A DNA stretch of 64,000 nt from positions 25,710 through 89,709 of the forward strand of contig JAIQEV010000005.1 of assembly GCA_020073585.1 (NCBI GenBank). Direction: 5' to 3'. Source of the DNA: Terriglobia bacterium (GTDB taxonomy: Bacteria > Acidobacteriota > Terriglobia > Acidiferrales > UBA7541). The position numbers were made by a program, and so were the translations under genes. This document shows, one piece after another, positions 1 through 64,000 of this stretch. Positions within the stretch are counted from its first letter, which is position 1, and each line of letters opens with the position of its first letter. Under the pieces are notes generated by a model, which made no database searches, had not been told where the DNA came from, and worked only from the letters and a program-made list of their open reading frames with translations.

Positions 1-1496
1 ACACCTATTCGACCGGGATCGGGCCGCGCATCGGCTTGGCTTACGACCTTTTCGGCCGCCACAAGACGACCATCCGCGCCGGCTACGGCATCTACTACGT
101 CCGCGAAGACGTCGGTACCGTGGACCAGCTCAGCTTCCAGGCGCCCTTTCTGCCGGTCGCGTTCCTCGGCGGCCCTGCGGGCAGCCTGGCGAACTTCTTC
201 CTGACGCCGCCGAACAATCTGCCGCAAGCGGGCACGATTGACCCCACGTTTGTCGGGTGCCAGTCGGTCTTCCTCGGCTTCCCGGGCGGCGACACCAACC
301 AGTTTCCGAACTTCAGCAGCGCTCCGGGCTGCAACGGCGTTGCCGCGTTTAACATTTTCGCCTTGCAGGTGCCGCGGCATTTCGTGCTGCCCAATACGCA
401 GCAGTGGAACTTGACGATTCAGAGGGCGCTGGGCAAGGAGTGGGTCCTCGAGGTCGGCTACATCGGGACAAAAGGCACGCATCTTCGCGAGACGCGCACC
501 AGCCTCCAGGCCCGCCTGGCCAGCCCGCAGAATCCCATCGTCATTCAGGGAGCCAGTTGCGACGGCAGCGTCGTCGGACCAAGCGCCTCGTGCTCCGTCA
601 CCACCAACACCATTAGCAATGGCGCGGCGCGTTCCCGGGGATTCGGGATCAACGGCTACAACGGCATGCAGCTTTTCGCCGACGACGCCTATTCGCACTA
701 TCACTCGCTGCAAACCACGGTATCGCGCCGCTGGTCCGCGGGATACTTCCAGGCGGCGTACACCTTCTCGCGTTCGACGGACGCCACCTCGAGCGGCAAC
801 ACCGCGCTCAACACCGCGTTCAACGACGAATCCTCGCTCGATGCTTCGCGCGGGCTCTCGGACTTCGACCGCACACACCGCCTGGCGGTGAGCTACCGCT
901 ACGACCTGCCGTTCTTCTCCTCCGCGGAGGGTTGGAAACACTCCCTGCTGAGCGGCTGGGCCGTCAGCGGCATCACTATCTTCCAATCCGGCGCGCCGTT
1001 TTCGGTGACCGACTCCGGGGCGGGAACGGCCTTCATTGGTCCGGGCTTCACGCCGGCCACGCTCGGCGCCAGCTTGGCGCCGGGCGGCTCGATCGCCGCC
1101 GGCCAGACCAGCGGTGACATCCATAACCGCCTGGACGGCTACCTGAACAGCAGCAACTTCGCTCCAGCGTCGCTGCTCTATCCGCAGCAGTGCGATCCGG
1201 TCAACTTCCCGTTGCAATACGACCCGAATTTCTGCACTACGAATTTCGGCAGCCTCGGGCGCAACATCTACCGTGGCCCGCGCCAGCAAAACTGGGACTT
1301 CTCCCTGATCAAGAATTTCAAGATCACCGAGCGCAACTCCATCCGCTTCACTGCGGATTTTTTCAACATCTGGAATCACGCCAACTTCAGCAATCCCGCG
1401 CAGAACGACGTGGAGAACCCTGCCGCTTTCGGCAAGATCATTTCCACCGTGGGCACGCCGCGGCTGATCCAGTTCTCGCTGCGTTGGGCGTTCTAA
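1..1496 (+). CDS. TonB-dependent-receptor-type outer-membrane beta-barrel, C-terminal ~490 aa (5' end outside window)
   Basis: Frame of ORF 36..1496 stays open to the window edge. G/S/T/Y/N/F-rich alternating beta-strand composition. Ends ...RLIQFSLRWAF with a terminal aromatic residue typical of OM barrels. A strong terminator follows. Confidence 0.75.
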   Translation, partial: TYSTGIGPRIGLAYDLFGRHKTTIRAGYGIYYVREDVGTVDQLSFQAPFLPVAFLGGPAGSLANFFLTPPNNLPQAGTIDPTFVGCQSVFLGFPGGDTNQFPNFSSAPGCNGVAAFNIFALQVPRHFVLPNTQQWNLTIQRALGKEWVLEVGYIGTKGTHLRETRTSLQARLASPQNPIVIQGASCDGSVVGPSASCSVTTNTISNGAARSRGFGINGYNGMQLFADDAYSHYHSLQTTVSRRWSAGYFQAAYTFSRSTDATSSGNTALNTAFNDESSLDASRGLSDFDRTHRLAVSYRYDLPFFSSAEGWKHSLLSGWAVSGITIFQSGAPFSVTDSGAGTAFIGPGFTPATLGASLAPGGSIAAGQTSGDIHNRLDGYLNSSNFAPASLLYPQQCDPVNFPLQYDPNFCTTNFGSLGRNIYRGPRQQNWDFSLIKNFKITERNSIRFTADFFNIWNHANFSNPAQNDVENPAAFGKIISTVGTPRLIQFSLRWAF

Positions 1497-1519
1497 CGCG
1501 GCGGCAACAATCCTGCATC

Positions 1520-1554
1520 CGCAGGGGCACGGTAGTTCGTGCCCCTGCGTTTTT
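1520..1554 (+). terminator. Rho-independent terminator
   Basis: GCAGGGGCAC (1520-1529) pairs perfectly with GTGCCCCTGC (1538-1547) around an 8-nt loop, followed by GTTTTTTG. Confidence 0.75.
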
Positions 1555-1714
1555 TGCGGGCAACATTTGCTGGCTGCAAAATCTCCGCATGGAAGCTTGC
1601 CCATGAATGAAACATCCCGCATTCCACTGCTGGCGCGCACGGAAGTAACGCCGGAGATCGCCGCGGTGTACGACGCGCCGCCCGCCGCGAAGTGATACCA
1701 TCGGAAAACCGACT

Positions 1715-2899
1715 ATGAGACACATTGCCTCACGCGTTTCCCAACTGACCGGAGAGGGCGCACTGGCCGTCTACGTGCGCGCCAAGGAACTCGAGCGCCA
1801 GGGCCGCTCGATCATTCACCTCGAGCTGGGCGAGCCCGATTTTCATCCCGCCGCGCCCGTGGTGGACGCTGTGCGCGCGGCCGCGGCCGCCGGGCGCGAC
1901 CGCTACTGCTCGACGCGCGGCGTCCCCGCGCTGCGCGAGGCGGTGGCCGAATATCTCGGGCGCACGCGGCGCCTCACCGTGACGCCGCAGGAGGTGCTCG
2001 TCGCTCCCGGCTGCAAGATGGCCCTGGCGCTGGCGATGATGGCGCTGATCGAGCCGGGCGACGAAGTGCTCTATCCCGATCCCAGCTTCCCCATCTATCC
2101 GTCGTTCACGCGCGGCCTGGGAGCCACGCCTGTGCCGTTTCACCTGATCGAAAAGAACCGCTTCCAGCCGGATCTCGCCGAGATCGCCGGGAAAATCACT
2201 CCGAAAACGCGCGTGCTGATCTTCAATTCGCCGAATAATCCCACCGGGACGGTATATAGCGACGCCACGCTCGCGGGAATCGCCGAGCTGGCGGCGCAAC
2301 ACGACCTGTGGATCATCGCCGACGAAATCTACGCGCGCATTCTCTTTGCCGGCGACTACCGCTCGATCCGCTCGCTGCCGGGAATGGCCGAGCGCACCGT
2401 GATCATTGACGGCTTCTCGAAGAGCTTTGCCATGACCGGCTGGCGGCTGGGCTACGCGGTGGCCCCCGTGGCCGTGGTGGACGCCCTGGACATGCTCGTC
2501 CTGAACACCTTTACCTGCGCGGCGGAGTTTACGCAGGTGGCGGCCATCGAGGCCCTGCGCGACGCGACTAACGCCGTGGACGCCATGGTCGCCGAGTATC
2601 GCAAGCGCCGCGACCTTTTCGTGGCCGGGCTCAACCGCATCCCCGGCTTCCGCTGCTTGGTGCCCGACGGCGCGTTTTACGCCTGGGTCAACGTCGCAGA
2701 CACCGGGCTCGCAGCCGAGCAGGTTGCGGCGCTGCTTCTGGAAGAGGCCGGCGTGGCGGGGATTGCCGGCGCGGCCTTCGGCGCCGAAGGCCGGAACTTT
2801 CTGCGCTTCTCGCTGGTCAGCGCGCGCAACCTGCTCGAGGAAGCGCTCGAACGCATCGAACGCGTCTCCGCGCGCTGGCGCGCCGCGGTTTCGCGCTAG
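1715..2899 (+). CDS. Class I/II pyridoxal-phosphate aminotransferase (aspartate/aromatic aminotransferase-like)
   Basis: 394 aa. Motifs NSPNNPTG, ADEIYARI and PLP-lysine box SKSFAMTGWRLGY. Confidence 0.9.
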   Translation: MRHIASRVSQLTGEGALAVYVRAKELERQGRSIIHLELGEPDFHPAAPVVDAVRAAAAAGRDRYCSTRGVPALREAVAEYLGRTRRLTVTPQEVLVAPGCKMALALAMMALIEPGDEVLYPDPSFPIYPSFTRGLGATPVPFHLIEKNRFQPDLAEIAGKITPKTRVLIFNSPNNPTGTVYSDATLAGIAELAAQHDLWIIADEIYARILFAGDYRSIRSLPGMAERTVIIDGFSKSFAMTGWRLGYAVAPVAVVDALDMLVLNTFTCAAEFTQVAAIEALRDATNAVDAMVAEYRKRRDLFVAGLNRIPGFRCLVPDGAFYAWVNVADTGLAAEQVAALLLEEAGVAGIAGAAFGAEGRNFLRFSLVSARNLLEEALERIERVSARWRAAVSR

Positions 2900-3018
2900 C
2901 CGGGCGTTCGATTGCCGGAAGGATTTCCGCCCCGGCGCGGCGCCGCGCATTGCCTTTTGCGGCCTCGACAAAATCTCCGCCGTGTGGAATAACTGTAAGT
3001 TCGGCGAGGTGCACAAAA

Positions 3019-4353
3019 ATGAAACAAATGATTCATCTGCTGCTCTGCGCAGTTCTCTTCTTTGCCGCCGCCTCCCCGGCCGCGGCGCAAGCCAAACCCT
3101 TCCCGGGTCCCGACATGCCCGTCATCTACGAGCGCCTGCTCAAGAAGATCGACCAGATCCCCATTTACGACAATCATTCGCACGCCACCTTCCCCGACGA
3201 CATGGACATGGACGCCATGGCCTCGCCGCCCGAGGAAAGCACGGTGCTGCGCCTGCGCGACACCAACCCGGAATTTGCGGCGGCGGCCAAAGCGCTCTTC
3301 GGCTATCCGTACGGCGATTTCACGCCCGAGCATGCCAAGTGGCTGATCGACAAGAAGAAGGCGTGGGAGAAGGAAGGCGGCACCGCCTACTTCGACGGCA
3401 TCCTGGACAAGGTAGGCGTGGAAATCTGCCTGGCCAACCGCGTCGCGCTGGCCCCCTATCTCGATCCCAAGCGCTTCCGCTGGGTCTTCTTCGTGGATTC
3501 CTTTCTCTATCCCTTCGACAACCGCGATCAGGCCGGGAAGAACGGCGACATGGGCGTGTACATCCCCCTGCAGGAAAAAGTCCTGCAGCGCTACATGAAG
3601 CAGGAGAGCGTCGCGGCGCTGCCCGCGGACCTCGCCGGATACGAGGAGTTCGTGCGGCGCACCGTGGCGGAAAACCAGAAGCGCGGCGGCGTGGCCATGA
3701 AGTTCGAAGCCGCCTATTTCCGCTCGCTGCATTTCGCCGACCCGCCCCGCGAGCAGGCCGCGCAGATCTATGCGCGCTATCGCAGCGGCGGCGTACCCGC
3801 GGCCAAGGAGTACACCCTCTTCCAGGACTACATCTTCCGCGTGCTGCTGGACGAAGCCGGGAAGCGCAAGCTGCCCGTGCACTTCCACAGCGCCGTGGGC
3901 ATCGGCGATTACTTCACCCTGCGCCAGGGGCATCCGCTCAATCTGGAAAACGTCCTGCGCGACCCGCGCTACAAGAACGTCAACTTCGTGCTCATCCACG
4001 GCGGCTACCCCTACACGCTGGACATGATCTGGCTGACCGCCGCGAAAAATGTCTACACCGACTCCTCGCTGATGGGTTACTACGTCTATCCCTCGGAGCT
4101 GAAGGCGATCCTGAAGCAGTGGATCTCGCTCTACCCGGAAAAGATCATGTTCGCCTCGGACGCCTTCCCCTTCAACGACGCGGTGGGCGCGGAGGAGACC
4201 TTCTGGCTGGCGGTGCGCTCCGCGCGCACCGCGCTGGCCGCGGCCCTGGCGGAACTGGTCAGTGAGGGCGCGATCAGCGAAGCGCGCGCTCTCGAACTGG
4301 CGCACCTCTATCTGCACGACAACGCAGCACGCCTCTATGGAGAGATGAAATGA
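3019..4353 (+). CDS. Secreted amidohydrolase-family (metal-dependent TIM-barrel hydrolase) protein
   Basis: Start moved to ATG 3019, giving signal peptide MKQMIHLLLCAVLFFAAASPAAAQA. HSH metal motif (YDNHSHATF), VHFHSAVG and LIHGGYPY are typical of the amidohydrolase-2-like fold. Confidence 0.75.
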   Translation: MKQMIHLLLCAVLFFAAASPAAAQAKPFPGPDMPVIYERLLKKIDQIPIYDNHSHATFPDDMDMDAMASPPEESTVLRLRDTNPEFAAAAKALFGYPYGDFTPEHAKWLIDKKKAWEKEGGTAYFDGILDKVGVEICLANRVALAPYLDPKRFRWVFFVDSFLYPFDNRDQAGKNGDMGVYIPLQEKVLQRYMKQESVAALPADLAGYEEFVRRTVAENQKRGGVAMKFEAAYFRSLHFADPPREQAAQIYARYRSGGVPAAKEYTLFQDYIFRVLLDEAGKRKLPVHFHSAVGIGDYFTLRQGHPLNLENVLRDPRYKNVNFVLIHGGYPYTLDMIWLTAAKNVYTDSSLMGYYVYPSELKAILKQWISLYPEKIMFASDAFPFNDAVGAEETFWLAVRSARTALAAALAELVSEGAISEARALELAHLYLHDNAARLYGEMK

Positions 4354-4721
4354 CCGCACCGGCGACCTTGAAATACCTCAAGTGGGACGACGTCAAGCGC
4401 GAGCACCTGAATCCCCTGATCGACCGCCAGATGATCGTCGGCGACAAGATGATGATGGCACGCGTGCTGATGAAGAAGGGCGCGCACGTGCCCCTGCATC
4501 ATCACCACAATGAGCAGCTCACCTACATCCTCGAAGGCGCGCTGAAGTTCGCCATCGACGGCAAGGAGATCGTGGTGCACGCCGGCGAAGTCCTGACCAT
4601 CCCCCCGAACATGCCGCACGAAGCCTGGGCCCTCGAAGAGACCGTGGACCTGGACATCTTCATGCCCCCGCGCGAGGACTGGCTGGCCGGCACCGACGCC
4701 TACCTGCGCGGCGGCCGTTGA
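4350..4721 (+). CDS. Cupin-domain protein
   Basis: 123 aa. Cupin motifs HHHHNEQLTYILEG ... GEVLTIPPNMPHEA. ATGA overlap with the amidohydrolase stop. Confidence 0.75.
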   Translation: MTAPATLKYLKWDDVKREHLNPLIDRQMIVGDKMMMARVLMKKGAHVPLHHHHNEQLTYILEGALKFAIDGKEIVVHAGEVLTIPPNMPHEAWALEETVDLDIFMPPREDWLAGTDAYLRGGR

Positions 4722-4879
4722 CGCATCCAAAGCTACCTGCTGACCCCCGCCGCGCGGATTGAATCGCGCCGCCCGCCGCGTTTCTCGGGCGGGCCCAGGC
4801 TTAACGGCGGGGGAAGGACTTCGGGTGCGTTTCCGGCCGCCCGGATAGATGCGCTGATCCACATGAGCTGACATTCTTC

Positions 4880-4909
4880 TTGACAGATATATCTGTATAA
4901 GCATATATG
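4880..4909 (+). promoter_or_regulatory. Candidate sigma70 promoter with overlapping palindromic operators upstream of arsR
   Basis: TTGACA (4880-4885), 17-18 nt spacer, AT-rich -10 (ATATAT/TATATG 4903-4909). Perfect palindromes AGATATATCT (4885-4894) and CATATATG (4902-4909) overlap the promoter, as expected for an autoregulated ArsR operator. Confidence 0.4.
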
Positions 4910-4929
4910 TTGTGCGGCCGGGTAAGCCG

Positions 4930-5361
4930 ATGGCCAAAAACCGCAGATCCCTGACGATGGAAAAACTGTTCCGCGTGCTGGCGGACCGCACGCGCTTGCG
5001 GCTCCTCAATCTCATGTACGGCCAGGAGATCTGCGTTTGCTATCTCGTCGCGGTGCTGCGGACCAGCCAGCCCAAGATCTCCCGGCACCTTGCCTACTTG
5101 CGGAATTCGCGAATCGTGGCCGCGCGCCGCGAGGGCCGCTGGATGCACTACCGCATCGTCCCGCCCAGCGACCCGGCGGCGGCCCGCATTCTCGTGGAAG
5201 TCCAGCGGCGGCTTAGCGAAGACCCCGGGATGCAGCAGGACCGCGCCCGCCTGGCCAGGGCTTGCTGCATGCGGCAGAAACTCGTGCGCTTGAGCAAGGC
5301 TCCTCCGCCGGCGGCCTGGCCCCGAACGAATTTGCAACCCGCGTCTGCGGCTTCGGCGTAA
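4930..5361 (+). CDS. arsR: ArsR/SmtB-family metalloregulatory transcriptional repressor
   Basis: LADRTRLRLLNLMYGQEICVCYLVAVLRTSQPKISRHLAYLRNSRIVAARREGRWMHYRI. This is a winged HTH with the CVC metalloid-binding motif, directly upstream of acr3. Confidence 0.85.
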   Translation: MAKNRRSLTMEKLFRVLADRTRLRLLNLMYGQEICVCYLVAVLRTSQPKISRHLAYLRNSRIVAARREGRWMHYRIVPPSDPAAARILVEVQRRLSEDPGMQQDRARLARACCMRQKLVRLSKAPPPAAWPRTNLQPASAASA

Positions 5362-5376
5362 AAAGGACATTTCCCA

Positions 5377-6486
5377 GTGACAACTTCTCTCGATGCCGGG
5401 CCCGCTGTCGCCTCTGCGAAACGCCTGAATCTCTTCGAGCGCTATCTGACGCTCTGGGTAACCCTGTGCATGATCGTTGGCGTTGTCCTGGGCAAAACCC
5501 TGCCCGGCTTCATCCAGACTCTGCGCTCCCTGGAATTCGGCCGCGGCAGCCAGGTCAACGTGCCCATCGCCGTCCTCATCTGGCTGATGATCACCCCCAT
5601 GATGATGAAGGTGAATTTCGCTTCCATCCTGGGCATTCGCGAGAGGCCGCGCGGGCTGCTTATCACCCTGTTTGTGAACTGGCTGGTGAAGCCATTTTCC
5701 ATGGCCCTCATTTCCTGGGTGTTCTTCCGGCATCTATTCAGCGCCTGGATTCCAGGCGCGCTGGCTGACCAATACATCGCCGGAACCATCATCCTGGCGG
5801 CGGCGCCCTGCACGGCCATGGTTTTCGTGTGGAGTTACCTGACCGGCGGCGACCCGGCCTACACCCTTGTGCAAGTCTCGGTGAACGACCTGATCATGCT
5901 TTTTCTTTTCGCGCCCATCGTGCGCTTCCTGGTCAGCGGAGCCTCTTCGTTGCAAGTCCCCTTCAATGTTCTGCTCTATTCCGTGCTGGTCTTCATCGTG
6001 ATCCCGCTGGCCGCGGGCTCTTTACTTCGCTGGTGGTTCATCCATCGCCGCGGAGCGGAATGGTTCGAACGGAGCCTGTTGCCGAGGTTTGCGCCGGTCA
6101 CCATCATCGCCCTGCTGGTAACCCTGGTCCTGATTTTTGGCTTCCAGGCCGACAACATCACCAGCCGCTACTTCCACGTATTCCTCATCGCCGTTCCCAT
6201 TCTTTTGCAGGTCTATTTCAATTCCGGCCTGACCTACGGTCTGATGAAGATCTTTCGCGTCCCGCATTCCGTCGCCGCCCCCGGAGCCTTGATTGGCGCC
6301 AGCAACTTCTTCGAGCTGGCCGTGGCCACCGCGATTGCCCTCTTCGGCCCGGGCTCCGGCGCGGCCCTGGCCACCGTGGTCGGTGTCCTCGTGGAAGTCC
6401 CGGTGATGCTCTCCGTCTGCGGCGTCTGCAACCGCACCCAAGCGTGGTTTCCAGCGGAGGAAGCCTCGGCGGGCGGCTCTCGATAA
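5377..6486 (+). CDS. acr3: ACR3-family arsenite efflux permease
   Basis: 369 aa, about 10 TM segments. N-terminus LNLFERYLTLWVTLCMIVGVVLG and PIAVLIWLMITPMMMKV are typical of ACR3. GTG start 16 nt after the arsR stop. Confidence 0.9.
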   Translation: MTTSLDAGPAVASAKRLNLFERYLTLWVTLCMIVGVVLGKTLPGFIQTLRSLEFGRGSQVNVPIAVLIWLMITPMMMKVNFASILGIRERPRGLLITLFVNWLVKPFSMALISWVFFRHLFSAWIPGALADQYIAGTIILAAAPCTAMVFVWSYLTGGDPAYTLVQVSVNDLIMLFLFAPIVRFLVSGASSLQVPFNVLLYSVLVFIVIPLAAGSLLRWWFIHRRGAEWFERSLLPRFAPVTIIALLVTLVLIFGFQADNITSRYFHVFLIAVPILLQVYFNSGLTYGLMKIFRVPHSVAAPGALIGASNFFELAVATAIALFGPGSGAALATVVGVLVEVPVMLSVCGVCNRTQAWFPAEEASAGGSR

Positions 6487-6509
6487 GCTCGTAGATTCTT
6501 TGGGGGTGC

Positions 6510-6534
6510 CCCACGTGTCGGTGTTACACGTGGG
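6510..6534. repeat. Palindromic hairpin element (REP-like, possible terminator of acr3)
   Basis: CCCACGTGT (6510-6518), 7-nt loop, ACACGTGGG (6526-6534): a perfect 9-bp stem 24 nt after the acr3 stop with no clean T-run. Confidence 0.45.
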
Positions 6535-6669
6535 TCTTCGCTCTTGACGGTTGTTTGCTTACGGGCTGTCTAATCCACCGGATCTACCGTCACCAATCCG
6601 GGCTTCCCTTTCTGGCAAAAGAGAAACTGTTCCCCATCCAAGCGCCGGGATTTTTCACCACTCCCCGCT

Positions 6670-6795
6670 TCACCGGATTCGCATGCCTATCGTCTCGTGG
6701 GCCCGCTGCCCGTTCCAGAACAGCTCAATCGCAACTCCGTCCGTGAAATCTTCCGCCGCCCGTAGCGCCCGCTTGCCGGCCAACTTGTAGCGCAG
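6670..6795 (-). pseudogene. C-terminal remnant of a DDE (rve-type) transposase/integrase
   Basis: Minus-strand translation ...RYKLAGKRALRAAEDFTDGVAIELFWNGQRAHETIGMRIR* matches the tail pattern of IS3/IS481-type transposases (..ea...i..wi..YN..RPHsaLG..tP). No catalytic core lies upstream. Confidence 0.4.
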
Positions 6796-6935
6796 GGCGC
6801 AGCCCTGCGGCCTTTTCTTGCCGGGTGACGCAAGCGTTATGTTCGAGCAAGATCGGGGTGCTCCATCCTTAGCGGGTCTTGCAAGGGGCGGTCCTGGGTT
6901 TTCCGATGCCGTGTGACAATCCTGTGATGACCCGC

Positions 6936-7101
6936 CACCCCGTCTCCAGCCTGCAAAACGCCTTGCTCGACCGGCATACTCCGCGTTGCGCTCTCTGTGT
7001 CTCTGCATTATCTTTTTCTCTCCGGCGGCTGCCAGCCCCTCGCTGAGTCCGCACCCCGTCTCCTGCCCACAAAACGCCCTGCTCGACTGCCATACTCCGC
7101 C
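6936..7101. repeat. Two ~50-bp imperfect direct repeats 116 bp apart
   Basis: 6936-6985 CACCCCGTCTCCAGCCTGCAAAACGCCTTGCTCGACCGGCATACTCCGCG versus 7052-7101 CACCCCGTCTCCTGCCCACAAAACGCCCTGCTCGACTGCCATACTCCGCC. Most positions are identical by eye. Confidence 0.65.
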
Positions 7102-7483
7102 CGTGCCCACCAAGCCATCCATTCCGCAGCGCGCATCCTCTGCCCCACCCGCCAGAACCGAAAGCATAGTCAACAGTAAGTTTCTGTATAGTTCACCTTT
7201 CGGGCATGGCTGATACTGGGTTATGGACATATCTAGCTGTATTTGTATTGACAATCCTATAGGATATCTATACCCTCCACCCGACATTCTTGGCCGATTC
7301 ATCAGTTGTTTAGCAGTGGGGGCTTCTGGTGAGAAAGTGCCGGGCATCGGTTTTCTTCTTGTTGCGGCCTATAGTCCAACCAGAAGGGAACGCGACAGCG
7401 AAGGGATATGGAGCAGCTACTTGCGTGCCTTATAGATGTTGCGTTCTCTGGCCATTATCAAAAGACCGCTCGTGAGGTGAAAA

Positions 7484-7705
7484 ATGCGCAATCGTGCTTG
7501 GATTCATCTGATCCATGTGGCGTTTTCTATCCTTGTTGGGATCTTGCTCACACCATTCAGCTACTCCCAAACACTTCAGTTGACAAGCGTATCACCTACG
7601 AGTGCCACGATGGTTGCGGGAGGAACGGCAACATTCACGCTGAATCTCAACCGAGTAGTGGGACCTATGTCAATTTCTGGGAGGAGCCCGCAGTTCAGGG
7701 AATAA
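7484..7705 (+). CDS. Small hypothetical secreted protein (signal peptide plus Ig-like beginning), possibly truncated or frameshifted
   Basis: Strong SD GAGGTG 5 nt before ATG 7484. MRNRAWIHLIHVAFSILVGILLTPFSYSQ signal-like N-terminus, then LQLTSVSPTSATMVAGGTATFTLNL. Stops after 73 codons while another frame stays open to 7830. Lies in a lower-GC patch. Confidence 0.35.
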   Translation: MRNRAWIHLIHVAFSILVGILLTPFSYSQTLQLTSVSPTSATMVAGGTATFTLNLNRVVGPMSISGRSPQFRE

Positions 7706-7843
7706 ATCGTGCGGCAACTCAATTGGGTGAACCTAGTAGGCTGAACTATAGAGACGCTGGGAAGAATCCGGTCGTAATACTGCCGATCATACACTCCCAG
7801 ACAGACTGTGCCTGTGAAGCAAAACACTAGGAGTTAACTGCCG

Positions 7844-8461
7844 ATGAATACGCGACCGAGATATTCTACGTTTAAGTGGTTTCTCGCCATCGGCTTTGCT
7901 GTGGCGCTCGTATGCGTCGGCATATTTGTGGCCAAAAACCGCATGTTTGAGCGCTTTCCTGCTCCAAGTCTCAAGATCGGAGAACTTCGTGAGACTCCAG
8001 AATGGGAGCATCGGCCGCGACTCTATACGACTTCCGTTTCAGACTCCCTTCGCGTTCGGCTCTTGGATGGCGAATTCAGCGTTTTACCAGCCGTAAATGA
8101 GATTCCACAAGATTGCAGGTCAACATTTAACTCTGCATTCACCTACCCTCATGTAACAACTGCGGAATCAAAGAAGATTGAATTAGCGAATCCCGATGAG
8201 ATGTTTCAAGACTCAGACGCTCTGGTGCCCGGGTTGCCGTTCCGACGCCTAGTCTTTGCAGGTGCGCGGTCCGACAGATGCTTTATTTATTACCAGCATG
8301 GCGGAACAATGTACCCTCGCTTTTGCTTGGCAGTGATGGACAATATCCATGGAAAAATGCTCTGGGTGGGGGAGAGCCGTAAGCAAGCGCGACATCTCGA
8401 AGAGCTTCGCTTAATGCTGTTGCGAAATGATTTTCTAGGTACAACCGAGCCGACCTGCTGA
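7844..8461 (+). CDS. Hypothetical membrane-anchored protein (no recognisable family)
   Basis: 205 aa. N-terminal TM FKWFLAIGFAVALVCVGIFVA. AGGAG upstream. Lower GC than the surroundings. Confidence 0.5.
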   Translation: MNTRPRYSTFKWFLAIGFAVALVCVGIFVAKNRMFERFPAPSLKIGELRETPEWEHRPRLYTTSVSDSLRVRLLDGEFSVLPAVNEIPQDCRSTFNSAFTYPHVTTAESKKIELANPDEMFQDSDALVPGLPFRRLVFAGARSDRCFIYYQHGGTMYPRFCLAVMDNIHGKMLWVGESRKQARHLEELRLMLLRNDFLGTTEPTC

Positions 8462-8739
8462 GTAGGCTCGGAAGACCGTCGGCGGGCGAGCGCTGGGGTG
8501 GCACAGGCGTAGGACGTGAGAATATTTTGGGTGGCGGGTCGCAGCCCCTTGATGAGTTGACAAGAACTGGGTGCGGTTTTTTTTCTGCGCCCGGCAATGC
8601 CGCGCACAATCTCATTCGAATGCGCCGCATCCCCCGCCAATTCCTCCCAATAACTCCTTGAAATGCATGTACTACTGTGCTAACATGTGTCATGAGTACG
8701 CAGCAGCCACCCCGCGCGCCGCACCCTTCTCCCGCTAAA

Positions 8740-8860
8740 CCCTTTACAATCCACACTTCCGCAAAATCCGCTCGCAACCCCTTTGGAATCCACACTTCCA
8801 AAATCGTTGCACTTAAAGTCCTGCAGAATCCACACTTACGGAAAAACGCCGGGGGCGGGG
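8740..8860. repeat. Three tandem ~39-40-bp repeats with core AATCCACACTT(C/A)C..AAAA
   Basis: Core at 8748-8760, 8787-8799 and 8827-8839. Non-coding, upstream of nothing obvious. Confidence 0.6.
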
Positions 8861-8997
8861 TCCATTATGTTTACTTCTTGCCTGGCCTCCAGGAGCCCGT
8901 CCATCGGCTCTCGGCATACGCCGGCCGCGCCGGACGGGCAGCAGCGCCCGCCCACGGCAGCCGCCGCATGCCAACGCCAACGGGCCGGGCGCGCCGC

Positions 8998-9492
8998 TTA
9001 CTTGGCTGGCGGATAGGTTTGGTACTTGGTGATGTCCAGCTTTTCCCAGTCGCCGCGGATGATGCCCGCGCGGATCTGCGCCGCGCTCTTGCCCTTGCGT
9101 TGCTGCTCGGCGGCGTAGAAGGTTTCGCGCATGCAGATGTCGCAGCCCGAGGCGTGCTGCGAGACGTAGCAATCGAGCAGGCTGCCGTGGCCGACGCTGC
9201 GGTCGCAATGGCAGTAGCACGGCTGCTGGTAGAGCGTCTTCTTGATGCGCGCCGCGGTGGCGTACGCGTTTTTCACTACCGGATCGTTGAACTGCCCGGG
9301 GCCGAGCGTGGCCGGGAGCGGCCCTTCCGGCGCCTGGCGGTGATGCGCCGGCACGGCGCCGGGCTCCTGCGCGGAGCCGGAAGCGGCCCCCTGCGGCAAG
9401 AGCACCAGGCCCAGCGCCAGGCCCAGCAGGATCGCACTGCCGTTGACCGCTTTGCGGTCACAGAAATAAAGGAGAGTTCGCATCGCTCGCAT
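8998..9492 (-). CDS. Secreted Cys-rich protein with PCYCHC motif (CYCXC-family-like)
   Basis: Start set at ATG 9492 (GGAGG 7 nt upstream). Signal/TM LLGLALGLVLL. Motifs QQPCYCHCD, LLDCYVSQHASGCDICM. The family name is from memory of NCBI annotation. Confidence 0.6.
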   Translation of the reverse strand: MRAMRTLLYFCDRKAVNGSAILLGLALGLVLLPQGAASGSAQEPGAVPAHHRQAPEGPLPATLGPGQFNDPVVKNAYATAARIKKTLYQQPCYCHCDRSVGHGSLLDCYVSQHASGCDICMRETFYAAEQQRKGKSAAQIRAGIIRGDWEKLDITKYQTYPPAK

Positions 9493-9644
9493 CGGGTAAA
9501 CCTCCAAGCTGCTGCCCTACTGTACGGCCATCACGGCGAAATTTCCAGCTTCCGCCGCGGCGGCATGCGCCAGTGGGCCAGAGGGCACCTGTACGCGCGT
9601 ACTACTTGACGCGGAAACGGATTTCGGTAAACTGCTTTTTCTTC

Positions 9645-9932
9645 ATGGCTACGCAGCTCCAAATCGTGCCCACGGAAATCCTGCTGGATTTCGATCTCCC
9701 GCAGCGCGAAGCGGCCTTCTTCTACGGGCTGTTTCTGCGCGGGCATTCCCCGGAAGAGCTGCGGCGGGACATCGCCGTGCCCCCCGTGGTGATGGCCAAG
9801 TGGCATCGCGAGGCCGAGCGCCAGCCGGAACTGCGCGACCTCTTCACGCGCATGATCGAATACCGCCGCCACGTCCTGGCCATTTTCGACGCCCTGGTGG
9901 GCACGGACGGCCGCCCGCACCGCCTGCAGTAA
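9645..9932 (+). CDS. Stand-alone sigma-70 region-4-like HTH mini-protein (95 aa)
   Basis: LPQREAAFFYGLFLRGHSPEELRRDIAVPPVVMAKWHREAE aligns position by position with the ECF sigma region 4.2 pattern LPxRxRxVFxLxxxEGLSxxEIAxxLGISxGTVKSRLxRAR. No region 2 is present. Confidence 0.45.
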   Translation: MATQLQIVPTEILLDFDLPQREAAFFYGLFLRGHSPEELRRDIAVPPVVMAKWHREAERQPELRDLFTRMIEYRRHVLAIFDALVGTDGRPHRLQ

Positions 9933-10095
9933 TCCCGATTCCCATTTTTTGGGAGGAGCCAACCTGTCCGCAAGGCCAGTGTCTGCCGCCTGTTCGCTGG
10001 CGCAGGGGCCGCCCGGAACGAGGCAACCCCGGCCACGGGGCGGGCCTCTAAACGAAATCAGGGGCAAGTTGCAGATAATGAAGGGGATTCCCTGA

Positions 10096-10124
10096 TTGAC
10101 GTGGGCTTGCCATGCGGTTAGAAT
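10096..10124 (+). promoter_or_regulatory. Candidate sigma70 promoter of the GWxTD operon
   Basis: TTGACG (10096-10101), 17-nt spacer, TAGAAT (10119-10124). Downstream SD GAGGTG lies 5 nt before ATG 10153. Confidence 0.5.
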
Positions 10125-10152
10125 TTGTACTCTTATGGGCAGAGGTGTCTTT

Positions 10153-11838
10153 ATGACGCGGTTTTCGCGCGCCTTCGCGGCGTGTGCGCTTTTCCTGACT
10201 TTCGGTCTGGGCTCGGCAGTCGCGCAGGAAATTCCTACGCCGGCTGCGAAGACGGACAAAGATTCCCGGAAAAAAATGAAGCAGGTGTACAAGGAGCTGG
10301 GCGAGGCTTACAAGCACTGGCTCGACGAAGACGTCGTGTACATCATCTCGCCGGACGAGCGCAAAGCGTTTCTGCAGCTCTCCACCAATGAAGAGCGCGA
10401 GCAGTTCATCGAGCAGTTCTGGCTGCGGCGCAGCAGCAATCCGGATCTCCCGGACAACGATTTCAAGGAAGAGCATTACCGGCGCATCGCCTACGCCAAC
10501 GAGCATTTCGCTTCGGGCATCCCGGGATGGAAGGCCGACCGCGGGCGCATCTACATCATCTGGGGCCCGGCGGACGAAGTGCAGACCCACCCGACGGGCG
10601 GCACCTACGACCGGCCCATGGACGAAGGCGGGGGATCGACGTCCACCTATCCGTGGGAGACGTGGCGCTACCGGCATCTGGAAGGGATCGGCGAGGACAT
10701 CGAACTGGAATTCGTGGATCCCTCGGGCTCCGGGGAATATCACCTGACGATGGACCCCTCGGAAAAAGATGCGCTGTTGCACGTGCCGGGCGCGGGGCTG
10801 ACGCAGCTGGAAGCGATGGGCATGGCCTCGAAGACCGACCGGTTCACCAATTCCGACGGCACAAACCTGGGCAAGAGCCTCGGCGGCTCGCGCTCGGCGA
10901 AGTACAACGAATTCAGCCGGCTCGAGCAATACACCAAGGTCCAGCAGCCGCCGGCGGTAAAGTTCAAGGACCTGGAAGCGGTGGTGACGTCGCGCATCGT
11001 GCGCGATCAGATCCACTTCAACTGGCGCACCGACTACCTGAAGGTGACCACCGAATCGGTGCTGGTGCCGGTGACCATCCAGATTCCCAACTCCCAGCTT
11101 TCCTTCAAGGACAAGGACGGGGTGCATTCCGCGACGCTGAACATTTTCGGGCGGGTGAGCACGCTGACGGGGCGCGTGGTGCAGACCTTCGAGGATTCGG
11201 TCAGCCGCGATTTTCCGGACACCTTGTTCCAGCAGTCGGTCAAGCTCTCCTCGATCTACCAGAAGGCGGTGCCGCTGCGTCCCGGGCTGTACCGGCTGGA
11301 CCTGGTGATCAAGGACGTGCAGAGCGGCAACATCGGGGTGGTGAATTCGCGCCTGGCCGTGCCGCGCTATGAGGAGGACAAGATCCAGGCGAGCTCGCTG
11401 ATCCTCGCGGACCAGCTCGAGCACGTGCCGGCGAAGCAGATCGGCTCGGGGCAGTTCGTGCTGGGCTCCTCGAAGGTGCGGCCGCGGCTGGATGCGGACT
11501 TCACGGTGAACGACAAGCTGGGCATCTACCTGCAGGTGTACAACCTGAAGGTGGACGAAAAGACGCACAAGCCCAGCGGCACGGTGCAGTACCTGGTGCG
11601 CAAGGGCGACCAGCAGATGATGGAGTTCAAAGAGACCACGCAAGAGATGAAGCAAAGCGGCGACCAGATGACCATCGAGCGGCTGCTGCCGCTGAGCACG
11701 CTGGCGCCGGGCAAATATACCCTGGAGATTCACGCTACGGATCAACTGGCGAATCAGACCATTTCCCGGTCGGCGGAGTTCACGGTGAAGGCCGCGCCGG
11801 AAACCAAGGCAGCGGCGAACGCGACTCCGGGGAGGTAA
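10153..11838 (+). CDS. GWxTD-domain protein, secreted
   Basis: Signal peptide MTRFSRAFAACALFLTFGLGSAVAQ. Signature GIPGWKADRGRIYIIWGPADE (GWxxD...GxP). C-terminal Ig-like region (PGKYTLEIHATD). Confidence 0.8.
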   Translation: MTRFSRAFAACALFLTFGLGSAVAQEIPTPAAKTDKDSRKKMKQVYKELGEAYKHWLDEDVVYIISPDERKAFLQLSTNEEREQFIEQFWLRRSSNPDLPDNDFKEEHYRRIAYANEHFASGIPGWKADRGRIYIIWGPADEVQTHPTGGTYDRPMDEGGGSTSTYPWETWRYRHLEGIGEDIELEFVDPSGSGEYHLTMDPSEKDALLHVPGAGLTQLEAMGMASKTDRFTNSDGTNLGKSLGGSRSAKYNEFSRLEQYTKVQQPPAVKFKDLEAVVTSRIVRDQIHFNWRTDYLKVTTESVLVPVTIQIPNSQLSFKDKDGVHSATLNIFGRVSTLTGRVVQTFEDSVSRDFPDTLFQQSVKLSSIYQKAVPLRPGLYRLDLVIKDVQSGNIGVVNSRLAVPRYEEDKIQASSLILADQLEHVPAKQIGSGQFVLGSSKVRPRLDADFTVNDKLGIYLQVYNLKVDEKTHKPSGTVQYLVRKGDQQMMEFKETTQEMKQSGDQMTIERLLPLSTLAPGKYTLEIHATDQLANQTISRSAEFTVKAAPETKAAANATPGR

Positions 11839-11844
11839 ATCGTC

Positions 11845-13587
11845 GTGAAAAACGGACGGCACCGGACGACCATCCCGGGGGCCCTGATCCTGAGCGCGGC
11901 GCTGTTGTCGCTGTTCAGCGTGGCCGCGGCGGCACAGACGAAAGCGGTTTTCGGCAAGCTCGCCGGAGTGGTGCGCGACGCGGCCGGAACGCCGCAGATG
12001 GGCGCAAGCGTGCAGATCGTCCCGGAAGGGACGGGGCTGGCGTCTTCCGAAGAATACCTCACCAACACCCAGGGCATTTTCCGGGGCGATCGCTTCGCTC
12101 CCGGGCTGTATACCGTGCGCGTGACGCTGGCCGGGTTTCTGCCCACCGTGGAACAGCACGTGCGCGTCACCGCGCACCTGACCACGCTGGTGCGCATCGA
12201 GCTGGACTCGATGTTTGCCTCGCTGGACCGCTTGCGCCGGCAGCCCGCCGCGACCTCGGATACCGACGACTGGAAGTGGGTGCTGCGCTCGTCGGCGGCC
12301 ATGCGGCCGGTGCTGCAATGGATGGAAGAGAACGGGAGTGCGGGGCCGCACGGCGCGAAGGGCGGCGCTCCCGCGCTGCCGCACGCGCGCCTGGAGCTGA
12401 CCAGCGGGGCGCGGCGCCCCGGCTCGATTTCCAATCTGGCGGATGCGGCGGGGACAGCCTTTGCCTACGAGCAAAGGATCGGAACAGCCGGCAAACTGCT
12501 GCTGGCCGGGCAGGTGAGCTACGGGCGGGCGCCGGCGGGCGGCCTGGCGGCGATCTGGCGGCCCACGGGCTCGGCGGAGAACGGGCCGCAGACGACGCTG
12601 GTGCTGCGCGAAGCGCGGCTGGGGCCGGACGGGCCCGCGTTCCGCGGGGTGCGGGTGGAGCAGAGCGGAGTGGTGGCGCTGGGCGAGCGCGTGGCCGTGC
12701 GCTACGGCGCGGAATATGTTCTGGTGGGACTGGGAACGGCGGCTTCCTCGCTGCGCCCACGCACGGAAGTGGACGTGCGGGTGAACGACGACTGGCGCGC
12801 GGCGTTGATTTTCGCGGCGCAGCCCGGCGCTCCGGCGCTGGCGTCCAGCGGAGGGGAAGACCCCAACCGGGCGCTGGTGTCCGTGCTCAACCAACTGGAT
12901 GCGTTTCCGGCGCTGCTGTGGCGCAAGGGGCGCCCGGTGCTGGAAGGCGGCTGGCACGAAGAGCTGTCGGCGCAGCGCAAACTCGGCGCGCGGGGCAGCC
13001 TGCAGATTGCGGCGTTCCACGACGACAACAGCCATGTGGCGCTGTTCGGGCGGGGCAGCGACCTGGCCAACGAGGACTTCCTGCACAACTTTCTCTCCAA
13101 CGGCTTTGTAACCGACGGGGGTTCGTCCAGCGCGTGGGGCACGCGGCTGGCGGTGCGCGAGAAGGCGGGGGAGAACACCGAATTCACCGTGGTCTATGGG
13201 TTTGCAGGCGCGCTGGCGCCGGGGGAGCAGCCCGGCGCGGAGTTCCGCGAGGCGTTGCGCACGCGGCAGCGGCACACGCTTTCCGCCGGCGTCAAGACCC
13301 GGGTGCCCTGGCTGGGGACGCAAGTGGACGCGGGCTACAAGTGGGTCAGCGGGAGAATTCTCTCCCGGCCGGACAGCTTCGGCGAGGCCCTCTTTCAGAA
13401 CGATCCCTACCTGCACGTAAACCTGCGCCAGGCCCTGCCGAAGTTCGCCCCGGGCCACTGGGAGGCTTTGGCGGAGTGCCAGAACCTGCTGGCACAAGGA
13501 TATGTACCGGTGAGCGGGCGGGATGGCAGCGTGGTGCTGGTGCCGGTGTTCCGAAGCTTCCGCGGCGGCGTAAGTGTGCAATTCTGA
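11845..13587 (+). CDS. Outer-membrane protein with N-terminal carboxypeptidase-regulatory-like domain and C-terminal beta-barrel
   Basis: Signal peptide. GVVRDAAGTPQMGASVQIV...GLYTVRVTLAGF (CarboxypepD_reg pattern). Ends RGGVSVQF with a terminal Phe. Starts 6 nt after the GWxTD stop. Confidence 0.65.
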   Translation: MKNGRHRTTIPGALILSAALLSLFSVAAAAQTKAVFGKLAGVVRDAAGTPQMGASVQIVPEGTGLASSEEYLTNTQGIFRGDRFAPGLYTVRVTLAGFLPTVEQHVRVTAHLTTLVRIELDSMFASLDRLRRQPAATSDTDDWKWVLRSSAAMRPVLQWMEENGSAGPHGAKGGAPALPHARLELTSGARRPGSISNLADAAGTAFAYEQRIGTAGKLLLAGQVSYGRAPAGGLAAIWRPTGSAENGPQTTLVLREARLGPDGPAFRGVRVEQSGVVALGERVAVRYGAEYVLVGLGTAASSLRPRTEVDVRVNDDWRAALIFAAQPGAPALASSGGEDPNRALVSVLNQLDAFPALLWRKGRPVLEGGWHEELSAQRKLGARGSLQIAAFHDDNSHVALFGRGSDLANEDFLHNFLSNGFVTDGGSSSAWGTRLAVREKAGENTEFTVVYGFAGALAPGEQPGAEFREALRTRQRHTLSAGVKTRVPWLGTQVDAGYKWVSGRILSRPDSFGEALFQNDPYLHVNLRQALPKFAPGHWEALAECQNLLAQGYVPVSGRDGSVVLVPVFRSFRGGVSVQF

Positions 13588-13717
13588 ACTCTGAGAACGG
13601 GGCTTTGGAAAGCTGTAGGACACCTACCAGAAAGCGGATATTTCCAGGCCGACACCTGCTGTCTGCTTCCAATTGCTTGAAAACAGGGGTGTTGTTCTGG
13701 GCGCGCCTACCAAATGA

Positions 13718-13733
13718 TGGAACTGGAGTTGCT
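13718..13733 (+). promoter_or_regulatory. Candidate sigma54 (-24/-12) promoter
   Basis: TGGAAC-TGGAG-TTGCT fits TGGCAC-N5-TTGCW with correct GG/GC spacing, 70 nt upstream of the kinase ATG. Confidence 0.45.
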
Positions 13734-13802
13734 GGCTTATAAGGATAGCGTTGATCGCTTCGCGGTCACGGAAATAGAGGGCGGAACGGTTCCGTACGAG
13801 CA

Positions 13803-16697
13803 ATGAAGCAGAGCCTGCGGGTAAGCCTGGGTGCGGTGCTGCTGGCGGTGGTGACGCTGGCGGCGATGATCTTTGCCGCCCTGAACTTCAACCAGCGGGC
13901 GCGCTTCGAGACCCCGGATGACGGGGTGAGCTGGCTGGACAGCGAACGGGGCGTGGAAGCCTGGCAGGTGGCGGCCAATTCTCCCGGGGCCAGCGCGGGG
14001 ATCCACGCCGGAGACCGCCTGGTTTCCATCGAGGGCGTGGGCATCGGCAAGGCCGTGCAGGTGACCAAGCGGCTGTGGCGCGCGGGGCTGTGGACCCAGG
14101 TGCGCTACCGGCTGGAGCGCAGCGGCGAGGAGTACGAAACCCGGCTGGTGACCGCGCCGGCGGAAAAGCCGGCCTCCATCGAAACGTACTTGCGCTTCGT
14201 GGGCCTGCTGTACCTGTTCATCGGGCTGTTCATCTTCGTGCGCCGGTGGAACGCGCCGCGCGCCGTGCACTTCTACATTTTCTGCCTGGTCTCGTTCATC
14301 CTGTATTCGTTCCACTTCAGCGGGAAACTGGACGCGTTCGACTGGGAAGTCTACTGGTCGAACATCGCCGGGCGGCTGCTGGCGCCGGCGCTGCTGCTGC
14401 ATTTCGCGCTGGTCTTTCCGGACCAGCGGGAAGTGCGCCTGAGCCCGGTCTCCGGGAAGTCGCTGTGGGCGCTCCCGCTGCGCTGGCTGGACCGGCTGCT
14501 GTCGTTCGTGCCCTCGCCGGTGCGCGTGGTGGCGTTGGCCTACAGCGTGCCGGCCCTGCTGCTGGCGGTGCACATCAGCGTGGCCATCAACGCGCTGGGA
14601 TTCATCCCCTGGCTGGGCGCGCGCCTGGTTCTGGACAAGATCGAGCTGGCCTATCTGGCGCTGGCGTTTCTGGGGGCGGGGCTGGTGTTTCACCGCAGCT
14701 ACCGGGAAGCGCCGGCCGGGGTGCTGCGCCAGCAGTTGAAGTGGCTGACCGGCGGCACGCTGACCGGCAGCCTGCCCTTCACGCTGTTCTACATCGCGCC
14801 GTTTGTGTTCGACGCCGCGCTGCGCCCGTGGATGAAATTTTCGGTGCTGAGCCTGGTGCTGATTCCGCTGTGCTTCGGCTACGCCATCATCCGCTACCGA
14901 CTGATGGACGTGGACATCATCTTCAAGCGCGGCCTGGCGTACACGGCGGCGACGGCGGGGGTGGTGGCGGCCTATTTCGGGCTGATCGGGCTGATCGGAT
15001 GGATCTTCCGCACGCAGATCACCCCGGGGGTGGCCGGCGAGGTCATCGCCATCGTGATGGCGGCGTTCCTGTTCCAGCCCTTCCGGGACTGGACGCAGGC
15101 GCGCCTGGACCGCTTCTTCTACCGCGACCGCCTGGACTACCGGCGCACGCTGATCGAATTCGGGCGGACGCTGACCAACGAGGTGCGCGTGGAGCCGATG
15201 CTGGGCTCGGTGATGGACCGCGTGTCGCAGACGCTGCTGGTGGACCGCCTGGCGATCTTCGTGGAAGACGCGGCGCAGCCGGGGCAGATGCGCCTGGCGC
15301 GTTCGCAGGGCCTGCGCTTTTCGGAAACTTTGGATCTGCGCTTTCTCGAGCCGGCCCGGCCCGAGTTCGCGCGCGGGGCGCTCTTTTTCGAGTCGCCCCG
15401 CAGCGCGCGTGACGTGGCGGAGCCGGTGCGGCGCACGCTGGAGCAACTGGACCTGAACTACTACGTGCCCTGCCGCATCCGCGAGCACACCGTGGCCATC
15501 CTGGGGCTGGGAAAGACGGTGGACGGGGATTTCCTGTCCAGCGACGACGTGGAACTGGTGCAGACCATCGCGGGCTACCTGGCGGTGGCCCTGGACAATG
15601 CGCAGCTCTACAGCTCGCTGGAGCAGAAGGCCCTGGAAATCGCGCGCCTGAAGGACTTCAGCGAGAACATCGTGGAGTCGCTGAACGTGGGAGTGCTGGC
15701 GGTGGACCTGGAAGGCAGCGTGGAATCGTGGAACACGCGCATGGAGCAGCTCTTCGGGGTGCCGCGGCAGGAGGCCCTGGGGCAGCCGCTGGCGGCGCTG
15801 CTGCCGGCGGAACTGGCGGCGGAAATTCTGGCGCGGGCGGGCGACGAGCAGGTCAGCGGAATTTACAAGCACCGGCTGCAACACCGCGGGCGGGCGCTGA
15901 CGCTGAACGTCTCGATCACCCCGCTGGTGAGCAAATCCGGGGAGCATATCGGGCGGCTGCTGCTGTTCGACGACGTGACCGTGCGCGAGCGCATGGAAGG
16001 GCAGATGACGCAGACGGAGAAGCTGACCTCGCTGGGGCTGCTGGCGGCGGGCGTGGCGCACGAGGTGAACACGCCGCTGGCGGTGATCTCCAACTACATC
16101 CAGATGCTGGCCAAGCAGATGCCCGCGGGCGACCCGCGGCAGGGACTGATCGAGAAGATCGTGAAGCAGACGTTCCGGGCCAGCGAGATCGTGAACAACC
16201 TGCTGAATTTTTCGCGCACGGGAGCGGCGGAGTTCGCGGAGGTGGACGTCAACCGGGTGGTGGAGGAGACGCTGTCGCTGGTGGCGCATCCGCTGAAGAC
16301 CTCGCGGGTGCAGGTGGTGAAGCACCTGGGAGAGGCGCTGCCCGCGGTGCACGGCTCGCCGAACAAGCTGCAGCAGGTCTTTCTGAACCTGTTCCTCAAC
16401 GCCAAGGACGCCATGCCCGAGGGGGGCATGCTGGAAGTGCGCACGATGGCGCACAACGGGAGCGTGGAGATCGAAGTGGCGGACACCGGCGCGGGGATTT
16501 CCCGCGAGCACATCCACCGCATCTTCGATCCGTTCTTCACCACCAAGGCCAACGGGCGGGGAACGGGGCTGGGGCTTTCGGTGAGTTACGGAATCATCAA
16601 GGAACATGCGGGAAAGATCGACGTGCGCTCGACGCCCGGCAAGGGCACCTCCTTCCACCTGGAGTTCCCCGCAGCAAGAAAGCCGGTGCATGTCTAA
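13803..16697 (+). CDS. Multi-domain sensor histidine kinase (TM, periplasmic PDZ, polytopic membrane region, GAF, PAS, HisKA, HATPase_c)
   Basis: 964 aa. PDZ-like GIHAGDRLVSIEGVGIG. At least 6 hydrophobic helices. H-box LAAGVAHEVNTPL. N/G boxes NLFLNAKDAM, DTGAGI, GTGLGLS. Confidence 0.9.
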   Translation: MKQSLRVSLGAVLLAVVTLAAMIFAALNFNQRARFETPDDGVSWLDSERGVEAWQVAANSPGASAGIHAGDRLVSIEGVGIGKAVQVTKRLWRAGLWTQVRYRLERSGEEYETRLVTAPAEKPASIETYLRFVGLLYLFIGLFIFVRRWNAPRAVHFYIFCLVSFILYSFHFSGKLDAFDWEVYWSNIAGRLLAPALLLHFALVFPDQREVRLSPVSGKSLWALPLRWLDRLLSFVPSPVRVVALAYSVPALLLAVHISVAINALGFIPWLGARLVLDKIELAYLALAFLGAGLVFHRSYREAPAGVLRQQLKWLTGGTLTGSLPFTLFYIAPFVFDAALRPWMKFSVLSLVLIPLCFGYAIIRYRLMDVDIIFKRGLAYTAATAGVVAAYFGLIGLIGWIFRTQITPGVAGEVIAIVMAAFLFQPFRDWTQARLDRFFYRDRLDYRRTLIEFGRTLTNEVRVEPMLGSVMDRVSQTLLVDRLAIFVEDAAQPGQMRLARSQGLRFSETLDLRFLEPARPEFARGALFFESPRSARDVAEPVRRTLEQLDLNYYVPCRIREHTVAILGLGKTVDGDFLSSDDVELVQTIAGYLAVALDNAQLYSSLEQKALEIARLKDFSENIVESLNVGVLAVDLEGSVESWNTRMEQLFGVPRQEALGQPLAALLPAELAAEILARAGDEQVSGIYKHRLQHRGRALTLNVSITPLVSKSGEHIGRLLLFDDVTVRERMEGQMTQTEKLTSLGLLAAGVAHEVNTPLAVISNYIQMLAKQMPAGDPRQGLIEKIVKQTFRASEIVNNLLNFSRTGAAEFAEVDVNRVVEETLSLVAHPLKTSRVQVVKHLGEALPAVHGSPNKLQQVFLNLFLNAKDAMPEGGMLEVRTMAHNGSVEIEVADTGAGISREHIHRIFDPFFTTKANGRGTGLGLSVSYGIIKEHAGKIDVRSTPGKGTSFHLEFPAARKPVHV

Positions 16698-18165
16698 GGG
16701 CTCGATCCTGGTAGTGGACGACGAATCGGAGATCCGCGAGGGTCTGGAGCTGTTGCTGACCTCGGAAGGGTACCGCGTGAGCAGCGCGGAAACGGGCGCC
16801 GCGGGCTTGGCCAAGCTGGAAGAGCAGCCCTACGACCTGCTGCTGCTGGACGTGAGCCTGCCGGACCGCAACGGTCTGGAGCTGCTGCGGGAGATCCGGC
16901 AGCGCGACGCGCACCTGGCGGTGGTGCTGATCACGGCGTACGGCTCGATCGACATGGCGCGGCAGGCCTTCAAGAGCGGCGCGCTGGACTACATCACCAA
17001 GCCGTGGTCCAACGACGAGCTGCTGGCGCAGGTGGCGCAGGCCGTGGAAGCGCAGAAGCTGCGCGAAGAAAACCTGCAGTTGAAGCGGGCGCTGAAGCAA
17101 CGCTTCAATTTCCCGAACATCATCGGCAAGAGCGAGAAAATGCTGAAGCTGCTGGACCTGGTGACGCAGGTGGCGGCGGCGCGCTCCACGGTGCTGGTCA
17201 GCGGGGAGAGCGGGACGGGCAAGGAGCTGATCGCCAAGGCCATTCACTCGGCGTCGCCGCGCGCGGACAAGGCTTTCGTGCCGGTGAACACGGGGTCCAT
17301 CCCGGCGGACCTGCTGGAATCGCAGCTCTTCGGGCACGTGCGCGGAGCGTTCACCAGCGCGGTGGCCTCCAAGAAGGGGCTCTTCGAAGTGGCCGACCAG
17401 GGCACGATTTTCTTCGACGAAATCGCCACCATCAGCCCGGAAACGCAGGCCAAGCTGCTGCGCGTGATCCAGGAGCGGGAGTTCATGCGCCTGGGCGGAA
17501 CGGAGCAGATCAAGGTGGACGTGCGCATCGTGGCGGCGTCCAACGTGGACCTGCTGACGCTGGTGCGCGAAGGGCGCTTCCGCGAGGACCTCTATCACCG
17601 CCTGAACGTGATCCACCTGCAGCTGCCGCCGCTGCGCGAGCGGCGCGAGGACGTGCCGCTGCTGCTGGCGCACTTCCTGCAGCGCTACTGCCAGGAAAAC
17701 GGCAAGCCGCCGCGGCAGTTCAGCGCGGGGGCGCTGAAGCTGATGATGGACTACGACTGGCCGGGGAACGTGCGCGAGCTGGAAAACGTGGTGGAGCGCG
17801 CGGTGGTGCTCTCGACGCAGGAAAAGATGGACGTGGACCTGCTTCCGGCGGCGCTGCGCAGCAAGGAAATCGTGCGCGGGGTGCGCCTGCAGCTCTCGGA
17901 TTTTCTGCCCCCGCTGCCGGGGGAGCCGGGCGCGCGGACCGGTGCGGACAGCACGCAGCCCTCGCTGTTTCAGATCATGGACGAGATCGAGCGGCGCATC
18001 ATCGTGGACATGCTGGAGCGCAGCGGCTGGAACCAGACGGAAGCGGCAGAGCGCTTCCTGATTCCGCTTTCGACGCTGAACCAGAAGATCAAGCGCCTGG
18101 GAATCGACGTGCGCCGGCGCGGGCGCGGCGCCGAAGAGGCCTACAGCGCGGCGCCCGGAAAGTAG
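16690..18165 (+). CDS. Sigma54-dependent (NtrC-family) response regulator: REC, AAA+, Fis-type HTH
   Basis: ILVVDDE...LLLLDVSLPD receiver. Walker A GESGTGKE. GAFTSA (GAFTGA variant). ESQLFGH. C-terminal HTH NQTEAAERFLIPLSTLNQKIKRLGI. ATGTCTAA overlap with the kinase stop. Confidence 0.9.
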   Translation: MSKGSILVVDDESEIREGLELLLTSEGYRVSSAETGAAGLAKLEEQPYDLLLLDVSLPDRNGLELLREIRQRDAHLAVVLITAYGSIDMARQAFKSGALDYITKPWSNDELLAQVAQAVEAQKLREENLQLKRALKQRFNFPNIIGKSEKMLKLLDLVTQVAAARSTVLVSGESGTGKELIAKAIHSASPRADKAFVPVNTGSIPADLLESQLFGHVRGAFTSAVASKKGLFEVADQGTIFFDEIATISPETQAKLLRVIQEREFMRLGGTEQIKVDVRIVAASNVDLLTLVREGRFREDLYHRLNVIHLQLPPLRERREDVPLLLAHFLQRYCQENGKPPRQFSAGALKLMMDYDWPGNVRELENVVERAVVLSTQEKMDVDLLPAALRSKEIVRGVRLQLSDFLPPLPGEPGARTGADSTQPSLFQIMDEIERRIIVDMLERSGWNQTEAAERFLIPLSTLNQKIKRLGIDVRRRGRGAEEAYSAAPGK

Positions 18166-18298
18166 CGGACCGCGCGGCTCGCCGCAGGACGGCGGCTTCC
18201 CGCACGAACCCGGCCCTGTGCACCATAGAGCAATTCCGCAAATGCAAACCGCACTTTGTTCTTGCCTCCGCGCGCCGAGCTATGCAGAGTAGCGCGGG

Positions 18299-19630
18299 AT
18301 GATTCTGCGCCTATCGAGCCCGGCCGTGCGCTGGGCGTATCTGCTTATTTCGGCGGCCGTCGCCGTGGGGCTGGGCTATTTTTCGTTGCGCAACGCGTGG
18401 GCCGAGCACCAGGCCGACCCCCAGGAGGCGGCCGGCCTAGAGCGCGCCACCAAACTGGAGCCCGGCAACGCGCACCACTGGTATCTGCTGGGACGCTACT
18501 GGCAATACAACCTGGAGCAGCCGGACACCGCGCGGGCCATCGCGCTATACCAGCGGGCGCTTTCCCTGGAGCCGCACGCGGCGGGCATCTGGCTGGACCT
18601 CGCGGAATCCCAGGAAGCCGAAGGGGAGCTGAAGGCGGCGCGGGAGGCGTTTCTCGAGGCGCGCACGAATTATCCGGTGTCCGCGGACGTGGCGTGGCGC
18701 TACGGAAATTTTCTGCTGCGCCAGGGGGAGACGGACGCGGCGTTCGCGGAGATTCAGCGCAGCCTGGCGGAGGAGCCGAGGCGCGCGGCGGAAGCCATCT
18801 CGGTCTGCTGGCGGGCCAAGCCGGACATCCGGGTGCTGCTGGATCAGGCGCTGCCGGCCTCGCCGCAGGTCTATCTCAGCGTGATCGAAGTGTTCGCGCA
18901 GCAGTGGGAGACGGACGCAGCGCTGGCGGTGTGGCGGCGCCTGGCCGGGCTGCGGCCGAAGCTGGAGCTCAAGCAGGTGAACATCTTGGTGGACGCCTTG
19001 CTGGCCAAGCGGCAGGTGGCGGAGGCGCGCGAGGTGTGGACGCAGGCGCTGGATTTTGCCGGCGCTCCCCGGCCCGGCGATCCCGCGAAGTCGCTGATCT
19101 GGGACGGGGGCTTCGAAACGGGAGTGAGCGGCGGATTCGCGTGGCGCCTGCAGGCGGCGCAGGGAGCGCAGATGGACTTCGACAGCGAGGTGCGGCATTC
19201 GGGAAACCGCGCGCTGCGCATCCGCTTCGACGGCAAGCAGAACCCGCAGTTCGAAAATGTCTGCCAGTTCGTGGCCGTGACGCCGGAAACGCCGTATCAG
19301 CTGGAGGCCTGGATGCGCGCCAAATCGGTCACGACCGACCGGGGAGTTTACGTGCTGGTGCGCACCCCGGAGTTTCCCACCAATCCTCCGGCGATGACCG
19401 TGGATATGCGCGAAACGCAGCCGTGGACGCGGCTGGCCTTGTCCTGGACGGCCGGCAAGGACGTGCACCTCGCACAGGTGTGCCTGGGGCGGGCGATCAG
19501 CCAGAAACTGGACAACCAGATTTCCGGGACGGTATGGGTGGATGACTTCACGCTGACGCCGGAGAGCGCGCCGCGCGCGGCGTCCCCCGCCGCAAGCCCC
19601 GCGGAAGCCGCGGCAAAGGAACGGCCGTGA
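18299..19630 (+). CDS. Membrane-anchored TPR-repeat protein with C-terminal CBM4/9-like jelly-roll domain
   Basis: N-terminal TM WAYLLISAAVAVGLGYF. TPR-like AxxxYxxAL repeats. C-terminus DGGFETGVSGGFAWRL ... GTVWVDDFTLT resembles carbohydrate-binding modules. Confidence 0.7.
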   Translation: MILRLSSPAVRWAYLLISAAVAVGLGYFSLRNAWAEHQADPQEAAGLERATKLEPGNAHHWYLLGRYWQYNLEQPDTARAIALYQRALSLEPHAAGIWLDLAESQEAEGELKAAREAFLEARTNYPVSADVAWRYGNFLLRQGETDAAFAEIQRSLAEEPRRAAEAISVCWRAKPDIRVLLDQALPASPQVYLSVIEVFAQQWETDAALAVWRRLAGLRPKLELKQVNILVDALLAKRQVAEAREVWTQALDFAGAPRPGDPAKSLIWDGGFETGVSGGFAWRLQAAQGAQMDFDSEVRHSGNRALRIRFDGKQNPQFENVCQFVAVTPETPYQLEAWMRAKSVTTDRGVYVLVRTPEFPTNPPAMTVDMRETQPWTRLALSWTAGKDVHLAQVCLGRAISQKLDNQISGTVWVDDFTLTPESAPRAASPAASPAEAAAKERP

Positions 19631-20868
19631 AGTTTCTGCGCGCGGGCATCTGTGCGCTGCTGGCTTTTGCGGTGCTCACGCACGGGGCCGTCGAGGAATG
19701 GTCGGCGGCGGTGCTGGAAATCGGCGCCAGCGTTCTTTTCCTGGCCTGGGCGCTGAGCTCGCTCTTCTCCCAGGAAGAGGAGCTGCACATTCCCTCGCTG
19801 CTGCCACCGCTGGTGCTGCTCACGGGAGTAGGGGCGGGCCAGCTGCTGTTCCACACCACGCTGTACGCCTATCGCACGCGGATGGAGCTGCAGCTCCTGC
19901 TGACCTATGCGATTCTGCTTTTCGTGGCCGGGCAGGCGTATCGCACGCTGGCCGACTGGCGGGGATTCGTGTGGTTCGTGATGAGCATGGGCTTCGCGGT
20001 AGCGGTCTTCGGGATTCTGCAGCATCTGACCTTCAACGGAAAACTGTACTGGTTCCGGGAGATGCGCTACGGAGGCGTTCCCTTCGGGCCGTACGTGAAC
20101 CGCAACCACTTCGCGGGCCTGATGGAGATGGTCATTCCCGTGGGGCTGGCGCCGCTGGTTTTCGGGAAGGTGCGGCGGGAACGCTGGATGATGGTGGGGC
20201 TGCTGACGCTGCTGCCGATCGTGGCGCTGTTCCTGGCGGCGTCGCGGGGCGGAATCATCGCCTTTCTCGTGGAGTTGCTGGTGCTGGGGCTGCTGCTGGG
20301 GCTGCGGCGCAGCGGGGGCAAGCACGCCCTGGCGGGGGGATTGGTGCTGCTGCTGGCGCTGCTGCTGGTTTCCTGGGTGGGCGTGCAAGAAGCGCTGCAG
20401 CGCTTCGCGACGCTGCAAACGCTGGAGCTAAATTCGGACAAGCGGCTCTCCATGGCCCGGGACACCTGGCACATCTTTCTGGACTACCCGCTGGCCGGCA
20501 GCGGGCTGGGAACGCTGCAGAGCGTGTTCCCGAAGTACGACACGCTGTACGACGGAAAACTCGTGAACCACGCGCACAACGATTATCTCGAGGCCCTGGC
20601 GGAAACCGGGATTCTCGGCGGGATCTGCTGCGGGTTGTTTCTGGCGTTGCTGCTGGTGCGGGGGCTGCGGCGGCTGCTGAATCAGGAGAACTCCGCGGCG
20701 GCCGCGCTGCAATCGGGAGGACTGGTGGGCTGCGTGGGCATCCTGGTGCACAGCCTCGTGGATTTCAATCTGCATATTCCCTCGAACGCCCTGCTGTTTC
20801 TGCTGGTGGCCTACCTGGCGACGACGGGAATTCTTCCCTCGCCCCGTCCTTTTTACGCAACTCGTTGA
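19627..20868 (+). CDS. O-antigen ligase / Wzy_C-family polytopic membrane protein
   Basis: 413 aa, about 10-12 TM. Family signature region SRGGIIAFLVE and NHAHNDYLEALAETGILG. GTGA overlap with the TPR gene stop. Confidence 0.85.
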   Translation: MKFLRAGICALLAFAVLTHGAVEEWSAAVLEIGASVLFLAWALSSLFSQEEELHIPSLLPPLVLLTGVGAGQLLFHTTLYAYRTRMELQLLLTYAILLFVAGQAYRTLADWRGFVWFVMSMGFAVAVFGILQHLTFNGKLYWFREMRYGGVPFGPYVNRNHFAGLMEMVIPVGLAPLVFGKVRRERWMMVGLLTLLPIVALFLAASRGGIIAFLVELLVLGLLLGLRRSGGKHALAGGLVLLLALLLVSWVGVQEALQRFATLQTLELNSDKRLSMARDTWHIFLDYPLAGSGLGTLQSVFPKYDTLYDGKLVNHAHNDYLEALAETGILGGICCGLFLALLLVRGLRRLLNQENSAAAALQSGGLVGCVGILVHSLVDFNLHIPSNALLFLLVAYLATTGILPSPRPFYATR

Positions 20869-20891
20869 TTGACGCTCGGCGGTTCTCTGTA
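20865..20891 (+). promoter_or_regulatory. Possible sigma70 promoter upstream of the export gene
   Basis: TTGACG (20865-20870) and a perfect TATAAT (20886-20891), but the spacer is only 15 nt (19 nt from the alternative TTGATT). Confidence 0.3.
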
Positions 20892-20968
20892 TAATGGGCC
20901 GGGGGTCATCTACTCTGATGCAGCCAGCAAGCCTGGGTGCGCGCTACAGGTTTATTTGCGGCATCCCA

Positions 20969-22174
20969 ATGACTGGAATGCAGAAGCTATTGCTCTGCCT
21001 CTTGACGATGCTCGCCTGCGGCCCGGCGAGCCGGGCGCAGCAGCCGATCCTCGAGACCCCGGAACAGACCAACGAACGTCTGCGGGCCTTTTCCGCCGCG
21101 GCCCAGAGCGTCAAGCGCGACTACGTAATCGGCAACGGCGATCTCCTGGCGGTGGAAGTGTTCGACGTGCAGGAGTTGACGCGCGAGGCGCGCGTCAGCC
21201 AGACGGGCACGATCTCCCTGCCGTTGGTTCCCGTGCGCCTGCACCTCTCCGGGCTGACGGAACTCCAGGCGGAGCAGAAGATCGCGGAAGTGCTGGAGGC
21301 CAACGGCCTCATCTCGCACCCCCAGGTCAGCGTGTCGGTGAAAGAGAAAAAGAGCAAACCGATCATGGTCATGGGTGCGGTGGCGCACCCGCTGGTCTTT
21401 CAGGCCGACCATCCCACAACCCTGGTCGAAGCCCTCTCCCAGGCGGGCGGGATCGCGGCGGACGCGGGCAGCGTGGTGATCGTGACCCGCGCGGCCCGCC
21501 AGGCCTCGCCGGAAAGCGCGGGGGAGGCGGATGTTCCGGAAACGGGGGAGCGGGCGGGGGCGCCGGCGACGTCCCGGGCGAAGACCGAACCCGCCGCGGG
21601 CACGGGTCCCACAGCAGAGGGGGCACCGGCGGCCGCGAATCCTGCGCCGACAAGCGCAGCAACGCCAGCGGGTGCGGAAGCCGCCAAGAATCCTCCGGCG
21701 GCAGAGGATCTTTCCGCGCCGGCAGCGCCGCTGACCCTGACCATCAACCTCAACAACCTCCTGGAAACCGGAGATCAGCAGGACAACCTGCTGCTGGAAG
21801 GCGGAGACGTGGTCACCGTGCCGCACGGGGGCGTCGTGTATGTCATCGGCGCGGTGGGGCATCCGGGGGGATTCGTCCTGGCGGGCGACCGCACGCAGAT
21901 GAGCACGCTCAAGATTCTTTCCCTCGCCGGGGGCTTGCGGAGCACGGCCAAGGCCGATTCCGCGGTCATTCTCCGCAAAGACCAGACGGGGCAGCAGCGG
22001 GAGCTGGTGGTGCATCTGAATAAAATCATGCAGCGGCAGACCGAGGATGTGGCGCTGCTGCCCAACGACATTCTGTTCGTCCCCGAAAGCAATGGAAAGC
22101 GCGCAGCGTACCGAATCGCCGAACTCGCCCTGGGCATTGGCGCGGCGGTGGCCCTGTTCCGCGTGACGCATTAG
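20969..22174 (+). CDS. Polysaccharide export protein (Wza/OPX family: Poly_export plus SLBB) with a low-complexity insertion
   Basis: Signal/lipobox-like MQKLLLCLLTMLACGPA. DYVIGNGDLLAVEVF...ISLPLVP (Poly_export). GDVVTVPHGGVVYVIGAV (SLBB). C-terminal amphipathic helix. Confidence 0.85.
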   Translation: MTGMQKLLLCLLTMLACGPASRAQQPILETPEQTNERLRAFSAAAQSVKRDYVIGNGDLLAVEVFDVQELTREARVSQTGTISLPLVPVRLHLSGLTELQAEQKIAEVLEANGLISHPQVSVSVKEKKSKPIMVMGAVAHPLVFQADHPTTLVEALSQAGGIAADAGSVVIVTRAARQASPESAGEADVPETGERAGAPATSRAKTEPAAGTGPTAEGAPAAANPAPTSAATPAGAEAAKNPPAAEDLSAPAAPLTLTINLNNLLETGDQQDNLLLEGGDVVTVPHGGVVYVIGAVGHPGGFVLAGDRTQMSTLKILSLAGGLRSTAKADSAVILRKDQTGQQRELVVHLNKIMQRQTEDVALLPNDILFVPESNGKRAAYRIAELALGIGAAVALFRVTH

Positions 22175-22179
22175 GAAAA

Positions 22180-24534
22180 ATGATGGACGACAACCAGAAG
22201 TTGGTGCCCCTGGATAACGGAGCGAACGGCGCAAACGGCGCGCATGGCGCGCTGGAGGTGCTCCCGTTGTCCGCGCGCATGCCCACGCTGGACCTGCTGC
22301 CCCGCGAGCCGCATCTCTACGATTACGTGCTGATTCTGCGGAAGCATCAGTGGCTGATAGTCTCGTTTTTGCTGGCGGTGGTGACGCTGGTGTCCATCGC
22401 GACGTTCCGCATGTCCCCGGTGTACATCGCCACAGCGCGCATCGAGATCGACCGGGAAAACCCGAACACCCTGGGATTCCAGGGCGGGGACCCTTACGCG
22501 GCGATGATCGATCAGGACAATTACATCGAGACGCAGTCCAAGATCCTGACCAGCGAGACGCTGGCGCTGCAAACCATCCGCAATCTCAACCTGGCCGGGA
22601 ATCCCGCGTTTTCCCCGTCGGGCAAGGTGTCCGAGGCCATCCGCAGCGGCAGCCTGGCCAACCAGAAGCGCCCACCGGAGCTGGCCGCGTTTCTGTCCGG
22701 TCTGAGCGTGAAGCGGGTGATGAACAGCCAGTTGCTGGACGTGGCGTACGAATCCACCGATCCGCAACTGGCCGCGCGCATCCTCAATGCGCATCTGGAA
22801 AATTTCATCGAGCAGAATTACCGCAGCCGCTACGATGCCACGACCCAGGCTTCCGGCTGGCTTTCCGACCAGCTCAGCGAACTGCGCATCAAGGTGGAGA
22901 AGTCGGAAGACGCGCGCATCGCCTACGAGCGCGAGAACTCCATCTGGACCCTAGATGACAAGCAGAGCATCGCCACGCAGCGGCTGGGGGACATCAACAA
23001 GGAGCTGACCGAAGCGCAGAGCGACCGCATGAAGAAGGAGGCGCTCTACCAGCTGGCGCAAACCGGCAGCTTCGGTGCGCTGCCCCAGGCTCGCGACAGC
23101 TCGGGCATGCAGGACCTCCAGAAGCTGCGCACCCAGGCCTACACCGACTACACCGCGGCGCTGAACCAGTACGGGCCGAATTTTCCGCGGGTGCAGCGGC
23201 TGAACGCGCAGCTCAAGGAATACGACCAGCTCCTGGAGGCCGAAAAGAAGAACATCTTCAACCGCATCGAAAGCGAGTACCGCACGGCGCGCCAGCGGGA
23301 ACTGCTCCTGAACGAGGCCCTGGAAAAACAGAAGGCGGAGGCCAACCAGCAGGCCGAGCGCCTGGTGCAGTATAATATTCTGCGGCGCGAAGCCGAGGCC
23401 AACAAGCAGCTCTACGAGGGCCTGCTCACCAAGCTGAAAGAGGCGAGCATCTCCGCGGGGCTGCGTTCGTCGAACATCCGGGTGGTGGATCCGGCGATGA
23501 TACCCTCGACGCCAGCGCGCCCCTCGAAGACGCGCAATATTGCGCTGTCCATTCTGGTGGGACTGGTCGGAGGGATCGGGCTGGCCCTGGCGCGGGAATA
23601 TCTGGACAATACCGTGAAATCGCCGGATGACATCGAGATGCTGGCGCGGCTGCCGTCGCTCGCGGTGGTGCCGGCGTTTGACGGCGCGAACGGAAACGGC
23701 CGCGGCATGCGCCTGCTGGCGGGACGGGCGGGGAGCGTGAACCATGCGCATATCGAACTGGTCTCGCATCACCTGCCGAAGTCGCAGACGTCGGAAGCGT
23801 TTCGCGCGTTGCGCACGGCGCTGCTGCTCTCGCAGGCCGGAAAACCACCGCAGGTGATCATGGTGACCAGCGCGCTGCCGCGCGAAGGAAAAACCACGGC
23901 GGCGGCCAACCTGGCAGTGACCCTGGCGCAACTGGGCGACAAAACCGTGCTGGTGGATGCCGACCTGCGCAAGCCCGGCGTGGGGCGCGTCCTCAATCTG
24001 GGGGACGGCAAATACGCGGGGCTCAGCTCCTACCTGGCGGGCGTTTCCAGCCTGGACCTGGTGACCGTGCAGCACCCCCTCATCGAGAATCTCCTGGCCA
24101 TTCCCACCGGCCCGCTGCCCCCCAATCCCGCCGACCTGCTCTCATCGCGCAAGATGGCGGAAGCCATCACCGAGCTGCGCAAGAAGTACAAATTCATCGT
24201 CATTGACACGCCGCCGGTCATGGCCGTGACCGACGCGGTGATCCTTTCGGTGCTGGCGGACGGGGTGCTGCTGGTGGTGCGCAGCGGGGAAACGCCCAAG
24301 GGGGCCTTCACCCGCACGCGGGACCTGCTCTACAGCGTGAAGTGCCGGATTCTCGGCGTGGTTTTGAACGCCGTGGATTCCAGCGCACCCGACTACTACT
24401 ACTCCTATCGCTACTACCCCTATTCCTACGGCTACGGGCTGGAGAATGAAGGCGACGGCGCGGCGGAAACCCCTTCGCTCGCGACACGCAGCTCGCACCG
24501 CCATTCGTTGGATGATGATTCCCAGGCTCTCTAA
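22180..24534 (+). CDS. Polysaccharide co-polymerase / tyrosine autokinase (Wzc / GumC-plus-CapB type, PCP-2a)
   Basis: Wzz-type N-terminus with 2 TM and a long coiled coil. Kinase Walker A SALPREGKTTAAANLA, A' VLVDADLRKP, B FIVIDTPPV. Tyr-rich tail YYYSYRYYPYSYGYG. Confidence 0.9.
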   Translation: MMDDNQKLVPLDNGANGANGAHGALEVLPLSARMPTLDLLPREPHLYDYVLILRKHQWLIVSFLLAVVTLVSIATFRMSPVYIATARIEIDRENPNTLGFQGGDPYAAMIDQDNYIETQSKILTSETLALQTIRNLNLAGNPAFSPSGKVSEAIRSGSLANQKRPPELAAFLSGLSVKRVMNSQLLDVAYESTDPQLAARILNAHLENFIEQNYRSRYDATTQASGWLSDQLSELRIKVEKSEDARIAYERENSIWTLDDKQSIATQRLGDINKELTEAQSDRMKKEALYQLAQTGSFGALPQARDSSGMQDLQKLRTQAYTDYTAALNQYGPNFPRVQRLNAQLKEYDQLLEAEKKNIFNRIESEYRTARQRELLLNEALEKQKAEANQQAERLVQYNILRREAEANKQLYEGLLTKLKEASISAGLRSSNIRVVDPAMIPSTPARPSKTRNIALSILVGLVGGIGLALAREYLDNTVKSPDDIEMLARLPSLAVVPAFDGANGNGRGMRLLAGRAGSVNHAHIELVSHHLPKSQTSEAFRALRTALLLSQAGKPPQVIMVTSALPREGKTTAAANLAVTLAQLGDKTVLVDADLRKPGVGRVLNLGDGKYAGLSSYLAGVSSLDLVTVQHPLIENLLAIPTGPLPPNPADLLSSRKMAEAITELRKKYKFIVIDTPPVMAVTDAVILSVLADGVLLVVRSGETPKGAFTRTRDLLYSVKCRILGVVLNAVDSSAPDYYYSYRYYPYSYGYGLENEGDGAAETPSLATRSSHRHSLDDDSQAL

Positions 24535-24543
24535 GGAGGATTT

Positions 24544-25551
24544 GTGCGCTATCTGATTACGGGAGGCGCCGGCTTTGTCGGTTCGCATCTGGCGGAGAAA
24601 CTCCTGGAGCGCGGCGATTCGGTGGTCCTGCTGGACAACCTGTCCACGGGCAGCATGGAGAACATCCGGCACCTGAAGAGCTTCGAGCGCTTGCAGTACC
24701 ATCTCGATTCGATCGAGAACAAGCAGGTGCTGGCGGAGCTGGTGGATGACGCCGACATCGTGGTGCACCTGGCGGCGGCGGTGGGCGTGCGCCTGATTGT
24801 GGAAAGCCCCGTGCGCACCATCGAAACCAACGTCAACGGCACGCAGCTGATCCTGGAAGCGGCGCACAAGAAGCGCAAGCTGGTGCTCACGGCCTCGACC
24901 TCGGAAGTCTACGGCAAGAACACCCAGGTGCCGTTCCACGAGGACGCCGACCTGGTGCTGGGGCCGACGACCAAGGGGCGCTGGAGCTACGCCGCGTCCA
25001 AGGCCCTGGATGAATTCCTGGCCCTGGCCTACTGGAAAGAGAAGAAGCTGCCGGTGATCGTGGTGCGCTTGTTCAATACCGTGGGGCCGCGCCAGACCGG
25101 GCGCTACGGGATGGTGCTGCCGAGCTTCGTGAACCAGGCGCTGGAGCACCAGCCGATCACCGTCTACGGATCGGGCAAGCAGTCGCGCTGCTTCTGCGAC
25201 GTGCGCGACACTGTCGGGGGGCTGATCCGGTTGATGGACTGCGAGCGGGCCATCGGGGAGGTCGTGAACATCGGCAACACCGAGGAGATCACCATCGAGG
25301 GCCTGGCGCAGGTGGTGAAGGAGCGCACGCAGAGCCGTTCCGAAATCGTCTACGTGCCCTACGAGCAGGCGTACGAGCCGGGTTTCGAAGACATGCAGCG
25401 GCGCGTGCCCTGCGTGGACAAGCTGCACGCGCTCACGGGATTCCGCCCGCAGACTCCCCTGAGCGAAATCGTGGACCGGGTGAGCGCGTACTTCCGGGAG
25501 AAGCGGGCCGCCGCGGCGGCCCCGCGTACGGTGGCCAGCTCCGCCGATTGA
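24544..25551 (+). CDS. NAD-dependent nucleotide-sugar epimerase/dehydratase (UXS/ArnA-C-terminal-like SDR)
   Basis: GTG start after AAGGAGGA. ITGGAGFVGSHL, STSEVYG, YAASKAL (YxxxK), RLFNTVGPRQ. Confidence 0.85.
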   Translation: MRYLITGGAGFVGSHLAEKLLERGDSVVLLDNLSTGSMENIRHLKSFERLQYHLDSIENKQVLAELVDDADIVVHLAAAVGVRLIVESPVRTIETNVNGTQLILEAAHKKRKLVLTASTSEVYGKNTQVPFHEDADLVLGPTTKGRWSYAASKALDEFLALAYWKEKKLPVIVVRLFNTVGPRQTGRYGMVLPSFVNQALEHQPITVYGSGKQSRCFCDVRDTVGGLIRLMDCERAIGEVVNIGNTEEITIEGLAQVVKERTQSRSEIVYVPYEQAYEPGFEDMQRRVPCVDKLHALTGFRPQTPLSEIVDRVSAYFREKRAAAAAPRTVASSAD

Positions 25552-25614
25552 GAAGCGCGGGCATCCGGGGGACGGCGGGAAATCTTTCCCGGAACAGGGA
25601 GCAACAGGTCTGGC

Positions 25615-27123
25615 ATGAAACACGCACTGACACTTGCGGTTCTGGTTCCAGTCTATAACGAGCAGTTTCTGGTCCAGGCCAGCCTCGAGCGCTTGCTGCC
25701 GCTCGGCGATTCGCCGCTCCTCGAGCGCGTCCAGATCATCGTGGTCAATGACGGCTCGTCCGATGAGACGTCCGCGGCCCTGGAGGAGTTCCGCCGCGCG
25801 GTGTGCGCCTCCCCGCATCCCAAACTGGAGTGGCTCTTCCTGCAGCACGAGAAAAACCAGGGCAAGGCCGCGGCCATCCACACGGCCCTGGCGCAGGCCG
25901 ACACGGAACTGACGGTTATCCACGACGCGGATCTGGAATACCATCCCGGGGACCTGCTGAAGATGGTCCAGGTTTTTGTCGAGGAACAGGCGGACGCCGT
26001 TTTCGGATCGCGCTTCCTCTCCGCGGATTACCGCCGCGTGCTGTTCTTCCGCCATGAAATCGGCAACCGCATTCTCACCCTGTTTTCCAACCTGGTCTCC
26101 GATCTCAATCTCACGGACATGGAGACCTGCTACAAGATGGTGCGCACCTCGCTGCTCAAGAGCATCCCGCTCAGCGGGCAGGGTTTTGCCATCGAGCCGG
26201 AGATCGCCATCAAGCTGGCCAAGCGCGGCGCGCGCATCTTTGAAGTGCCCATCCGCTATTCCGGGCGGACCTATCAGGAAGGCAAGAAGATCGGCTGGAA
26301 GGACGGCGTGCGCGCCATCCTGGCCATCCTGCGTTATGCCTATTCCGACCACATCTACGCCGAGGATAAGTATGGCAGCCAGATTCTCGGGCGCCTGAAC
26401 CGCGCCCCGCGCTTCACCAAGTGGATGGCCGACACCATCCGCCCCTACGTCGGCAGCCGGGTCCTGGAGATCGGCGCCGGCGTCGGCAATCTCACCCTGC
26501 AATTCATCCCGCGCACGCTGTACTGGGCCACCGACATCAATCCTCTCTATATCACCTGCCTGGAGAACCTCAGCCAGAATCGCCCGTACATGCGCGTGGG
26601 CTTCACCGACGGAGAAAAGGCCGGCTCGTATCCGCTGGAAGAAAAATTCGATACCGTCATCTGCCTGAACGTCGTGGAACACCTGGCCGACGACGCCGCC
26701 GCGCTGAAGAATATCCGCGAAGTCCTGCAAGCAGACGGGCGGGCCATCATCCTGGTGCCGTGCGGGCCGTGGCTGTTCGGTACCCTGGACGAAGTGCTGG
26801 GCCACTACCGGCGGTATACGCGCAGGCAATTGCAGGAGGTCGCGGAGCGTGCCGGCCTGCATGTGCAGGAACTCGTTTCCTTCAACCGCGTGGGCGTGCT
26901 GGCCTGGTGGCTGAACGGACGTCTGCTGCGGAGAAAAACTTTCGGTCTGTGGCAGATCAAGATGCTCAACCTGCTGACCCCGCTCTTCCGCCGCGTGGAC
27001 CGCTGGCTGCCGCTGCCGCCGCTCTCGCTCATCGCCGTCTTGAGTAAGACCGCTCCCGAACCAATTGCGGTTCCGGTGCGGATTCCGCGGATCGAATCTG
27101 TCGTGCCCGAAACCACGGACTGA
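25615..27123 (+). CDS. Fusion protein: GT2 polyprenyl-phosphate-sugar-synthase-like glycosyltransferase (N) plus class I SAM methyltransferase (C)
   Basis: N-terminus: LAVLVPVYNEQ, IIVVNDGSSDET, HDADLEYHP, FGSRF (DPM1/GtrB/ArnC-like). C-terminus: VLEIGAGVGNLT, FDTVICLNVVEHLADD, GRAIILVP. Confidence 0.85.
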   Translation: MKHALTLAVLVPVYNEQFLVQASLERLLPLGDSPLLERVQIIVVNDGSSDETSAALEEFRRAVCASPHPKLEWLFLQHEKNQGKAAAIHTALAQADTELTVIHDADLEYHPGDLLKMVQVFVEEQADAVFGSRFLSADYRRVLFFRHEIGNRILTLFSNLVSDLNLTDMETCYKMVRTSLLKSIPLSGQGFAIEPEIAIKLAKRGARIFEVPIRYSGRTYQEGKKIGWKDGVRAILAILRYAYSDHIYAEDKYGSQILGRLNRAPRFTKWMADTIRPYVGSRVLEIGAGVGNLTLQFIPRTLYWATDINPLYITCLENLSQNRPYMRVGFTDGEKAGSYPLEEKFDTVICLNVVEHLADDAAALKNIREVLQADGRAIILVPCGPWLFGTLDEVLGHYRRYTRRQLQEVAERAGLHVQELVSFNRVGVLAWWLNGRLLRRKTFGLWQIKMLNLLTPLFRRVDRWLPLPPLSLIAVLSKTAPEPIAVPVRIPRIESVVPETTD

Positions 27124-27128
27124 GTACG

Positions 27129-28637
27129 ATGGAGCCGATCGCAGCGGGACCCCGGGTTTCGGCAGCTGCAGCTGGCCGCTTCGCGGCCACACCGGAGAAC
27201 GATCGCACGCGCTTCTATCGCCGGTTGCTCCTTTTCTTCTTTCTTCTCTCGCTGCCCGCCGTAAATCCCATCGTGCACGGCGACGGGGTCGGCTATTACG
27301 CCTACGCCCGCGCCCCGCTCATCCAGCATGATCTGCGTTTCGAAGAGGATTGGCGCAGGGCGAATCCGAACTTTTCGCAATCGCGCACCCGCGCGAATGG
27401 CCAGCTCGACCCCAGCCAATATACGCAGACCGGCTACGTCGGCAATCTCTTCACCATCGGTCCAGCCATCCTGTGGAGTCCGTTCCTGGTTCTCGCGCAT
27501 GCCGGCGTTTTGACCGCCGATCATCTGGGCGCACACATTCCCGCGGATGGCTTTTCCGGGCCGTATCGCGTGGCGATGGCCGCGGGCACGGCCTTCTATG
27601 GATTTCTCGGTTTGCTGTTTTCCTGCGCCCTGGCCGGTAAGTACGTGCAACCCCGCTGGGCGTTTCTGGCAACGATGGGCGTCTGGACGGCCAGTTCGCT
27701 GCCCGTCTACATGTACTTCAATCCCGCCTGGTCGCATGCGCATTCCGCTTTTGTTGTGGCCCTCTTTCTGTGGTATTGGGACCGCACACGAACGGAGCGC
27801 ACGGCTCGGCAGTGGCTTTTGCTTGGCGGAATCTCGGGACTGATGCTGGACGTTTATTTTCCAAACGGCGTTTTCTTGCTGCTGCCATGCCTGGAATCGA
27901 TTCGGTCGTATTGGCGGTTGCTGCCGTCGCAGAACCGCGCCCGACTTCGGAAGCAGTTTTCCGGGAATGTGCTCTTCATGCTGGCCCTGGCTTTCGCGAG
28001 CTTGCCCACCCTGATCACCCGCCGGATCATTTTTGGGGGCTTCTTCCGTTTCGGCAGCTATTCCGCCCTGCCCTGGGATTGGAGCGCGCCGCATTGGCGC
28101 GCCGTGCTCTTTTCCTCCGACCACGGCCTGCTCAGTTGGACGCCGCTTCTCGGGTTGGCCCTGCTCGGCCTGTTCTTCCCTCCTACCCGGGCCCGGGCGA
28201 CGACCGCGTACTGTGCGGCAGGCGCCGCGGCCTTCTACTACGTCATCTCCAGTTATCCGTACTGGGACGGCATGGCTTCCTTCGGCAATCGCTTTTTCAT
28301 TTCCCTTACGCCCGTTTTCATTTTTGGCCTGGCTCTGCTTCTCGAACGCGTGGATAAACTTTTCCGGGGGCCGCGCCTCGTGTATCCGGCGGCGGCGCTA
28401 TGCCTGGCAGCCCTGGCCCTCTGGAATGCCGGTTTTATTTTCCAGTGGGGCGCGCATTTGCTTCCGCCGCGCGGGCCCATCTCCTGGAGCGCAATGGCGC
28501 ACAACCAGTTTGCGGCCGTGCCGCGGCAGATCGGCGGAAACATCCACGCCTATCTCTTCCGCCGCAGCGCCCTGATGAACAGCATCGAGCAGAAGGACAT
28601 CGAGCAGCTCAAGAACGCTCCCCCGGGCCGCCCCTGA
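27129..28637 (+). CDS. Polytopic membrane protein, putative GT-C-fold (GT39/ArnT-like) glycosyltransferase
   Basis: 502 aa, more than 10 TM. Acidic first-loop motif HGDGVGYYAYARAPLIQHDLRFEED. Starts 5 nt after the GtrB-like gene. The family call is an inference. Confidence 0.45.
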   Translation: MEPIAAGPRVSAAAAGRFAATPENDRTRFYRRLLLFFFLLSLPAVNPIVHGDGVGYYAYARAPLIQHDLRFEEDWRRANPNFSQSRTRANGQLDPSQYTQTGYVGNLFTIGPAILWSPFLVLAHAGVLTADHLGAHIPADGFSGPYRVAMAAGTAFYGFLGLLFSCALAGKYVQPRWAFLATMGVWTASSLPVYMYFNPAWSHAHSAFVVALFLWYWDRTRTERTARQWLLLGGISGLMLDVYFPNGVFLLLPCLESIRSYWRLLPSQNRARLRKQFSGNVLFMLALAFASLPTLITRRIIFGGFFRFGSYSALPWDWSAPHWRAVLFSSDHGLLSWTPLLGLALLGLFFPPTRARATTAYCAAGAAAFYYVISSYPYWDGMASFGNRFFISLTPVFIFGLALLLERVDKLFRGPRLVYPAAALCLAALALWNAGFIFQWGAHLLPPRGPISWSAMAHNQFAAVPRQIGGNIHAYLFRRSALMNSIEQKDIEQLKNAPPGRP

Positions 28638-28650
28638 CCCGCTCCCTGCT

Positions 28651-28999
28651 ATGTTCCGCTGGCGGGCGGGGGAGCTGCGCAAAGACGGTTTCGACTTCAC
28701 CGTCCTGCTGGTGCCCAACCGCAGCACGGTCTACGGCCCGCTGCTGGAAAAGCCGCAGAACATGGAAGGCGCGGCGCTTTTGCTGCAGGGCTTCGAGCAG
28801 CAGCTGCGCGCCGCGGGCGTGCCCGCGCTGAATATGACCGCGGAATACCGCGCCGCGGCCGCCGCCGGCCTGCCGCGCCTATCTCTACCGCCGGGACGAC
28901 ACGCACTGGGACCGCGAAGCCATTACCCTGGCCGCGGAGCGCATTCCGCACGAACTGGGTCGCGCGGCGCCGGCCCCGGCAAAATCGCTGGATAAGTAA
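28651..28999 (+). pseudogene. Truncated and frameshifted AlgJ/AlgX(DHHW)-like SGNH O-acyltransferase fragment
   Basis: Frame 1 gives DFTVLLVPNRSTVYGPLLEKP...LRAAGVPALNM...AAAAAGLP. A +1 shift near 28873 continues as AYLYRRDDTHWDREAITLAAERIPHELG...*, which has the D-x-H-W catalytic motif. N- and C-terminal parts of the family are missing. Confidence 0.55.
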
Positions 29000-29128
29000 G
29001 TCTTTGCGAGGTTTCATCGGGAATCACCTGCCCGTGCGCGCTGTGCACCCGGCCCAAAAGGCGCTGCCGTGGGCCGCGGGGTTCAGTTAGAATGACGTGG
29101 GGCATTCCATCGGGAATGCGCGAATTGC

Positions 29129-29998
29129 ATGACTTCTCTCAGCACAAACGCTATGGGTGTCGAAACTGCCGCCGCGGCGGCGCCGCTCTACCGCATCGAG
29201 CCACCGCGCGGCTGGCTGGAAGTGCGGCTGCGCGAGGTCTGGGAGTACCGCGAGCTGCTCTATTTCTTCGTCTGGCGCGACGTCAAAATCCGCTACAAGC
29301 AGACGGTCATCGGCGTGGCCTGGGTGGTTCTCCAGCCGCTGCTGACCATGGTGGTTTTCACGCTGTTCTTCGGGCACCTGGCCAAGCTGCCCTCGCAGGG
29401 CCTGCCCTATCCGGTCTTCTATTTCGCCGCGCTGGTGCCCTGGACCTACTTCTCGACCGCGCTGCTCAGCGCCACCAGCATCGTGGTGGAAAATCAGCGG
29501 GTCATCACCAAGGTCTACTTCCCGCGCCTGATTCTGCCCATGTCCGCGGTCCTTTCCGGGTTGGTGGACTTCTCCATCGGTTTCCTGATCCTGGTAGGAG
29601 TTACGCTGGGCTACGGGCTGCGCCCGGGCTTCGCCGCGCTGTACCTGCCGCTGCTGTTGCTGCTGGCGGTGGCCACGGCGCTGGGCGTGGGCCTGTGGCT
29701 CTCCGCGCTGAACGCGCTCTATCGTGACGTGCGCTACGTCATGCCCTTTCTGATGCAGTTCTGGATGCTGGCTTCGCCGGTGGCTTATCCCGGCAACCTC
29801 GTGCCGCAGCGCTGGCGCTGGCTCTACGGCCTCAACCCCATGACCGGCGTAATCGAAGGATTCCGCTGGGCGCTGACGGGCCACGGGCAGCCGCCCAGCG
29901 CGCTGCTGCTGGCCTCCGCGGGTATGGTGCTGGTGGTCCTGGTGGGCGGGCTGCTCTTCTTCCAGCGCATGGAAGGCACCGTGGCGGACCTGGTCTGA
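29129..29998 (+). CDS. wzm: ABC-2-type polysaccharide/O-antigen export permease (Wzm/TagG/KpsM type)
   Basis: YRELLYFFVWRDVKIRYKQTVIGVAWVVLQPLL signature. 6 TM. Confidence 0.85.
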   Translation: MTSLSTNAMGVETAAAAAPLYRIEPPRGWLEVRLREVWEYRELLYFFVWRDVKIRYKQTVIGVAWVVLQPLLTMVVFTLFFGHLAKLPSQGLPYPVFYFAALVPWTYFSTALLSATSIVVENQRVITKVYFPRLILPMSAVLSGLVDFSIGFLILVGVTLGYGLRPGFAALYLPLLLLLAVATALGVGLWLSALNALYRDVRYVMPFLMQFWMLASPVAYPGNLVPQRWRWLYGLNPMTGVIEGFRWALTGHGQPPSALLLASAGMVLVVLVGGLLFFQRMEGTVADLV

Positions 29999-30045
29999 TC
30001 CATGATGCCGCTGAAAACAATTCGCCCCGGGAAACGGGCCGCGCG

Positions 30046-31308
30046 ATGAGCGACGTGGTCATTCGCACCGGGCAGCTCAGCAAACGCTACCGCATCGGCC
30101 AGCGCGAACAGCCGCTGCAGCTTCGCGAAGTTCTGACGCGCACGCTGCGCTCCCCGCTGCGCCTGTTTCGCCGTGCGCCGCAGGAGACCTTCTGGGCCCT
30201 CAAGGACGTAAACCTGGAAGTGCGCCAGGGGGAAGTCCTGGGTCTGATCGGGCGCAACGGCTCCGGCAAGACCACGCTGCTGAAGATCCTCTCGCGCATC
30301 ACCCGCCCGACTTCCGGCTGGGCGGAAATCCACGGGCACGTGGGGAGCTTGCTGGAAGTAGGCACGGGCTTTCATCCGGATTTGACCGGCCGCGAAAACA
30401 CCTATCTGAGCGGCGCGATTCTGGGGATGCGCAAGAACGAGATCGACCGCAAGTTCGACGAGATCGTGGCCTTCGCCGAACTCGAGAAATTCATCGACAC
30501 GCCGGTGAAGCACTACTCGAGCGGGATGTACGTGCGCCTGGCGTTCGCCGTGGCGGCGCACCTCGAGCCGGAGATCCTGCTGGTGGACGAGGTGCTGGCC
30601 GTCGGCGATGCGCGCTTCCAGAAAAAATGCCTGGGCAAGATGGGCGATGTGGCCCGCGCCGGGCGCACCGTCGTCCTGGTGAGCCACCAGCTCAACCAGA
30701 TTCGCCGCCTCTGCCACCGCGCCATCTGGGTGGACAGCGGCACGCTCCGCCAGAGCGGCCCGGCCGCGGAAGTGGTGAGCGCCTACGAAGCGGCCATGAC
30801 CGCGGGGGACCGCATGTCCCCGGCACGCGGAAACGGCGCCGCGCAAAAGGCGCGCTTCGTCCGCTGGGAAATTGCCGAGCCGCAAGGAAGTTCGCCGCAT
30901 ACCTTGCAGACGCTGGGGCCCGCAAAGGTGCGCTTCCTGCTGGAAGTTCATAAGCCGGTCTGCCATGCGCACCACGGCATCGCCCTGTACAACGCGGAAC
31001 GCCAGTTGATGTGGGGCTACGGTACGGACAACCTCGACTTGGAAGCGGGCTTGCACGAAGCGATCTACGAATTCCCCTCGCTTCCACTGCGGCCCGGGAT
31101 GTATTCCTGGCTGGTGACTCTGTGGGACGAGTCCGGCGCGGTGGATCTGTGGGAGAGCGTCCCGGATATGCTGGTGGCCACGGAGTCTTATCAGCATGCG
31201 CGCGACGAGTGGGGTGGCATTCTGAATATTCCCATCGCTCTGAAGATTGGGGCGTGCGCCGAACCGAACTTCGCGGCGGTTGCTCCCCGCGACGGAAGCC
31301 CGGCATGA
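30046..31308 (+). CDS. wzt: ABC polysaccharide export ATPase with C-terminal glycan-cap-binding beta-sandwich (Wzt/TagH type)
   Basis: Walker A GRNGSGKTT, signature YSSGMYVRLAF, Walker B ILLVDEVLAVGD. A further ~170-aa C-terminal domain (FVRWEI...VRFLLEV...GIALYN...YSWLVTLWD) resembles Wzt_C. Confidence 0.9.
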   Translation: MSDVVIRTGQLSKRYRIGQREQPLQLREVLTRTLRSPLRLFRRAPQETFWALKDVNLEVRQGEVLGLIGRNGSGKTTLLKILSRITRPTSGWAEIHGHVGSLLEVGTGFHPDLTGRENTYLSGAILGMRKNEIDRKFDEIVAFAELEKFIDTPVKHYSSGMYVRLAFAVAAHLEPEILLVDEVLAVGDARFQKKCLGKMGDVARAGRTVVLVSHQLNQIRRLCHRAIWVDSGTLRQSGPAAEVVSAYEAAMTAGDRMSPARGNGAAQKARFVRWEIAEPQGSSPHTLQTLGPAKVRFLLEVHKPVCHAHHGIALYNAERQLMWGYGTDNLDLEAGLHEAIYEFPSLPLRPGMYSWLVTLWDESGAVDLWESVPDMLVATESYQHARDEWGGILNIPIALKIGACAEPNFAAVAPRDGSPA

Positions 31309-32000
31309 CGGGGCCGCAACCCAGCGGAACAGCCTCGGCCGAATTTCACTGCTGGTACGCGGGCGACGCCGGCAGCGCGCGCAGCAAAGGCCGCTTCACC
31401 CTGGGAAAATTCTCGCGCTATCTGCGGCCGGGGCCGGTCGTGGATCTCGGCTGCGGCGAAGGAGGCTTGCTCCTGGCGCTGAAAGAAGCGGGCCACGCGG
31501 ATCTCACGGGCGTGGAGTCCAACCCGGAGCTGTGCACGCTGGCGGAATCCTTCGGCGTGCGCGTGATCCGAACCGACTTGCAGCAGTACCTGGCGGGTGG
31601 CGCGCTCTCCCCCGCGACCTATTTCTACCTCGACGTCATCGAACATGTGCCGTTCGAATTGAACGTGCGCCTGTTCGCCGCGCTGCCCCAGGGCAGCCGG
31701 CTGATCCTGCAGACGCCCAACACCGAATCGCTCCTCGGCCACCAGTTCTACATGAACGTGCCCTCGCACCTAGCGCCGTATTCGCCGTGGGTCATCCGCA
31801 AGATGCTGGAGCGCTTCGGCTACAGCGTCGTGGCCGAAGGAAGCGTGGAAGGCGATCATCCGGCCAGATGGAAAAACCGATTCCGCGCGTTTTTTATCCG
31901 CAAAGTTCTGGGGCTCGCACCCGAACTTCTTCTGGGCGGTGGAAATTACTACGTGATCGCGGACCGCAATCGCCGGACGGACGAGGCGCAGCTTGGATAA
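31305..32000 (+). CDS. Class I SAM-dependent methyltransferase
   Basis: ATGA overlap with the wzt stop. VVDLGCGEGGLLLAL (motif I), YFYLDVIEHV, RLILQTPN. Confidence 0.75.
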   Translation: MTGPQPSGTASAEFHCWYAGDAGSARSKGRFTLGKFSRYLRPGPVVDLGCGEGGLLLALKEAGHADLTGVESNPELCTLAESFGVRVIRTDLQQYLAGGALSPATYFYLDVIEHVPFELNVRLFAALPQGSRLILQTPNTESLLGHQFYMNVPSHLAPYSPWVIRKMLERFGYSVVAEGSVEGDHPARWKNRFRAFFIRKVLGLAPELLLGGGNYYVIADRNRRTDEAQLG

Positions 32001-32880
32001 GGTCAGCGTTTACATTCCGGCCTGCAACGCCGCCGCGTTTCTCCCGCGCGCGCTGGAAGGCTTGCTCGCGCAAACACATCCCGCGGACGAGATCCTGGTC
32101 ATCGACGACGGCTCGCGCGACGCCACCTGCGAAATCGCCGCGCGCTACCCCGGCGTCACGCTGCTGCGCCACGCGCGCAACCGCGGCCTCGGCGCCGCGC
32201 GCAACACCGCGTTTCAATCGGCGCGCAACGCCCTGGTGGCCGCGCTCGACGCCGACTGCGTGCCCGAACCCGGATGGCTCGCCAGCCTGCTCCCGCCGCT
32301 CGCCGACCCCCAAGTCGCCGGCGTCGGCGGTTTTCTCGCCGAAGGCGTGCAGCGCACCGTGGCGGACCGCTGGCGCCGCGCGCACATGCCCCAGGAATGG
32401 GGCGCAGCGCCGCTGCGCAACCCGCGCTTTCTCTACGGCTGCAACAACGTGTTCCGCAAGGCCGCGGTTCTCGAAGCGGGCGGCTACGACGAGCGCATGC
32501 GCACCAACGGCGAGGACACCGATCTTTCGCAGCGCCTGCGCGCGCACGGCTGGCACCTGGTCTATGAGCCGGCGGCGCGCGCCACGCATCTGCGCCAGGA
32601 CACCATCCGCTCGATCCTGGACACCTACTGGCGCTGGTGGCGCTTCGGCGTGCGCGCCTATGCCAACGGCGTGCGGCTGCGCTCGGTGCTGGGCCACGCC
32701 GTCTTCGTGCATTTCCGCCACACCTTTCTCGATTTCGTGCGCAGCGATCTGCGCGCGCGCCGCTTCGGCTTGCTGGGTCTGGATCTTCTGGCGCTCGGTT
32801 ACTTCCCGTACCGGGATTTCCGGCTGTGGCTGGAAGCGCACTCCGGCGCGGCGCCGCAGCGCATCTCTTCGGAGGTTTGA
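31993..32880 (+). CDS. Glycosyltransferase family 2
   Basis: VSVYIPACNAAAFLPRALEGLLAQTHPADEILVIDDGSRDAT, LDADCVP (DxD), GEDTDLSQRL. TTG start overlaps the upstream stop. Confidence 0.8.
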   Translation: MDKVSVYIPACNAAAFLPRALEGLLAQTHPADEILVIDDGSRDATCEIAARYPGVTLLRHARNRGLGAARNTAFQSARNALVAALDADCVPEPGWLASLLPPLADPQVAGVGGFLAEGVQRTVADRWRRAHMPQEWGAAPLRNPRFLYGCNNVFRKAAVLEAGGYDERMRTNGEDTDLSQRLRAHGWHLVYEPAARATHLRQDTIRSILDTYWRWWRFGVRAYANGVRLRSVLGHAVFVHFRHTFLDFVRSDLRARRFGLLGLDLLALGYFPYRDFRLWLEAHSGAAPQRISSEV

Positions 32881-32883
32881 CTC

Positions 32884-33972
32884 GTGCGGATTCTGATCAC
32901 CGGCGGCTGCGGATTTGTGGGCTCGCAGCTCGCCCTGCACCTCACCGAGCGGGGCCACCGCGTGGTGGCCATGGACAACCTGGTGCGCCGGGGCAGCGAA
33001 GCGAATATCGAGCGCCTGCAGAAGCAGGGCGTGGAGTTCGTGCACGGAGACGTGCGCAACGCCGAGGATTTTGCGAATCTCCCCGCGGGCATCGAATTCG
33101 TGTGCGACGCGAGCGCCCAGCCCTCGGTGGTCACCGGCTACGCGAATCCCGTCTTCGACATCACCAACAACGCGCTCGGCGTGATCCGCGTGCTGGAATA
33201 CGTGCGGGAACGCCGCTGCCCGCTCCTTTTCTGCAGCACCAACCGCGTGTACAGCGCGGACCGCATCAACGCGCTGCCGCGGCGCGAAGGCGCGACGCGC
33301 CTCGAATGGGACGCCGCGGCCTGGCAGAAGCTGCCGCCGGCGGAGCGCCCCCGGGGATTCGAGCCGGCGCACGGCATCTCCGAAGAGTTCAGCGTGGATG
33401 GCGGCCAGCACAGCATTTATGGCCTGAGCAAATTGATGGCCGATGCGGCCTGCCAGGAGTACGCCCAGGCGTATGATTTGCCGATCGTCGTCAACCGTTT
33501 CGGAGTCATTTCCGGAAGCGGGCAATTCGGCAAAACGGACCAGGGCTGGTTCGTCTGGTGGGCGATGGCCCACTGGTTCGGCCTGCCCCTGAAATACATC
33601 GGCTGGAGCGGCAAGCAGGTGCGCGACATTCTGTTTATCGAGGACGTCTGCCGCCTCGTGGACCTGCAGATGGACCGGATTTCGCGCTTCCGCGGCGAAG
33701 TCTTCAACGCCGGAGGCGGCGCGGCAAACTCCCTTTCGCTGCTCGAGGCGACGCAGCTTTTCACCAAGGCGACCGGCCGCTCGCTCACCATCACGCACGA
33801 AGAGTCCCCGCGCAAGGCCGATCTCGCGCTCTACTCCACGGACAATCGCAAGGTCGAGCGGGTGCTGGGCTGGAAGCCGCAGGTCAGCCTCGGCGAAGGC
33901 CTCGACCGCGTCCTGGACTGGATCCGCAAGAACGAAGCCGAACTTCGCGCGCGTTATGTTTCCGCGGGGTAA
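32884..33972 (+). CDS. NAD-dependent epimerase/dehydratase (CDP-paratose/tyvelose 2-epimerase-like SDR)
   Basis: [49 protein letters not shown] (YxxxK). Confidence 0.8.
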
Positions 33973-33992
33973 AATCATTGGGCGAACCTCTC

Positions 33993-35069
33993 ATGAAGAT
34001 GAAAACGGTTCTGGTCACGGGCAGCAGCGGGCTGATCGGCTCGGAAGCGGTCGAGCATTTCGACCGCCAGGGGCACCGCGTCGTGGGCGTGGACAACAAC
34101 ATGCGCCGCGTCTTTTTCGGCGCGCCCGGCGACACCACCTGGAACCTCGAGCGCCTGAAGGGCGCGGCGAAGAACTTCACTCACGCCGACCTGGACATCC
34201 GCGACCGCGCCGCGCTCGACGAACTCTTCCGCGCGCACCGCTTCGACCTCATCGTGCACTGCGCCGCGCAGCCTTCGCACGACAAGGCCCGCGACATTCC
34301 CCTGCTCGATTTCGAAGTGAACGCCATGGGCACCGTGAATCTCCTGGAAGCCACGCGCCAGCACTGCCCCGAGGCGGTCTTCGTCTTCCTCAGCACCAAC
34401 AAGGTCTATGGCGACGCGCCCAACGAAGTGCCGTTGAAGGAGCTGGAGACCCGCTACGACTACGCGCGCCCCGAGGATTACGACGGCATCGCCGAAACCT
34501 GCCGCATCGACCGCACCCTACATTCGCTCTTCGGCGCCTCGAAGGCCGCGGCGGATCTCGTGGCGCAGGAATACGGCCGCTACTTCGGGATGAAGGTGGG
34601 CGTCTTCCGCGGGGGCTGCCTGACCGGGCCGTCGCATTCCGGCGTGGAGCTGCACGGCTTTCTCTCTTACCTGGTGAAGGTGACGCTCACCGGCGGCACC
34701 TATTCCGTCTTCGGCTACAAGGGCAAGCAGGTGCGCGACAACATTCACAGCCGTGACGTGGTGCGCGCCATCGAGGAGTTTGCCGCGAACTCGCGCCCCG
34801 GCGAGGTCTACAACCTGGGCGGCGGGCGCGCCAACAGCGTCTCCATGCTGGAGGCCATCGCGCGCATCGAACAGCTCAGCGGCAAGAAGCTGAAGTGGAA
34901 CTACGTGGACCAGGCGCGCAAGGGCGACCACATCTGCTACATCTCGAACCTGAAGAAGTTCCAGAGCGATTACCCGAACTGGCGCATCACCGTGGGGCTC
35001 GACGAAATCCTGAAACAGATCATCGAATCCCAGGAGCAGCAACTGCGCGCGGCGCCCGGCGCGCGCTGA
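33993..35069 (+). CDS. NAD-dependent epimerase/dehydratase (second, paralogous SDR)
   Basis: Start at ATG 33993. [35 protein letters not shown] (YxxxK-equivalent region), [11 protein letters not shown]. Confidence 0.8.
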
Positions 35070-35091
35070 GCAACATGGAGATGGCAAAACG

Positions 35092-36159
35092 ATGACGCGG
35101 CCGTTCGTTTCCGTCCTGGTGGACACCTATAACCACGAGGGGTTCATCGAGCAGGCGTTGCACAGCGTGCTGGAGCAGGATTTCCCCGCGGCGGACCGCG
35201 AAATTCTCGTCGTGGACGACGGTTCGACGGACCGCACGCCGGAGATCCTGCGCCGCTTCGCGCCGCAGGTGCGTGTGCTGCGCAAAGCCAACGGCGGCCA
35301 GGCCTCGGCCTTCAATGCCGGCATTCCCGAGTGCCGCGGCGAGATCATCGCCTTCCTCGACGGCGACGACTGGTGGGCGCCCGCGAAGCTGCGCCGCGTC
35401 GCCGAGTTCCTCGCCGCGGAGCCGGCGGCCGGTTTTGTGGGCCACGGCATCCTGGAATCCTTCGGCGACGGCACGCTGCGCGCCATCGCGCCGGAAAAGC
35501 CGGAGCGGCTGCGGCTGAACTCGCTGGCGGCGGCACGGGTGTTTCGCCTGCGCAAGAGCTATCTCGGAACGAGCCGCATGATCATGCGCGCCGCCATCGC
35601 CCGGCAGATTCTGCCCGTGCCCGAAGCCCTGGTGATCGAAGCGGACGAATACCTCTTCACGCTGGCGGCGGCGCTCGGCGACCTGGTGATTCTGCCGGAC
35701 ACGCTGACGCACTACCGCCTGCACGGCGCGAATCTCTATAACGCCGGGGGCGGCAACGCCGCGGGCCTGCGCCGCAAGCAGCGCGTGCTGGCCGCGCTGG
35801 CCGAAACCTTGCGCCGGGAGCTTCCGGCGCGCGGCGTTCCCGCCGATGCGGTGCGCTGCGTCGTGGAGATTGTGCAGGCCGAGGCCGACCAGTTGCGCCT
35901 GATGCTCGACGGCGGCGCGCCCTGGGAGACCCTGCGCACCGAGAACACCATCTACCAAGTGCTGCACGGCGATGCGCCCCGCAGTCACCGCCTCTTCCGC
36001 TGGGCCACCATGCTGCCGGCCTGCGTCCTGCCGCCCCGCTGGTTTTACGCCGCCCGGCGCTGGCTCGCCGGACAAAGCTGGTATCGCACCGCGCGCGCGG
36101 AAGTCCTGCCCATGCCTGCGATCACGCGTGTAGCTGGCCCGGAAGAGTTCAAGGGATGA
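35092..36159 (+). CDS. Glycosyltransferase family 2
   Basis: VSVLVDTYNHEGFIEQALHSVLEQDFPAADREILVVDDGSTDRT, FLDGDDWW (DxD). Confidence 0.85.
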   Translation: MTRPFVSVLVDTYNHEGFIEQALHSVLEQDFPAADREILVVDDGSTDRTPEILRRFAPQVRVLRKANGGQASAFNAGIPECRGEIIAFLDGDDWWAPAKLRRVAEFLAAEPAAGFVGHGILESFGDGTLRAIAPEKPERLRLNSLAAARVFRLRKSYLGTSRMIMRAAIARQILPVPEALVIEADEYLFTLAAALGDLVILPDTLTHYRLHGANLYNAGGGNAAGLRRKQRVLAALAETLRRELPARGVPADAVRCVVEIVQAEADQLRLMLDGGAPWETLRTENTIYQVLHGDAPRSHRLFRWATMLPACVLPPRWFYAARRWLAGQSWYRTARAEVLPMPAITRVAGPEEFKG

Positions 36160-36375
36160 GGGCGATTCTTCATCACGAAATTACATACTAGAGGCGAGAG
36201 ATGATACAGACTCGGCGCATCCTTTGGTATCCTAACGGCAGCGTGGAACGGTGCCGTCCGAATCCTGAGCAAATCCTTTTGTGTATGCGGGGAGACCTGC
36301 GTGCCCGCGGAAATGGGCTCCTGCAGGGCCGCAAATTGTGCCCTCTGCGCCGTTGCTTCACGGGGAGCGTGTGAA

Positions 36376-37182
36376 ATGACCGATGCCGCGGCTACGCAGC
36401 TCAAGCAGCGTCTCGTCGCCTTCTGGAATACCCAGGAACACTATTGGGACGGAATCAGCGACGAGGTCGCCGCAAATTCACCGAATCGTGGGCGGGCGGC
36501 TTCCTTCATCCCCGAGGACTCGCGCATTCTGGACGTGGCCTGTGGCAGCGCGGCGAATGCACAGTGGCTGAAGCCCCGCGGGGCCTATTTCGGAAGTGAC
36601 ATTTCGCAGAGCGGGCTGCGCCGCGCGCAACAGCCCGAGCTGCGTCTGGCCTGCGGCGATGCCGAAGCGCTGCCCTTCGCCGACGCCTCGTTCGACGCGG
36701 CCATTTCCACATTTGCGCTGGAGCATGCGGTGCGTCCCGTGCAGATGCTGCAAGAAATGTGCCGGGTGGTGCGTCCGGGCGGACGCGTCGTCCTCCTGGG
36801 GCCGAGCTGGGATCTGCCCTTCTGGTATCCCAACGCGCTGCAGAGCAAAGTCGCAAAGCCCGGCTGGCGCCGCTCCTATACCTGGAAGCGCGTTCTCGGG
36901 CAACTCGGCGGCTGGCTCTTCGGGCGCCTGCCGTTTCTGATTATCGAGGAGCCGGACGCGTTGAGCCTCCCGTTTGTCTACGATGCGGACGCGGTCTATG
37001 TGGTCTGGTCGTACGAAGTGATCCGGCAGATGCGGCGCTGGGGGCTGCGCCTGGTGCACGGCGAAGTGGACGACCGCATGCTCGGCTTTAGCGCGCCGGT
37101 GCGCCTGCTCAAGCGCCTGCTGTACCTGCTGCCGCCCTATCGCTTTGCCGGAAGCACGGTGCTCCTGGTTTTCGAACGATGA
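36376..37182 (+). CDS. Class I SAM-dependent methyltransferase (Methyltransf_11-like)
   Basis: ILDVACGSAANAQWL, GDAEALPFADASFDAAISTFALEH, VVRPGGRVVLLGP. Confidence 0.8.
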   Translation: MTDAAATQLKQRLVAFWNTQEHYWDGISDEVAANSPNRGRAASFIPEDSRILDVACGSAANAQWLKPRGAYFGSDISQSGLRRAQQPELRLACGDAEALPFADASFDAAISTFALEHAVRPVQMLQEMCRVVRPGGRVVLLGPSWDLPFWYPNALQSKVAKPGWRRSYTWKRVLGQLGGWLFGRLPFLIIEEPDALSLPFVYDADAVYVVWSYEVIRQMRRWGLRLVHGEVDDRMLGFSAPVRLLKRLLYLLPPYRFAGSTVLLVFER

Positions 37183-38279
37183 CGATTCTGGTTCTCTGCC
37201 GGGAAGACAATCTGTGCAATACCCTTGCTTGCTATGCGCGGGCCTTGCGCCGGCGCGGCGTCCGGCTGGTCTGCATGGAGACGGGGTTTCCCTTCAACGG
37301 CGCGCTGCAGGACTGCTTGAGCCTTTGCCCGGAACACCCCTCCCTGATTCTGCATCCCGAGGCGGACGTGCCCTATCTGCCCTGGGGGCTGGCCAAGGTG
37401 GACATTCCCACGGCGTGCTTCCAGGTGGACACCTACGCGTACACGCAGCGCCGCATCGCCTGGTCAATGCTGTTCGACCAAGCAATCGTCTTTCACCCGG
37501 GATACGATGCGCTGTTCCAGAAGGCGGGCCATCCTGGAGCGTGTTTCTTCGCGCACGCCGTGGAGGCGGAGCTTTTTGGGGGAGCGGAGCTCGAGCGCAT
37601 CTTCGACGTCGGCTGGGTGGGGCAGGTGAACGGGCCCATGTACGGTATGCGCGGACCTGTTCTCTCCGCCCTTGCGCAGGCATTCCGCATGAACGAACTT
37701 GCGCGCCGGTACACGCTTCAGGAGATGGCCCGGGTCTACCGGCAATCCAAGATTGTCGTGAACATCGGAAGAGATGATTACCCCCAGGATGCCAACCTGC
37801 GGACTTTTGAGGCCATGGCCGCGGGAGCTCTTCTAATCACCGCGCTGCCCAGTGAGCTGACGCAGATCGGTTTTGAAGACGGAGTGCACTTCCTCGGCTA
37901 CCGGGACACTGGAGAGATCACCTTTCTTGTCCGAAAGTATCTCGACGACGAACCGGCGCGGAAGCGCATCGCCGAAGCCGGCCGCGAGAAGGTGCTGCGC
38001 GAGCACACGTATGATGTGCGCGTGGAAAAATGGCTGGAGCGCGCCGCCCAGGACGCCGGAAAATTGCAGGCCCCGGCGCGCCACTGGCCCGAAGGCCGCG
38101 TGCGCCGCATCTATCTCGATTATTTCGCGGCCAACGGCGCCCTGGCGCAGGCCGCCGCGGAGTTGCCGAAGATCGCGCGGCACAACCTCAAGGACGCGCT
38201 CATCGGCGCGGCGCTGCTGGGGCGCGCCGGGAGCAAGCGCCTCGCCGCCAAGCTGCGCCCCAGGAGCCAGCCCGCATGA
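37179..38279 (+). CDS. CgeB-like / Glyco_trans_1_2-type glycosyltransferase
   Basis: YRQSKIVVNIGRDDYPQDANLRTFEAMAAGALLIT ... HFLGYRD ... EAGREKVLREHTYDVRVEKWL matches the CgeB/DUF3880-type pattern. ATGA overlap upstream. Confidence 0.65.
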   Translation: MTILVLCREDNLCNTLACYARALRRRGVRLVCMETGFPFNGALQDCLSLCPEHPSLILHPEADVPYLPWGLAKVDIPTACFQVDTYAYTQRRIAWSMLFDQAIVFHPGYDALFQKAGHPGACFFAHAVEAELFGGAELERIFDVGWVGQVNGPMYGMRGPVLSALAQAFRMNELARRYTLQEMARVYRQSKIVVNIGRDDYPQDANLRTFEAMAAGALLITALPSELTQIGFEDGVHFLGYRDTGEITFLVRKYLDDEPARKRIAEAGREKVLREHTYDVRVEKWLERAAQDAGKLQAPARHWPEGRVRRIYLDYFAANGALAQAAAELPKIARHNLKDALIGAALLGRAGSKRLAAKLRPRSQPA

Positions 38280-39028
38280 GCCTGCGCACCGAATACGACG
38301 TCTGGCACCAGCGGGTCTTCGAGTCCGCGCCCGAGCACGAGGACGCCTCGAGCCCCTGGTACCAGCTCGTCCGCGAACGCCTGGGCCCCGTCGCCGACCT
38401 GCGCATCCTGGAAGTAGCCTGCGGGCGCGGCGGCTTCGTGCGCGAGCTGACGCGGGCGGGTGCGCGCGTCACGGGCTGCGATTTTTCCGCTGCCGCCCTG
38501 CGCGTCGGCCAGGGCAAGCTGCAACGCCTCGCGGGCCTCGATGGAATCGGGGCGGGCAGCGCCAGCGCGCCCTCTCTCGTGCAGGGCGATGCGCAGAACC
38601 TGCCTTTTGCCGACGCTTTCTTCGACGTAATCGTTTCCTGCGAGACCATCGAGCACGTCCCCGATCCCTGGGCCGCCCTGCGCGAGATGTACCGCATTAC
38701 ACGGCCGGGCGGCCGGCTGTTTCTGACCACGCCCAATTACTCCAACTTCATGGGTCTCTACGATCTCTACGCGCGCTTCCGGCATCCCGGACGCAAGGAC
38801 GACCAGCCCTTCGACCGCCGCCAGTGGTTTCCGCAGATCCGCAATTACGTGCGCCGCGGCGGCTGGACCATCCGGCACACCGACGGCACCGTACACCAGT
38901 TCCCGTTCATCCCCGGGCGCAATCCCGTGGCCTTTCCCAGCCTGGAAAAAAACCATGCGCTGCGCAAGCTCCTCAGCCCCCTGGCCTTTCACTACTTCGT
39001 GATCGCGGAAAAGCGGAGCGCCGCCTAA
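38276..39028 (+). CDS. Class I SAM-dependent methyltransferase
   Basis: ILEVACGRGGFVREL, GDAQNLPFADAFFDVIVSCETIEHVPDP, ITRPGGRLFLTTPN. ATGA overlap upstream. Confidence 0.8.
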   Translation: MSLRTEYDVWHQRVFESAPEHEDASSPWYQLVRERLGPVADLRILEVACGRGGFVRELTRAGARVTGCDFSAAALRVGQGKLQRLAGLDGIGAGSASAPSLVQGDAQNLPFADAFFDVIVSCETIEHVPDPWAALREMYRITRPGGRLFLTTPNYSNFMGLYDLYARFRHPGRKDDQPFDRRQWFPQIRNYVRRGGWTIRHTDGTVHQFPFIPGRNPVAFPSLEKNHALRKLLSPLAFHYFVIAEKRSAA

Positions 39029-40171
39029 ATGCGCATCCTGATCGCCGCTCCCGTCTCTAGGCAGCGCGAAGGTGGCGTCGCCAACGTGGTCCACAACACC
39101 GCCGAAGGCCTGCGCGCTCGCGGCCACCAGGTCACCTGCCTTTTCCGGGAAGATCTTCTGCCGCGGCCAGTGGCCTTCCCGCGCTTCGAAGCGCTCTATT
39201 TCGCCGTGCGCCTGGCCCGCGAGCTGCGCCGCCGCCGCGCCGAGTTCGACGTCGTCAACATCCATGCCCCCACCGGCTTCGTCTACGGGCTGCTGCGCCG
39301 CCTGCGCCGCGCCGGCGGCCTGCCTCCCTATGTCATGCTGCTGCACGGCCTCGAAGAGCGCCGCAATCACGCCATGGCGCGCGAAGCGCAGAAGGGCCGC
39401 GCCTGGTATTTCCGCTGGAAAAACCGCGTCTGGCAGCGCCTCTACCACATGCCGCTCTATCGCTGGTCCATCACCACCGCGGACCACGCCGTGGTCATCA
39501 ACCGCGAGACCTGGAGCATGCTGCAGCTCAAGTACCGTCGGGAGATCGGCCGCGTCTGGTATATTCCCAACGGGATCGAACCGCGCTTCTTTCTCCCCCG
39601 GGACTATCCCGAGGGCCGCGCCCTGCGTCTGCTTTTTGCCGGAACCTGGATCGACCACAAGGGCGTCTATTACCTGTGCGAGGGTTTCGAAACTCTGGCG
39701 CAGCGCCACCCGGACGTGCGCTTGACCATCGCGGGCTGCGCGGCAAACGCGGAAACCGTGAAACAGGCTTTCGCCGCGGGCGCGCGCGATCGCGTCGAGG
39801 TTCTGCCCTTCGTCTCCGCTGCGGAGATGCCCGCGCTCTATGCGCGGCATGACATTTTCGTCTTCCCCTCCTTGATGGAGGGGTTGCCCATCGTGCTGCT
39901 GGAAGCGATGGCCACGGGGATGCCCGTGGTGACTACGGAAACCTGCGGGATGATGGACATGGTCGAAGACGAATACAACGGCTTGCTGGTAAAGCCGGCG
40001 GACAGCGCTGCCTTTGCCGCGGCCATCGAGCGCATGATGGATTCGCCGGAACTGCGCCGCCAGCTCGGCCGCGCCGCCCAGGAAACCATGCGGCGCCACA
40101 CCTGGGAGCGCACCGCCGCGCAGCTGGAGAAGGTCTTCGCGCTGGCTACCGCGGAAGAGGAAAGGAAATGA
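39029..40171 (+). CDS. Glycosyltransferase family 4 (GT-B, retaining type)
   Basis: FVFPSLMEGLPIVLLEAMATGMPVVTTETCGMMDMVEDEYNGLLV (E-x7-E motif). The start abuts the upstream stop. Confidence 0.85.
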   Translation: MRILIAAPVSRQREGGVANVVHNTAEGLRARGHQVTCLFREDLLPRPVAFPRFEALYFAVRLARELRRRRAEFDVVNIHAPTGFVYGLLRRLRRAGGLPPYVMLLHGLEERRNHAMAREAQKGRAWYFRWKNRVWQRLYHMPLYRWSITTADHAVVINRETWSMLQLKYRREIGRVWYIPNGIEPRFFLPRDYPEGRALRLLFAGTWIDHKGVYYLCEGFETLAQRHPDVRLTIAGCAANAETVKQAFAAGARDRVEVLPFVSAAEMPALYARHDIFVFPSLMEGLPIVLLEAMATGMPVVTTETCGMMDMVEDEYNGLLVKPADSAAFAAAIERMMDSPELRRQLGRAAQETMRRHTWERTAAQLEKVFALATAEEERK

Positions 40172-40175
40172 CCGC

Positions 40176-40952
40176 GTGGAAGCAAGCGTAACCAAATCGA
40201 TGCGCCGGGACTGGGACGAACGCGCCCGGAAAAACGCCTTTCACTACATCGCCTCGTGGCGCAAGGAATGGGACCTCGATTCCTTCCTGGCCTCCGGCGA
40301 GGAGGACGTCAGCCGCCTGGTGCTGCCCGCTCTCGCGCGCTGCGTTCTGCCCACCACCGGCCAGCGCATGCTCGAACTCGGCTGCGGCGCGGGCCGCATG
40401 ACCCACAGCTTCGCCCGCCGCTTCGAACACGTCTACGCCTTCGACCTTTCCCGCGAGATGCTCGCGCGCGCCCGCCAGATTCACAGCGAACGGAAAAATA
40501 TCCTCTGGCTGCTCAGCAACGGCGCCGATCTCTCCTGCGTCGCTTCCGGCTCCATGGATTTCGTCTTCAGCTATCTGGTGCTGCAGCATCTCCCCGAGGA
40601 GACCCTCGCTTTCCAGTACATCCGCGAGATGCTGCGCGTGCTGCGCCCCGGCGGCGCCATCCTCTTCCAGTTCAACGGCGGCTTCGCCCCCACCATGAAC
40701 TGGCGCGGCCGCCTGGCCTGGGGCATCGTGGACGCCCTGTGGTCCGCGAATCTGCGCGCCCTGAGCCGCGCCGCGGCCTCCGCCCTCGGCCTGGACCCCA
40801 GCGCGGCCGGCAAGAGCTGGCGCGGCGCGGCCATCGCCGCTCCGCGCATTGCCGAACTGCTGCGCGCCGCGGGCGGCGAGGTCCGGGAGATGACCGGGGA
40901 AGATACGCCCCTGGCGTGGTGCTGCGGCGTGAAAGCCGCGGGAAAGGCCTGA
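40176..40952 (+). CDS. Class I SAM-dependent methyltransferase
   Basis: MLELGCGAGRMT, MDFVFSYLVLQHLPEE, VLRPGGAILFQF. Confidence 0.75.
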   Translation: MEASVTKSMRRDWDERARKNAFHYIASWRKEWDLDSFLASGEEDVSRLVLPALARCVLPTTGQRMLELGCGAGRMTHSFARRFEHVYAFDLSREMLARARQIHSERKNILWLLSNGADLSCVASGSMDFVFSYLVLQHLPEETLAFQYIREMLRVLRPGGAILFQFNGGFAPTMNWRGRLAWGIVDALWSANLRALSRAAASALGLDPSAAGKSWRGAAIAAPRIAELLRAAGGEVREMTGEDTPLAWCCGVKAAGKA

Positions 40953-40958
40953 GACGCA

Positions 40959-42635
40959 ATGCTGACCCTGGGGATCAACTATTCGCAGATGCACGATTCT
41001 TCGGCATGCATCGTGCGCGACGGCGAGCTGCTCTTCGCCGTCGCCGAAGAGCGCCTCAGCCGCCTCAAGCATGACGCGGGCTTCCCGCACCTGGCCATCC
41101 GCGCCTGCCTCGATTTCGCGCAGGCCCAGCCGGGCGATCTCGACGAAGTGTGCTTCGGCTGGCAGGCCCCGGGGCCGCTCTTCCGCCACGACCTGAAATG
41201 TTACGCCACCGGCCGCCAGCCCCTCACCTATCTCAATCTCCTCAATTCCACCCGCTACTTCCTCAGCATGTGGCACCAGCAGGGCGGCGCCAAGCGCTTC
41301 GCGCAGCACTTCGGCCCCACGAAGGCGCGCATGCGCTTTGTGGACCACCACCTTGCGCATGCCCTCAGCACCTTCGGTTACTCCGGCTATGGCGACGCCG
41401 CCGTGCTGGTCATGGACGGCCGCGGCGCGTGGGAAGCCACCTCCATCTGGCATGGCCGCGATAACCGCCTCGAGCACGTGCTCACCATCCCCTGGCCGAA
41501 TTCCCTGGGCCTTTTCTACGCGGAGTTCACACAGTACCTCGGCTTTCAGAAATACAGCGACGAATGGAAGGTCATGGGCCTGGCGCCGTACGGCAAGCCC
41601 GGCGTGGACCTCCGCGCGTTCCTCGACCTGAGCGCCGCGCCCTACCGCGTGCACACCAAACTCCTCGCGGAGAACGCTTCCGGCTCGCTCGAGGGCATCG
41701 TCGCCCGTCTCGGCCCGGCGCGCCGGGCCGAAAGTGAAATCGAAGACCGCTACAAGGACATCGCCTACGCCGTGCAGGAGGCCTGCGAAAACGCCATGCT
41801 CAACCTGGTGCGCCTGGCCGTGGAGAAAACCGGCAGCCGCAACGTCTGCCTCGTGGGCGGCGTGGCCCTCAATTCCAAGGCCAACGGCAAGATCGCCGCT
41901 TCCGGCCTGGTGGACAAGATCTTCGTGCAGCCCGCCGCGGCCGACGACGGCGTGGCGCTCGGCGCGGCCCTCGCGCCGTACCTCGAGAACGGCCGGCGCC
42001 TGCCGGACAAGCCCATGCGCCACGGTTATCTCGGGCCGGCCTTCAGCGACGCGCAGATCGAAGCCGCGCTGCGCACCTACAAGCTGCGCTACCGCGTCCT
42101 GGCCGATCCCGCTCTCACCGCCGCCGAGCTTCTCTCCCAGGGCCGGATTCTCGGCTGGTTTCAGGGGCGCATGGAGTTCGGCCCGCGCGCGCTCGGCAGC
42201 CGCTCGATCCTGGCCGACCCCCGCGATCCGGAGATGAACGCCAAGGTCAACAACGCCGTGAAATTCCGCGAATGGTGGCGGCCCTTTGCGCCGTCCATGC
42301 TCTCCGAAAAGGCCTCCGAGTACATCGAAAGCGCCACCGATTCGCCGTTCATGATCCTGACCGCGCAGGTGAAGCCCGAAAAGCGCAGCGTCATTCCCTC
42401 CGTCACGCACGTGGACGGCAGCGCGCGCCCGCAGACCGTCGAGAAAGAGATCAATCCGCTCTATTGGCGGTTGATCGACGAATTCGGCAAGCGCACCGGA
42501 GTCTACGTGGTGATGAACACGTCGTTCAATCTGCGCGGCGAAGCCATCGTGCATACGCCGACCGATGCCATCCGCACGTTCTTCAGCTCCGGCATGGATG
42601 CGCTGGTCATCGGATCGTTCCTGGTCGAGAAATGA
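40959..42635 (+). CDS. NodU/CmcH-family O-carbamoyltransferase
   Basis: MLTLGINYSQMHDSSACIVRDGELLFAVAEERLSRLKHD, HHLAHALS, MDGRGAWE, GGVALNSKANG, RMEFGPRALGSRSIL, MNTSFNLRGE. Confidence 0.9.
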   Translation: MLTLGINYSQMHDSSACIVRDGELLFAVAEERLSRLKHDAGFPHLAIRACLDFAQAQPGDLDEVCFGWQAPGPLFRHDLKCYATGRQPLTYLNLLNSTRYFLSMWHQQGGAKRFAQHFGPTKARMRFVDHHLAHALSTFGYSGYGDAAVLVMDGRGAWEATSIWHGRDNRLEHVLTIPWPNSLGLFYAEFTQYLGFQKYSDEWKVMGLAPYGKPGVDLRAFLDLSAAPYRVHTKLLAENASGSLEGIVARLGPARRAESEIEDRYKDIAYAVQEACENAMLNLVRLAVEKTGSRNVCLVGGVALNSKANGKIAASGLVDKIFVQPAAADDGVALGAALAPYLENGRRLPDKPMRHGYLGPAFSDAQIEAALRTYKLRYRVLADPALTAAELLSQGRILGWFQGRMEFGPRALGSRSILADPRDPEMNAKVNNAVKFREWWRPFAPSMLSEKASEYIESATDSPFMILTAQVKPEKRSVIPSVTHVDGSARPQTVEKEINPLYWRLIDEFGKRTGVYVVMNTSFNLRGEAIVHTPTDAIRTFFSSGMDALVIGSFLVEK

Positions 42636-42645
42636 GAGCCACTCC

Positions 42646-43743
42646 ATGACCGGTCAGCGGGTGATCTCACTGCTCGGGCGGCGCGATGCGCCGACCGACG
42701 CCGTCGAGGAGTACTGCGCCTGCCTCGGCGCGGCCCTGCAGCCGCACGGCTTCGCCTGCGAGATGCTGCGCGTGCCGTGGGCGGAACGCGGCTGGTCCGC
42801 CGCGCGCGCGGAGCTGCGCCGGCAGGCCGCCGGGTGGCGCGGAGCCTGGGTCCTTCTGCAATACACCGCGCTGGCCTGGTCGCACCGCGGCTTCCCCCTG
42901 CGCGTGCCGCGCCTCTTGCGCTTGCTGAAGAAGTCCGGCGCGCGCTGCGCCGTGGTCTTCCACGACGTGCATCCCTATTCCGGCAGCCGCGTAATCGACG
43001 TCGTCCGCCAGTCCGTGCAGCGCCGGGTCATGCGCGAAACTTTCCGTCTCGCGGATCTCGCCTTCTTCACCGTTCTCCCGGAAACCCTGGCGTGGGTTCC
43101 GGATCAGCCCCACAAAGCGCTGTTCATCCCCGTGGGCGCCAACTTTCCTGCGCCGGAACGTTTCTGGAGCAGCGCGGAAAAAGATCCGGCTGCGCCGCTC
43201 AGCGTGGCCGTCTTCGGCGTGACCGGAGGAGCCCACATCGCGCGCGAAGCGCGCGTGATCGCCCAGGCCGTGCGCTTTGCCGCGCCGCAGACGGGCCGCC
43301 TGCGCCTCGTGGTTCTCGGCCGCCATTCCCAGGAAGCCCGCGGCGCCTTCGAAAGGGAATTGGACGCTTCGCGCATCGAGCTGCAAACCCTGGGCGTGCT
43401 GCCCGCCGAGGACGTGGCGCGCACGCTGGCGCAAGCGGATGTGCTGCTCTTCGCGCGCGGGCAGATCTCCACGCGCCGCAGCAGCGCCCTAGCGGGCATC
43501 GCCTGCGGCCTCCCGGTCGTCGCCTACAGCGGCCCGGACACCACCGCGCCCATCACCGAAGCGGGAGTGGTCCTGGTAAAGGAAAGCGACAGCGAAGGCC
43601 TCGCCGCCGCTCTCGAGCGCGTCCTCGGCGATGCGCGCTTGCGCGGCGTCCTGCGCCAGCGCAGCCGCTGCGCCCAGCAAAACTATTTTTCCTGGAGCGC
43701 CATCGCCGCGCGCTACGCCGCGGCCCTGCGCAACCCCGGCTGA
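42646..43743 (+). CDS. GT-B-fold glycosyltransferase (GT1/GT4-like, divergent)
   Basis: Start at ATG 42646. Two Rossmann-like halves. C-terminal half VVLGRHSQE...ADVLLFARG...ALAGIACGLPVVAY...VLV resembles the nucleotide-sugar-binding half of GT-B enzymes. Confidence 0.55.
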   Translation: MTGQRVISLLGRRDAPTDAVEEYCACLGAALQPHGFACEMLRVPWAERGWSAARAELRRQAAGWRGAWVLLQYTALAWSHRGFPLRVPRLLRLLKKSGARCAVVFHDVHPYSGSRVIDVVRQSVQRRVMRETFRLADLAFFTVLPETLAWVPDQPHKALFIPVGANFPAPERFWSSAEKDPAAPLSVAVFGVTGGAHIAREARVIAQAVRFAAPQTGRLRLVVLGRHSQEARGAFERELDASRIELQTLGVLPAEDVARTLAQADVLLFARGQISTRRSSALAGIACGLPVVAYSGPDTTAPITEAGVVLVKESDSEGLAAALERVLGDARLRGVLRQRSRCAQQNYFSWSAIAARYAAALRNPG

Positions 43744-43752
43744 CGGATTCCC

Positions 43753-45963
43753 CTACCAGCTCTTCGCCAGCACCGCGATGATCCGCGCCAGGGCGTCCGC
43801 GTCGCGCGTGTCAATCACCTCCGCGGGCGAGTGCGAGTACCGCAGCGGCCAGCCCAGCGCGATGTCCACCGCGCCGTAGCGCGTAAAGACCGCGCCGTCG
43901 TTCCCGCCGCCGGTCACCCCATATTGCGCCGGTATCCGGTTCTCCCGCGCCAGCGCCAGCACGCGCTCCACGTACTCCCGCGGCACGATGTTCGAATTGT
44001 CCACCGCGCGCACCACGAACCCCTTGCCGGTCTCCGCATCGGCAAAGCGCTTCGATTCCAGCGGCGAATCCGCGCTCACAAAGGTGTCGATGGCGAAGAC
44101 GAAATCCGCAGCCTGGCCCTCTTTCGCCATGCGCTCGGCCGCGGCCGCCGCCCCCTTCAGTCCCACCTCTTCTTCGGTGGACCAGATAAACGTCACGTCA
44201 CGCCCCGCCAGCTCCGGCTCCGGCCCCAGCGCCCGCACCGCTTCCACCAGCGCCGCGCAACCCACGCGGTCGTCGAAGCTCCGCCCATTCGCCCGCGTTC
44301 CCAGCAGCGCCCGGTACTCCTTGAGAATCGTCACCCAGTCGCCCGCCTGGATCCCCAGCTTCCGCGTTTCTTCCGCCGATTTCGTGCCCACATACACATG
44401 CGACGCTTCGTCCATCGCCTTCATTCCGCGCGGCCATTCGAACCCCGGCTGATCCCATCCGCCGGGCAGCTCGAGCACCCCGCCTACCGAACTGCCGTCC
44501 GCCTTGTGCACCAGCACGGCGTGCCCGAGAAAATATTCGGTGAAGCCCCCGCCCAGCACGTCCACCAGCAGCCGCCCGTCCGGCTCGATCACCCGCACCT
44601 GGTAGCCGATCTCGTCCATGTGCGCGGCGAAGACGATGCGCGGCGTCTTGGCCCCCGGCTTGGCGCCGCCGAGATGCAGGATCAAGTTCCCCGCCGCGTC
44701 CGTCTCCGGCTTCGCCCATTTCGGCAGCAACCGCCGCACGGTGTCCCGCACCATTCCTTCGTGCCCGCTCGCACCGTACGCGCGCACCAGCGCCGCGAGT
44801 GGCGCATCGACGGAGGCCTCGGGCCCCGCGTGATCGGGTATGCCCGGGGAATGCGGCTGCGCCGCTCCGGCATACAGCGTCAGCAGGTTCGCAAGCTGCG
44901 CGAGGTCCGCGGAGTTCACTACTTCGCCTGGCGTGATCGCCCCCAGCGTCGGCACGAAAACCTGCGCGAACCGCGCGGGAAGCGCGCTGGCCTTGGCGTA
45001 GCCGGCGATGCGCGGCGGCGCAGCCATCACCGTTTGCATCGGAATGTGACTGGCCTCGGCGAGTTTCTTGATGGCGGCCGGAAACTCCGCGAGTGCCGCA
45101 GCCGCATCGGGCACCCCCAGCAGCGCGCCGCTGCCCGGTGGCACGGCCGCGCCCGCCGCCGCATTCGACTTTGGCGGAAACAGCCGCCCCACGTAGATCA
45201 TCTCGTCGGGATGAATTTCGTTCAGCAGGCGGTCCAAGCCGCGGCCGCCGGTCCACTGCTGGGTGACAAACGCCACCGTCAGCGTGCCGCGGATGCGGCT
45301 GCGGTCCAAATTCTCCAGCAGGGCCATGAGCGCCGCGGCCCCGGCGCGGTCGCCCAGCGCCGGCCCGGCCAGGGAGCTCGCGCCCACGGAGAACGCGCTG
45401 CGCTGCAGGGCCACCGCATCGAGCACGTCCACCCCGGCGGCGCGCGCCTCTTCCGCGCTGCCCGCTCCGATGTCCACGTACATCTCATCCGGATGGGCCA
45501 TCTTTGGCGCGTTCTGCCGCGCCGGCTGCAGGTGCACCGAGAGACCCGCAAACACGCCCGCAATCTTCTTTCCCCCGCGCGTCATCACCCACACCGGCTG
45601 CGCCGCATGCAGCAGATCGAACACCGCGTGCGGCGCGGCCTGCGGCAGCCGCTGCACGCGCAAAAACCCGTCGGGCGTGATGGCGCTCACCACATAGCCC
45701 GGCTCGTCCACCGCGGTCACGATCAGCCGGTGCGGCGCACCGCTCCCCAGCGTGACGTAGACATTGCCCAAATTGTCCGTCCGCGGCGAAAATCCCTTCA
45801 ATTCCTCGCGCAGTTCCGCGGCCAACTGCTGTTCATACCCCGCCACCGCCGGTGTGGCCTCCAGTTCCCCGAGAAGCGCCTCCGGGGACTGCGCGCCGGC
45901 CCGCGCCGGCAGCAGCAAGAGCGGGAAGAACAGGCAAACCAACCGCCATGGAATTTTTCGCAC
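43753..45963 (-). CDS. Secreted tandem M42-family metallopeptidase (degenerate N-terminal copy plus intact C-terminal copy)
   Basis: Signal peptide MRKIPWRLVCLFFPLLLLPARAGA. C-terminal half keeps AAHMDEIGY, FDDRVGCAAL, STEEEVGLKGA, GGGNDG. N-terminal half has TAVDEPGY, LGDRAGAAAL, VTQQWTGGRG at the same positions. Confidence 0.75.
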   Translation of the reverse strand: MRKIPWRLVCLFFPLLLLPARAGAQSPEALLGELEATPAVAGYEQQLAAELREELKGFSPRTDNLGNVYVTLGSGAPHRLIVTAVDEPGYVVSAITPDGFLRVQRLPQAAPHAVFDLLHAAQPVWVMTRGGKKIAGVFAGLSVHLQPARQNAPKMAHPDEMYVDIGAGSAEEARAAGVDVLDAVALQRSAFSVGASSLAGPALGDRAGAAALMALLENLDRSRIRGTLTVAFVTQQWTGGRGLDRLLNEIHPDEMIYVGRLFPPKSNAAAGAAVPPGSGALLGVPDAAAALAEFPAAIKKLAEASHIPMQTVMAAPPRIAGYAKASALPARFAQVFVPTLGAITPGEVVNSADLAQLANLLTLYAGAAQPHSPGIPDHAGPEASVDAPLAALVRAYGASGHEGMVRDTVRRLLPKWAKPETDAAGNLILHLGGAKPGAKTPRIVFAAHMDEIGYQVRVIEPDGRLLVDVLGGGFTEYFLGHAVLVHKADGSSVGGVLELPGGWDQPGFEWPRGMKAMDEASHVYVGTKSAEETRKLGIQAGDWVTILKEYRALLGTRANGRSFDDRVGCAALVEAVRALGPEPELAGRDVTFIWSTEEEVGLKGAAAAAERMAKEGQAADFVFAIDTFVSADSPLESKRFADAETGKGFVVRAVDNSNIVPREYVERVLALARENRIPAQYGVTGGGNDGAVFTRYGAVDIALGWPLRYSHSPAEVIDTRDADALARIIAVLAKSW

Positions 45964-46029
45964 GAGTAAACTCCTTCGGGGGAATTCTACGCGAGGTCCC
46001 GCTCTGGAGATAGCCCGCGGGCGAGCCCG

Positions 46030-47835
46030 TCAGGACTTTTTCTGCGCCAGCGGAAGGGGCACCGGCGTGCTCAGGTCGCGCACCGGGAAAGAGGCCAGCA
46101 CCGCGGGCAGTTCGACGCGGAAGACCGCGCCTCCTTCCGGACGGTTGGCACAGGTGATCCTGCCGCCGTGCTCCTGCACGAATCCGTAGCAGACGCTCAG
46201 GCCCAGCCCGGTGCCTTTGCCCACGGGCTTGGTGGTGTAGAAAGGATCGAAAACGCGATTCGGCTCCTGCATCCCGGGGCCGGTATCGGAAAAGAGCACC
46301 ACGACGTTGCCGCGCTCGCGCAGGCTCTTGATGGTCAGCACGCCCCCGGCGGCCTCCATGGCGTCCAGGGAATTGCTCAGGATGTTGAAGAAAACCTGCA
46401 GCAGTTGATGGCCGTCGCCGCGCACGCCCGGGAGCACCGCTTCGAGCTGCAGCTCGATGCGCGTGGCCGCGGACAAGTCCAACGCGCGCAGTTGCACGGC
46501 ATTGCTGATGATGGTGTTGACGTCCAGGAGCACGCGCTCGCTGGGCACCTGCCGCGCGAAGCTCTGCAGGTTGGCCACCAGCGTCTTGGTGCGCCGCGCC
46601 TGTTCACGGATCTTGCCCGCGGTCCGCCGCGTTCTTTCGGGCAGCGCGGAGTCCTCGGCGAGCAGGTCGGAAAAGCCCAGGATGGCGGTCAGCGGATTGT
46701 TGATCTCGTGCGCCGCGCCCGCGGCCAGCTGCCCCAGCGAGACCAGCTTCTCCGACTGCACCAGGTGCTCCTGCATCCGCTGCAGATCCGCGAGGGACTT
46801 TTCGGAGTTGGCCAGCAGGCGCACGCGGTCGGCTTCGCTCAGATGCTGCCGGAAAAAGACCAGAACTCCCAGGGGCAGGGAAGCCAGCAGCACGCCCATC
46901 AGGCGAAATTCGATCACCGGACCGGAATCTTCGCTGAAACGCAGTGCCCAGATGGCAAACAGCGGCAGCGAGAGCACGGTAGCAGTCGCCAGGCGTGCGA
47001 TCACCACATTTTCCCGGCGATGTAGTTCGTTGTCGCGGGCTGCGTCCGCTTCGCCCGCGGGCTCTTCGAGTTCGGCGCGGTGGCGGTAGGCCACCACGCC
47101 CGCCGTTCCCAGCCACAGGAAGGACGCGAGCAGCGGCAGATCATAGAGGCTGCCGGTGTGGTACCTGTGCTCGTCGATGGCCACGTTGATCACCAGCGAA
47201 GCCAGCATGTACAGCGTGGTGCCCGCGAAGACGTGCGCATAGATCTTCCGCCAGGGACCCCGCGTGCGCAGCCACAGATACCCGATGCCGCCCGCAATCA
47301 GCAGATTCTGAATGTTCGCCAGCAGGTTGTAGCTGAAGTTGTACTGTTCCACCGAGGGCACGACGTACATCCAGGGCAGCACGAAGAAACCGTACAGAAA
47401 CACCCACCACACCAGCAGCAGCCCGAAATCCAGATACCCGAAACGCCACTGCGGCTGCGCCCGCCGCCAGTGCGGCTGCAGGGCCAGCGCCGCCATCAGC
47501 GGAACTCCGTGCAGGAAGAAGATGATGTCGCCAGGGAAGAGGTCCGGGAACGGCTGCCGCAGATAGACTTCGAAATACGTCCATTGAAACTGCCCGAACA
47601 TCCACAGGGTGCAGCTCAGCGCCAGCAGCATCCAGAAGATATTGCGCCGCCAGTGCGACGTCCCGGCGTTGAGCAGCAGGCAGCCATTCACCAGCAGCGG
47701 AAGCACGCACTGCGTCAGGTCGCCGAACGTCGTCAGCGAATACCCGGGCTTGATCATCAGGACGGCAGCAGTGTACCCGCCCAGGACAAAGACCCAGACG
47801 CCGGCGATCCACGCATATGCACGCACCGATGACAT
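46030..47835 (-). CDS. Membrane sensor histidine kinase (polytopic N-terminus, HisKA, HATPase_c), no adjacent response regulator
   Basis: About 8 TM helices. H-box LAAGAAHEINNPL. NILSNSLDAM, DTGPGM, GTGLGLSV. Confidence 0.85.
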   Translation of the reverse strand: MSSVRAYAWIAGVWVFVLGGYTAAVLMIKPGYSLTTFGDLTQCVLPLLVNGCLLLNAGTSHWRRNIFWMLLALSCTLWMFGQFQWTYFEVYLRQPFPDLFPGDIIFFLHGVPLMAALALQPHWRRAQPQWRFGYLDFGLLLVWWVFLYGFFVLPWMYVVPSVEQYNFSYNLLANIQNLLIAGGIGYLWLRTRGPWRKIYAHVFAGTTLYMLASLVINVAIDEHRYHTGSLYDLPLLASFLWLGTAGVVAYRHRAELEEPAGEADAARDNELHRRENVVIARLATATVLSLPLFAIWALRFSEDSGPVIEFRLMGVLLASLPLGVLVFFRQHLSEADRVRLLANSEKSLADLQRMQEHLVQSEKLVSLGQLAAGAAHEINNPLTAILGFSDLLAEDSALPERTRRTAGKIREQARRTKTLVANLQSFARQVPSERVLLDVNTIISNAVQLRALDLSAATRIELQLEAVLPGVRGDGHQLLQVFFNILSNSLDAMEAAGGVLTIKSLRERGNVVVLFSDTGPGMQEPNRVFDPFYTTKPVGKGTGLGLSVCYGFVQEHGGRITCANRPEGGAVFRVELPAVLASFPVRDLSTPVPLPLAQKKS

Positions 47836-47956
47836 GAAGGACCTGAAAGTCCTATTCTATTCGGCCCCGGAAGCATGCGGTGAAAACTGTTTTTCTTGTC
47901 TTGGCGTATCAATAAACGAACGAGACCTGCGGCGTTCCGCAAGAGGCGGCCCTGGC

Positions 47957-48046
47957 TGGCGGAGGAGGAGGGATTCGAACCCCCGAGGCCCTTTCGGGCC
48001 TAACGGTTTTCAAGACCGCCGGTTTCAACCGCTCACCCACTCCTCC
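47957..48046 (-). tRNA. tRNA-Ser (anticodon TGA), CCA encoded
   Basis: Reverse complement GGAGGAG-TG-GGTGAGCGGTTGAAACC-G-GCGGT-CTTGAAA-ACCGT-TAGGCCCGAAAGGGCCTC-GGGGG-TTCGAAT-CCCTC-CTCCTCC-G-CCA. It has a 7-bp acceptor stem, a long variable arm and a T-loop. Confidence 0.9.
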
Positions 48047-48164
48047 GTTTTTAATTCTAGCGTACTCTGCGAGTTAGCGGCCAACTTGCGACACTTTTGG
48101 TTCGAACGGCTGCATTTTGGTGCAGGGGTGTAGCAAGAATTACGGCACTTAGATTTTTGCTTGC

Positions 48165-48214
48165 TTTGCCTGTTAACCGAAGGGCTGCAAGTTCGAATCT
48201 GGCCCGGGGAGCCG
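48165..48214 (+). pseudogene. 3' fragment of a tRNA-Asn(GTT)-like gene (anticodon loop to acceptor 3' strand)
   Basis: TTTGC-CTGTTAA-CCGAA-GGGCT-GCAAG-TTCGAAT-CTGGC-CCGGGGA-G-CCG resembles the 3' two-thirds of bacterial tRNA-Asn. The T-stem has one mismatch. No 5' strand (TCCCCGG) is present upstream, and it ends CCG rather than CCA. Confidence 0.4.
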
Positions 48215-48388
48215 ACTTCTTTTTTGTGGTTAATCAGTTAGAGGGATGCACTACATTGGCCTCACTGGCGTCGCGAGTTCTCGCGGTTTATACTCCCTGC
48301 TCCACGGGGCCGGCAGTGTTCTTCAAAGGTTGTTGCTCGCTGCGGCGGGCAAAGGAATCTCCGGTCAACTTGTGCAGGCCAAGGTGCC

Positions 48389-49405
48389 ATGATGCAAACA
48401 GTCTCGGGCGAGCTGGGCAGCCGTCTGCTTTACTACATGAAGTTCATGCGGGAATTGGAGCACCGGATTGAAAAGCTTTACCGCCAGGGAAAGATCGTAG
48501 GGGGCGTCTTCTTTGGACGCGGCCAGGAAGCGATCTCCGCCGGTAGCGCCATTCTCACCGAACCAGGCGACGTCGTCTGTCCTTCGCACCGGGATCTGGC
48601 GGCGTTCTTGATTCGCGGCATGGAACCGTGGGTGATCGTAGCCCATTATCTGGGGCGGCGCGACGGACCGACCCGCGGGCGCGACGGCAACACGCACATG
48701 GGCTCGCTGAAGCATCACATCATTTCCTATATCAGCTCGATGGCGGCCATCGTTCCGGTGGCCAACGGAGTGGCCTTCTCCTTCCAATATCGGAAGCAAT
48801 CCAATGTCGTGCTTTGCTACTTCGGCGACGGAGCAACGAGCCGGGGAGAATGGCACGAAGCGATGAACTTCGGCGCGGTCTTCAAGTTGCCCATCGTCTA
48901 CATCTGCAATAACAACCAGTATGCGTATTCGACGCCGGTCAGCAGGCAGATGGCGGTTGCGCACATCACGGACCGGGCCAGTGGTTATGGTTTTCCCTGT
49001 CACCGGGTGGACGGCAACGATGTGCTGGCGGTGCATGAAGCGACCAAGGAAGCGATGGCGCGCGCACGGCGCGGGGAGGGGCCGACGCTGCTGGAGTGCG
49101 AAACGTTTCGCATGAGCGGGCATTCCGCGCATGACGGAGCGGAATACGTGCCCAAGGAACTGTTCGAACAATGGGCCCGAAAGTGCCCGATTGCCCGCTT
49201 CGAGAAGGTTCTGCTGGAGGCGTCGGTACTTTCCCGCGCCGAAATCGAGCAGATCGATCAGCGCGTGGAAGCAGAAGTGGAGGAAGCGGTCCGCCGGGCC
49301 GAACTGTCCCCTTACCCCGATCCCGCGGAATTGTTGCTAAACGTCTTTGCGGATACGAGTGAGAAGCAATCGCCGATTGCCTTGCCGAAGGCGGAAGGAA
49401 ACTGA
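48389..49405 (+). CDS. Thiamine-diphosphate-dependent 2-oxoacid dehydrogenase E1 component, alpha subunit
   Basis: YMKFMRELEHRIEKLYRQGKIVGGVFFGRGQEAISAG, YFGDGATSRGEWHEAMNFGAV, ICNNNQYAYSTP. Confidence 0.9.
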   Translation: MMQTVSGELGSRLLYYMKFMRELEHRIEKLYRQGKIVGGVFFGRGQEAISAGSAILTEPGDVVCPSHRDLAAFLIRGMEPWVIVAHYLGRRDGPTRGRDGNTHMGSLKHHIISYISSMAAIVPVANGVAFSFQYRKQSNVVLCYFGDGATSRGEWHEAMNFGAVFKLPIVYICNNNQYAYSTPVSRQMAVAHITDRASGYGFPCHRVDGNDVLAVHEATKEAMARARRGEGPTLLECETFRMSGHSAHDGAEYVPKELFEQWARKCPIARFEKVLLEASVLSRAEIEQIDQRVEAEVEEAVRRAELSPYPDPAELLLNVFADTSEKQSPIALPKAEGN

Positions 49406-49408
49406 GAT

Positions 49409-50383
49409 ATGCCGGAGCTAACTTATCTGGAGGCAATCCGCGAGGGAATCTGGGAAGAGATGGAGCGAGATGACCGCGTCTTCATGCTGGGCGAGGACAT
49501 CGGGGCCTATGGGGGAGCCTTCAAACTTTCCGCCGGAATGCTGGAACATTTTGGTCCGCGCCGCATTGTAGATACTCCCCTGGCGGAAAATGCTTTTTTG
49601 GGAGCGGCCATTGGGGCCGCCATGATGGGGTTACGTCCCATCGTTGAACTGCAATTTGCGGATTTCATTACGACCGCCTACGACCAGATCGTGAACTATG
49701 CCGCCAAAGCGCGCTATCGCTGGGGCGCGGGCATTCCCATGGTGATTCGCGGCCCTGCTGGCGGGGGAGTGCACGGCGGACCATTTCACTCCAATAACCC
49801 GGAAATGCCATTCGTGCACACGCCCGGTTTGAAGGTGGTGGTTCCGGCGAGTGCTTGCGACGCCAAAGGACTGATCAAGGCGGCGATCCGCGATCCCGAT
49901 CCGGTGCTCTTCTTTGAACACAAGCTGCTTTACCGCAGGATTAAGGAAGAGATGCCGCGCGAGGACTTCGTGGTGCCTCTCGGCAAGGCCAGGATTGCGC
50001 GTGCCGGCAAAGACGTTTCCGTCATCACCTACGGCGCGATGGTGTTTGTCGCCCTGGAAGCGGCGGAGGCGCTGGCGCGGGAAGGCCTGGACGTGGAAGT
50101 CATCGATCTCCGCTGCCTCGTGCCACTGGATGAAGCGGCGGTGCTGGGCAGTGTCCGGAAAACCAATCGCGTAATCCTGTTGCACGAGGATACGCGGAGT
50201 GGCGGATTTGCCGGGGAACTCGCTGCCCGGATCGCGCAGCATGCCTTTGCGTATTTGGAAGCGCCGGTGATGCGCGTGACCGCGCCCGATTGCCCCGTGC
50301 CGTTCAGCGCTCCTCTGGAAGAAGCTTTTCTTCCGCAGGCGAAGGATGTCATCGAGGCCGCACGCCAACTGAAGGCCTATTAG
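49409..50383 (+). CDS. 2-oxoacid dehydrogenase E1 component, beta subunit
   Basis: LTYLEAIREGIWEEMERDDRVFMLGEDIG, DTPLAENAF, GGVHGGPFHSNNPE, VEVIDLRCLVPLD. Starts 3 nt after the alpha subunit. Confidence 0.9.
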   Translation: MPELTYLEAIREGIWEEMERDDRVFMLGEDIGAYGGAFKLSAGMLEHFGPRRIVDTPLAENAFLGAAIGAAMMGLRPIVELQFADFITTAYDQIVNYAAKARYRWGAGIPMVIRGPAGGGVHGGPFHSNNPEMPFVHTPGLKVVVPASACDAKGLIKAAIRDPDPVLFFEHKLLYRRIKEEMPREDFVVPLGKARIARAGKDVSVITYGAMVFVALEAAEALAREGLDVEVIDLRCLVPLDEAAVLGSVRKTNRVILLHEDTRSGGFAGELAARIAQHAFAYLEAPVMRVTAPDCPVPFSAPLEEAFLPQAKDVIEAARQLKAY

Positions 50384-50640
50384 AACGATACGCCGGATCA
50401 GGAACGCGGCCCGGGCGGGCGGAAGCGAATCGGGCCGCGCGCGAGCCTTCCCGGCCGCGCTTTGGAACCAGCCCGCCGTTTGCCCCCCGCGGGCGCCGCA
50501 CGTATTACATCCTATGAACAAGAATTAAAATAATGCTATATTCATTTTATGAAGAGGAGTTCGGTGCCACCGCTCCAGCCGGGACCCTCTTGCAGGCCAA
50601 TACGAGGGTTATCGGGCTGGAACAGCAGAGGTGAAATCAC

Positions 50641-51555
50641 GTGAAAGCCCGCTCCATGCTGTTTACTCTCTACGGGGATTACATCCGCCACTTTGGGGGC
50701 ACCATCTGGAGCGGGAGTCTGGTCACCCTCATGGGGGAGTTGGGATTTTCCTCCGGGGCAGTGCGCACGGCGCTGTCGAGGACCTGCCAGCAGGGCTGGC
50801 TCAAGGCCGTCCGCGACGGCAAGAATAGCTTCTACAGTCTGACCAAACTTGGGGAAGAACGCATGGAAGAAGCGGCCCGGCGCATCTTCCATCCGCGCTC
50901 GGGCGTTTGGGACGGGCAATGGACGATCATCACCTATGGCCAGCCGGAAACGAAGCCGGCGGAGCGCGGGCGGCTGCGGGGCGAACTGCAGTGGCTGGGA
51001 TTCGGCCGCTTGATTCCGGGAGTGTGGATATCGCCCAATCCGCTCGGGCGGATTGCGCTGAACCACCTTCGTTTACAGGGGATGAAGGCCTCCGCAGAGG
51101 TCTTCACCGCCCGGCACATCGGCAATGCCAGCAGCGAAGAACTGGTGCGGCGATGCTGGGACATTGCGGCCATCAACCGCAGCTACGAACAGTTCATCCG
51201 AACCTGGCAACCGCGCTGGAAGGCGTGCCAGGGGGAGTTGGCGCGCGGCGCTTCCGTGTCCAACCGGATCTGCTTTGCGGACAAGACCTGGCTGGTGCAC
51301 GAGTATCGCAAATTTCTGTTCATAGACCCCGGTTTGCCTGCCGAATTGCTGCCCAAAGCGTGGGCCGGAGCCGCTGCCTGGCGGCTGTTCCGGAACTACT
51401 ACCAACTTCTCGCCGACGGGGCGCTCGGTTTTTTTGAGCAGGTCTATAAAGCGCCCTCGGAAACCCGCTGGGACGCCACACAGGCTCGGCTGCGGGCCCT
51501 GCAGAACCCATTTGAAAGCTCCTGGGAAAAGGCAGAAACCGCGTCCGTCCGCTGA
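50641..51555 (+). CDS. PaaX-family transcriptional regulator (copy 1)
   Basis: LFTLYGDYIRHFGGTIWSGSLVTLMGELGFSSGAVRTALSRTCQQGWL. C-terminal WDGQWTII...GFGRLIPGVWISP...LVHEYRKFLFIDPGLPAELLP. SD AGAGGTG 7 nt before the GTG start. Confidence 0.85.
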   Translation: MKARSMLFTLYGDYIRHFGGTIWSGSLVTLMGELGFSSGAVRTALSRTCQQGWLKAVRDGKNSFYSLTKLGEERMEEAARRIFHPRSGVWDGQWTIITYGQPETKPAERGRLRGELQWLGFGRLIPGVWISPNPLGRIALNHLRLQGMKASAEVFTARHIGNASSEELVRRCWDIAAINRSYEQFIRTWQPRWKACQGELARGASVSNRICFADKTWLVHEYRKFLFIDPGLPAELLPKAWAGAAAWRLFRNYYQLLADGALGFFEQVYKAPSETRWDATQARLRALQNPFESSWEKAETASVR

Positions 51556-51698
51556 GCGGGCGGCGGGGTTCTGAAAAAGGACGACGAGTGAATTCGTGCT
51601 TGACAAGGGAAATGGTCTGCGCGAAAGTATGTTACAGAAATATAAGTAGAAATAGAAAAGTGTAATAGAAAAACGCTCTTCTCGGGGAATGGCAGGCG

Positions 51699-53522
51699 AT
51701 GGCGACCACGACTTTGACACCGGCCAAAGAGCTGCTTTCGGGCAACGAGGCCATAGCGCGGGGAGCCCTGGAAAACGGAATCCGCGTGGCTACCGGCTAT
51801 CCCGGGACGCCGAGCACGGAGATTTTGGAAACCCTGGCGCGGTACGATGCGGAACACTACGTCTCCTGGTCGCCGAACGAGAAGGTGGCGCTGGACGTCG
51901 GGGTGGGCGGCGCGTTGGCGGGCTCCCGGACACTGGTCACCATGAAACATGTGGGGCTGAACGTGGCTGCGGATACGCTGATGAGCGTGGCCTACACGGG
52001 CGTGCGCGCCGCGCTGGTGATTGTGACGGCGGACGATCCGGGCGTGCATAGTTCCCAGAACGAGCAGGACAACCGCATCTATGCGCGGTTTGCGGAAATC
52101 CCCTTGCTGGAGCCCTCCGACAGTCAGGAAGCCAAAGATTTTGTGCAGCAGGCCTGCGAGATCAGCGAGCGCTTCGATACTCCGGTGCTGCTGCGGAGCA
52201 CCACGCGACTCTCGCACACCAAGGGGATGGTCAGTCTGGGACCGATCGCACCTCCGCCGGTACTCGGCTATGAGCGGAATCTCGCCAAGAACGTCCTGGT
52301 GCCCAGCAATGCACGGGTCCGGCATGAAAAGGTGCTGGAACGGTCGGCGCGGTTGCGGGAGTTTGCCGAAGAGAGTTCGCTGAACCGCTGGGAGCGGGGC
52401 AGCAATGCCGTGGGGGTGATCACCAGCGGCATGGCTTACCAGTACGTGAAGGAGGTCTTGCCGGAAGCGAGCATTCTCAAACTCGGACTCATCCACCCGC
52501 TGCCGCTCGATCTGCTGCGGAAGTTTGCCGCCAGCGTGCAGCGCCTGCTGGTCGTGGAGGAGCTGGAACCGGTCATTGAAGAGCAATTGAAGGCCGCCGG
52601 AATCGCGGTGGAAGGGAAAGAATTTTTTCCGCGCCTGGGTGAGTTCAGTCCGGAACGCGTCCGCCAGGGATTTCAGAAGGCCGGCGTGCTCCCCAGTCCC
52701 CCGAAAAATATGGAACCGGAAAAGGGCCTGGCGGTGCAGGAAAATCTGTTCCGGCCTCCGGCTTTGTGCCCCGGCTGTCCGCATAGCGTGCCGTATCTGG
52801 TTTTGAAAAAGCTGAATGCGCTGGTGGTCGGCGATATCGGGTGTTACACGCTGGCGGTTTACGAACCTCTGGCCGCTATCGAGACTACTTTGGCGATGGG
52901 CTGCAGCATCGGCATGGCCGTGGGCTTGCAAAAAGGCGGAGACGGCGCCCGGCCGATCGTGGCCACCATCGGCGATTCCACATTCTTTCACTCGGGCATC
53001 CCTCCGCTGATCGATGCGCTTTACAACAACGCCAGGATTACCGTTCTCATTCTCGACAACCAGACCACGGCCATGACGGGCGGCCAGGAGCATGCGGGAA
53101 CGGGCAAGAACATCCGGGGAGAAAAGGTCCGTACGATCGAGATTGCCAAGCTTTGCAAGGCGCTGGGTGTGGAGCACGTTCAGGGGGTGGACCCTTACGA
53201 TGTCGCAGCCGTTTTCCGCACCTTGAAATCAGCCATCAACCATGACGGCGTTTCCGTGGTCATCACCAATCGTCCGTGTGTAGTATCTCCGGTAACCATA
53301 CGAACCACACCGTATGCCGTGAATGGGAAAGAGTGCGATGCCTGTCAGATCTGCATGAATCTCGGCTGTCCGGCGATCGTCTGGACCGAAGAGATCCACC
53401 AAGGCCAGCACAAGGTGACGATAGACGCGCGGACCTGCATGGGCTGCGCGGTATGCGCGTTGCTGTGCCCCACCGAAGCCATTGTGGCCCTTGCGAATGA
53501 TCCGGCGCGGCGTGCCGTCTGA
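51699..53522 (+). CDS. iorA: Indolepyruvate:ferredoxin oxidoreductase alpha subunit
   Basis: 607 aa. LSGNEAIARGALENGIRVATGYPGTPSTEI, TPP box GDSTFFHSG...NN, C-terminal 2x[4Fe-4S] CDACQICMNLGCP / CMGCAVCALLCP. Confidence 0.9.
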   Translation: MATTTLTPAKELLSGNEAIARGALENGIRVATGYPGTPSTEILETLARYDAEHYVSWSPNEKVALDVGVGGALAGSRTLVTMKHVGLNVAADTLMSVAYTGVRAALVIVTADDPGVHSSQNEQDNRIYARFAEIPLLEPSDSQEAKDFVQQACEISERFDTPVLLRSTTRLSHTKGMVSLGPIAPPPVLGYERNLAKNVLVPSNARVRHEKVLERSARLREFAEESSLNRWERGSNAVGVITSGMAYQYVKEVLPEASILKLGLIHPLPLDLLRKFAASVQRLLVVEELEPVIEEQLKAAGIAVEGKEFFPRLGEFSPERVRQGFQKAGVLPSPPKNMEPEKGLAVQENLFRPPALCPGCPHSVPYLVLKKLNALVVGDIGCYTLAVYEPLAAIETTLAMGCSIGMAVGLQKGGDGARPIVATIGDSTFFHSGIPPLIDALYNNARITVLILDNQTTAMTGGQEHAGTGKNIRGEKVRTIEIAKLCKALGVEHVQGVDPYDVAAVFRTLKSAINHDGVSVVITNRPCVVSPVTIRTTPYAVNGKECDACQICMNLGCPAIVWTEEIHQGQHKVTIDARTCMGCAVCALLCPTEAIVALANDPARRAV

Positions 53523-53532
53523 GCAGGAGAGT

Positions 53533-54381
53533 ATGGAAAGCCCAGCAACGCAAAACGTGCTGATCGTAGGCGTCGGAGGCCAGGGAGTGCTCCTGGCCAG
53601 CGACATCCTGGGAACCGTCTGTTTGGGGCGGGGTTATCAGGTCAAGAAGAGCGAAGTGCACGGCATGGCCAAGCGGGGAGGAGTGGTTTACAGCCATGTC
53701 CGCTACGGCACCCAAGTCCTTTCTCCGACGATCGAACCGGGCACCAGCGATGTGCTCTTGGCCTTCGAGCCGGCCGAAGCCCTGCGCTGGAGCAAATACG
53801 TCAAGCCGACCGGCACGGTAATCGTAAACACGCAGAAACGCATTCCCCCGGCCGCCTGTCAGGATCGCCGCCCGGATGCGCTTACGCGCTACCCGCGCGG
53901 GATTGAACAGGCGCTGCGGAGTCAGATTGAGGATGTGCGGCGGTTCGATGCGGAAACGCTGGCCTTCGAATTGGGAGACCTCCGGATGTGCAACACCGTG
54001 CTTCTCGGAGCGCTCTCCCGGGTTTGCGAATTTTCCGCCGAGGAATGGCTTGCGGCCATTGAAAAGAGCGTAAAGCCAAGAACCGCGGAATTGAACCGTC
54101 GGGCGTTCCTGGCTGGCCGCAGCGTGGAGTTTCCCTGCGCCGAAGAGCCGCAAGCCGAGGAGCTGGTCTTCGAGAAGAGGGAAGCGGCCCGCGACGAAGC
54201 TCCGTTCATTGAAATTCGGCAGAATTGGTGCAAGGGATGCGAGATCTGCGTGCGCGTCTGCCCGCAGAACTGTCTGGTAATGAACGGCAGCAAACTTGCG
54301 GAAGTGGCCAAGGCCGAAACCTGTATCCGCTGCATGCTGTGTGAATGGTTATGCCCGGATCTGGCGGTCAGCGTCCACTAG
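53533..54381 (+). CDS. iorB: Indolepyruvate:ferredoxin oxidoreductase beta subunit fused to a C-terminal 2x[4Fe-4S] delta-subunit-like ferredoxin domain
   Basis: AGGAGA SD. NVLIVGVGGQGVLLASDILG...EVHGMAKRGGVVYSHVR (IorB/gamma fold, ~205 aa), then ~80 aa with CKGCEICVRVCP and CIRCMLCEWLCP. Confidence 0.85.
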   Translation: MESPATQNVLIVGVGGQGVLLASDILGTVCLGRGYQVKKSEVHGMAKRGGVVYSHVRYGTQVLSPTIEPGTSDVLLAFEPAEALRWSKYVKPTGTVIVNTQKRIPPAACQDRRPDALTRYPRGIEQALRSQIEDVRRFDAETLAFELGDLRMCNTVLLGALSRVCEFSAEEWLAAIEKSVKPRTAELNRRAFLAGRSVEFPCAEEPQAEELVFEKREAARDEAPFIEIRQNWCKGCEICVRVCPQNCLVMNGSKLAEVAKAETCIRCMLCEWLCPDLAVSVH

Positions 54382-54395
54382 CCACCGGGAGTCCA

Positions 54396-55550
54396 ATGGA
54401 GAAGATGACCAAACCAGTACAATTGCTGCAGGGGAACGCGGCTTGTGCGCGGGCGGCGATCGCCGCGGGATGCCGCTTCTACGGAGGCTACCCCATCAGT
54501 CCGTCCTCGGAAATCGCGGAAACCATGGCCAAGCTCCTCCCGCGGGTAGGCGGCAAGTTCATTCAGATGGAAGATGAGATCGCTTCCCTGGCCGCGGTTA
54601 TCGGCGCGTCCCTGGCGGGCATGAAGGCCATGACGGCCACCAGCGGTCCGGGGTTTTCCCTGATGCAGGAGCATATTGGTTTTGCCTGCTATACCGAGGT
54701 GCCTTGTGTGGTGGTGGACGTGATGCGGGGCGGCCCGAGCACCGGATTGCCCACCTCCCCTTCCCAGGCCGATGTCATGCAGGCGCGCTGGGGAACGCAC
54801 GGCGATCATCCGGCCATCGCCCTGTGCGCCAGCTCGCCCGGCGAAGTCTACGAACTCACCGTGCGCGCATTCAATCTGGCGGAGCGCCTGCGCACGCCGG
54901 TGATCTTGCTCCTGGATGAAGTCGTAGCGCACATGTACGAGAAGGTGGACCTGGGCCGCCTGGCCGGGCTTCCCGTGGAAGATCGCAGGAAACCGAAGGG
55001 CGCGCCGGGGAAGCTGGAAGCCTATGCCGCGGGAGAGGATGGAGTACCGGCGATGGCGCCATTTGGAGAGGGCTATCGTTACCATGTGACCGGTCTGGCC
55101 CATGACTCGCGGGGATATCCGACGCAGGATCCTGCTGTTGTGGAGACGACGCAAAGGCGCTTGCAGCGAAAAGTGGACCGGTGCCGCAAGGAGATTGTCA
55201 GCTACGAACTCCTGCAGTGTGAGGATGCCGAGGTGATCGTCTTCGCGTACGGAATTGTGGCCGCGGCGGCGCGGCAGGCGGTGCGGCAGGCGCGGCAACG
55301 GGGGATTCGGGCGGGATTGTTTCGCGCCATCACCTTGTGGCCTTTTCCGGGGGAGGAGCTGGCCGCCGCGGTGAAACAAGCCAAGCGCATCGTGGTGGCG
55401 GAAATGAATCTGGGGCAAATGACGGGAGAAGTGGAGCGGGCGGTCGGAAAGAAGAAGACGGTCAAGACCTGCTTGAAGGCGAACGGAGAAGCCATCACCC
55501 CCGATGAGATTTTTTCCGCACTGCAAGCTGAGGATGCCTGCCATGCTTGA
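54396..55550 (+). CDS. 2-oxoacid:ferredoxin oxidoreductase alpha subunit (four-subunit Por/Vor/Kor type)
   Basis: LLQGNAACARAAIAAGCRFYGGYPISPSSEI, MTATSGPGFSLMQE, RGGPSTGLPT. Confidence 0.9.
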   Translation: MEKMTKPVQLLQGNAACARAAIAAGCRFYGGYPISPSSEIAETMAKLLPRVGGKFIQMEDEIASLAAVIGASLAGMKAMTATSGPGFSLMQEHIGFACYTEVPCVVVDVMRGGPSTGLPTSPSQADVMQARWGTHGDHPAIALCASSPGEVYELTVRAFNLAERLRTPVILLLDEVVAHMYEKVDLGRLAGLPVEDRRKPKGAPGKLEAYAAGEDGVPAMAPFGEGYRYHVTGLAHDSRGYPTQDPAVVETTQRRLQRKVDRCRKEIVSYELLQCEDAEVIVFAYGIVAAAARQAVRQARQRGIRAGLFRAITLWPFPGEELAAAVKQAKRIVVAEMNLGQMTGEVERAVGKKKTVKTCLKANGEAITPDEIFSALQAEDACHA

Positions 55551-56361
55551 TATTCAAAAGTACCTGCGGCTGGAAATGTTCCCGCACATGCTCTGTCCGG
55601 GATGCGGACACGGCATTGTGCTGGGAGCGTTGTTGCGGGCCATCCACTCCCTGAAGCTCAGTCAGGATGAAGTCGTGGTGGTTTCCGGGATTGGCTGTTC
55701 CAGCCGGCTCTCCGGCTATGTGGACTTTGATACCCTGCACACGACGCACGGGAGACCTCTGGCGTTTGCCACGGGCATCAAGATGGCGCGGCCGGAGCTG
55801 ACCGTGATCGTCATCACGGGGGACGGCGACGGCTTGTCTATCGGCGGCAACCACCTGATCCATGCGGCCCGGCGGAATGTGGGCCTGACTTGCCTGCTGC
55901 TGAACAACGAGATCTACGGAATGACGGGCGGCCAGGCGGCGCCTACAACTCCCCTGGGAAAGATCAGCACCACGGGTCCAACGGGTCCGTTTGAGACGCC
56001 CTTCGATTCCTGCCGGCTGGTGGAGGCAGCGGGAGCCAGCTTTGTGGCGCGGGGCATCACCTATGAGCCGGCGACCCTGGAAAAGCTGATCGTCGCCGCC
56101 ATCCAGAATCCGGGGTTTTCCTTCCTGGAAATCATCAGCGACTGTCCGGAATTCTTCGGGCGCTTCAACCGGATGGGCAACCCCGCGGATCAGATTCTGG
56201 CCCAGAAGCAGAACGTGGTGGACGCCAAGACCGCGGCCACTCTGCCTCCGGAGAGACTCAAAGGAAAAATGCTGACGGGCATCCTGCATCACGAACCCCG
56301 GCCCGAATATGCGGCGAGTTACCAGGAGAGCATCGCGCAGATGGGCGCGCAGGCCCGGTGA
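55543..56361 (+). CDS. 2-oxoacid:ferredoxin oxidoreductase beta subunit (TPP-binding)
   Basis: CPGCGHGIVL, SGIGCSSR, ITGDGDGLSIGGNH, NNEIYGMTGGQ. ATGCTTGA overlap with the alpha stop. Confidence 0.9.
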   Translation: MLDIQKYLRLEMFPHMLCPGCGHGIVLGALLRAIHSLKLSQDEVVVVSGIGCSSRLSGYVDFDTLHTTHGRPLAFATGIKMARPELTVIVITGDGDGLSIGGNHLIHAARRNVGLTCLLLNNEIYGMTGGQAAPTTPLGKISTTGPTGPFETPFDSCRLVEAAGASFVARGITYEPATLEKLIVAAIQNPGFSFLEIISDCPEFFGRFNRMGNPADQILAQKQNVVDAKTAATLPPERLKGKMLTGILHHEPRPEYAASYQESIAQMGAQAR

Positions 56362-56367
56362 GGGGAT

Positions 56368-56937
56368 ATGGATCGCTACGAAATTCGACTGAGTGGAGAA
56401 GGCGGACAAGGTCTGGTCCTGGCAGGAGCCATACTGGCCGAAGCGTTGGGAATCCAATGCGGCAAGCATGTGGCTTATACCCAGTCGTACGGGCCGGAGT
56501 CGCGTGGCGGAGGCTGCCGCTCAGATCTTGTCGTCAGCGATCAGCCGATTGATTATCCGATCTGCTCGCAACTGGACTTGCTGCTATGCCTGACGCAGAA
56601 GGCTTGCGACAAATATTGGGTCCATCTCAAGGAAGGCGGATTGCTCATCGTTGATTCGACGCGGGTGACCCGCTTGCCCTCCGGTTCGTTCGAAGTGTGC
56701 AGCGTCCCCATTTTGCGGACGGCCAGTGTCAAGCTGGGGCGGGAAGTCGTGGCCAACATGGTATGCCTCGGCGTGATCGCCAATCTTTCCGGCCTGATTC
56801 CCCGCGAGGCTCTCCAGAAGGCTCTTTTGGAGAGGATTCCCAAAGGGACCGAACAGATCAATCAGCGCGCGCTGGAAGCGGGATACGGACTGACCGGTGC
56901 TCTAACGCCGGCGATGGCACACGCACCTCTCCCCTAA
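56368..56937 (+). CDS. 2-oxoacid:ferredoxin oxidoreductase gamma subunit
   Basis: MDRYEIRLSGEGGQGLVLAGAILAEA...QSYGPESRGGGCRSDLVVS. Confidence 0.85.
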   Translation: MDRYEIRLSGEGGQGLVLAGAILAEALGIQCGKHVAYTQSYGPESRGGGCRSDLVVSDQPIDYPICSQLDLLLCLTQKACDKYWVHLKEGGLLIVDSTRVTRLPSGSFEVCSVPILRTASVKLGREVVANMVCLGVIANLSGLIPREALQKALLERIPKGTEQINQRALEAGYGLTGALTPAMAHAPLP

Positions 56938-56987
56938 TTCCTCCGGCCAAGATCGCCTCCGATACTTACCGCGCGGGGCTCCCGCTC

Positions 56988-57749
56988 TTAATAGCGGGGC
57001 TCCCGTTTTTCGCGTTGCGCCAGCATGGCCTCTTTGTGGTTTTCCGAAGATACTGCCGCGATCTGGCTGGTCATGTACTCTTCCAGAAAAGGGGCCCAGT
57101 CCAGCTTAAATGCCAGGTCGAGAAGCCGCTTGGACTGCCGCTGTCCTTCCGAGGCCGCCTGCACGTAGATCTTGATTATTTCCTGCACGCGGCGCTGGAA
57201 ATCGGTATCGGGAACCAGATAATCCACCAGGCCCATGGTATGCGCTTCTTTTGCGTCAATGAAATCACCGGACAGGATGATGCGTTTGGCGCGTCCCAGG
57301 CCGATATAACGGGCCAAGCGATAGGTCCCCATTCCGGGAACAAGGCATTCCTTGACGGCCGTCAAGGCGAACTTCGTGTTCTCGGTAACGATGCGGATGT
57401 CGCTGGCCAGGGCCACCTGCATGCCGCCGCCAATGCAGAAACCGTGGATCGCGCTGATCACGATCTTATCCAGCAATTCCAAGGAGCGCAGGGCGCGCTC
57501 GACATCGCGAAACCACTCCAGGGGAAACGCGCCTTGGGAGAGAACCTTCAGATCGATTCCGCTGGAAAATCCCCGTCCGGTTCCGGAGATGACAACGACC
57601 CGCACTTGCTTTTCGCGGGCCAGCGCATCCGTAATCCTCAGGAACTCCTGAGGCCAAGGTACGTTCATGGCATTGATGACTTCCGGACGATTGAAGGTCA
57701 GATGCGCGACAGCGCCTTCAATCTTGCAGTGCATGGTCGTCAGTTCCAT
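56988..57749 (-). CDS. Enoyl-CoA hydratase/isomerase (crotonase) family protein
   Basis: VAHLTFNRPEVINAM, VVVISGTGRGFSSGIDL, AIHGFCIGGGMQVALASDIRI. Confidence 0.85.
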   Translation of the reverse strand: MELTTMHCKIEGAVAHLTFNRPEVINAMNVPWPQEFLRITDALAREKQVRVVVISGTGRGFSSGIDLKVLSQGAFPLEWFRDVERALRSLELLDKIVISAIHGFCIGGGMQVALASDIRIVTENTKFALTAVKECLVPGMGTYRLARYIGLGRAKRIILSGDFIDAKEAHTMGLVDYLVPDTDFQRRVQEIIKIYVQAASEGQRQSKRLLDLAFKLDWAPFLEEYMTSQIAAVSSENHKEAMLAQREKREPRY

Positions 57750-57804
57750 CGTCTGTCACTCCTCGTGGTTTTCAGCTTTCCTGCAAGTTTTTGGCAGGCC
57801 TGCG

Positions 57805-58692
57805 CTAGGCCAGCTCCAGCACGCGATGCATAACCCTCTCGCGTCCCCTGCGCTTTTCCGCTTCCGTGTGAGGCGGACCCTGAAAATTCTCCTCGAAAAA
57901 GGCCAGCGCCCTTTCGGCCAGCAAGAAGTAACAGTCGCGAAAGACCCGCCAGGCGTCGTTGGCCAGCCAGCCTTCGGGTAGAAGTTCCGAAGGCAGCCCC
58001 GGGTCCAGATAGAGGAATCTGCCGTATTCATGGAGCAGCCGCATCTTGGAAGCGAAACAGACATTGTCGGAGGGCGCGTGACCGGTTTTGAAGCGCGATT
58101 GGTAAGAACGCCACACGGGCTTCCACGCTTTGATGAAGTCGCGATGGCACGCCTGCACGGCGCTCAGATCCCAGCATCTGGCGACCAGATCGGTGCCGGC
58201 CTGCGCGTTGACGTGCCGTGCTCGAAACAAGTTGACGTACTTATCCAGACGCCGCTCGGCGAGATGCTTGAGGGTCAGCTCCACCGCGGGTTTCGGTATG
58301 ATCCAACTGGCCGGGGTGAGCGAACCAAAGCCCAGCCAGATCAACTCCCGGCGCAGCCGCTCGCGATGCTGGCGCAGCTTTTCCGGCAGCGAATAGCTCA
58401 GGATCGTCCACTGGCCATCCCACTTCTCGACGCGGGGAGCAAAAATCCTGGGTGCGGCCTCTTCCACGCGGTCCCGGCCCATTGGCGTCAGCGCATAGTA
58501 GCTCTTCTTGCCAAAGACGGAGCGCTCCAGCCAATCCTGTTGGGCCAGGCGGCAGAGGGCGGCGCGCACGGCCACGGCCGAAAATCCCATCTCTTCGCAG
58601 AGCCGCAGCAGGCTCCGCACGTGGATGGAACCGCCGTAGTGCTGGACGTAATCGAGATAGATCTCAAAAACCGCCCTGCGCGCCTTCACCAA
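57805..58692 (-). CDS. PaaX-family transcriptional regulator (copy 2)
   Basis: VFEIYLDYVQHYGGSIHVRSLLRLCEEMGFSAVAVRAALCRLAQQDWL, WDGQWTILSY, LLHEYGRFLYLDPGLPSELLPEGW. Apparent operon with the crotonase. Confidence 0.85.
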   Translation of the reverse strand: MVKARRAVFEIYLDYVQHYGGSIHVRSLLRLCEEMGFSAVAVRAALCRLAQQDWLERSVFGKKSYYALTPMGRDRVEEAAPRIFAPRVEKWDGQWTILSYSLPEKLRQHRERLRRELIWLGFGSLTPASWIIPKPAVELTLKHLAERRLDKYVNLFRARHVNAQAGTDLVARCWDLSAVQACHRDFIKAWKPVWRSYQSRFKTGHAPSDNVCFASKMRLLHEYGRFLYLDPGLPSELLPEGWLANDAWRVFRDCYFLLAERALAFFEENFQGPPHTEAEKRRGRERVMHRVLELA

Positions 58693-58875
58693 GACTCTCC
58701 TTCAAAACGTGCAACACCCGCCAGCGTTCCAGCTCCCGCGTGCCTCGCAGCCTTCCCGTGCCGGCACTGCGGAGCAGCTCCTTGACAGGAAATGACCGCG
58801 ATTATATCGTTGCATTCCTCCACGTGTACACATAAAGTTTGTAACAAATTTTAGCAAGCTTGCGGGTGTGAAACC

Positions 58876-59805
58876 ATGGAGTGGGCCATCCACCTAGGGG
58901 ACGGAAGCCGGGCGGAAAATTGGGACGAACTTTTCCCTTGCCGGCCCCCGCGCTCGCATGAATCTCCTCTACAGGAGGCTCAAGCAGCCGCTGCCCAAAT
59001 GCTGGAGCGGGTGGCCGGGCGAATTTCCCCGCGACGCGCCTATGTCGGAAACGAATTCTGCCAGAGCTTGATTCCCGCGCCGGAGCATCTTTCCCGGATT
59101 TGCCGCACCCTGTGGAAGTCGGGCGTGAACATAACCTTTCTGACCCCACCGGTTACGGATGAAGGCCTGGATAGATTGCGGATTTTATTTACCTGGCTGG
59201 TCCGGCAGAAACACGCCGTCGAAGTGGTCTTCAACGACTGGGGCACGCTGGAGTTGCTGCACCAGGAATTTGAAAAGCTGGACCCCGTGCGCGGCCGCCT
59301 CCTGAACAAGATTCTGCGCGATCCTCGGGTCACTCCTCTGTACAATTCGCCGACTGCTCCTGACGGGATACGGGCCGCCTTGCAGCCAGGCAGTCTCGAT
59401 ACACCGTTTCTGCGGCGCTTGCTGAGCCGGTACAGAGTGCGGTCCGTGGAGTCGGACGTCCTGGCGCTCGGCCCGGATGCGGATTTTCGCCGGCTTTCCT
59501 TTGCAGTATCTTTCTACTTTCCGTATGGATTTGTAACGACAGGGCGGCAATGCATGATGGGTTCGCTCCGCCTGAAGAATGGCGGGCGATTTCAGCCCGG
59601 GCTCTCCTGCCAGCGTGAGTGCCGGCTGTACCTCACGGAACACCGGTTTTCCGGAACGACGCTGGAGACCAAGGGGACAGCGTTTTATCAGCGCGGAAAC
59701 ACCTTTTTTTATTGCCCCCCGCCAGATGTGCTCGATAGTTTCTTGGAGCGGGCCGAGAAAAATGGCGTGAGCCGTGTGGTATATGAACCCGGCTTGCCCA
59801 TGTGA
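58876..59805 (+). CDS. U32-superfamily protein, UbiV-like (putative Fe-S subunit of an O2-independent hydroxylase)
   Basis: Block-by-block parallel to E. coli UbiV as remembered: YVGNEFCQS ~ YLGEAVCSK; VVFNDWGTLELL ~ LIEASDLGVVNM; FYFPYGFVTTGRQCM ~ LSYGHLPLAYSARCF; SCQRECRLY ~ ECETCCIKY; VSRVVYEP ~ VDVVRLSP. The 1+3 Cys pattern is kept. Confidence 0.55.
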   Translation: MEWAIHLGDGSRAENWDELFPCRPPRSHESPLQEAQAAAAQMLERVAGRISPRRAYVGNEFCQSLIPAPEHLSRICRTLWKSGVNITFLTPPVTDEGLDRLRILFTWLVRQKHAVEVVFNDWGTLELLHQEFEKLDPVRGRLLNKILRDPRVTPLYNSPTAPDGIRAALQPGSLDTPFLRRLLSRYRVRSVESDVLALGPDADFRRLSFAVSFYFPYGFVTTGRQCMMGSLRLKNGGRFQPGLSCQRECRLYLTEHRFSGTTLETKGTAFYQRGNTFFYCPPPDVLDSFLERAEKNGVSRVVYEPGLPM

Positions 59806-59812
59806 GTGCCTG

Positions 59813-60826
59813 ATGAAAATCCTGGCGCCTTTGAATTCGCCTGAAGAGACACAGATGCTCCTGGCCAACGGAGCCGAGGAGCTCTATTGCGGACTGGTGC
59901 CCGAGGAATGGGTGGCCCGCAACACCGGCGCCGTCTGGTTGAACCGGCGCAGCCCGGCGGGCGGCAACCTGCGCAGTTTCTTCGATCTCGCGCGAGTGGT
60001 TGAAGAGGCCCACGCGTGGTCCGTTCCCGTCTTCGTGACGCTGAACGCACAGGGCTACACGGCGGGACAATTGCCGCAGGTCCTGGAGCTGGCGCGCCGC
60101 TACGTCGAAGAAGCCCGCATCGATGCTTTGATTGTGTCCGATCCAGCGCTGATCGTGGCCTTGGCAGAAGAGAGCCTGGGCTGCGCCCTGCATCTCAGCT
60201 CCATTGCCGCGTCCTTGAATGCGCGAGCCATCCGCTTCTTCCGCTCCTTGGGTATCCGCCGTGTGATTCTGCCGCGTTCCGTGACCCTGGAGGAAATCCG
60301 GCAAATGGCCTGCAGTGCCGGCCCGGAAGTTGAGCTCGAAGTATTTATTCTGAACGATGGATGCATTTTCGAGGAAGGGAACTGCCTTACGACGCATCAT
60401 CACTCGGTAGGCGCATTCTGCACCGGCCTGGCCCGGATGGATTCCCGGCCGGTAAAGATTTCCGGTTCCCCCTGGCTTCCCGGGGAGAAGGAAAGCGTGG
60501 ACGCGCTCCTCGAAGAGTTTCATCAGCGAATCAATATGCTTACCAATGCCGATGCCACACAGGGAAAAGGGCTCCCCGGGCCCTGCGGGCTATGCGCGAT
60601 TCCGTTTTTGCAGCGTGCCGGTATCTCCTCTCTCAAGATTGTCGGGCGCGAAGCCTCCGCCTTGCGAAAGTTGATGAGCCTGAAGCTGGTGCGGGCCGTT
60701 GTGGATCAGGTGCGGCGCGAGATTCCCGAAGCGGCTGTGCAGCACTACGCGCAGTCCCTTCGAGGCGGAGCGTCACCGTGCGTCCCAGGCAGAATGTGCT
60801 ATTACGAACTTGGAGAAACGGCATGA
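59813..60826 (+). CDS. Peptidase-U32-family protein (UbiU/RlhA/TrhP-type)
   Basis: MKILAPLNSPEETQMLLANGAEELYCG, VFVTLNAQ, IDALIVSDPALI, LHLSSIAASLN, U32 signature-like EVFILNDGCIFEEGNCL, plus additional CGLC. Confidence 0.75.
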   Translation: MKILAPLNSPEETQMLLANGAEELYCGLVPEEWVARNTGAVWLNRRSPAGGNLRSFFDLARVVEEAHAWSVPVFVTLNAQGYTAGQLPQVLELARRYVEEARIDALIVSDPALIVALAEESLGCALHLSSIAASLNARAIRFFRSLGIRRVILPRSVTLEEIRQMACSAGPEVELEVFILNDGCIFEEGNCLTTHHHSVGAFCTGLARMDSRPVKISGSPWLPGEKESVDALLEEFHQRINMLTNADATQGKGLPGPCGLCAIPFLQRAGISSLKIVGREASALRKLMSLKLVRAVVDQVRREIPEAAVQHYAQSLRGGASPCVPGRMCYYELGETA

Positions 60827-61932
60827 AAAGAGGAACCAGGGACTGTCGCGCTTTCGGCCGCGGGCGTCCAGCAGAGCTGTTGGCCTTGCTGGCTGTGATG
60901 GTTATGTTCTTCTTCGTCCCCGCCGGGACGGCGGCGCAGGCGCAAGGACCGGATTTGTACGTGGTCGCCATGCATCCCCGCTCCCTGCTCCTGTTCGACG
61001 GCAGCCGCGATGAAATCGTCGGGGAGATACAGACGCGCGGGCGCAATCCCAGAGAGGTTGTGCCGTCACCGGATGGCCGGTTTGTGTATGCGACCACCGA
61101 AGGACGCGCCCAGTTGGAGATGATCAATCTGCAGACTCGCAAAGTCGAGCGGGTCTTCGACCTCGCGCCGCAAGGCTACCGGCTGACGATTTATGGAGTG
61201 GCGATCAGCAGCAAGGGAGACCGGTTGTACGTGCACGTCAAACCGGTGCGCGAACTGGCGGACGAGTACAAAGTGGATCCTCCCCAGATCTGGGCGGTGA
61301 ACGTGAATACGGGAAAGAGCGAGAAAATCGTGGAAGTGCCGCAGGGCGTGGCCGCGCTGGTAATGACAAAGGACGAACGGCGGCTCATCGCCTGGGGGCG
61401 CGATCTCTATTACATCGATCTGGCCCAGGGCCGCATCACGGATACAGTTCCTCTGTTCAACCGCAATCTGCCCGGCCAGGGACCGCTCGACACCCTGCCG
61501 CTGTTCATCGAATATGAGCGCAGCGGCGTCCTGAGCTGCCCGTATTACACGACGGATCCGATTCTCAAGAAGACCCTTTTTGGTTTGGCGAATCTCGATC
61601 TGGACACCGGCAAGATGGATCTGGTGGAACTGGGTCCGGCCATCCCGCTCTATTCGAGCGTGGTGTCCGCGGACCGCAAGCGGGCCTATGGGGTGATGAA
61701 CCAGTTGGTGGCGGTGGACTTGTCTGCGGGAAGAGTCCGGAATGTGCAGGATCTGGAGCGCACCCAGTACATCACCAATATCAGCCGGGACGGCAAGAAA
61801 CTGTATGTTTCCGGCGCATCCTATTTCATCCATGTTTACGATACCGAGACAATGAAGTTGACCAAGACCGTAAAACTGTCCGGCGATGCCAGCATTTCGT
61901 TCAGCGCCATACCGGCGGTCGCGGTGCATTGA
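60823..61932 (+). CDS. Exported YVTN/YncE-like beta-propeller repeat protein
   Basis: ATGA overlap with the U32 gene. Signal peptide LLALLAVMVMFFFVPAGTAAQA. Repeated SPDGRFVYATT / SSKGDRLYV / SADRKRAYG / SRDGKKLYVSG blades. Confidence 0.7.
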   Translation: MKRGTRDCRAFGRGRPAELLALLAVMVMFFFVPAGTAAQAQGPDLYVVAMHPRSLLLFDGSRDEIVGEIQTRGRNPREVVPSPDGRFVYATTEGRAQLEMINLQTRKVERVFDLAPQGYRLTIYGVAISSKGDRLYVHVKPVRELADEYKVDPPQIWAVNVNTGKSEKIVEVPQGVAALVMTKDERRLIAWGRDLYYIDLAQGRITDTVPLFNRNLPGQGPLDTLPLFIEYERSGVLSCPYYTTDPILKKTLFGLANLDLDTGKMDLVELGPAIPLYSSVVSADRKRAYGVMNQLVAVDLSAGRVRNVQDLERTQYITNISRDGKKLYVSGASYFIHVYDTETMKLTKTVKLSGDASISFSAIPAVAVH

Positions 61933-62005
61933 TGCGCGGAGTTTTCATCCTGGAAGAAAGCCAGGGGGAAAGAAGCGATAAATTTGCGTGTGGGATGAGC
62001 AATCT

Positions 62006-63730
62006 ATGACGGTGGGAAACTCAACCAACAATCGTTTGAGCTATTGTCACGGAACGGGGCCGCTTCCCCTCCTGGGGCTTTGTGTGGGGCAGGTGCTGGA
62101 CGATACGGCCCGCGCCTACCCGGACAATCCGGCGCTCATCGCCCGGCACCAGAACAAGCGCTATACCTACCGGGAATTCCTGCGGGAGGTCGAACGAGCA
62201 GCAAGCGGACTGCTGCGGTTGGGAGTCCAGAAGAGTGATCGGGTCGGCATCTGGTCCACTAACTGTGCGGAATGGGTGGTGGCGCAGTTTGCCGCGGCCA
62301 AGATAGGGGCGATCCTGGTCAGCATCAATCCCGCCAACCGTGCGTTCGAACTGGAACATGTCTTGAGGCACTCCGAATGCCAGACACTCGTGCTGGCCCG
62401 GAGTTTTCGCGATTGCGACTACCTCGAGACGGTGCGGCATCTCTGCCCGGAATCGGTTCGCAGCCGGCCCGGTGACTTGCAGTCCGCAAGGCTGCCCAGC
62501 TTGAAGAATCTGATCCTGATCGGCGAGGGCCCGGTCCCGGACTGCATGTATCGTTGGGAAGAACTGTCAGAGCTGGGGAAAGATTTGCCCGCTGGGGAAC
62601 TTCAGGAACGCGAAGCATCCTTGGAGTTCGACGATCCCATCAGCCTCCAGTACACCTCAGGCACTACAGGCATGCCCAAAGGGACCATGCTCACCCACCA
62701 CAATATGGTCAACAACGCTTTTTTCGCCGGCGCCAGCATGAAGTTGACACACCGGGACCGGCTCTGCATTCCGGTCCCTTTCTACCACTGTTTCGGGATG
62801 GTCCTGAGCAACCTGCTGTGCGTGTTGTCGGGAGCGGCGATGGTTCTTCCCGCCGCCCATTTCGACGCTTTGGAAACTTTGCGGGCATTAGCCGAAGAGC
62901 GCTGCACGGCAGTGCATGGTGTCCCGACCATGTTTATCGCGGAACTGGAGCACCCGGAGTTCAGCCGCTTCGATCTGAGCATGCTGCGCACTGGAATTGT
63001 CGGCGCTTCACCCTGCCCGATCGAAGTGATGAAACGCGTGGTGCAGTCCATGCACTTGCGTGATCTAACGATTGCCTACGGCCTCACCGAGGCTTCTCCG
63101 CTGATCACGCAAACCAGCACCGGCGTTTCCGTGGAACTCCTGGTAACGACCGTGGGCCAGCCCCTGCCGCACACCGAAGTGAAGATTATCGATGTGGCGA
63201 CGGGGATGACCGTCCCGGTTGGCGTGCAGGGAGAACTGTGCGTCCGCGGATACATGGTGATGAAGGGCTACTACAAGAACGCCGAGGCCACCCGGCTGGC
63301 GGTTGACGAAAACGGCTGGCTGCATTCGGGAGATCTCGCCACGATGGGCGATGACGGATATTTCCGGATCACCGGACGAGCCAAGGACGTCATCATTCGG
63401 GGCGGTGAAAACATTTACCCGGGGGAAATCGAGGAGTTTTTGTACACGTGTCCCGGCGTCAGTAACGCGCAGGTGATCGGCGTTCCGGATGTTAAGTATG
63501 GAGAGCGCATCGTCGCCTGGGTAAAACTGGAACCCGAGGCCAAGTTGACGGCGGAAGAGATCATAAAGTTCTGCGAAGGCAAAATCGCCGCTTATAAGGT
63601 TCCCAAGCACGTCAAGATAGTGGATTCTTTCCCGATGACCCTGAGCGGCAAAATCCAGAAGTTCAAGATGCGTGAAATGGCCATCCAGGAACTGCAGCAG
63701 AAAGGAGCGGCCAATACGGGGAGTGCTTGA
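62006..63730 (+). CDS. AMP-forming acyl-CoA synthetase/ligase (ANL superfamily)
   Basis: LQYTSGTTGMPKGTMLTHHN (A3), YGLTEASP, GELCVRGY, SGDLA..DDGYFRITGRAKD, GKIQKF (A10 Lys). Confidence 0.9.
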   Translation: MTVGNSTNNRLSYCHGTGPLPLLGLCVGQVLDDTARAYPDNPALIARHQNKRYTYREFLREVERAASGLLRLGVQKSDRVGIWSTNCAEWVVAQFAAAKIGAILVSINPANRAFELEHVLRHSECQTLVLARSFRDCDYLETVRHLCPESVRSRPGDLQSARLPSLKNLILIGEGPVPDCMYRWEELSELGKDLPAGELQEREASLEFDDPISLQYTSGTTGMPKGTMLTHHNMVNNAFFAGASMKLTHRDRLCIPVPFYHCFGMVLSNLLCVLSGAAMVLPAAHFDALETLRALAEERCTAVHGVPTMFIAELEHPEFSRFDLSMLRTGIVGASPCPIEVMKRVVQSMHLRDLTIAYGLTEASPLITQTSTGVSVELLVTTVGQPLPHTEVKIIDVATGMTVPVGVQGELCVRGYMVMKGYYKNAEATRLAVDENGWLHSGDLATMGDDGYFRITGRAKDVIIRGGENIYPGEIEEFLYTCPGVSNAQVIGVPDVKYGERIVAWVKLEPEAKLTAEEIIKFCEGKIAAYKVPKHVKIVDSFPMTLSGKIQKFKMREMAIQELQQKGAANTGSA

Positions 63731-63756
63731 GGAGGATGAGCCAGGCCACTCTCCAG

Positions 63757-64000
63757 CTACACCGCCTCGTAAAAACCTTGCAGGACTCTTTGGTGCCCCT
63801 CTTGCTGCTCTTTCTGGGTGTGGGTCGGTCCTACAAAGATGTGTTCGAAATGACGCAAGGCCCGCTCGGCGAGCAAGAGGTAACAATCGCGGAAGATATG
63901 CCAGGCTTCATCGCCTAACCAGCCTTCGGGCAGAAGTTCAGAGGGGAGCTCGGGATCGTTGTGCAGAAACTCGCCGAACTGGTGCAGGAGATGGATGCGG
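63757..64000 (-). CDS. PaaX-family transcriptional regulator (copy 3), C-terminal 80 codons (5' end outside window)
   Basis: Own translation of the minus strand gives ...RIHLLHQFGEFLHNDPELPSELLPEGWLGDEAWHIFRDCYLLLAERALRHFEHIF...EAV*. It is collinear with the copy-2 tail LLHEYGRFLYLDPGLPSELLPEGWLANDAWRVFRDCYFLLAERALAFFEENF. Stop is at 63757-63759. Confidence 0.7.
   Translation of the reverse strand, partial: RIHLLHQFGEFLHNDPELPSELLPEGWLGDEAWHIFRDCYLLLAERALRHFEHIFVGPTHTQKEQQEGHQRVLQGFYEAV

What the first reader, a model, noticed from the sequence alone, without database searches (positions are those of the whole stretch)
58693..63730. PaaX-bracketed operon with a UbiV-like/UbiU-like U32 pair, an exported beta-propeller and an acyl-CoA ligase: candidate O2-independent aryl-acid hydroxylation system
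Two consecutive ORFs, 7 nt apart, both belong to the peptidase-U32 superfamily by eye.
- The second (59813-60826) has the canonical N-terminal ...ILAPLNSPEE...GAEELYCG, VFVTLN and the EVF..NDGC....GNC signature.
- The first (58876-59805) is collinear with E. coli UbiV as I remember it. It has one early Cys (YVGNEFCQS) and three late Cys (GRQCM, SCQRECRLY), the arrangement that ligates a 4Fe-4S cluster in UbiU/UbiV.

Known U32 members (UbiU-UbiV, RlhA, TrhP) are not proteases. They catalyse O2-independent hydroxylation of ubiquinone precursors or RNA bases. This pair is instead fused into an operon with three other elements:
- A signal-peptide beta-propeller (ATGA overlap at 60823).
- An ANL-family CoA ligase.
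- Flanking PaaX-family repressors on both sides, next to arylpyruvate-oxidising IOR/OFOR enzymes and a crotonase.

No SCP2 (UbiT-like) or ubiquinone/RNA-related gene is nearby. The context argues for hydroxylation of an aromatic acid or its CoA ester without O2. As far as I know that has not been described for U32 proteins.
Basis: partly seen in the sequence, partly recalled or inferred. Interest (0 to 1): 0.7.

Follow-up and report, generated by a model that had tools for sequence, protein, structure and literature searches.

The report
Iron-sulfur enzyme pair in amine-dehydrogenase cluster
The two adjacent genes are a real UbiU/UbiV-like iron-sulfur pair, but they belong to the gene cluster for a periplasmic amine dehydrogenase, where they usually sit in place of the oxygen-using enzyme that builds its tryptophan-quinone cofactor, so they may be an undescribed oxygen-free way to make that cofactor.

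Summary
ORF1 (58876-59805) and a U32 gene (59813-60826) lie 7 nt apart. They are followed, with an ATGA overlap, by an exported beta-propeller and an ANL ligase, between two PaaX genes.

The interpretation needs changing.
- The propeller is a QhpB, the beta subunit of quinohemoprotein amine dehydrogenase (QHNDH).
- A 91%-identical relative continues about 6 kb past the window's right end with qhpA-D-C-B-F-E.
- ORF1 belongs to a large unnamed family (2212 clusters at 50% identity, no Pfam or NCBIfam model) with four near-invariant Cys in a UbiV-like pattern. Homology to U32 is remote.
- In 55 of 83 ORF1-fetched loci from several phyla the pair lies beside qhp genes, mostly as qhpA-D-C-B-[ORF1-U32]-F-E.
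- PaaX neighbours are confined to close relatives. The window's ligase recurs only there; unrelated ANL ligases follow qhpE in three other loci.
- A qhpG-like gene (peptidyl-Trp dihydroxylase) is missing from 54 of those 55 loci. It lies in 35 of 58 otherwise similar pair-less qhp loci.
- Two lineages, including the window's, carry both.

Best reading (confidence about 0.55): an O2-independent hydroxylase of the gamma-subunit tryptophan for cysteine tryptophylquinone (CTQ). I found no paper linking U32 proteins to QHNDH.

The parts
57805..58692 (-). PaaX-family regulator (PaaX2), divergent from ORF1
   Evidence: The PaaX, PaaX_M and PaaX_C domains are all present. TIGR02277 scores 213.9 bits, below its cutoff of 264.55. 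The gene is syntenic in L081-83 and L147-149.
58782..58810 (+). Promoter-like site upstream of ORF1 (TTGACA, 17 nt, TATCGT) carrying the motif TTGACA-N0-3-GGAAATG
   Evidence: The site matches 10 of 12 consensus positions. The motif occurs only twice in 64 kb, here and at 51600 upstream of the IOR operon, with 0 matches expected by chance. It is conserved upstream of ORF1 in L081-83. Its function is inferred, not shown.
58876..59805 (+). ORF1: UbiV-like partner protein of an unnamed family, with a predicted TIM barrel and four conserved Cys (C62, C226, C245, C249)
   Evidence: - No Pfam or NCBIfam hit.
- The family has 2212 representative clusters and 339 relatives among GTDB species genomes.
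- The four Cys are conserved in at least 203 of 206 members.
- AF2 model: pLDDT 81.9, pTM 0.85, alternating beta/alpha elements.
- Foldseek: best TM-score to the U32 structure 5D88, TMt 0.50, probability 1.0.
- hhalign against the partner U32 family: probability 93.6%, E=2e-7.
59813..60826 (+). U32-family Fe-S protein (UbiU-like, but a distinct subfamily)
   Evidence: - PF01136 at E=1.2e-35.
- UbiU model 88 bits against a cutoff of 440; TrhP model 78 bits against 534.
- 25% identity to E. coli UbiU, E=2e-16.
- C184, C191 and C203 align with UbiU C169, C176 and C193.
- Seven Cys are conserved in 62-63 of 63 family members.
60823..61932 (+). QhpB#1: exported seven-bladed beta-propeller, a paralogue of the QHNDH beta subunit
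   Evidence: - 1JJU_B at E=1.2e-33 and 1JMX_B at E=9e-27, aligned end to end.
- TIGR03907 scores 177.8 bits, below its cutoff of 223.2.
- 58-60% identical to the QhpB#2 gene that follows qhpC in the relative L147.
- ATGA overlap with the U32 gene.
61988..63730 (+). ANL acyl-CoA ligase (LIG1), probably a downstream catabolic step (acid to acyl-CoA)
   Evidence: PF00501 and PF13193 match. PRK12583 scores 816 bits against a cutoff of 832. It is 70% identical to the ligase directly after qhpE in L148. Ligases or aldehyde dehydrogenases follow qhpE in several other lineages.
63760..64000 (-). C-terminal end of a third PaaX-family gene, cut by the end of the window
   Evidence: tblastn shows 91% identity to residues 234-313 of the PaaX gene downstream of the ligase in L081. 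The same gene is seen in L147-149.

Best explanation
**What it is.** ORF1 and the U32 protein form a two-subunit cytoplasmic Fe-S enzyme, architecturally like UbiV-UbiU. It is an accessory maturation factor of QHNDH.

**Proposed mechanism.**
1. The gamma-subunit precursor QhpC is cross-linked by the radical-SAM enzyme QhpD.
2. While it is still in the cytoplasm, the pair dihydroxylates the CTQ-precursor tryptophan (Trp43) without O2.
3. By analogy with UbiUV, TrhP and RlhA, the oxygen donor would be prephenate.
4. This does the job that the FAD monooxygenase QhpG does with O2.
5. QhpF and QhpE then export and trim the gamma subunit, which assembles with QhpA and QhpB in the periplasm.

**In the window's own lineage.** The pair is co-transcribed with a second QhpB paralogue and an acyl-CoA ligase under PaaX-type control. 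It co-exists with a qhpG-like gene at the far end of the same locus. This suggests dual O2-dependent and O2-independent routes, as with UbiIHF and UbiUV.

**Shown here.** Gene content, synteny, conservation of the Cys motifs, a largely complementary distribution with qhpG (co-occurring in two lineages, including the window's), and conservation of the CTQ residues in QhpC.

**Inferred.** Heterodimer formation, Fe-S binding, the substrate (QhpC Trp43), O2-independence and the prephenate donor.
For: 1. **The window's propeller is QhpB-like**.
2. **The locus continues as a qhp cluster.** In relatives 91-93% identical in DNA (L081, L147-149) the order is: ORF1-U32-QhpB1-ligase, PaaX, an outer-membrane protein, QhpA, QhpD, QhpC, QhpB2, QhpF, QhpE, two ligases, then a QhpG-like flavoprotein.
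3. **The association is widespread.** Of 83 loci fetched through ORF1, 55 hold at least one of qhpA, D, C, E or F. The dominant order is A-D-C-B-ORF1-U32-F-E, with 18 complete examples plus many variants. Hosts include Acidobacteriota, Bacillota (Sporosarcina, Planococcaceae, Brevibacillus), Planctomycetia, Gemmatimonadota and Sedimenticola.
4. **The qhp gene identities are confirmed** above NCBIfam cutoffs: QhpD 591 against 453, QhpA 516 against 274, QhpC 138 against 50, QhpE 165.8 against 165.
5. **The pair travels with the maturation module.** L010 and L014 have D-C-ORF1-U32-F-E. L013 and L042 have D-ORF1-U32-F-E. None of the four has qhpA or qhpB within 8 kb.
6. **qhpG-like genes are largely complementary.**
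   - They are absent from 54 of the 55 pair-containing qhp loci.
   - They are present in 35 of 58 pair-less qhp loci, immediately upstream of qhpA wherever placed.
   - The other genes of those pair-less loci are 50-70% identical to the pair-type ones.
   - With strict coverage the counts are: pair without G 28, G without pair 4, neither 2, both 0.
7. **Coexistence occurs in two lineages:** Sedimenticola (A-D-C-B-F-E-G-ORF1-U32) and the window's own.
8. **The same cofactor chemistry is required.** QhpC in pair-type clusters keeps every CTQ and cross-link residue: C7, E16, C27, D33, C37, C41, W43, D49 (roles from PMC7876137).
9. **The window's ORF1 nests inside the qhp-associated clade** of the family tree.
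10. **There is precedent.** UbiU-UbiV is a U32 heterodimer with one 4Fe-4S cluster per subunit (PMC6747719). It uses prephenate as the O donor (PMC10990095). It can replace three flavin monooxygenases even in air (PMC10470549).
11. **A weak extra link to prephenate supply.** A DAHP synthase lies next to the pair in Desulfotruncus, and a DAHP-synthase/prephenate-dehydratase fusion lies in the L010 and L014 clusters.
Against: - There is no experimental evidence, and no in-silico complex model could be run.
- ORF1's homology to U32 and UbiV is remote. Pfam finds nothing. The comparison with E. coli UbiV is not significant, although the UbiV profile available was too shallow to detect even true U32 relatives.
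- The complementarity with qhpG is imperfect and the sampling is biased. Loci were fetched through ORF1 or through one QhpA lineage and are phylogenetically non-independent. A qhpG could lie elsewhere in the genomes.
- The window's own lineage carries a QhpG-like gene, so the pair is not strictly needed there.
- About a third of the ORF1-U32 pairs examined (28 fetched loci, some of them short contigs) show no qhp gene nearby. They include strictly anaerobic Bacillota and a clade in anaerobic catabolic clusters. The module therefore has other substrates elsewhere.
- Several hosts with pair-type clusters are aerobes, so O2-independence is not obviously selected for.
- The window itself holds only QhpB. 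The rest of the qhp genes are inferred from relatives.
Confidence: 0.55

Rival explanations
1. The pair is a QHNDH maturation factor but not the Trp hydroxylase. It might supply electrons to QhpD, catalyse or assist the Cys37-Trp43 thioether, oxidise dihydroxy-Trp to the quinone, or chaperone the QhpC-QhpD complex.
For: It shares the same qhp-cluster association. The U32 partner has seven conserved Cys, more than one cluster needs, which would suit an electron-transfer role. The pair coexists with a QhpG-like gene in the window's lineage and in Sedimenticola.
Against: - Canonical clusters in Paracoccus and Pseudomonas need no such factor (qhpABCDEFGR; PMC7876137).
- The one component that compact pair-type clusters lack is qhpG.
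- All characterised U32 Fe-S proteins are linked to hydroxylation (PMC11574389).
Confidence: 0.2
2. One reading: the pair hydroxylates an aromatic acid or its CoA ester without O2, as part of a PaaX-controlled catabolic operon that also holds the ligase. The propeller would be incidental.
For: - The unit is bracketed by PaaX genes and ends with a ligase.
- It shares a rare promoter-region motif with the IOR operon.
- A distant clade of the family, ordered U32 then ORF1, sits in anaerobic catabolic clusters. These hold a mutase-like gene with MeaB, BcrAD-type activators, 2-hydroxyacyl-CoA-dehydratase-like genes and a hydantoinase-like gene.
Against: - PaaX and crotonase neighbours occur only in close Terriglobia relatives, and ligases only there and after qhpE in three other loci. 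The qhp genes are the conserved context across phyla.
- The window's ORF1 lies in the qhp-associated clade, not the catabolic one.
- The ligase has a 70% paralogue directly after qhpE in the main qhp operon. It fits downstream amine catabolism instead.
- PaaX control is equally explained if QHNDH oxidises 2-phenylethylamine towards phenylacetyl-CoA (inference).
Confidence: 0.1
3. The U32 protein is a genuine peptidase that removes the QhpC leader or processes a subunit, and ORF1 is its accessory.
For: The family is historically named 'peptidase U32'. QhpC has a 28-residue leader that must be removed (PMC7876137).
Against: - Most compact pair-type clusters already encode the dedicated leader protease QhpE.
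- Strictly conserved Fe-S-type Cys motifs are typical of the oxidase branch of the family, not of a protease (PMC6747719).
Confidence: 0.03
4. The association with qhp is a hitch-hiking artefact. The pair would serve an unrelated cellular function, such as RNA hydroxylation, and merely be syntenic.
For: About a third of the pairs examined have no qhp neighbour. Characterised U32 enzymes act on RNA or quinones (PMC11574389).
Against: - The pair is inserted at the same position, between qhpB and qhpF, on the same strand and with short gaps.
- This is seen in at least four phyla whose ORF1 identity is as low as 31%.
- It also co-segregates with D-C-F-E when A and B are absent.
Confidence: 0.05

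Closest known systems
UbiU-UbiV (E. coli YhbU/YhbV), the O2-independent, prephenate-dependent hydroxylase pair of ubiquinone biosynthesis
   Same: - Two adjacent genes, one a clear U32-domain protein and one a more divergent partner.
- The partner has one early and three late Cys: CXnCX18CX3C here, CXnCX12CX3C in UbiV.
- The first three UbiU ligands (C169, C176, C193) align with invariant Cys of the window's U32 protein.
- UbiUV replaces flavin monooxygenases (PMC10470549), as proposed here for QhpG.
   Different: - Not orthologous: the UbiU model scores 88 bits against a cutoff of 440, and identity is 25%.
- ORF1 is not detected by PF01136, whereas UbiV is.
- Gene order is reversed, with the partner first.
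- No UbiT/SCP2 gene is present.
- The U32 subunit has seven conserved Cys rather than four.
- The proposed substrate is a protein side chain, not a prenylated phenol.
QhpG, FAD-dependent peptidyl-tryptophan dihydroxylase of CTQ biogenesis (PDB 7CTQ; PMC7876137)
   Same: - The proposed reaction and substrate are the same: Trp43 of cross-linked QhpC, in the cytoplasm, before export.
- Both are members of qhp gene clusters.
- The distribution is largely complementary.
- In Novosphingobium a weakly QhpG-like ORF occupies the slot between qhpB and qhpF that the pair occupies elsewhere.
   Different: There is no sequence or fold relationship, since QhpG is a flavoprotein of the halogenase-like class and the pair are Fe-S TIM-barrel proteins. 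QhpG needs O2, with both O atoms coming from O2. The pair is predicted not to need it.
TrhP and RlhA, U32 proteins needed for O2-independent hydroxylation of tRNA U34 and 23S rRNA C2501
   Same: They share the U32 domain and the conserved Cys motif. TrhP is the second-best NCBIfam hit. Both have O2-dependent counterparts in the same organisms, a dual-system logic.
   Different: They are single-gene enzymes acting on RNA and have C-terminal extensions absent here. The TrhP model scores 78 bits against a cutoff of 534.
Canonical qhp operon (qhpADCBEFGR) of Paracoccus denitrificans and Pseudomonas putida
   Same: The A, D, C, B, E and F genes are all present in pair-type clusters and in the window's lineage. 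The QhpC catalytic and cross-link residues are invariant.
   Different: - An ORF1-U32 pair is inserted, usually without qhpG.
- F and E are in swapped order.
- In the window's lineage the regulators are PaaX-type rather than the AraC-type QhpR.
- That lineage also has duplicated qhpB and ligase genes and a TonB-type outer-membrane protein.

Membership tests
Peptidase_U32 (PF01136), U32 gene 59813-60826 | Score above the Pfam gathering threshold | tested here: met
   123.3 bits against 22.4, E=1.2e-35, profile positions 10-202 of 233.
Peptidase_U32 (PF01136), ORF1 58876-59805 | Score above the Pfam gathering threshold, or a significant profile match to U32 proteins | tested here: inconclusive
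   - No Pfam hit for the window protein. Only 1 of 27 family members reaches E=0.22.
- hhalign of a 206-sequence ORF1 profile against the partner U32 family: probability 93.6%, E=2e-7, but only 80 columns.
- Foldseek best TM-score is to the U32 structure 5D88 (TMq 0.41, TMt 0.50), with generic TIM barrels at similar E-values.
UbiU (NCBIfam NF047963 equivalog) | Score at or above the curated cutoff (440 bits) | tested here: not met
   88.1 bits, matching only the N-terminal half, residues 1-193.
UbiU-UbiV system | Four Cys ligands per subunit: UbiU C169, C176, C193, C232; UbiV C39, C180, C193, C197 (PMC6747719) | tested here: inconclusive
   - U32 gene: three of the four UbiU ligands align with invariant Cys. 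The fourth is ambiguous among C258, C261, C323 and C329.
- ORF1: the same one-plus-three pattern as UbiV. A family HMM aligns both Cys motifs with UbiV in register, but at marginal scores (E=0.017 for a one-sequence search).
UbiU-UbiV system | Genomic association with ubiT (SCP2) in a ubiquinone-making proteobacterium | tested here: not met
   - No SCP2 or ubi gene was found among the neighbours scanned.
- Hosts are Acidobacteriota, Bacillota and others.
- The quinone type of the host was not tested.
UbiU-UbiV system | Heterodimer with two 4Fe-4S clusters; prephenate as O donor | not testable with these tools
   This needs a multimer model, biochemistry and 18O labelling.
QHNDH beta subunit (TIGR03907), 60823-61932 | Score at or above the curated cutoff (223.2 bits) | tested here: not met
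   177.8 bits, E=3e-52. The protein nevertheless aligns end to end with the solved beta subunits 1JJU_B (E=1.2e-33) and 1JMX_B. It is 58-60% identical to the gene that follows qhpC in L147. It is therefore a divergent member or paralogue.
qhp (QHNDH) gene cluster | Co-located qhpA, qhpC and qhpB structural genes with qhpD, qhpE and qhpF maturation genes | tested here: met
   - This is met in relatives, not inside the window.
- L147-149 (91% DNA identity) carry all six within 16 kb of ORF1.
- The window itself contains only qhpB, because it ends about 6 kb short of qhpA.
QhpG (peptidyl tryptophan dihydroxylase, 7CTQ) | Homology to the FAD-dependent monooxygenase | tested here: not met
   ORF1 and U32 have no similarity to QhpG. 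They are proposed as functional analogues only. A separate QhpG-like gene exists in the window's lineage.
PaaX (TIGR02277 equivalog) | Score at or above 264.55 bits; three PaaX domains | tested here: inconclusive
   PaaX1 scores 258.1 bits and PaaX2 213.9 bits, both below the cutoff. All three Pfam PaaX domains pass their thresholds. The effector, phenylacetyl-CoA, was not tested.

The most novel reading that the evidence does not exclude
A U32-type Fe-S heterodimer (ORF1-U32) is an O2-independent, probably prephenate-dependent, peptidyl-tryptophan dihydroxylase that builds the CTQ cofactor of QHNDH. It would be the first U32 enzyme acting on a protein, and the first anaerobic route to a quinone protein cofactor. 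ORF1 would define a large, unnamed UbiV-like partner family that pairs with U32 proteins in other contexts too.
Probability: 0.45. Interest if true: 0.85.

Novelty: new variant of a known kind. Interest (0 to 1): 0.72.

Why it matters
Characterised U32 'oxidases' are known only from ubiquinone biosynthesis and RNA base hydroxylation, and most U32 subfamilies have no known function (PMC10990095, PMC11574389). CTQ biogenesis is thought to need the O2-dependent flavoprotein QhpG (PMC7876137, PMC11951088).

If the pair replaces QhpG, several things follow.
- U32 chemistry would extend to protein side chains.
- It would explain how quinoprotein amine dehydrogenases can be matured without O2.
- It would give a soluble, genetically simple substrate (QhpC with QhpD) for the in-vitro U32 assay the field still lacks.
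- It would give a working function to a family with 2212 representative clusters and no model in Pfam or NCBIfam.
- It would offer a candidate enzyme class for other unexplained anoxic Trp hydroxylations.

Tried and rejected
1. **Direct tests of ORF1 as UbiV.**
   - hhalign of the family profile against E. coli UbiV or UbiU gave E=0.2-0.3.
   - Smith-Waterman with shuffles gave z=-0.07.
   - A search for UbiV relatives listed only sequences at least 85% identical to E. coli UbiV (one fused entry aside). That profile could not detect even the true U32 partner, E=0.06. The negative result is therefore uninformative.
2. **Sequence search of solved structures** with the ORF1 profile found nothing relevant.
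3. **Looking up the window's ligase** to extend the window failed because the protein is not on record. I reached the downstream region through relatives instead.
4. **The metagenome scan with QhpA** did not return the relative's long contig. It did yield the qhpG-type comparison set.
5. **Searching for qhpG with the Paracoccus protein alone** missed the soil-type genes. I repeated the search with three further queries.
6. **The rest of the qhp cluster inside the window** was considered and rejected, since tblastn was negative over all 64 kb.
7. **The conserved 390-aa gene after qhpE (cluster c15) as qhpG** was considered and rejected. It is an FGE/sulfatase-modifying-factor-like protein.
8. 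**Not done:** a complex model of ORF1, U32 and QhpC. The structure tool takes single window proteins only and returns no coordinates, so Cys clustering could not be checked either.

Full report

Yes.
- ORF1 is 58876-59805 (309 aa).
- The U32 gene is listed from an upstream GTG, but every homologue starts at the MKILAP methionine at 59813, 7 nt after the ORF1 stop.
- The next gene starts in an ATGA overlap at 60823. It has a signal-peptide-like N-terminus, by inspection.
- An AMP-binding ligase follows at 61988-63730.
- PaaX-family genes lie at 50641-51555 and 57805-58692. The C-terminus of a third lies at 63760-63999 on the minus strand.
- So the four-gene unit really is bracketed by PaaX genes. 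IOR, OFOR and crotonase genes lie upstream.

**2. What are the two proteins?**

*The second protein* is an unambiguous U32-domain protein (PF01136, E=1.2e-35). It is far below the curated cutoffs for UbiU (88 against 440 bits) and TrhP (78 against 534). It is 25% identical to E. coli UbiU. In an alignment of 29 family members with UbiU, C184, C191 and C203 are invariant and align with the UbiU ligands C169, C176 and C193 (ligands from PMC6747719). Four further Cys (C258, C261, C323, C329) are conserved in 62-63 of 63 members.

*ORF1* has no Pfam or NCBIfam hit, and its database relatives are all unnamed. The family is nevertheless large:
- 2212 representative clusters at E≤1e-3;
- 339 relatives among GTDB species genomes.

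C62, C226, C245 and C249 are conserved in at least 203 of 206 members. Their spacing, CXnCX18CX3C, resembles UbiV's CXnCX12CX3C.

Its AlphaFold model (pLDDT 81.9, pTM 0.85) alternates beta and alpha elements. Foldseek finds generic TIM barrels, with the best TM-score and probability for the only U32 structure, 5D88. A 206-sequence profile matches the partner U32 family at probability 93.6%, E=2e-7, over 80 columns.

Comparison with E. coli UbiV itself is not significant. That test was underpowered, because the UbiV profile available also fails to detect the true U32 partner. I therefore call ORF1 a remote, UbiV-like U32 relative. It is not a demonstrated family member.

**3. The propeller changes the picture.**

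It matches the QHNDH beta-subunit model TIGR03907 at 178 bits, E=3e-52, below the cutoff of 223. It aligns end to end with the solved beta subunits 1JJU_B (E=1.2e-33) and 1JMX_B.

**4. Neighbourhood survey.**

In the 80 best ORF1 loci, a U32 gene is called next to ORF1 in 62. Clustering of all neighbours gave six further recurrent families. NCBIfam identifies four of them above its cutoffs:
- QhpD, the radical-SAM maturase;
- QhpA, the dihaem alpha subunit;
- QhpC, the gamma subunit;
- QhpE, the subtilisin-like protease.

A fifth is a QhpF-like ABC exporter and the sixth is the propeller, QhpB.

Counts and patterns:
- Counting three further loci of close relatives (83 in all), 55 hold at least one of qhpA, D, C, E or F.
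- The dominant order is A-D-C-B-ORF1-U32-F-E, with 18 complete cases and many truncated or permuted ones. Hosts include Acidobacteriota, Bacillota, Planctomycetia, Gemmatimonadota and Sedimenticola.
- PaaX2 and the crotonase recur only in close Terriglobia relatives.
- The window's ligase recurs only in its own lineage. Generic ANL ligases of 27-32% identity follow qhpE in L010, L014 and L056.
- In L010 and L014 (D-C-ORF1-U32-F-E) and in L013 and L042 (D-ORF1-U32-F-E) there is no qhpA or qhpB within 8 kb. The pair travels with the gamma-subunit maturation and export module rather than with the structural subunits.
- In an NJ tree the window's ORF1 nests within a qhp-associated clade. The members without qhp neighbours, anaerobic Bacillota and a clade ordered U32 then ORF1, group apart.

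**5. The window's own locus.**

The window holds no qhpA, C, D, E or F. It ends 270 nt after the ligase.

Relatives that are collinear and 91-93% identical in DNA show what follows:
1. PaaX on the minus strand;
2. a TonB-type outer-membrane protein;
3. QhpA, QhpD, QhpC (PF08992), a second QhpB, QhpF and QhpE;
4. two ligases;
5. a flavoprotein with FAD_binding_3 and Trp_halogenase domains.

The window's QhpB is 58-60% identical to that second QhpB, and its ligase is 70% identical to the first of those ligases. The finding is therefore the left arm of an extended, partly duplicated qhp locus.

**6. What is missing where the pair is present?**

In canonical clusters the Trp43 of cross-linked QhpC is dihydroxylated by the FAD monooxygenase QhpG, using O2, within a QhpC-D-G complex (PMC7876137). 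I took QhpG from a Paracoccus plasmid (it matches 7CTQ at E=2e-43). I also took three divergent QhpG-like genes found in held loci.

Results:
- None of these queries hits 54 of the 55 pair-containing qhp loci. The exception is Sedimenticola.
- A second set of 58 qhp loci, fetched through QhpA, never contains the pair.
- That second set is otherwise similar. QhpA is about 51% identical to the pair-type proteins, QhpD about 61%, QhpC about 70%, and QhpF and QhpE 50-58%.
- It carries a QhpG-like gene in 35 cases, immediately upstream of qhpA wherever its position could be placed. Many of the remaining loci lack upstream coverage.
- With strict coverage the table is: pair without G 28, G without pair 4, neither 2, both 0.

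Two lineages have both:
- Sedimenticola hydrogenitrophicus, with A-D-C-B-F-E-G-ORF1-U32.
- The window's own lineage. Its terminal flavoprotein is 31-34% identical to the soil QhpG-like genes (E down to 1e-35). It hits 7CTQ at E=7e-16, although halogenases score higher.

QhpC keeps all eight residues that form CTQ and the three thioether bridges, in both cluster types. The same cofactor chemistry must therefore be served.

**7. Mechanism proposed.**

The pair is a cytoplasmic Fe-S hydroxylase acting on QhpC Trp43. It would be an O2-independent alternative to QhpG.

The precedents are direct:
- UbiU-UbiV is a U32 heterodimer with one 4Fe-4S cluster per subunit (PMC6747719).
- It takes its oxygen from prephenate (PMC10990095).
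- It can replace three flavin monooxygenases even in air (PMC10470549). That also removes the objection that some hosts here are aerobes.

Coexistence with QhpG in two lineages mirrors the UbiIHF and UbiUV duality.

A weak extra hint links the pair to prephenate supply. A DAHP synthase abuts the pair in Desulfotruncus, and a DAHP-synthase/prephenate-dehydratase/ACT fusion lies in the L010 and L014 clusters.

Everything beyond gene content, conservation and distribution is inference.

**8. The PaaX, ligase and IOR context.**

- Ligases or aldehyde dehydrogenases follow qhpE in several lineages. This fits the route amine to aldehyde to acid to acyl-CoA.
- Three PaaX paralogues suggest that phenylacetyl-CoA is the signal. 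One consistent reading is that this QHNDH serves 2-phenylethylamine-type substrates (inference).
- The motif TTGACA-N0-3-GGAAATG occurs only twice in the window, upstream of the IOR operon and of ORF1.

This context explains regulation and downstream catabolism. It does not identify the substrate of the U32 pair.

**9. Caveats.**

- Sampling was by similarity to ORF1 or to one QhpA lineage, and it is phylogenetically non-independent.
- A qhpG elsewhere in the genomes cannot be excluded.
- About a third of the pairs examined lack qhp neighbours. The module is therefore generic, with other substrates elsewhere, for example in the anaerobic catabolic clusters and on the Clostridium butyricum megaplasmid.
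- No complex model or Cys-geometry check was possible.

**10. Novelty.**

- Full-text searches found no paper containing U32 together with 'tryptophylquinone' or 'quinohemoprotein'.
- A 2024 review lists only ubiquinone and RNA substrates for U32 oxidases. A 2025 review lists only QhpG for QHNDH CTQ.
- NCBIfam release 20 has no model for either protein.

I rate this a new variant of a known kind: a U32 O2-independent hydroxylase pair with a new partner family and a new, protein substrate. Interest is 0.72.

Noticed in passing
window 51600-51614 and 58782-58794: The motif TTGACA-N0-3-GGAAATG occurs only twice in 64 kb, with 0 expected by chance. Both copies overlap a -35-like hexamer, one upstream of the IOR operon and one upstream of ORF1, each next to a PaaX gene. 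It may be a shared promoter or operator. The ORF1 copy is conserved in L081-83.
   Followed up: partly
window 63760-64000 (-): The window ends inside a third PaaX-family gene, 91% identical to the one in L081. There are therefore three PaaX paralogues within 14 kb.
   Followed up: yes
window 59813-60826 (residues C184, C191, C203, C258, C261, C323, C329): The U32 subunit has seven Cys conserved in 62-63 of 63 family members, against four ligands in UbiU. That is enough for a second cluster or metal site. Which Cys is the fourth ligand is unclear.
   Followed up: partly
L148 2367-3452 vs L147 13575-14672; L148 3528-5252 vs 17293-19017: In the window's lineage qhpB and the ligase are duplicated, at 56-60% and 70% identity. 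One copy of each sits with the U32 pair and the other in the main qhp operon, which ends with a QhpG-like gene. These may be two maturation or specificity modules.
   Followed up: partly
L010 6188-12447, L014, L013, L042: These clusters contain only qhpD, sometimes qhpC, ORF1, U32, qhpF and qhpE, with no alpha or beta subunit gene within 8 kb. Either the maturation module is encoded apart from the structural genes, or a cross-linked quinone peptide is exported on its own.
   Followed up: partly
L053 7040-7858 (-); L010 1333-3018 (+); L014: A DAHP synthase lies divergently next to the pair in Desulfotruncus alcoholivorax. An unusual fusion of DAHP synthase, prephenate dehydratase and an ACT domain lies in the Blastocatellia clusters. 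This may link the pair to prephenate supply. It was seen in only two independent lineages.
   Followed up: partly
L060 557-16198 (also L074, L076, L064, L080): A distinct clade with the order U32 then ORF1 (a short ORF1 of about 270 aa) sits in anaerobic-catabolism-like clusters. These hold GlcD/GlcF-like genes, a methylmalonyl-CoA-mutase-like gene with a B12-binding domain and MeaB, a FAD_binding_3 protein, BcrAD-type ATPases, 2-hydroxyglutaryl-CoA-dehydratase-like subunits and a hydantoinase-like gene.
   Followed up: partly
L086 11634-12923 (Novosphingobium sp. RL4 plasmid): A 429-aa ORF with no Pfam hit lies between qhpB and qhpF, the slot that the pair occupies elsewhere. It shows weak, fragmentary similarity to QhpG-like proteins (E=4e-8 by tblastn, 0.002-0.006 pairwise).
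   Followed up: partly
L146 6527-8968 (Clostridium butyricum megaplasmid): A 446-aa 'hypothetical protein' with an ORF1-like domain is followed by an annotated U32 family peptidase. The two lie next to an iron ABC transporter and a hemerythrin-domain gene. This is a cultured, tractable host for the generic module.
   Followed up: no
L039 5363-7831: Two tandem QhpB-like propeller genes follow qhpD and qhpC in L039. Only a short QhpA-like fragment lies upstream in L039, L049 and L050. This looks like a QHNDH variant without the usual dihaem alpha subunit.
   Followed up: no
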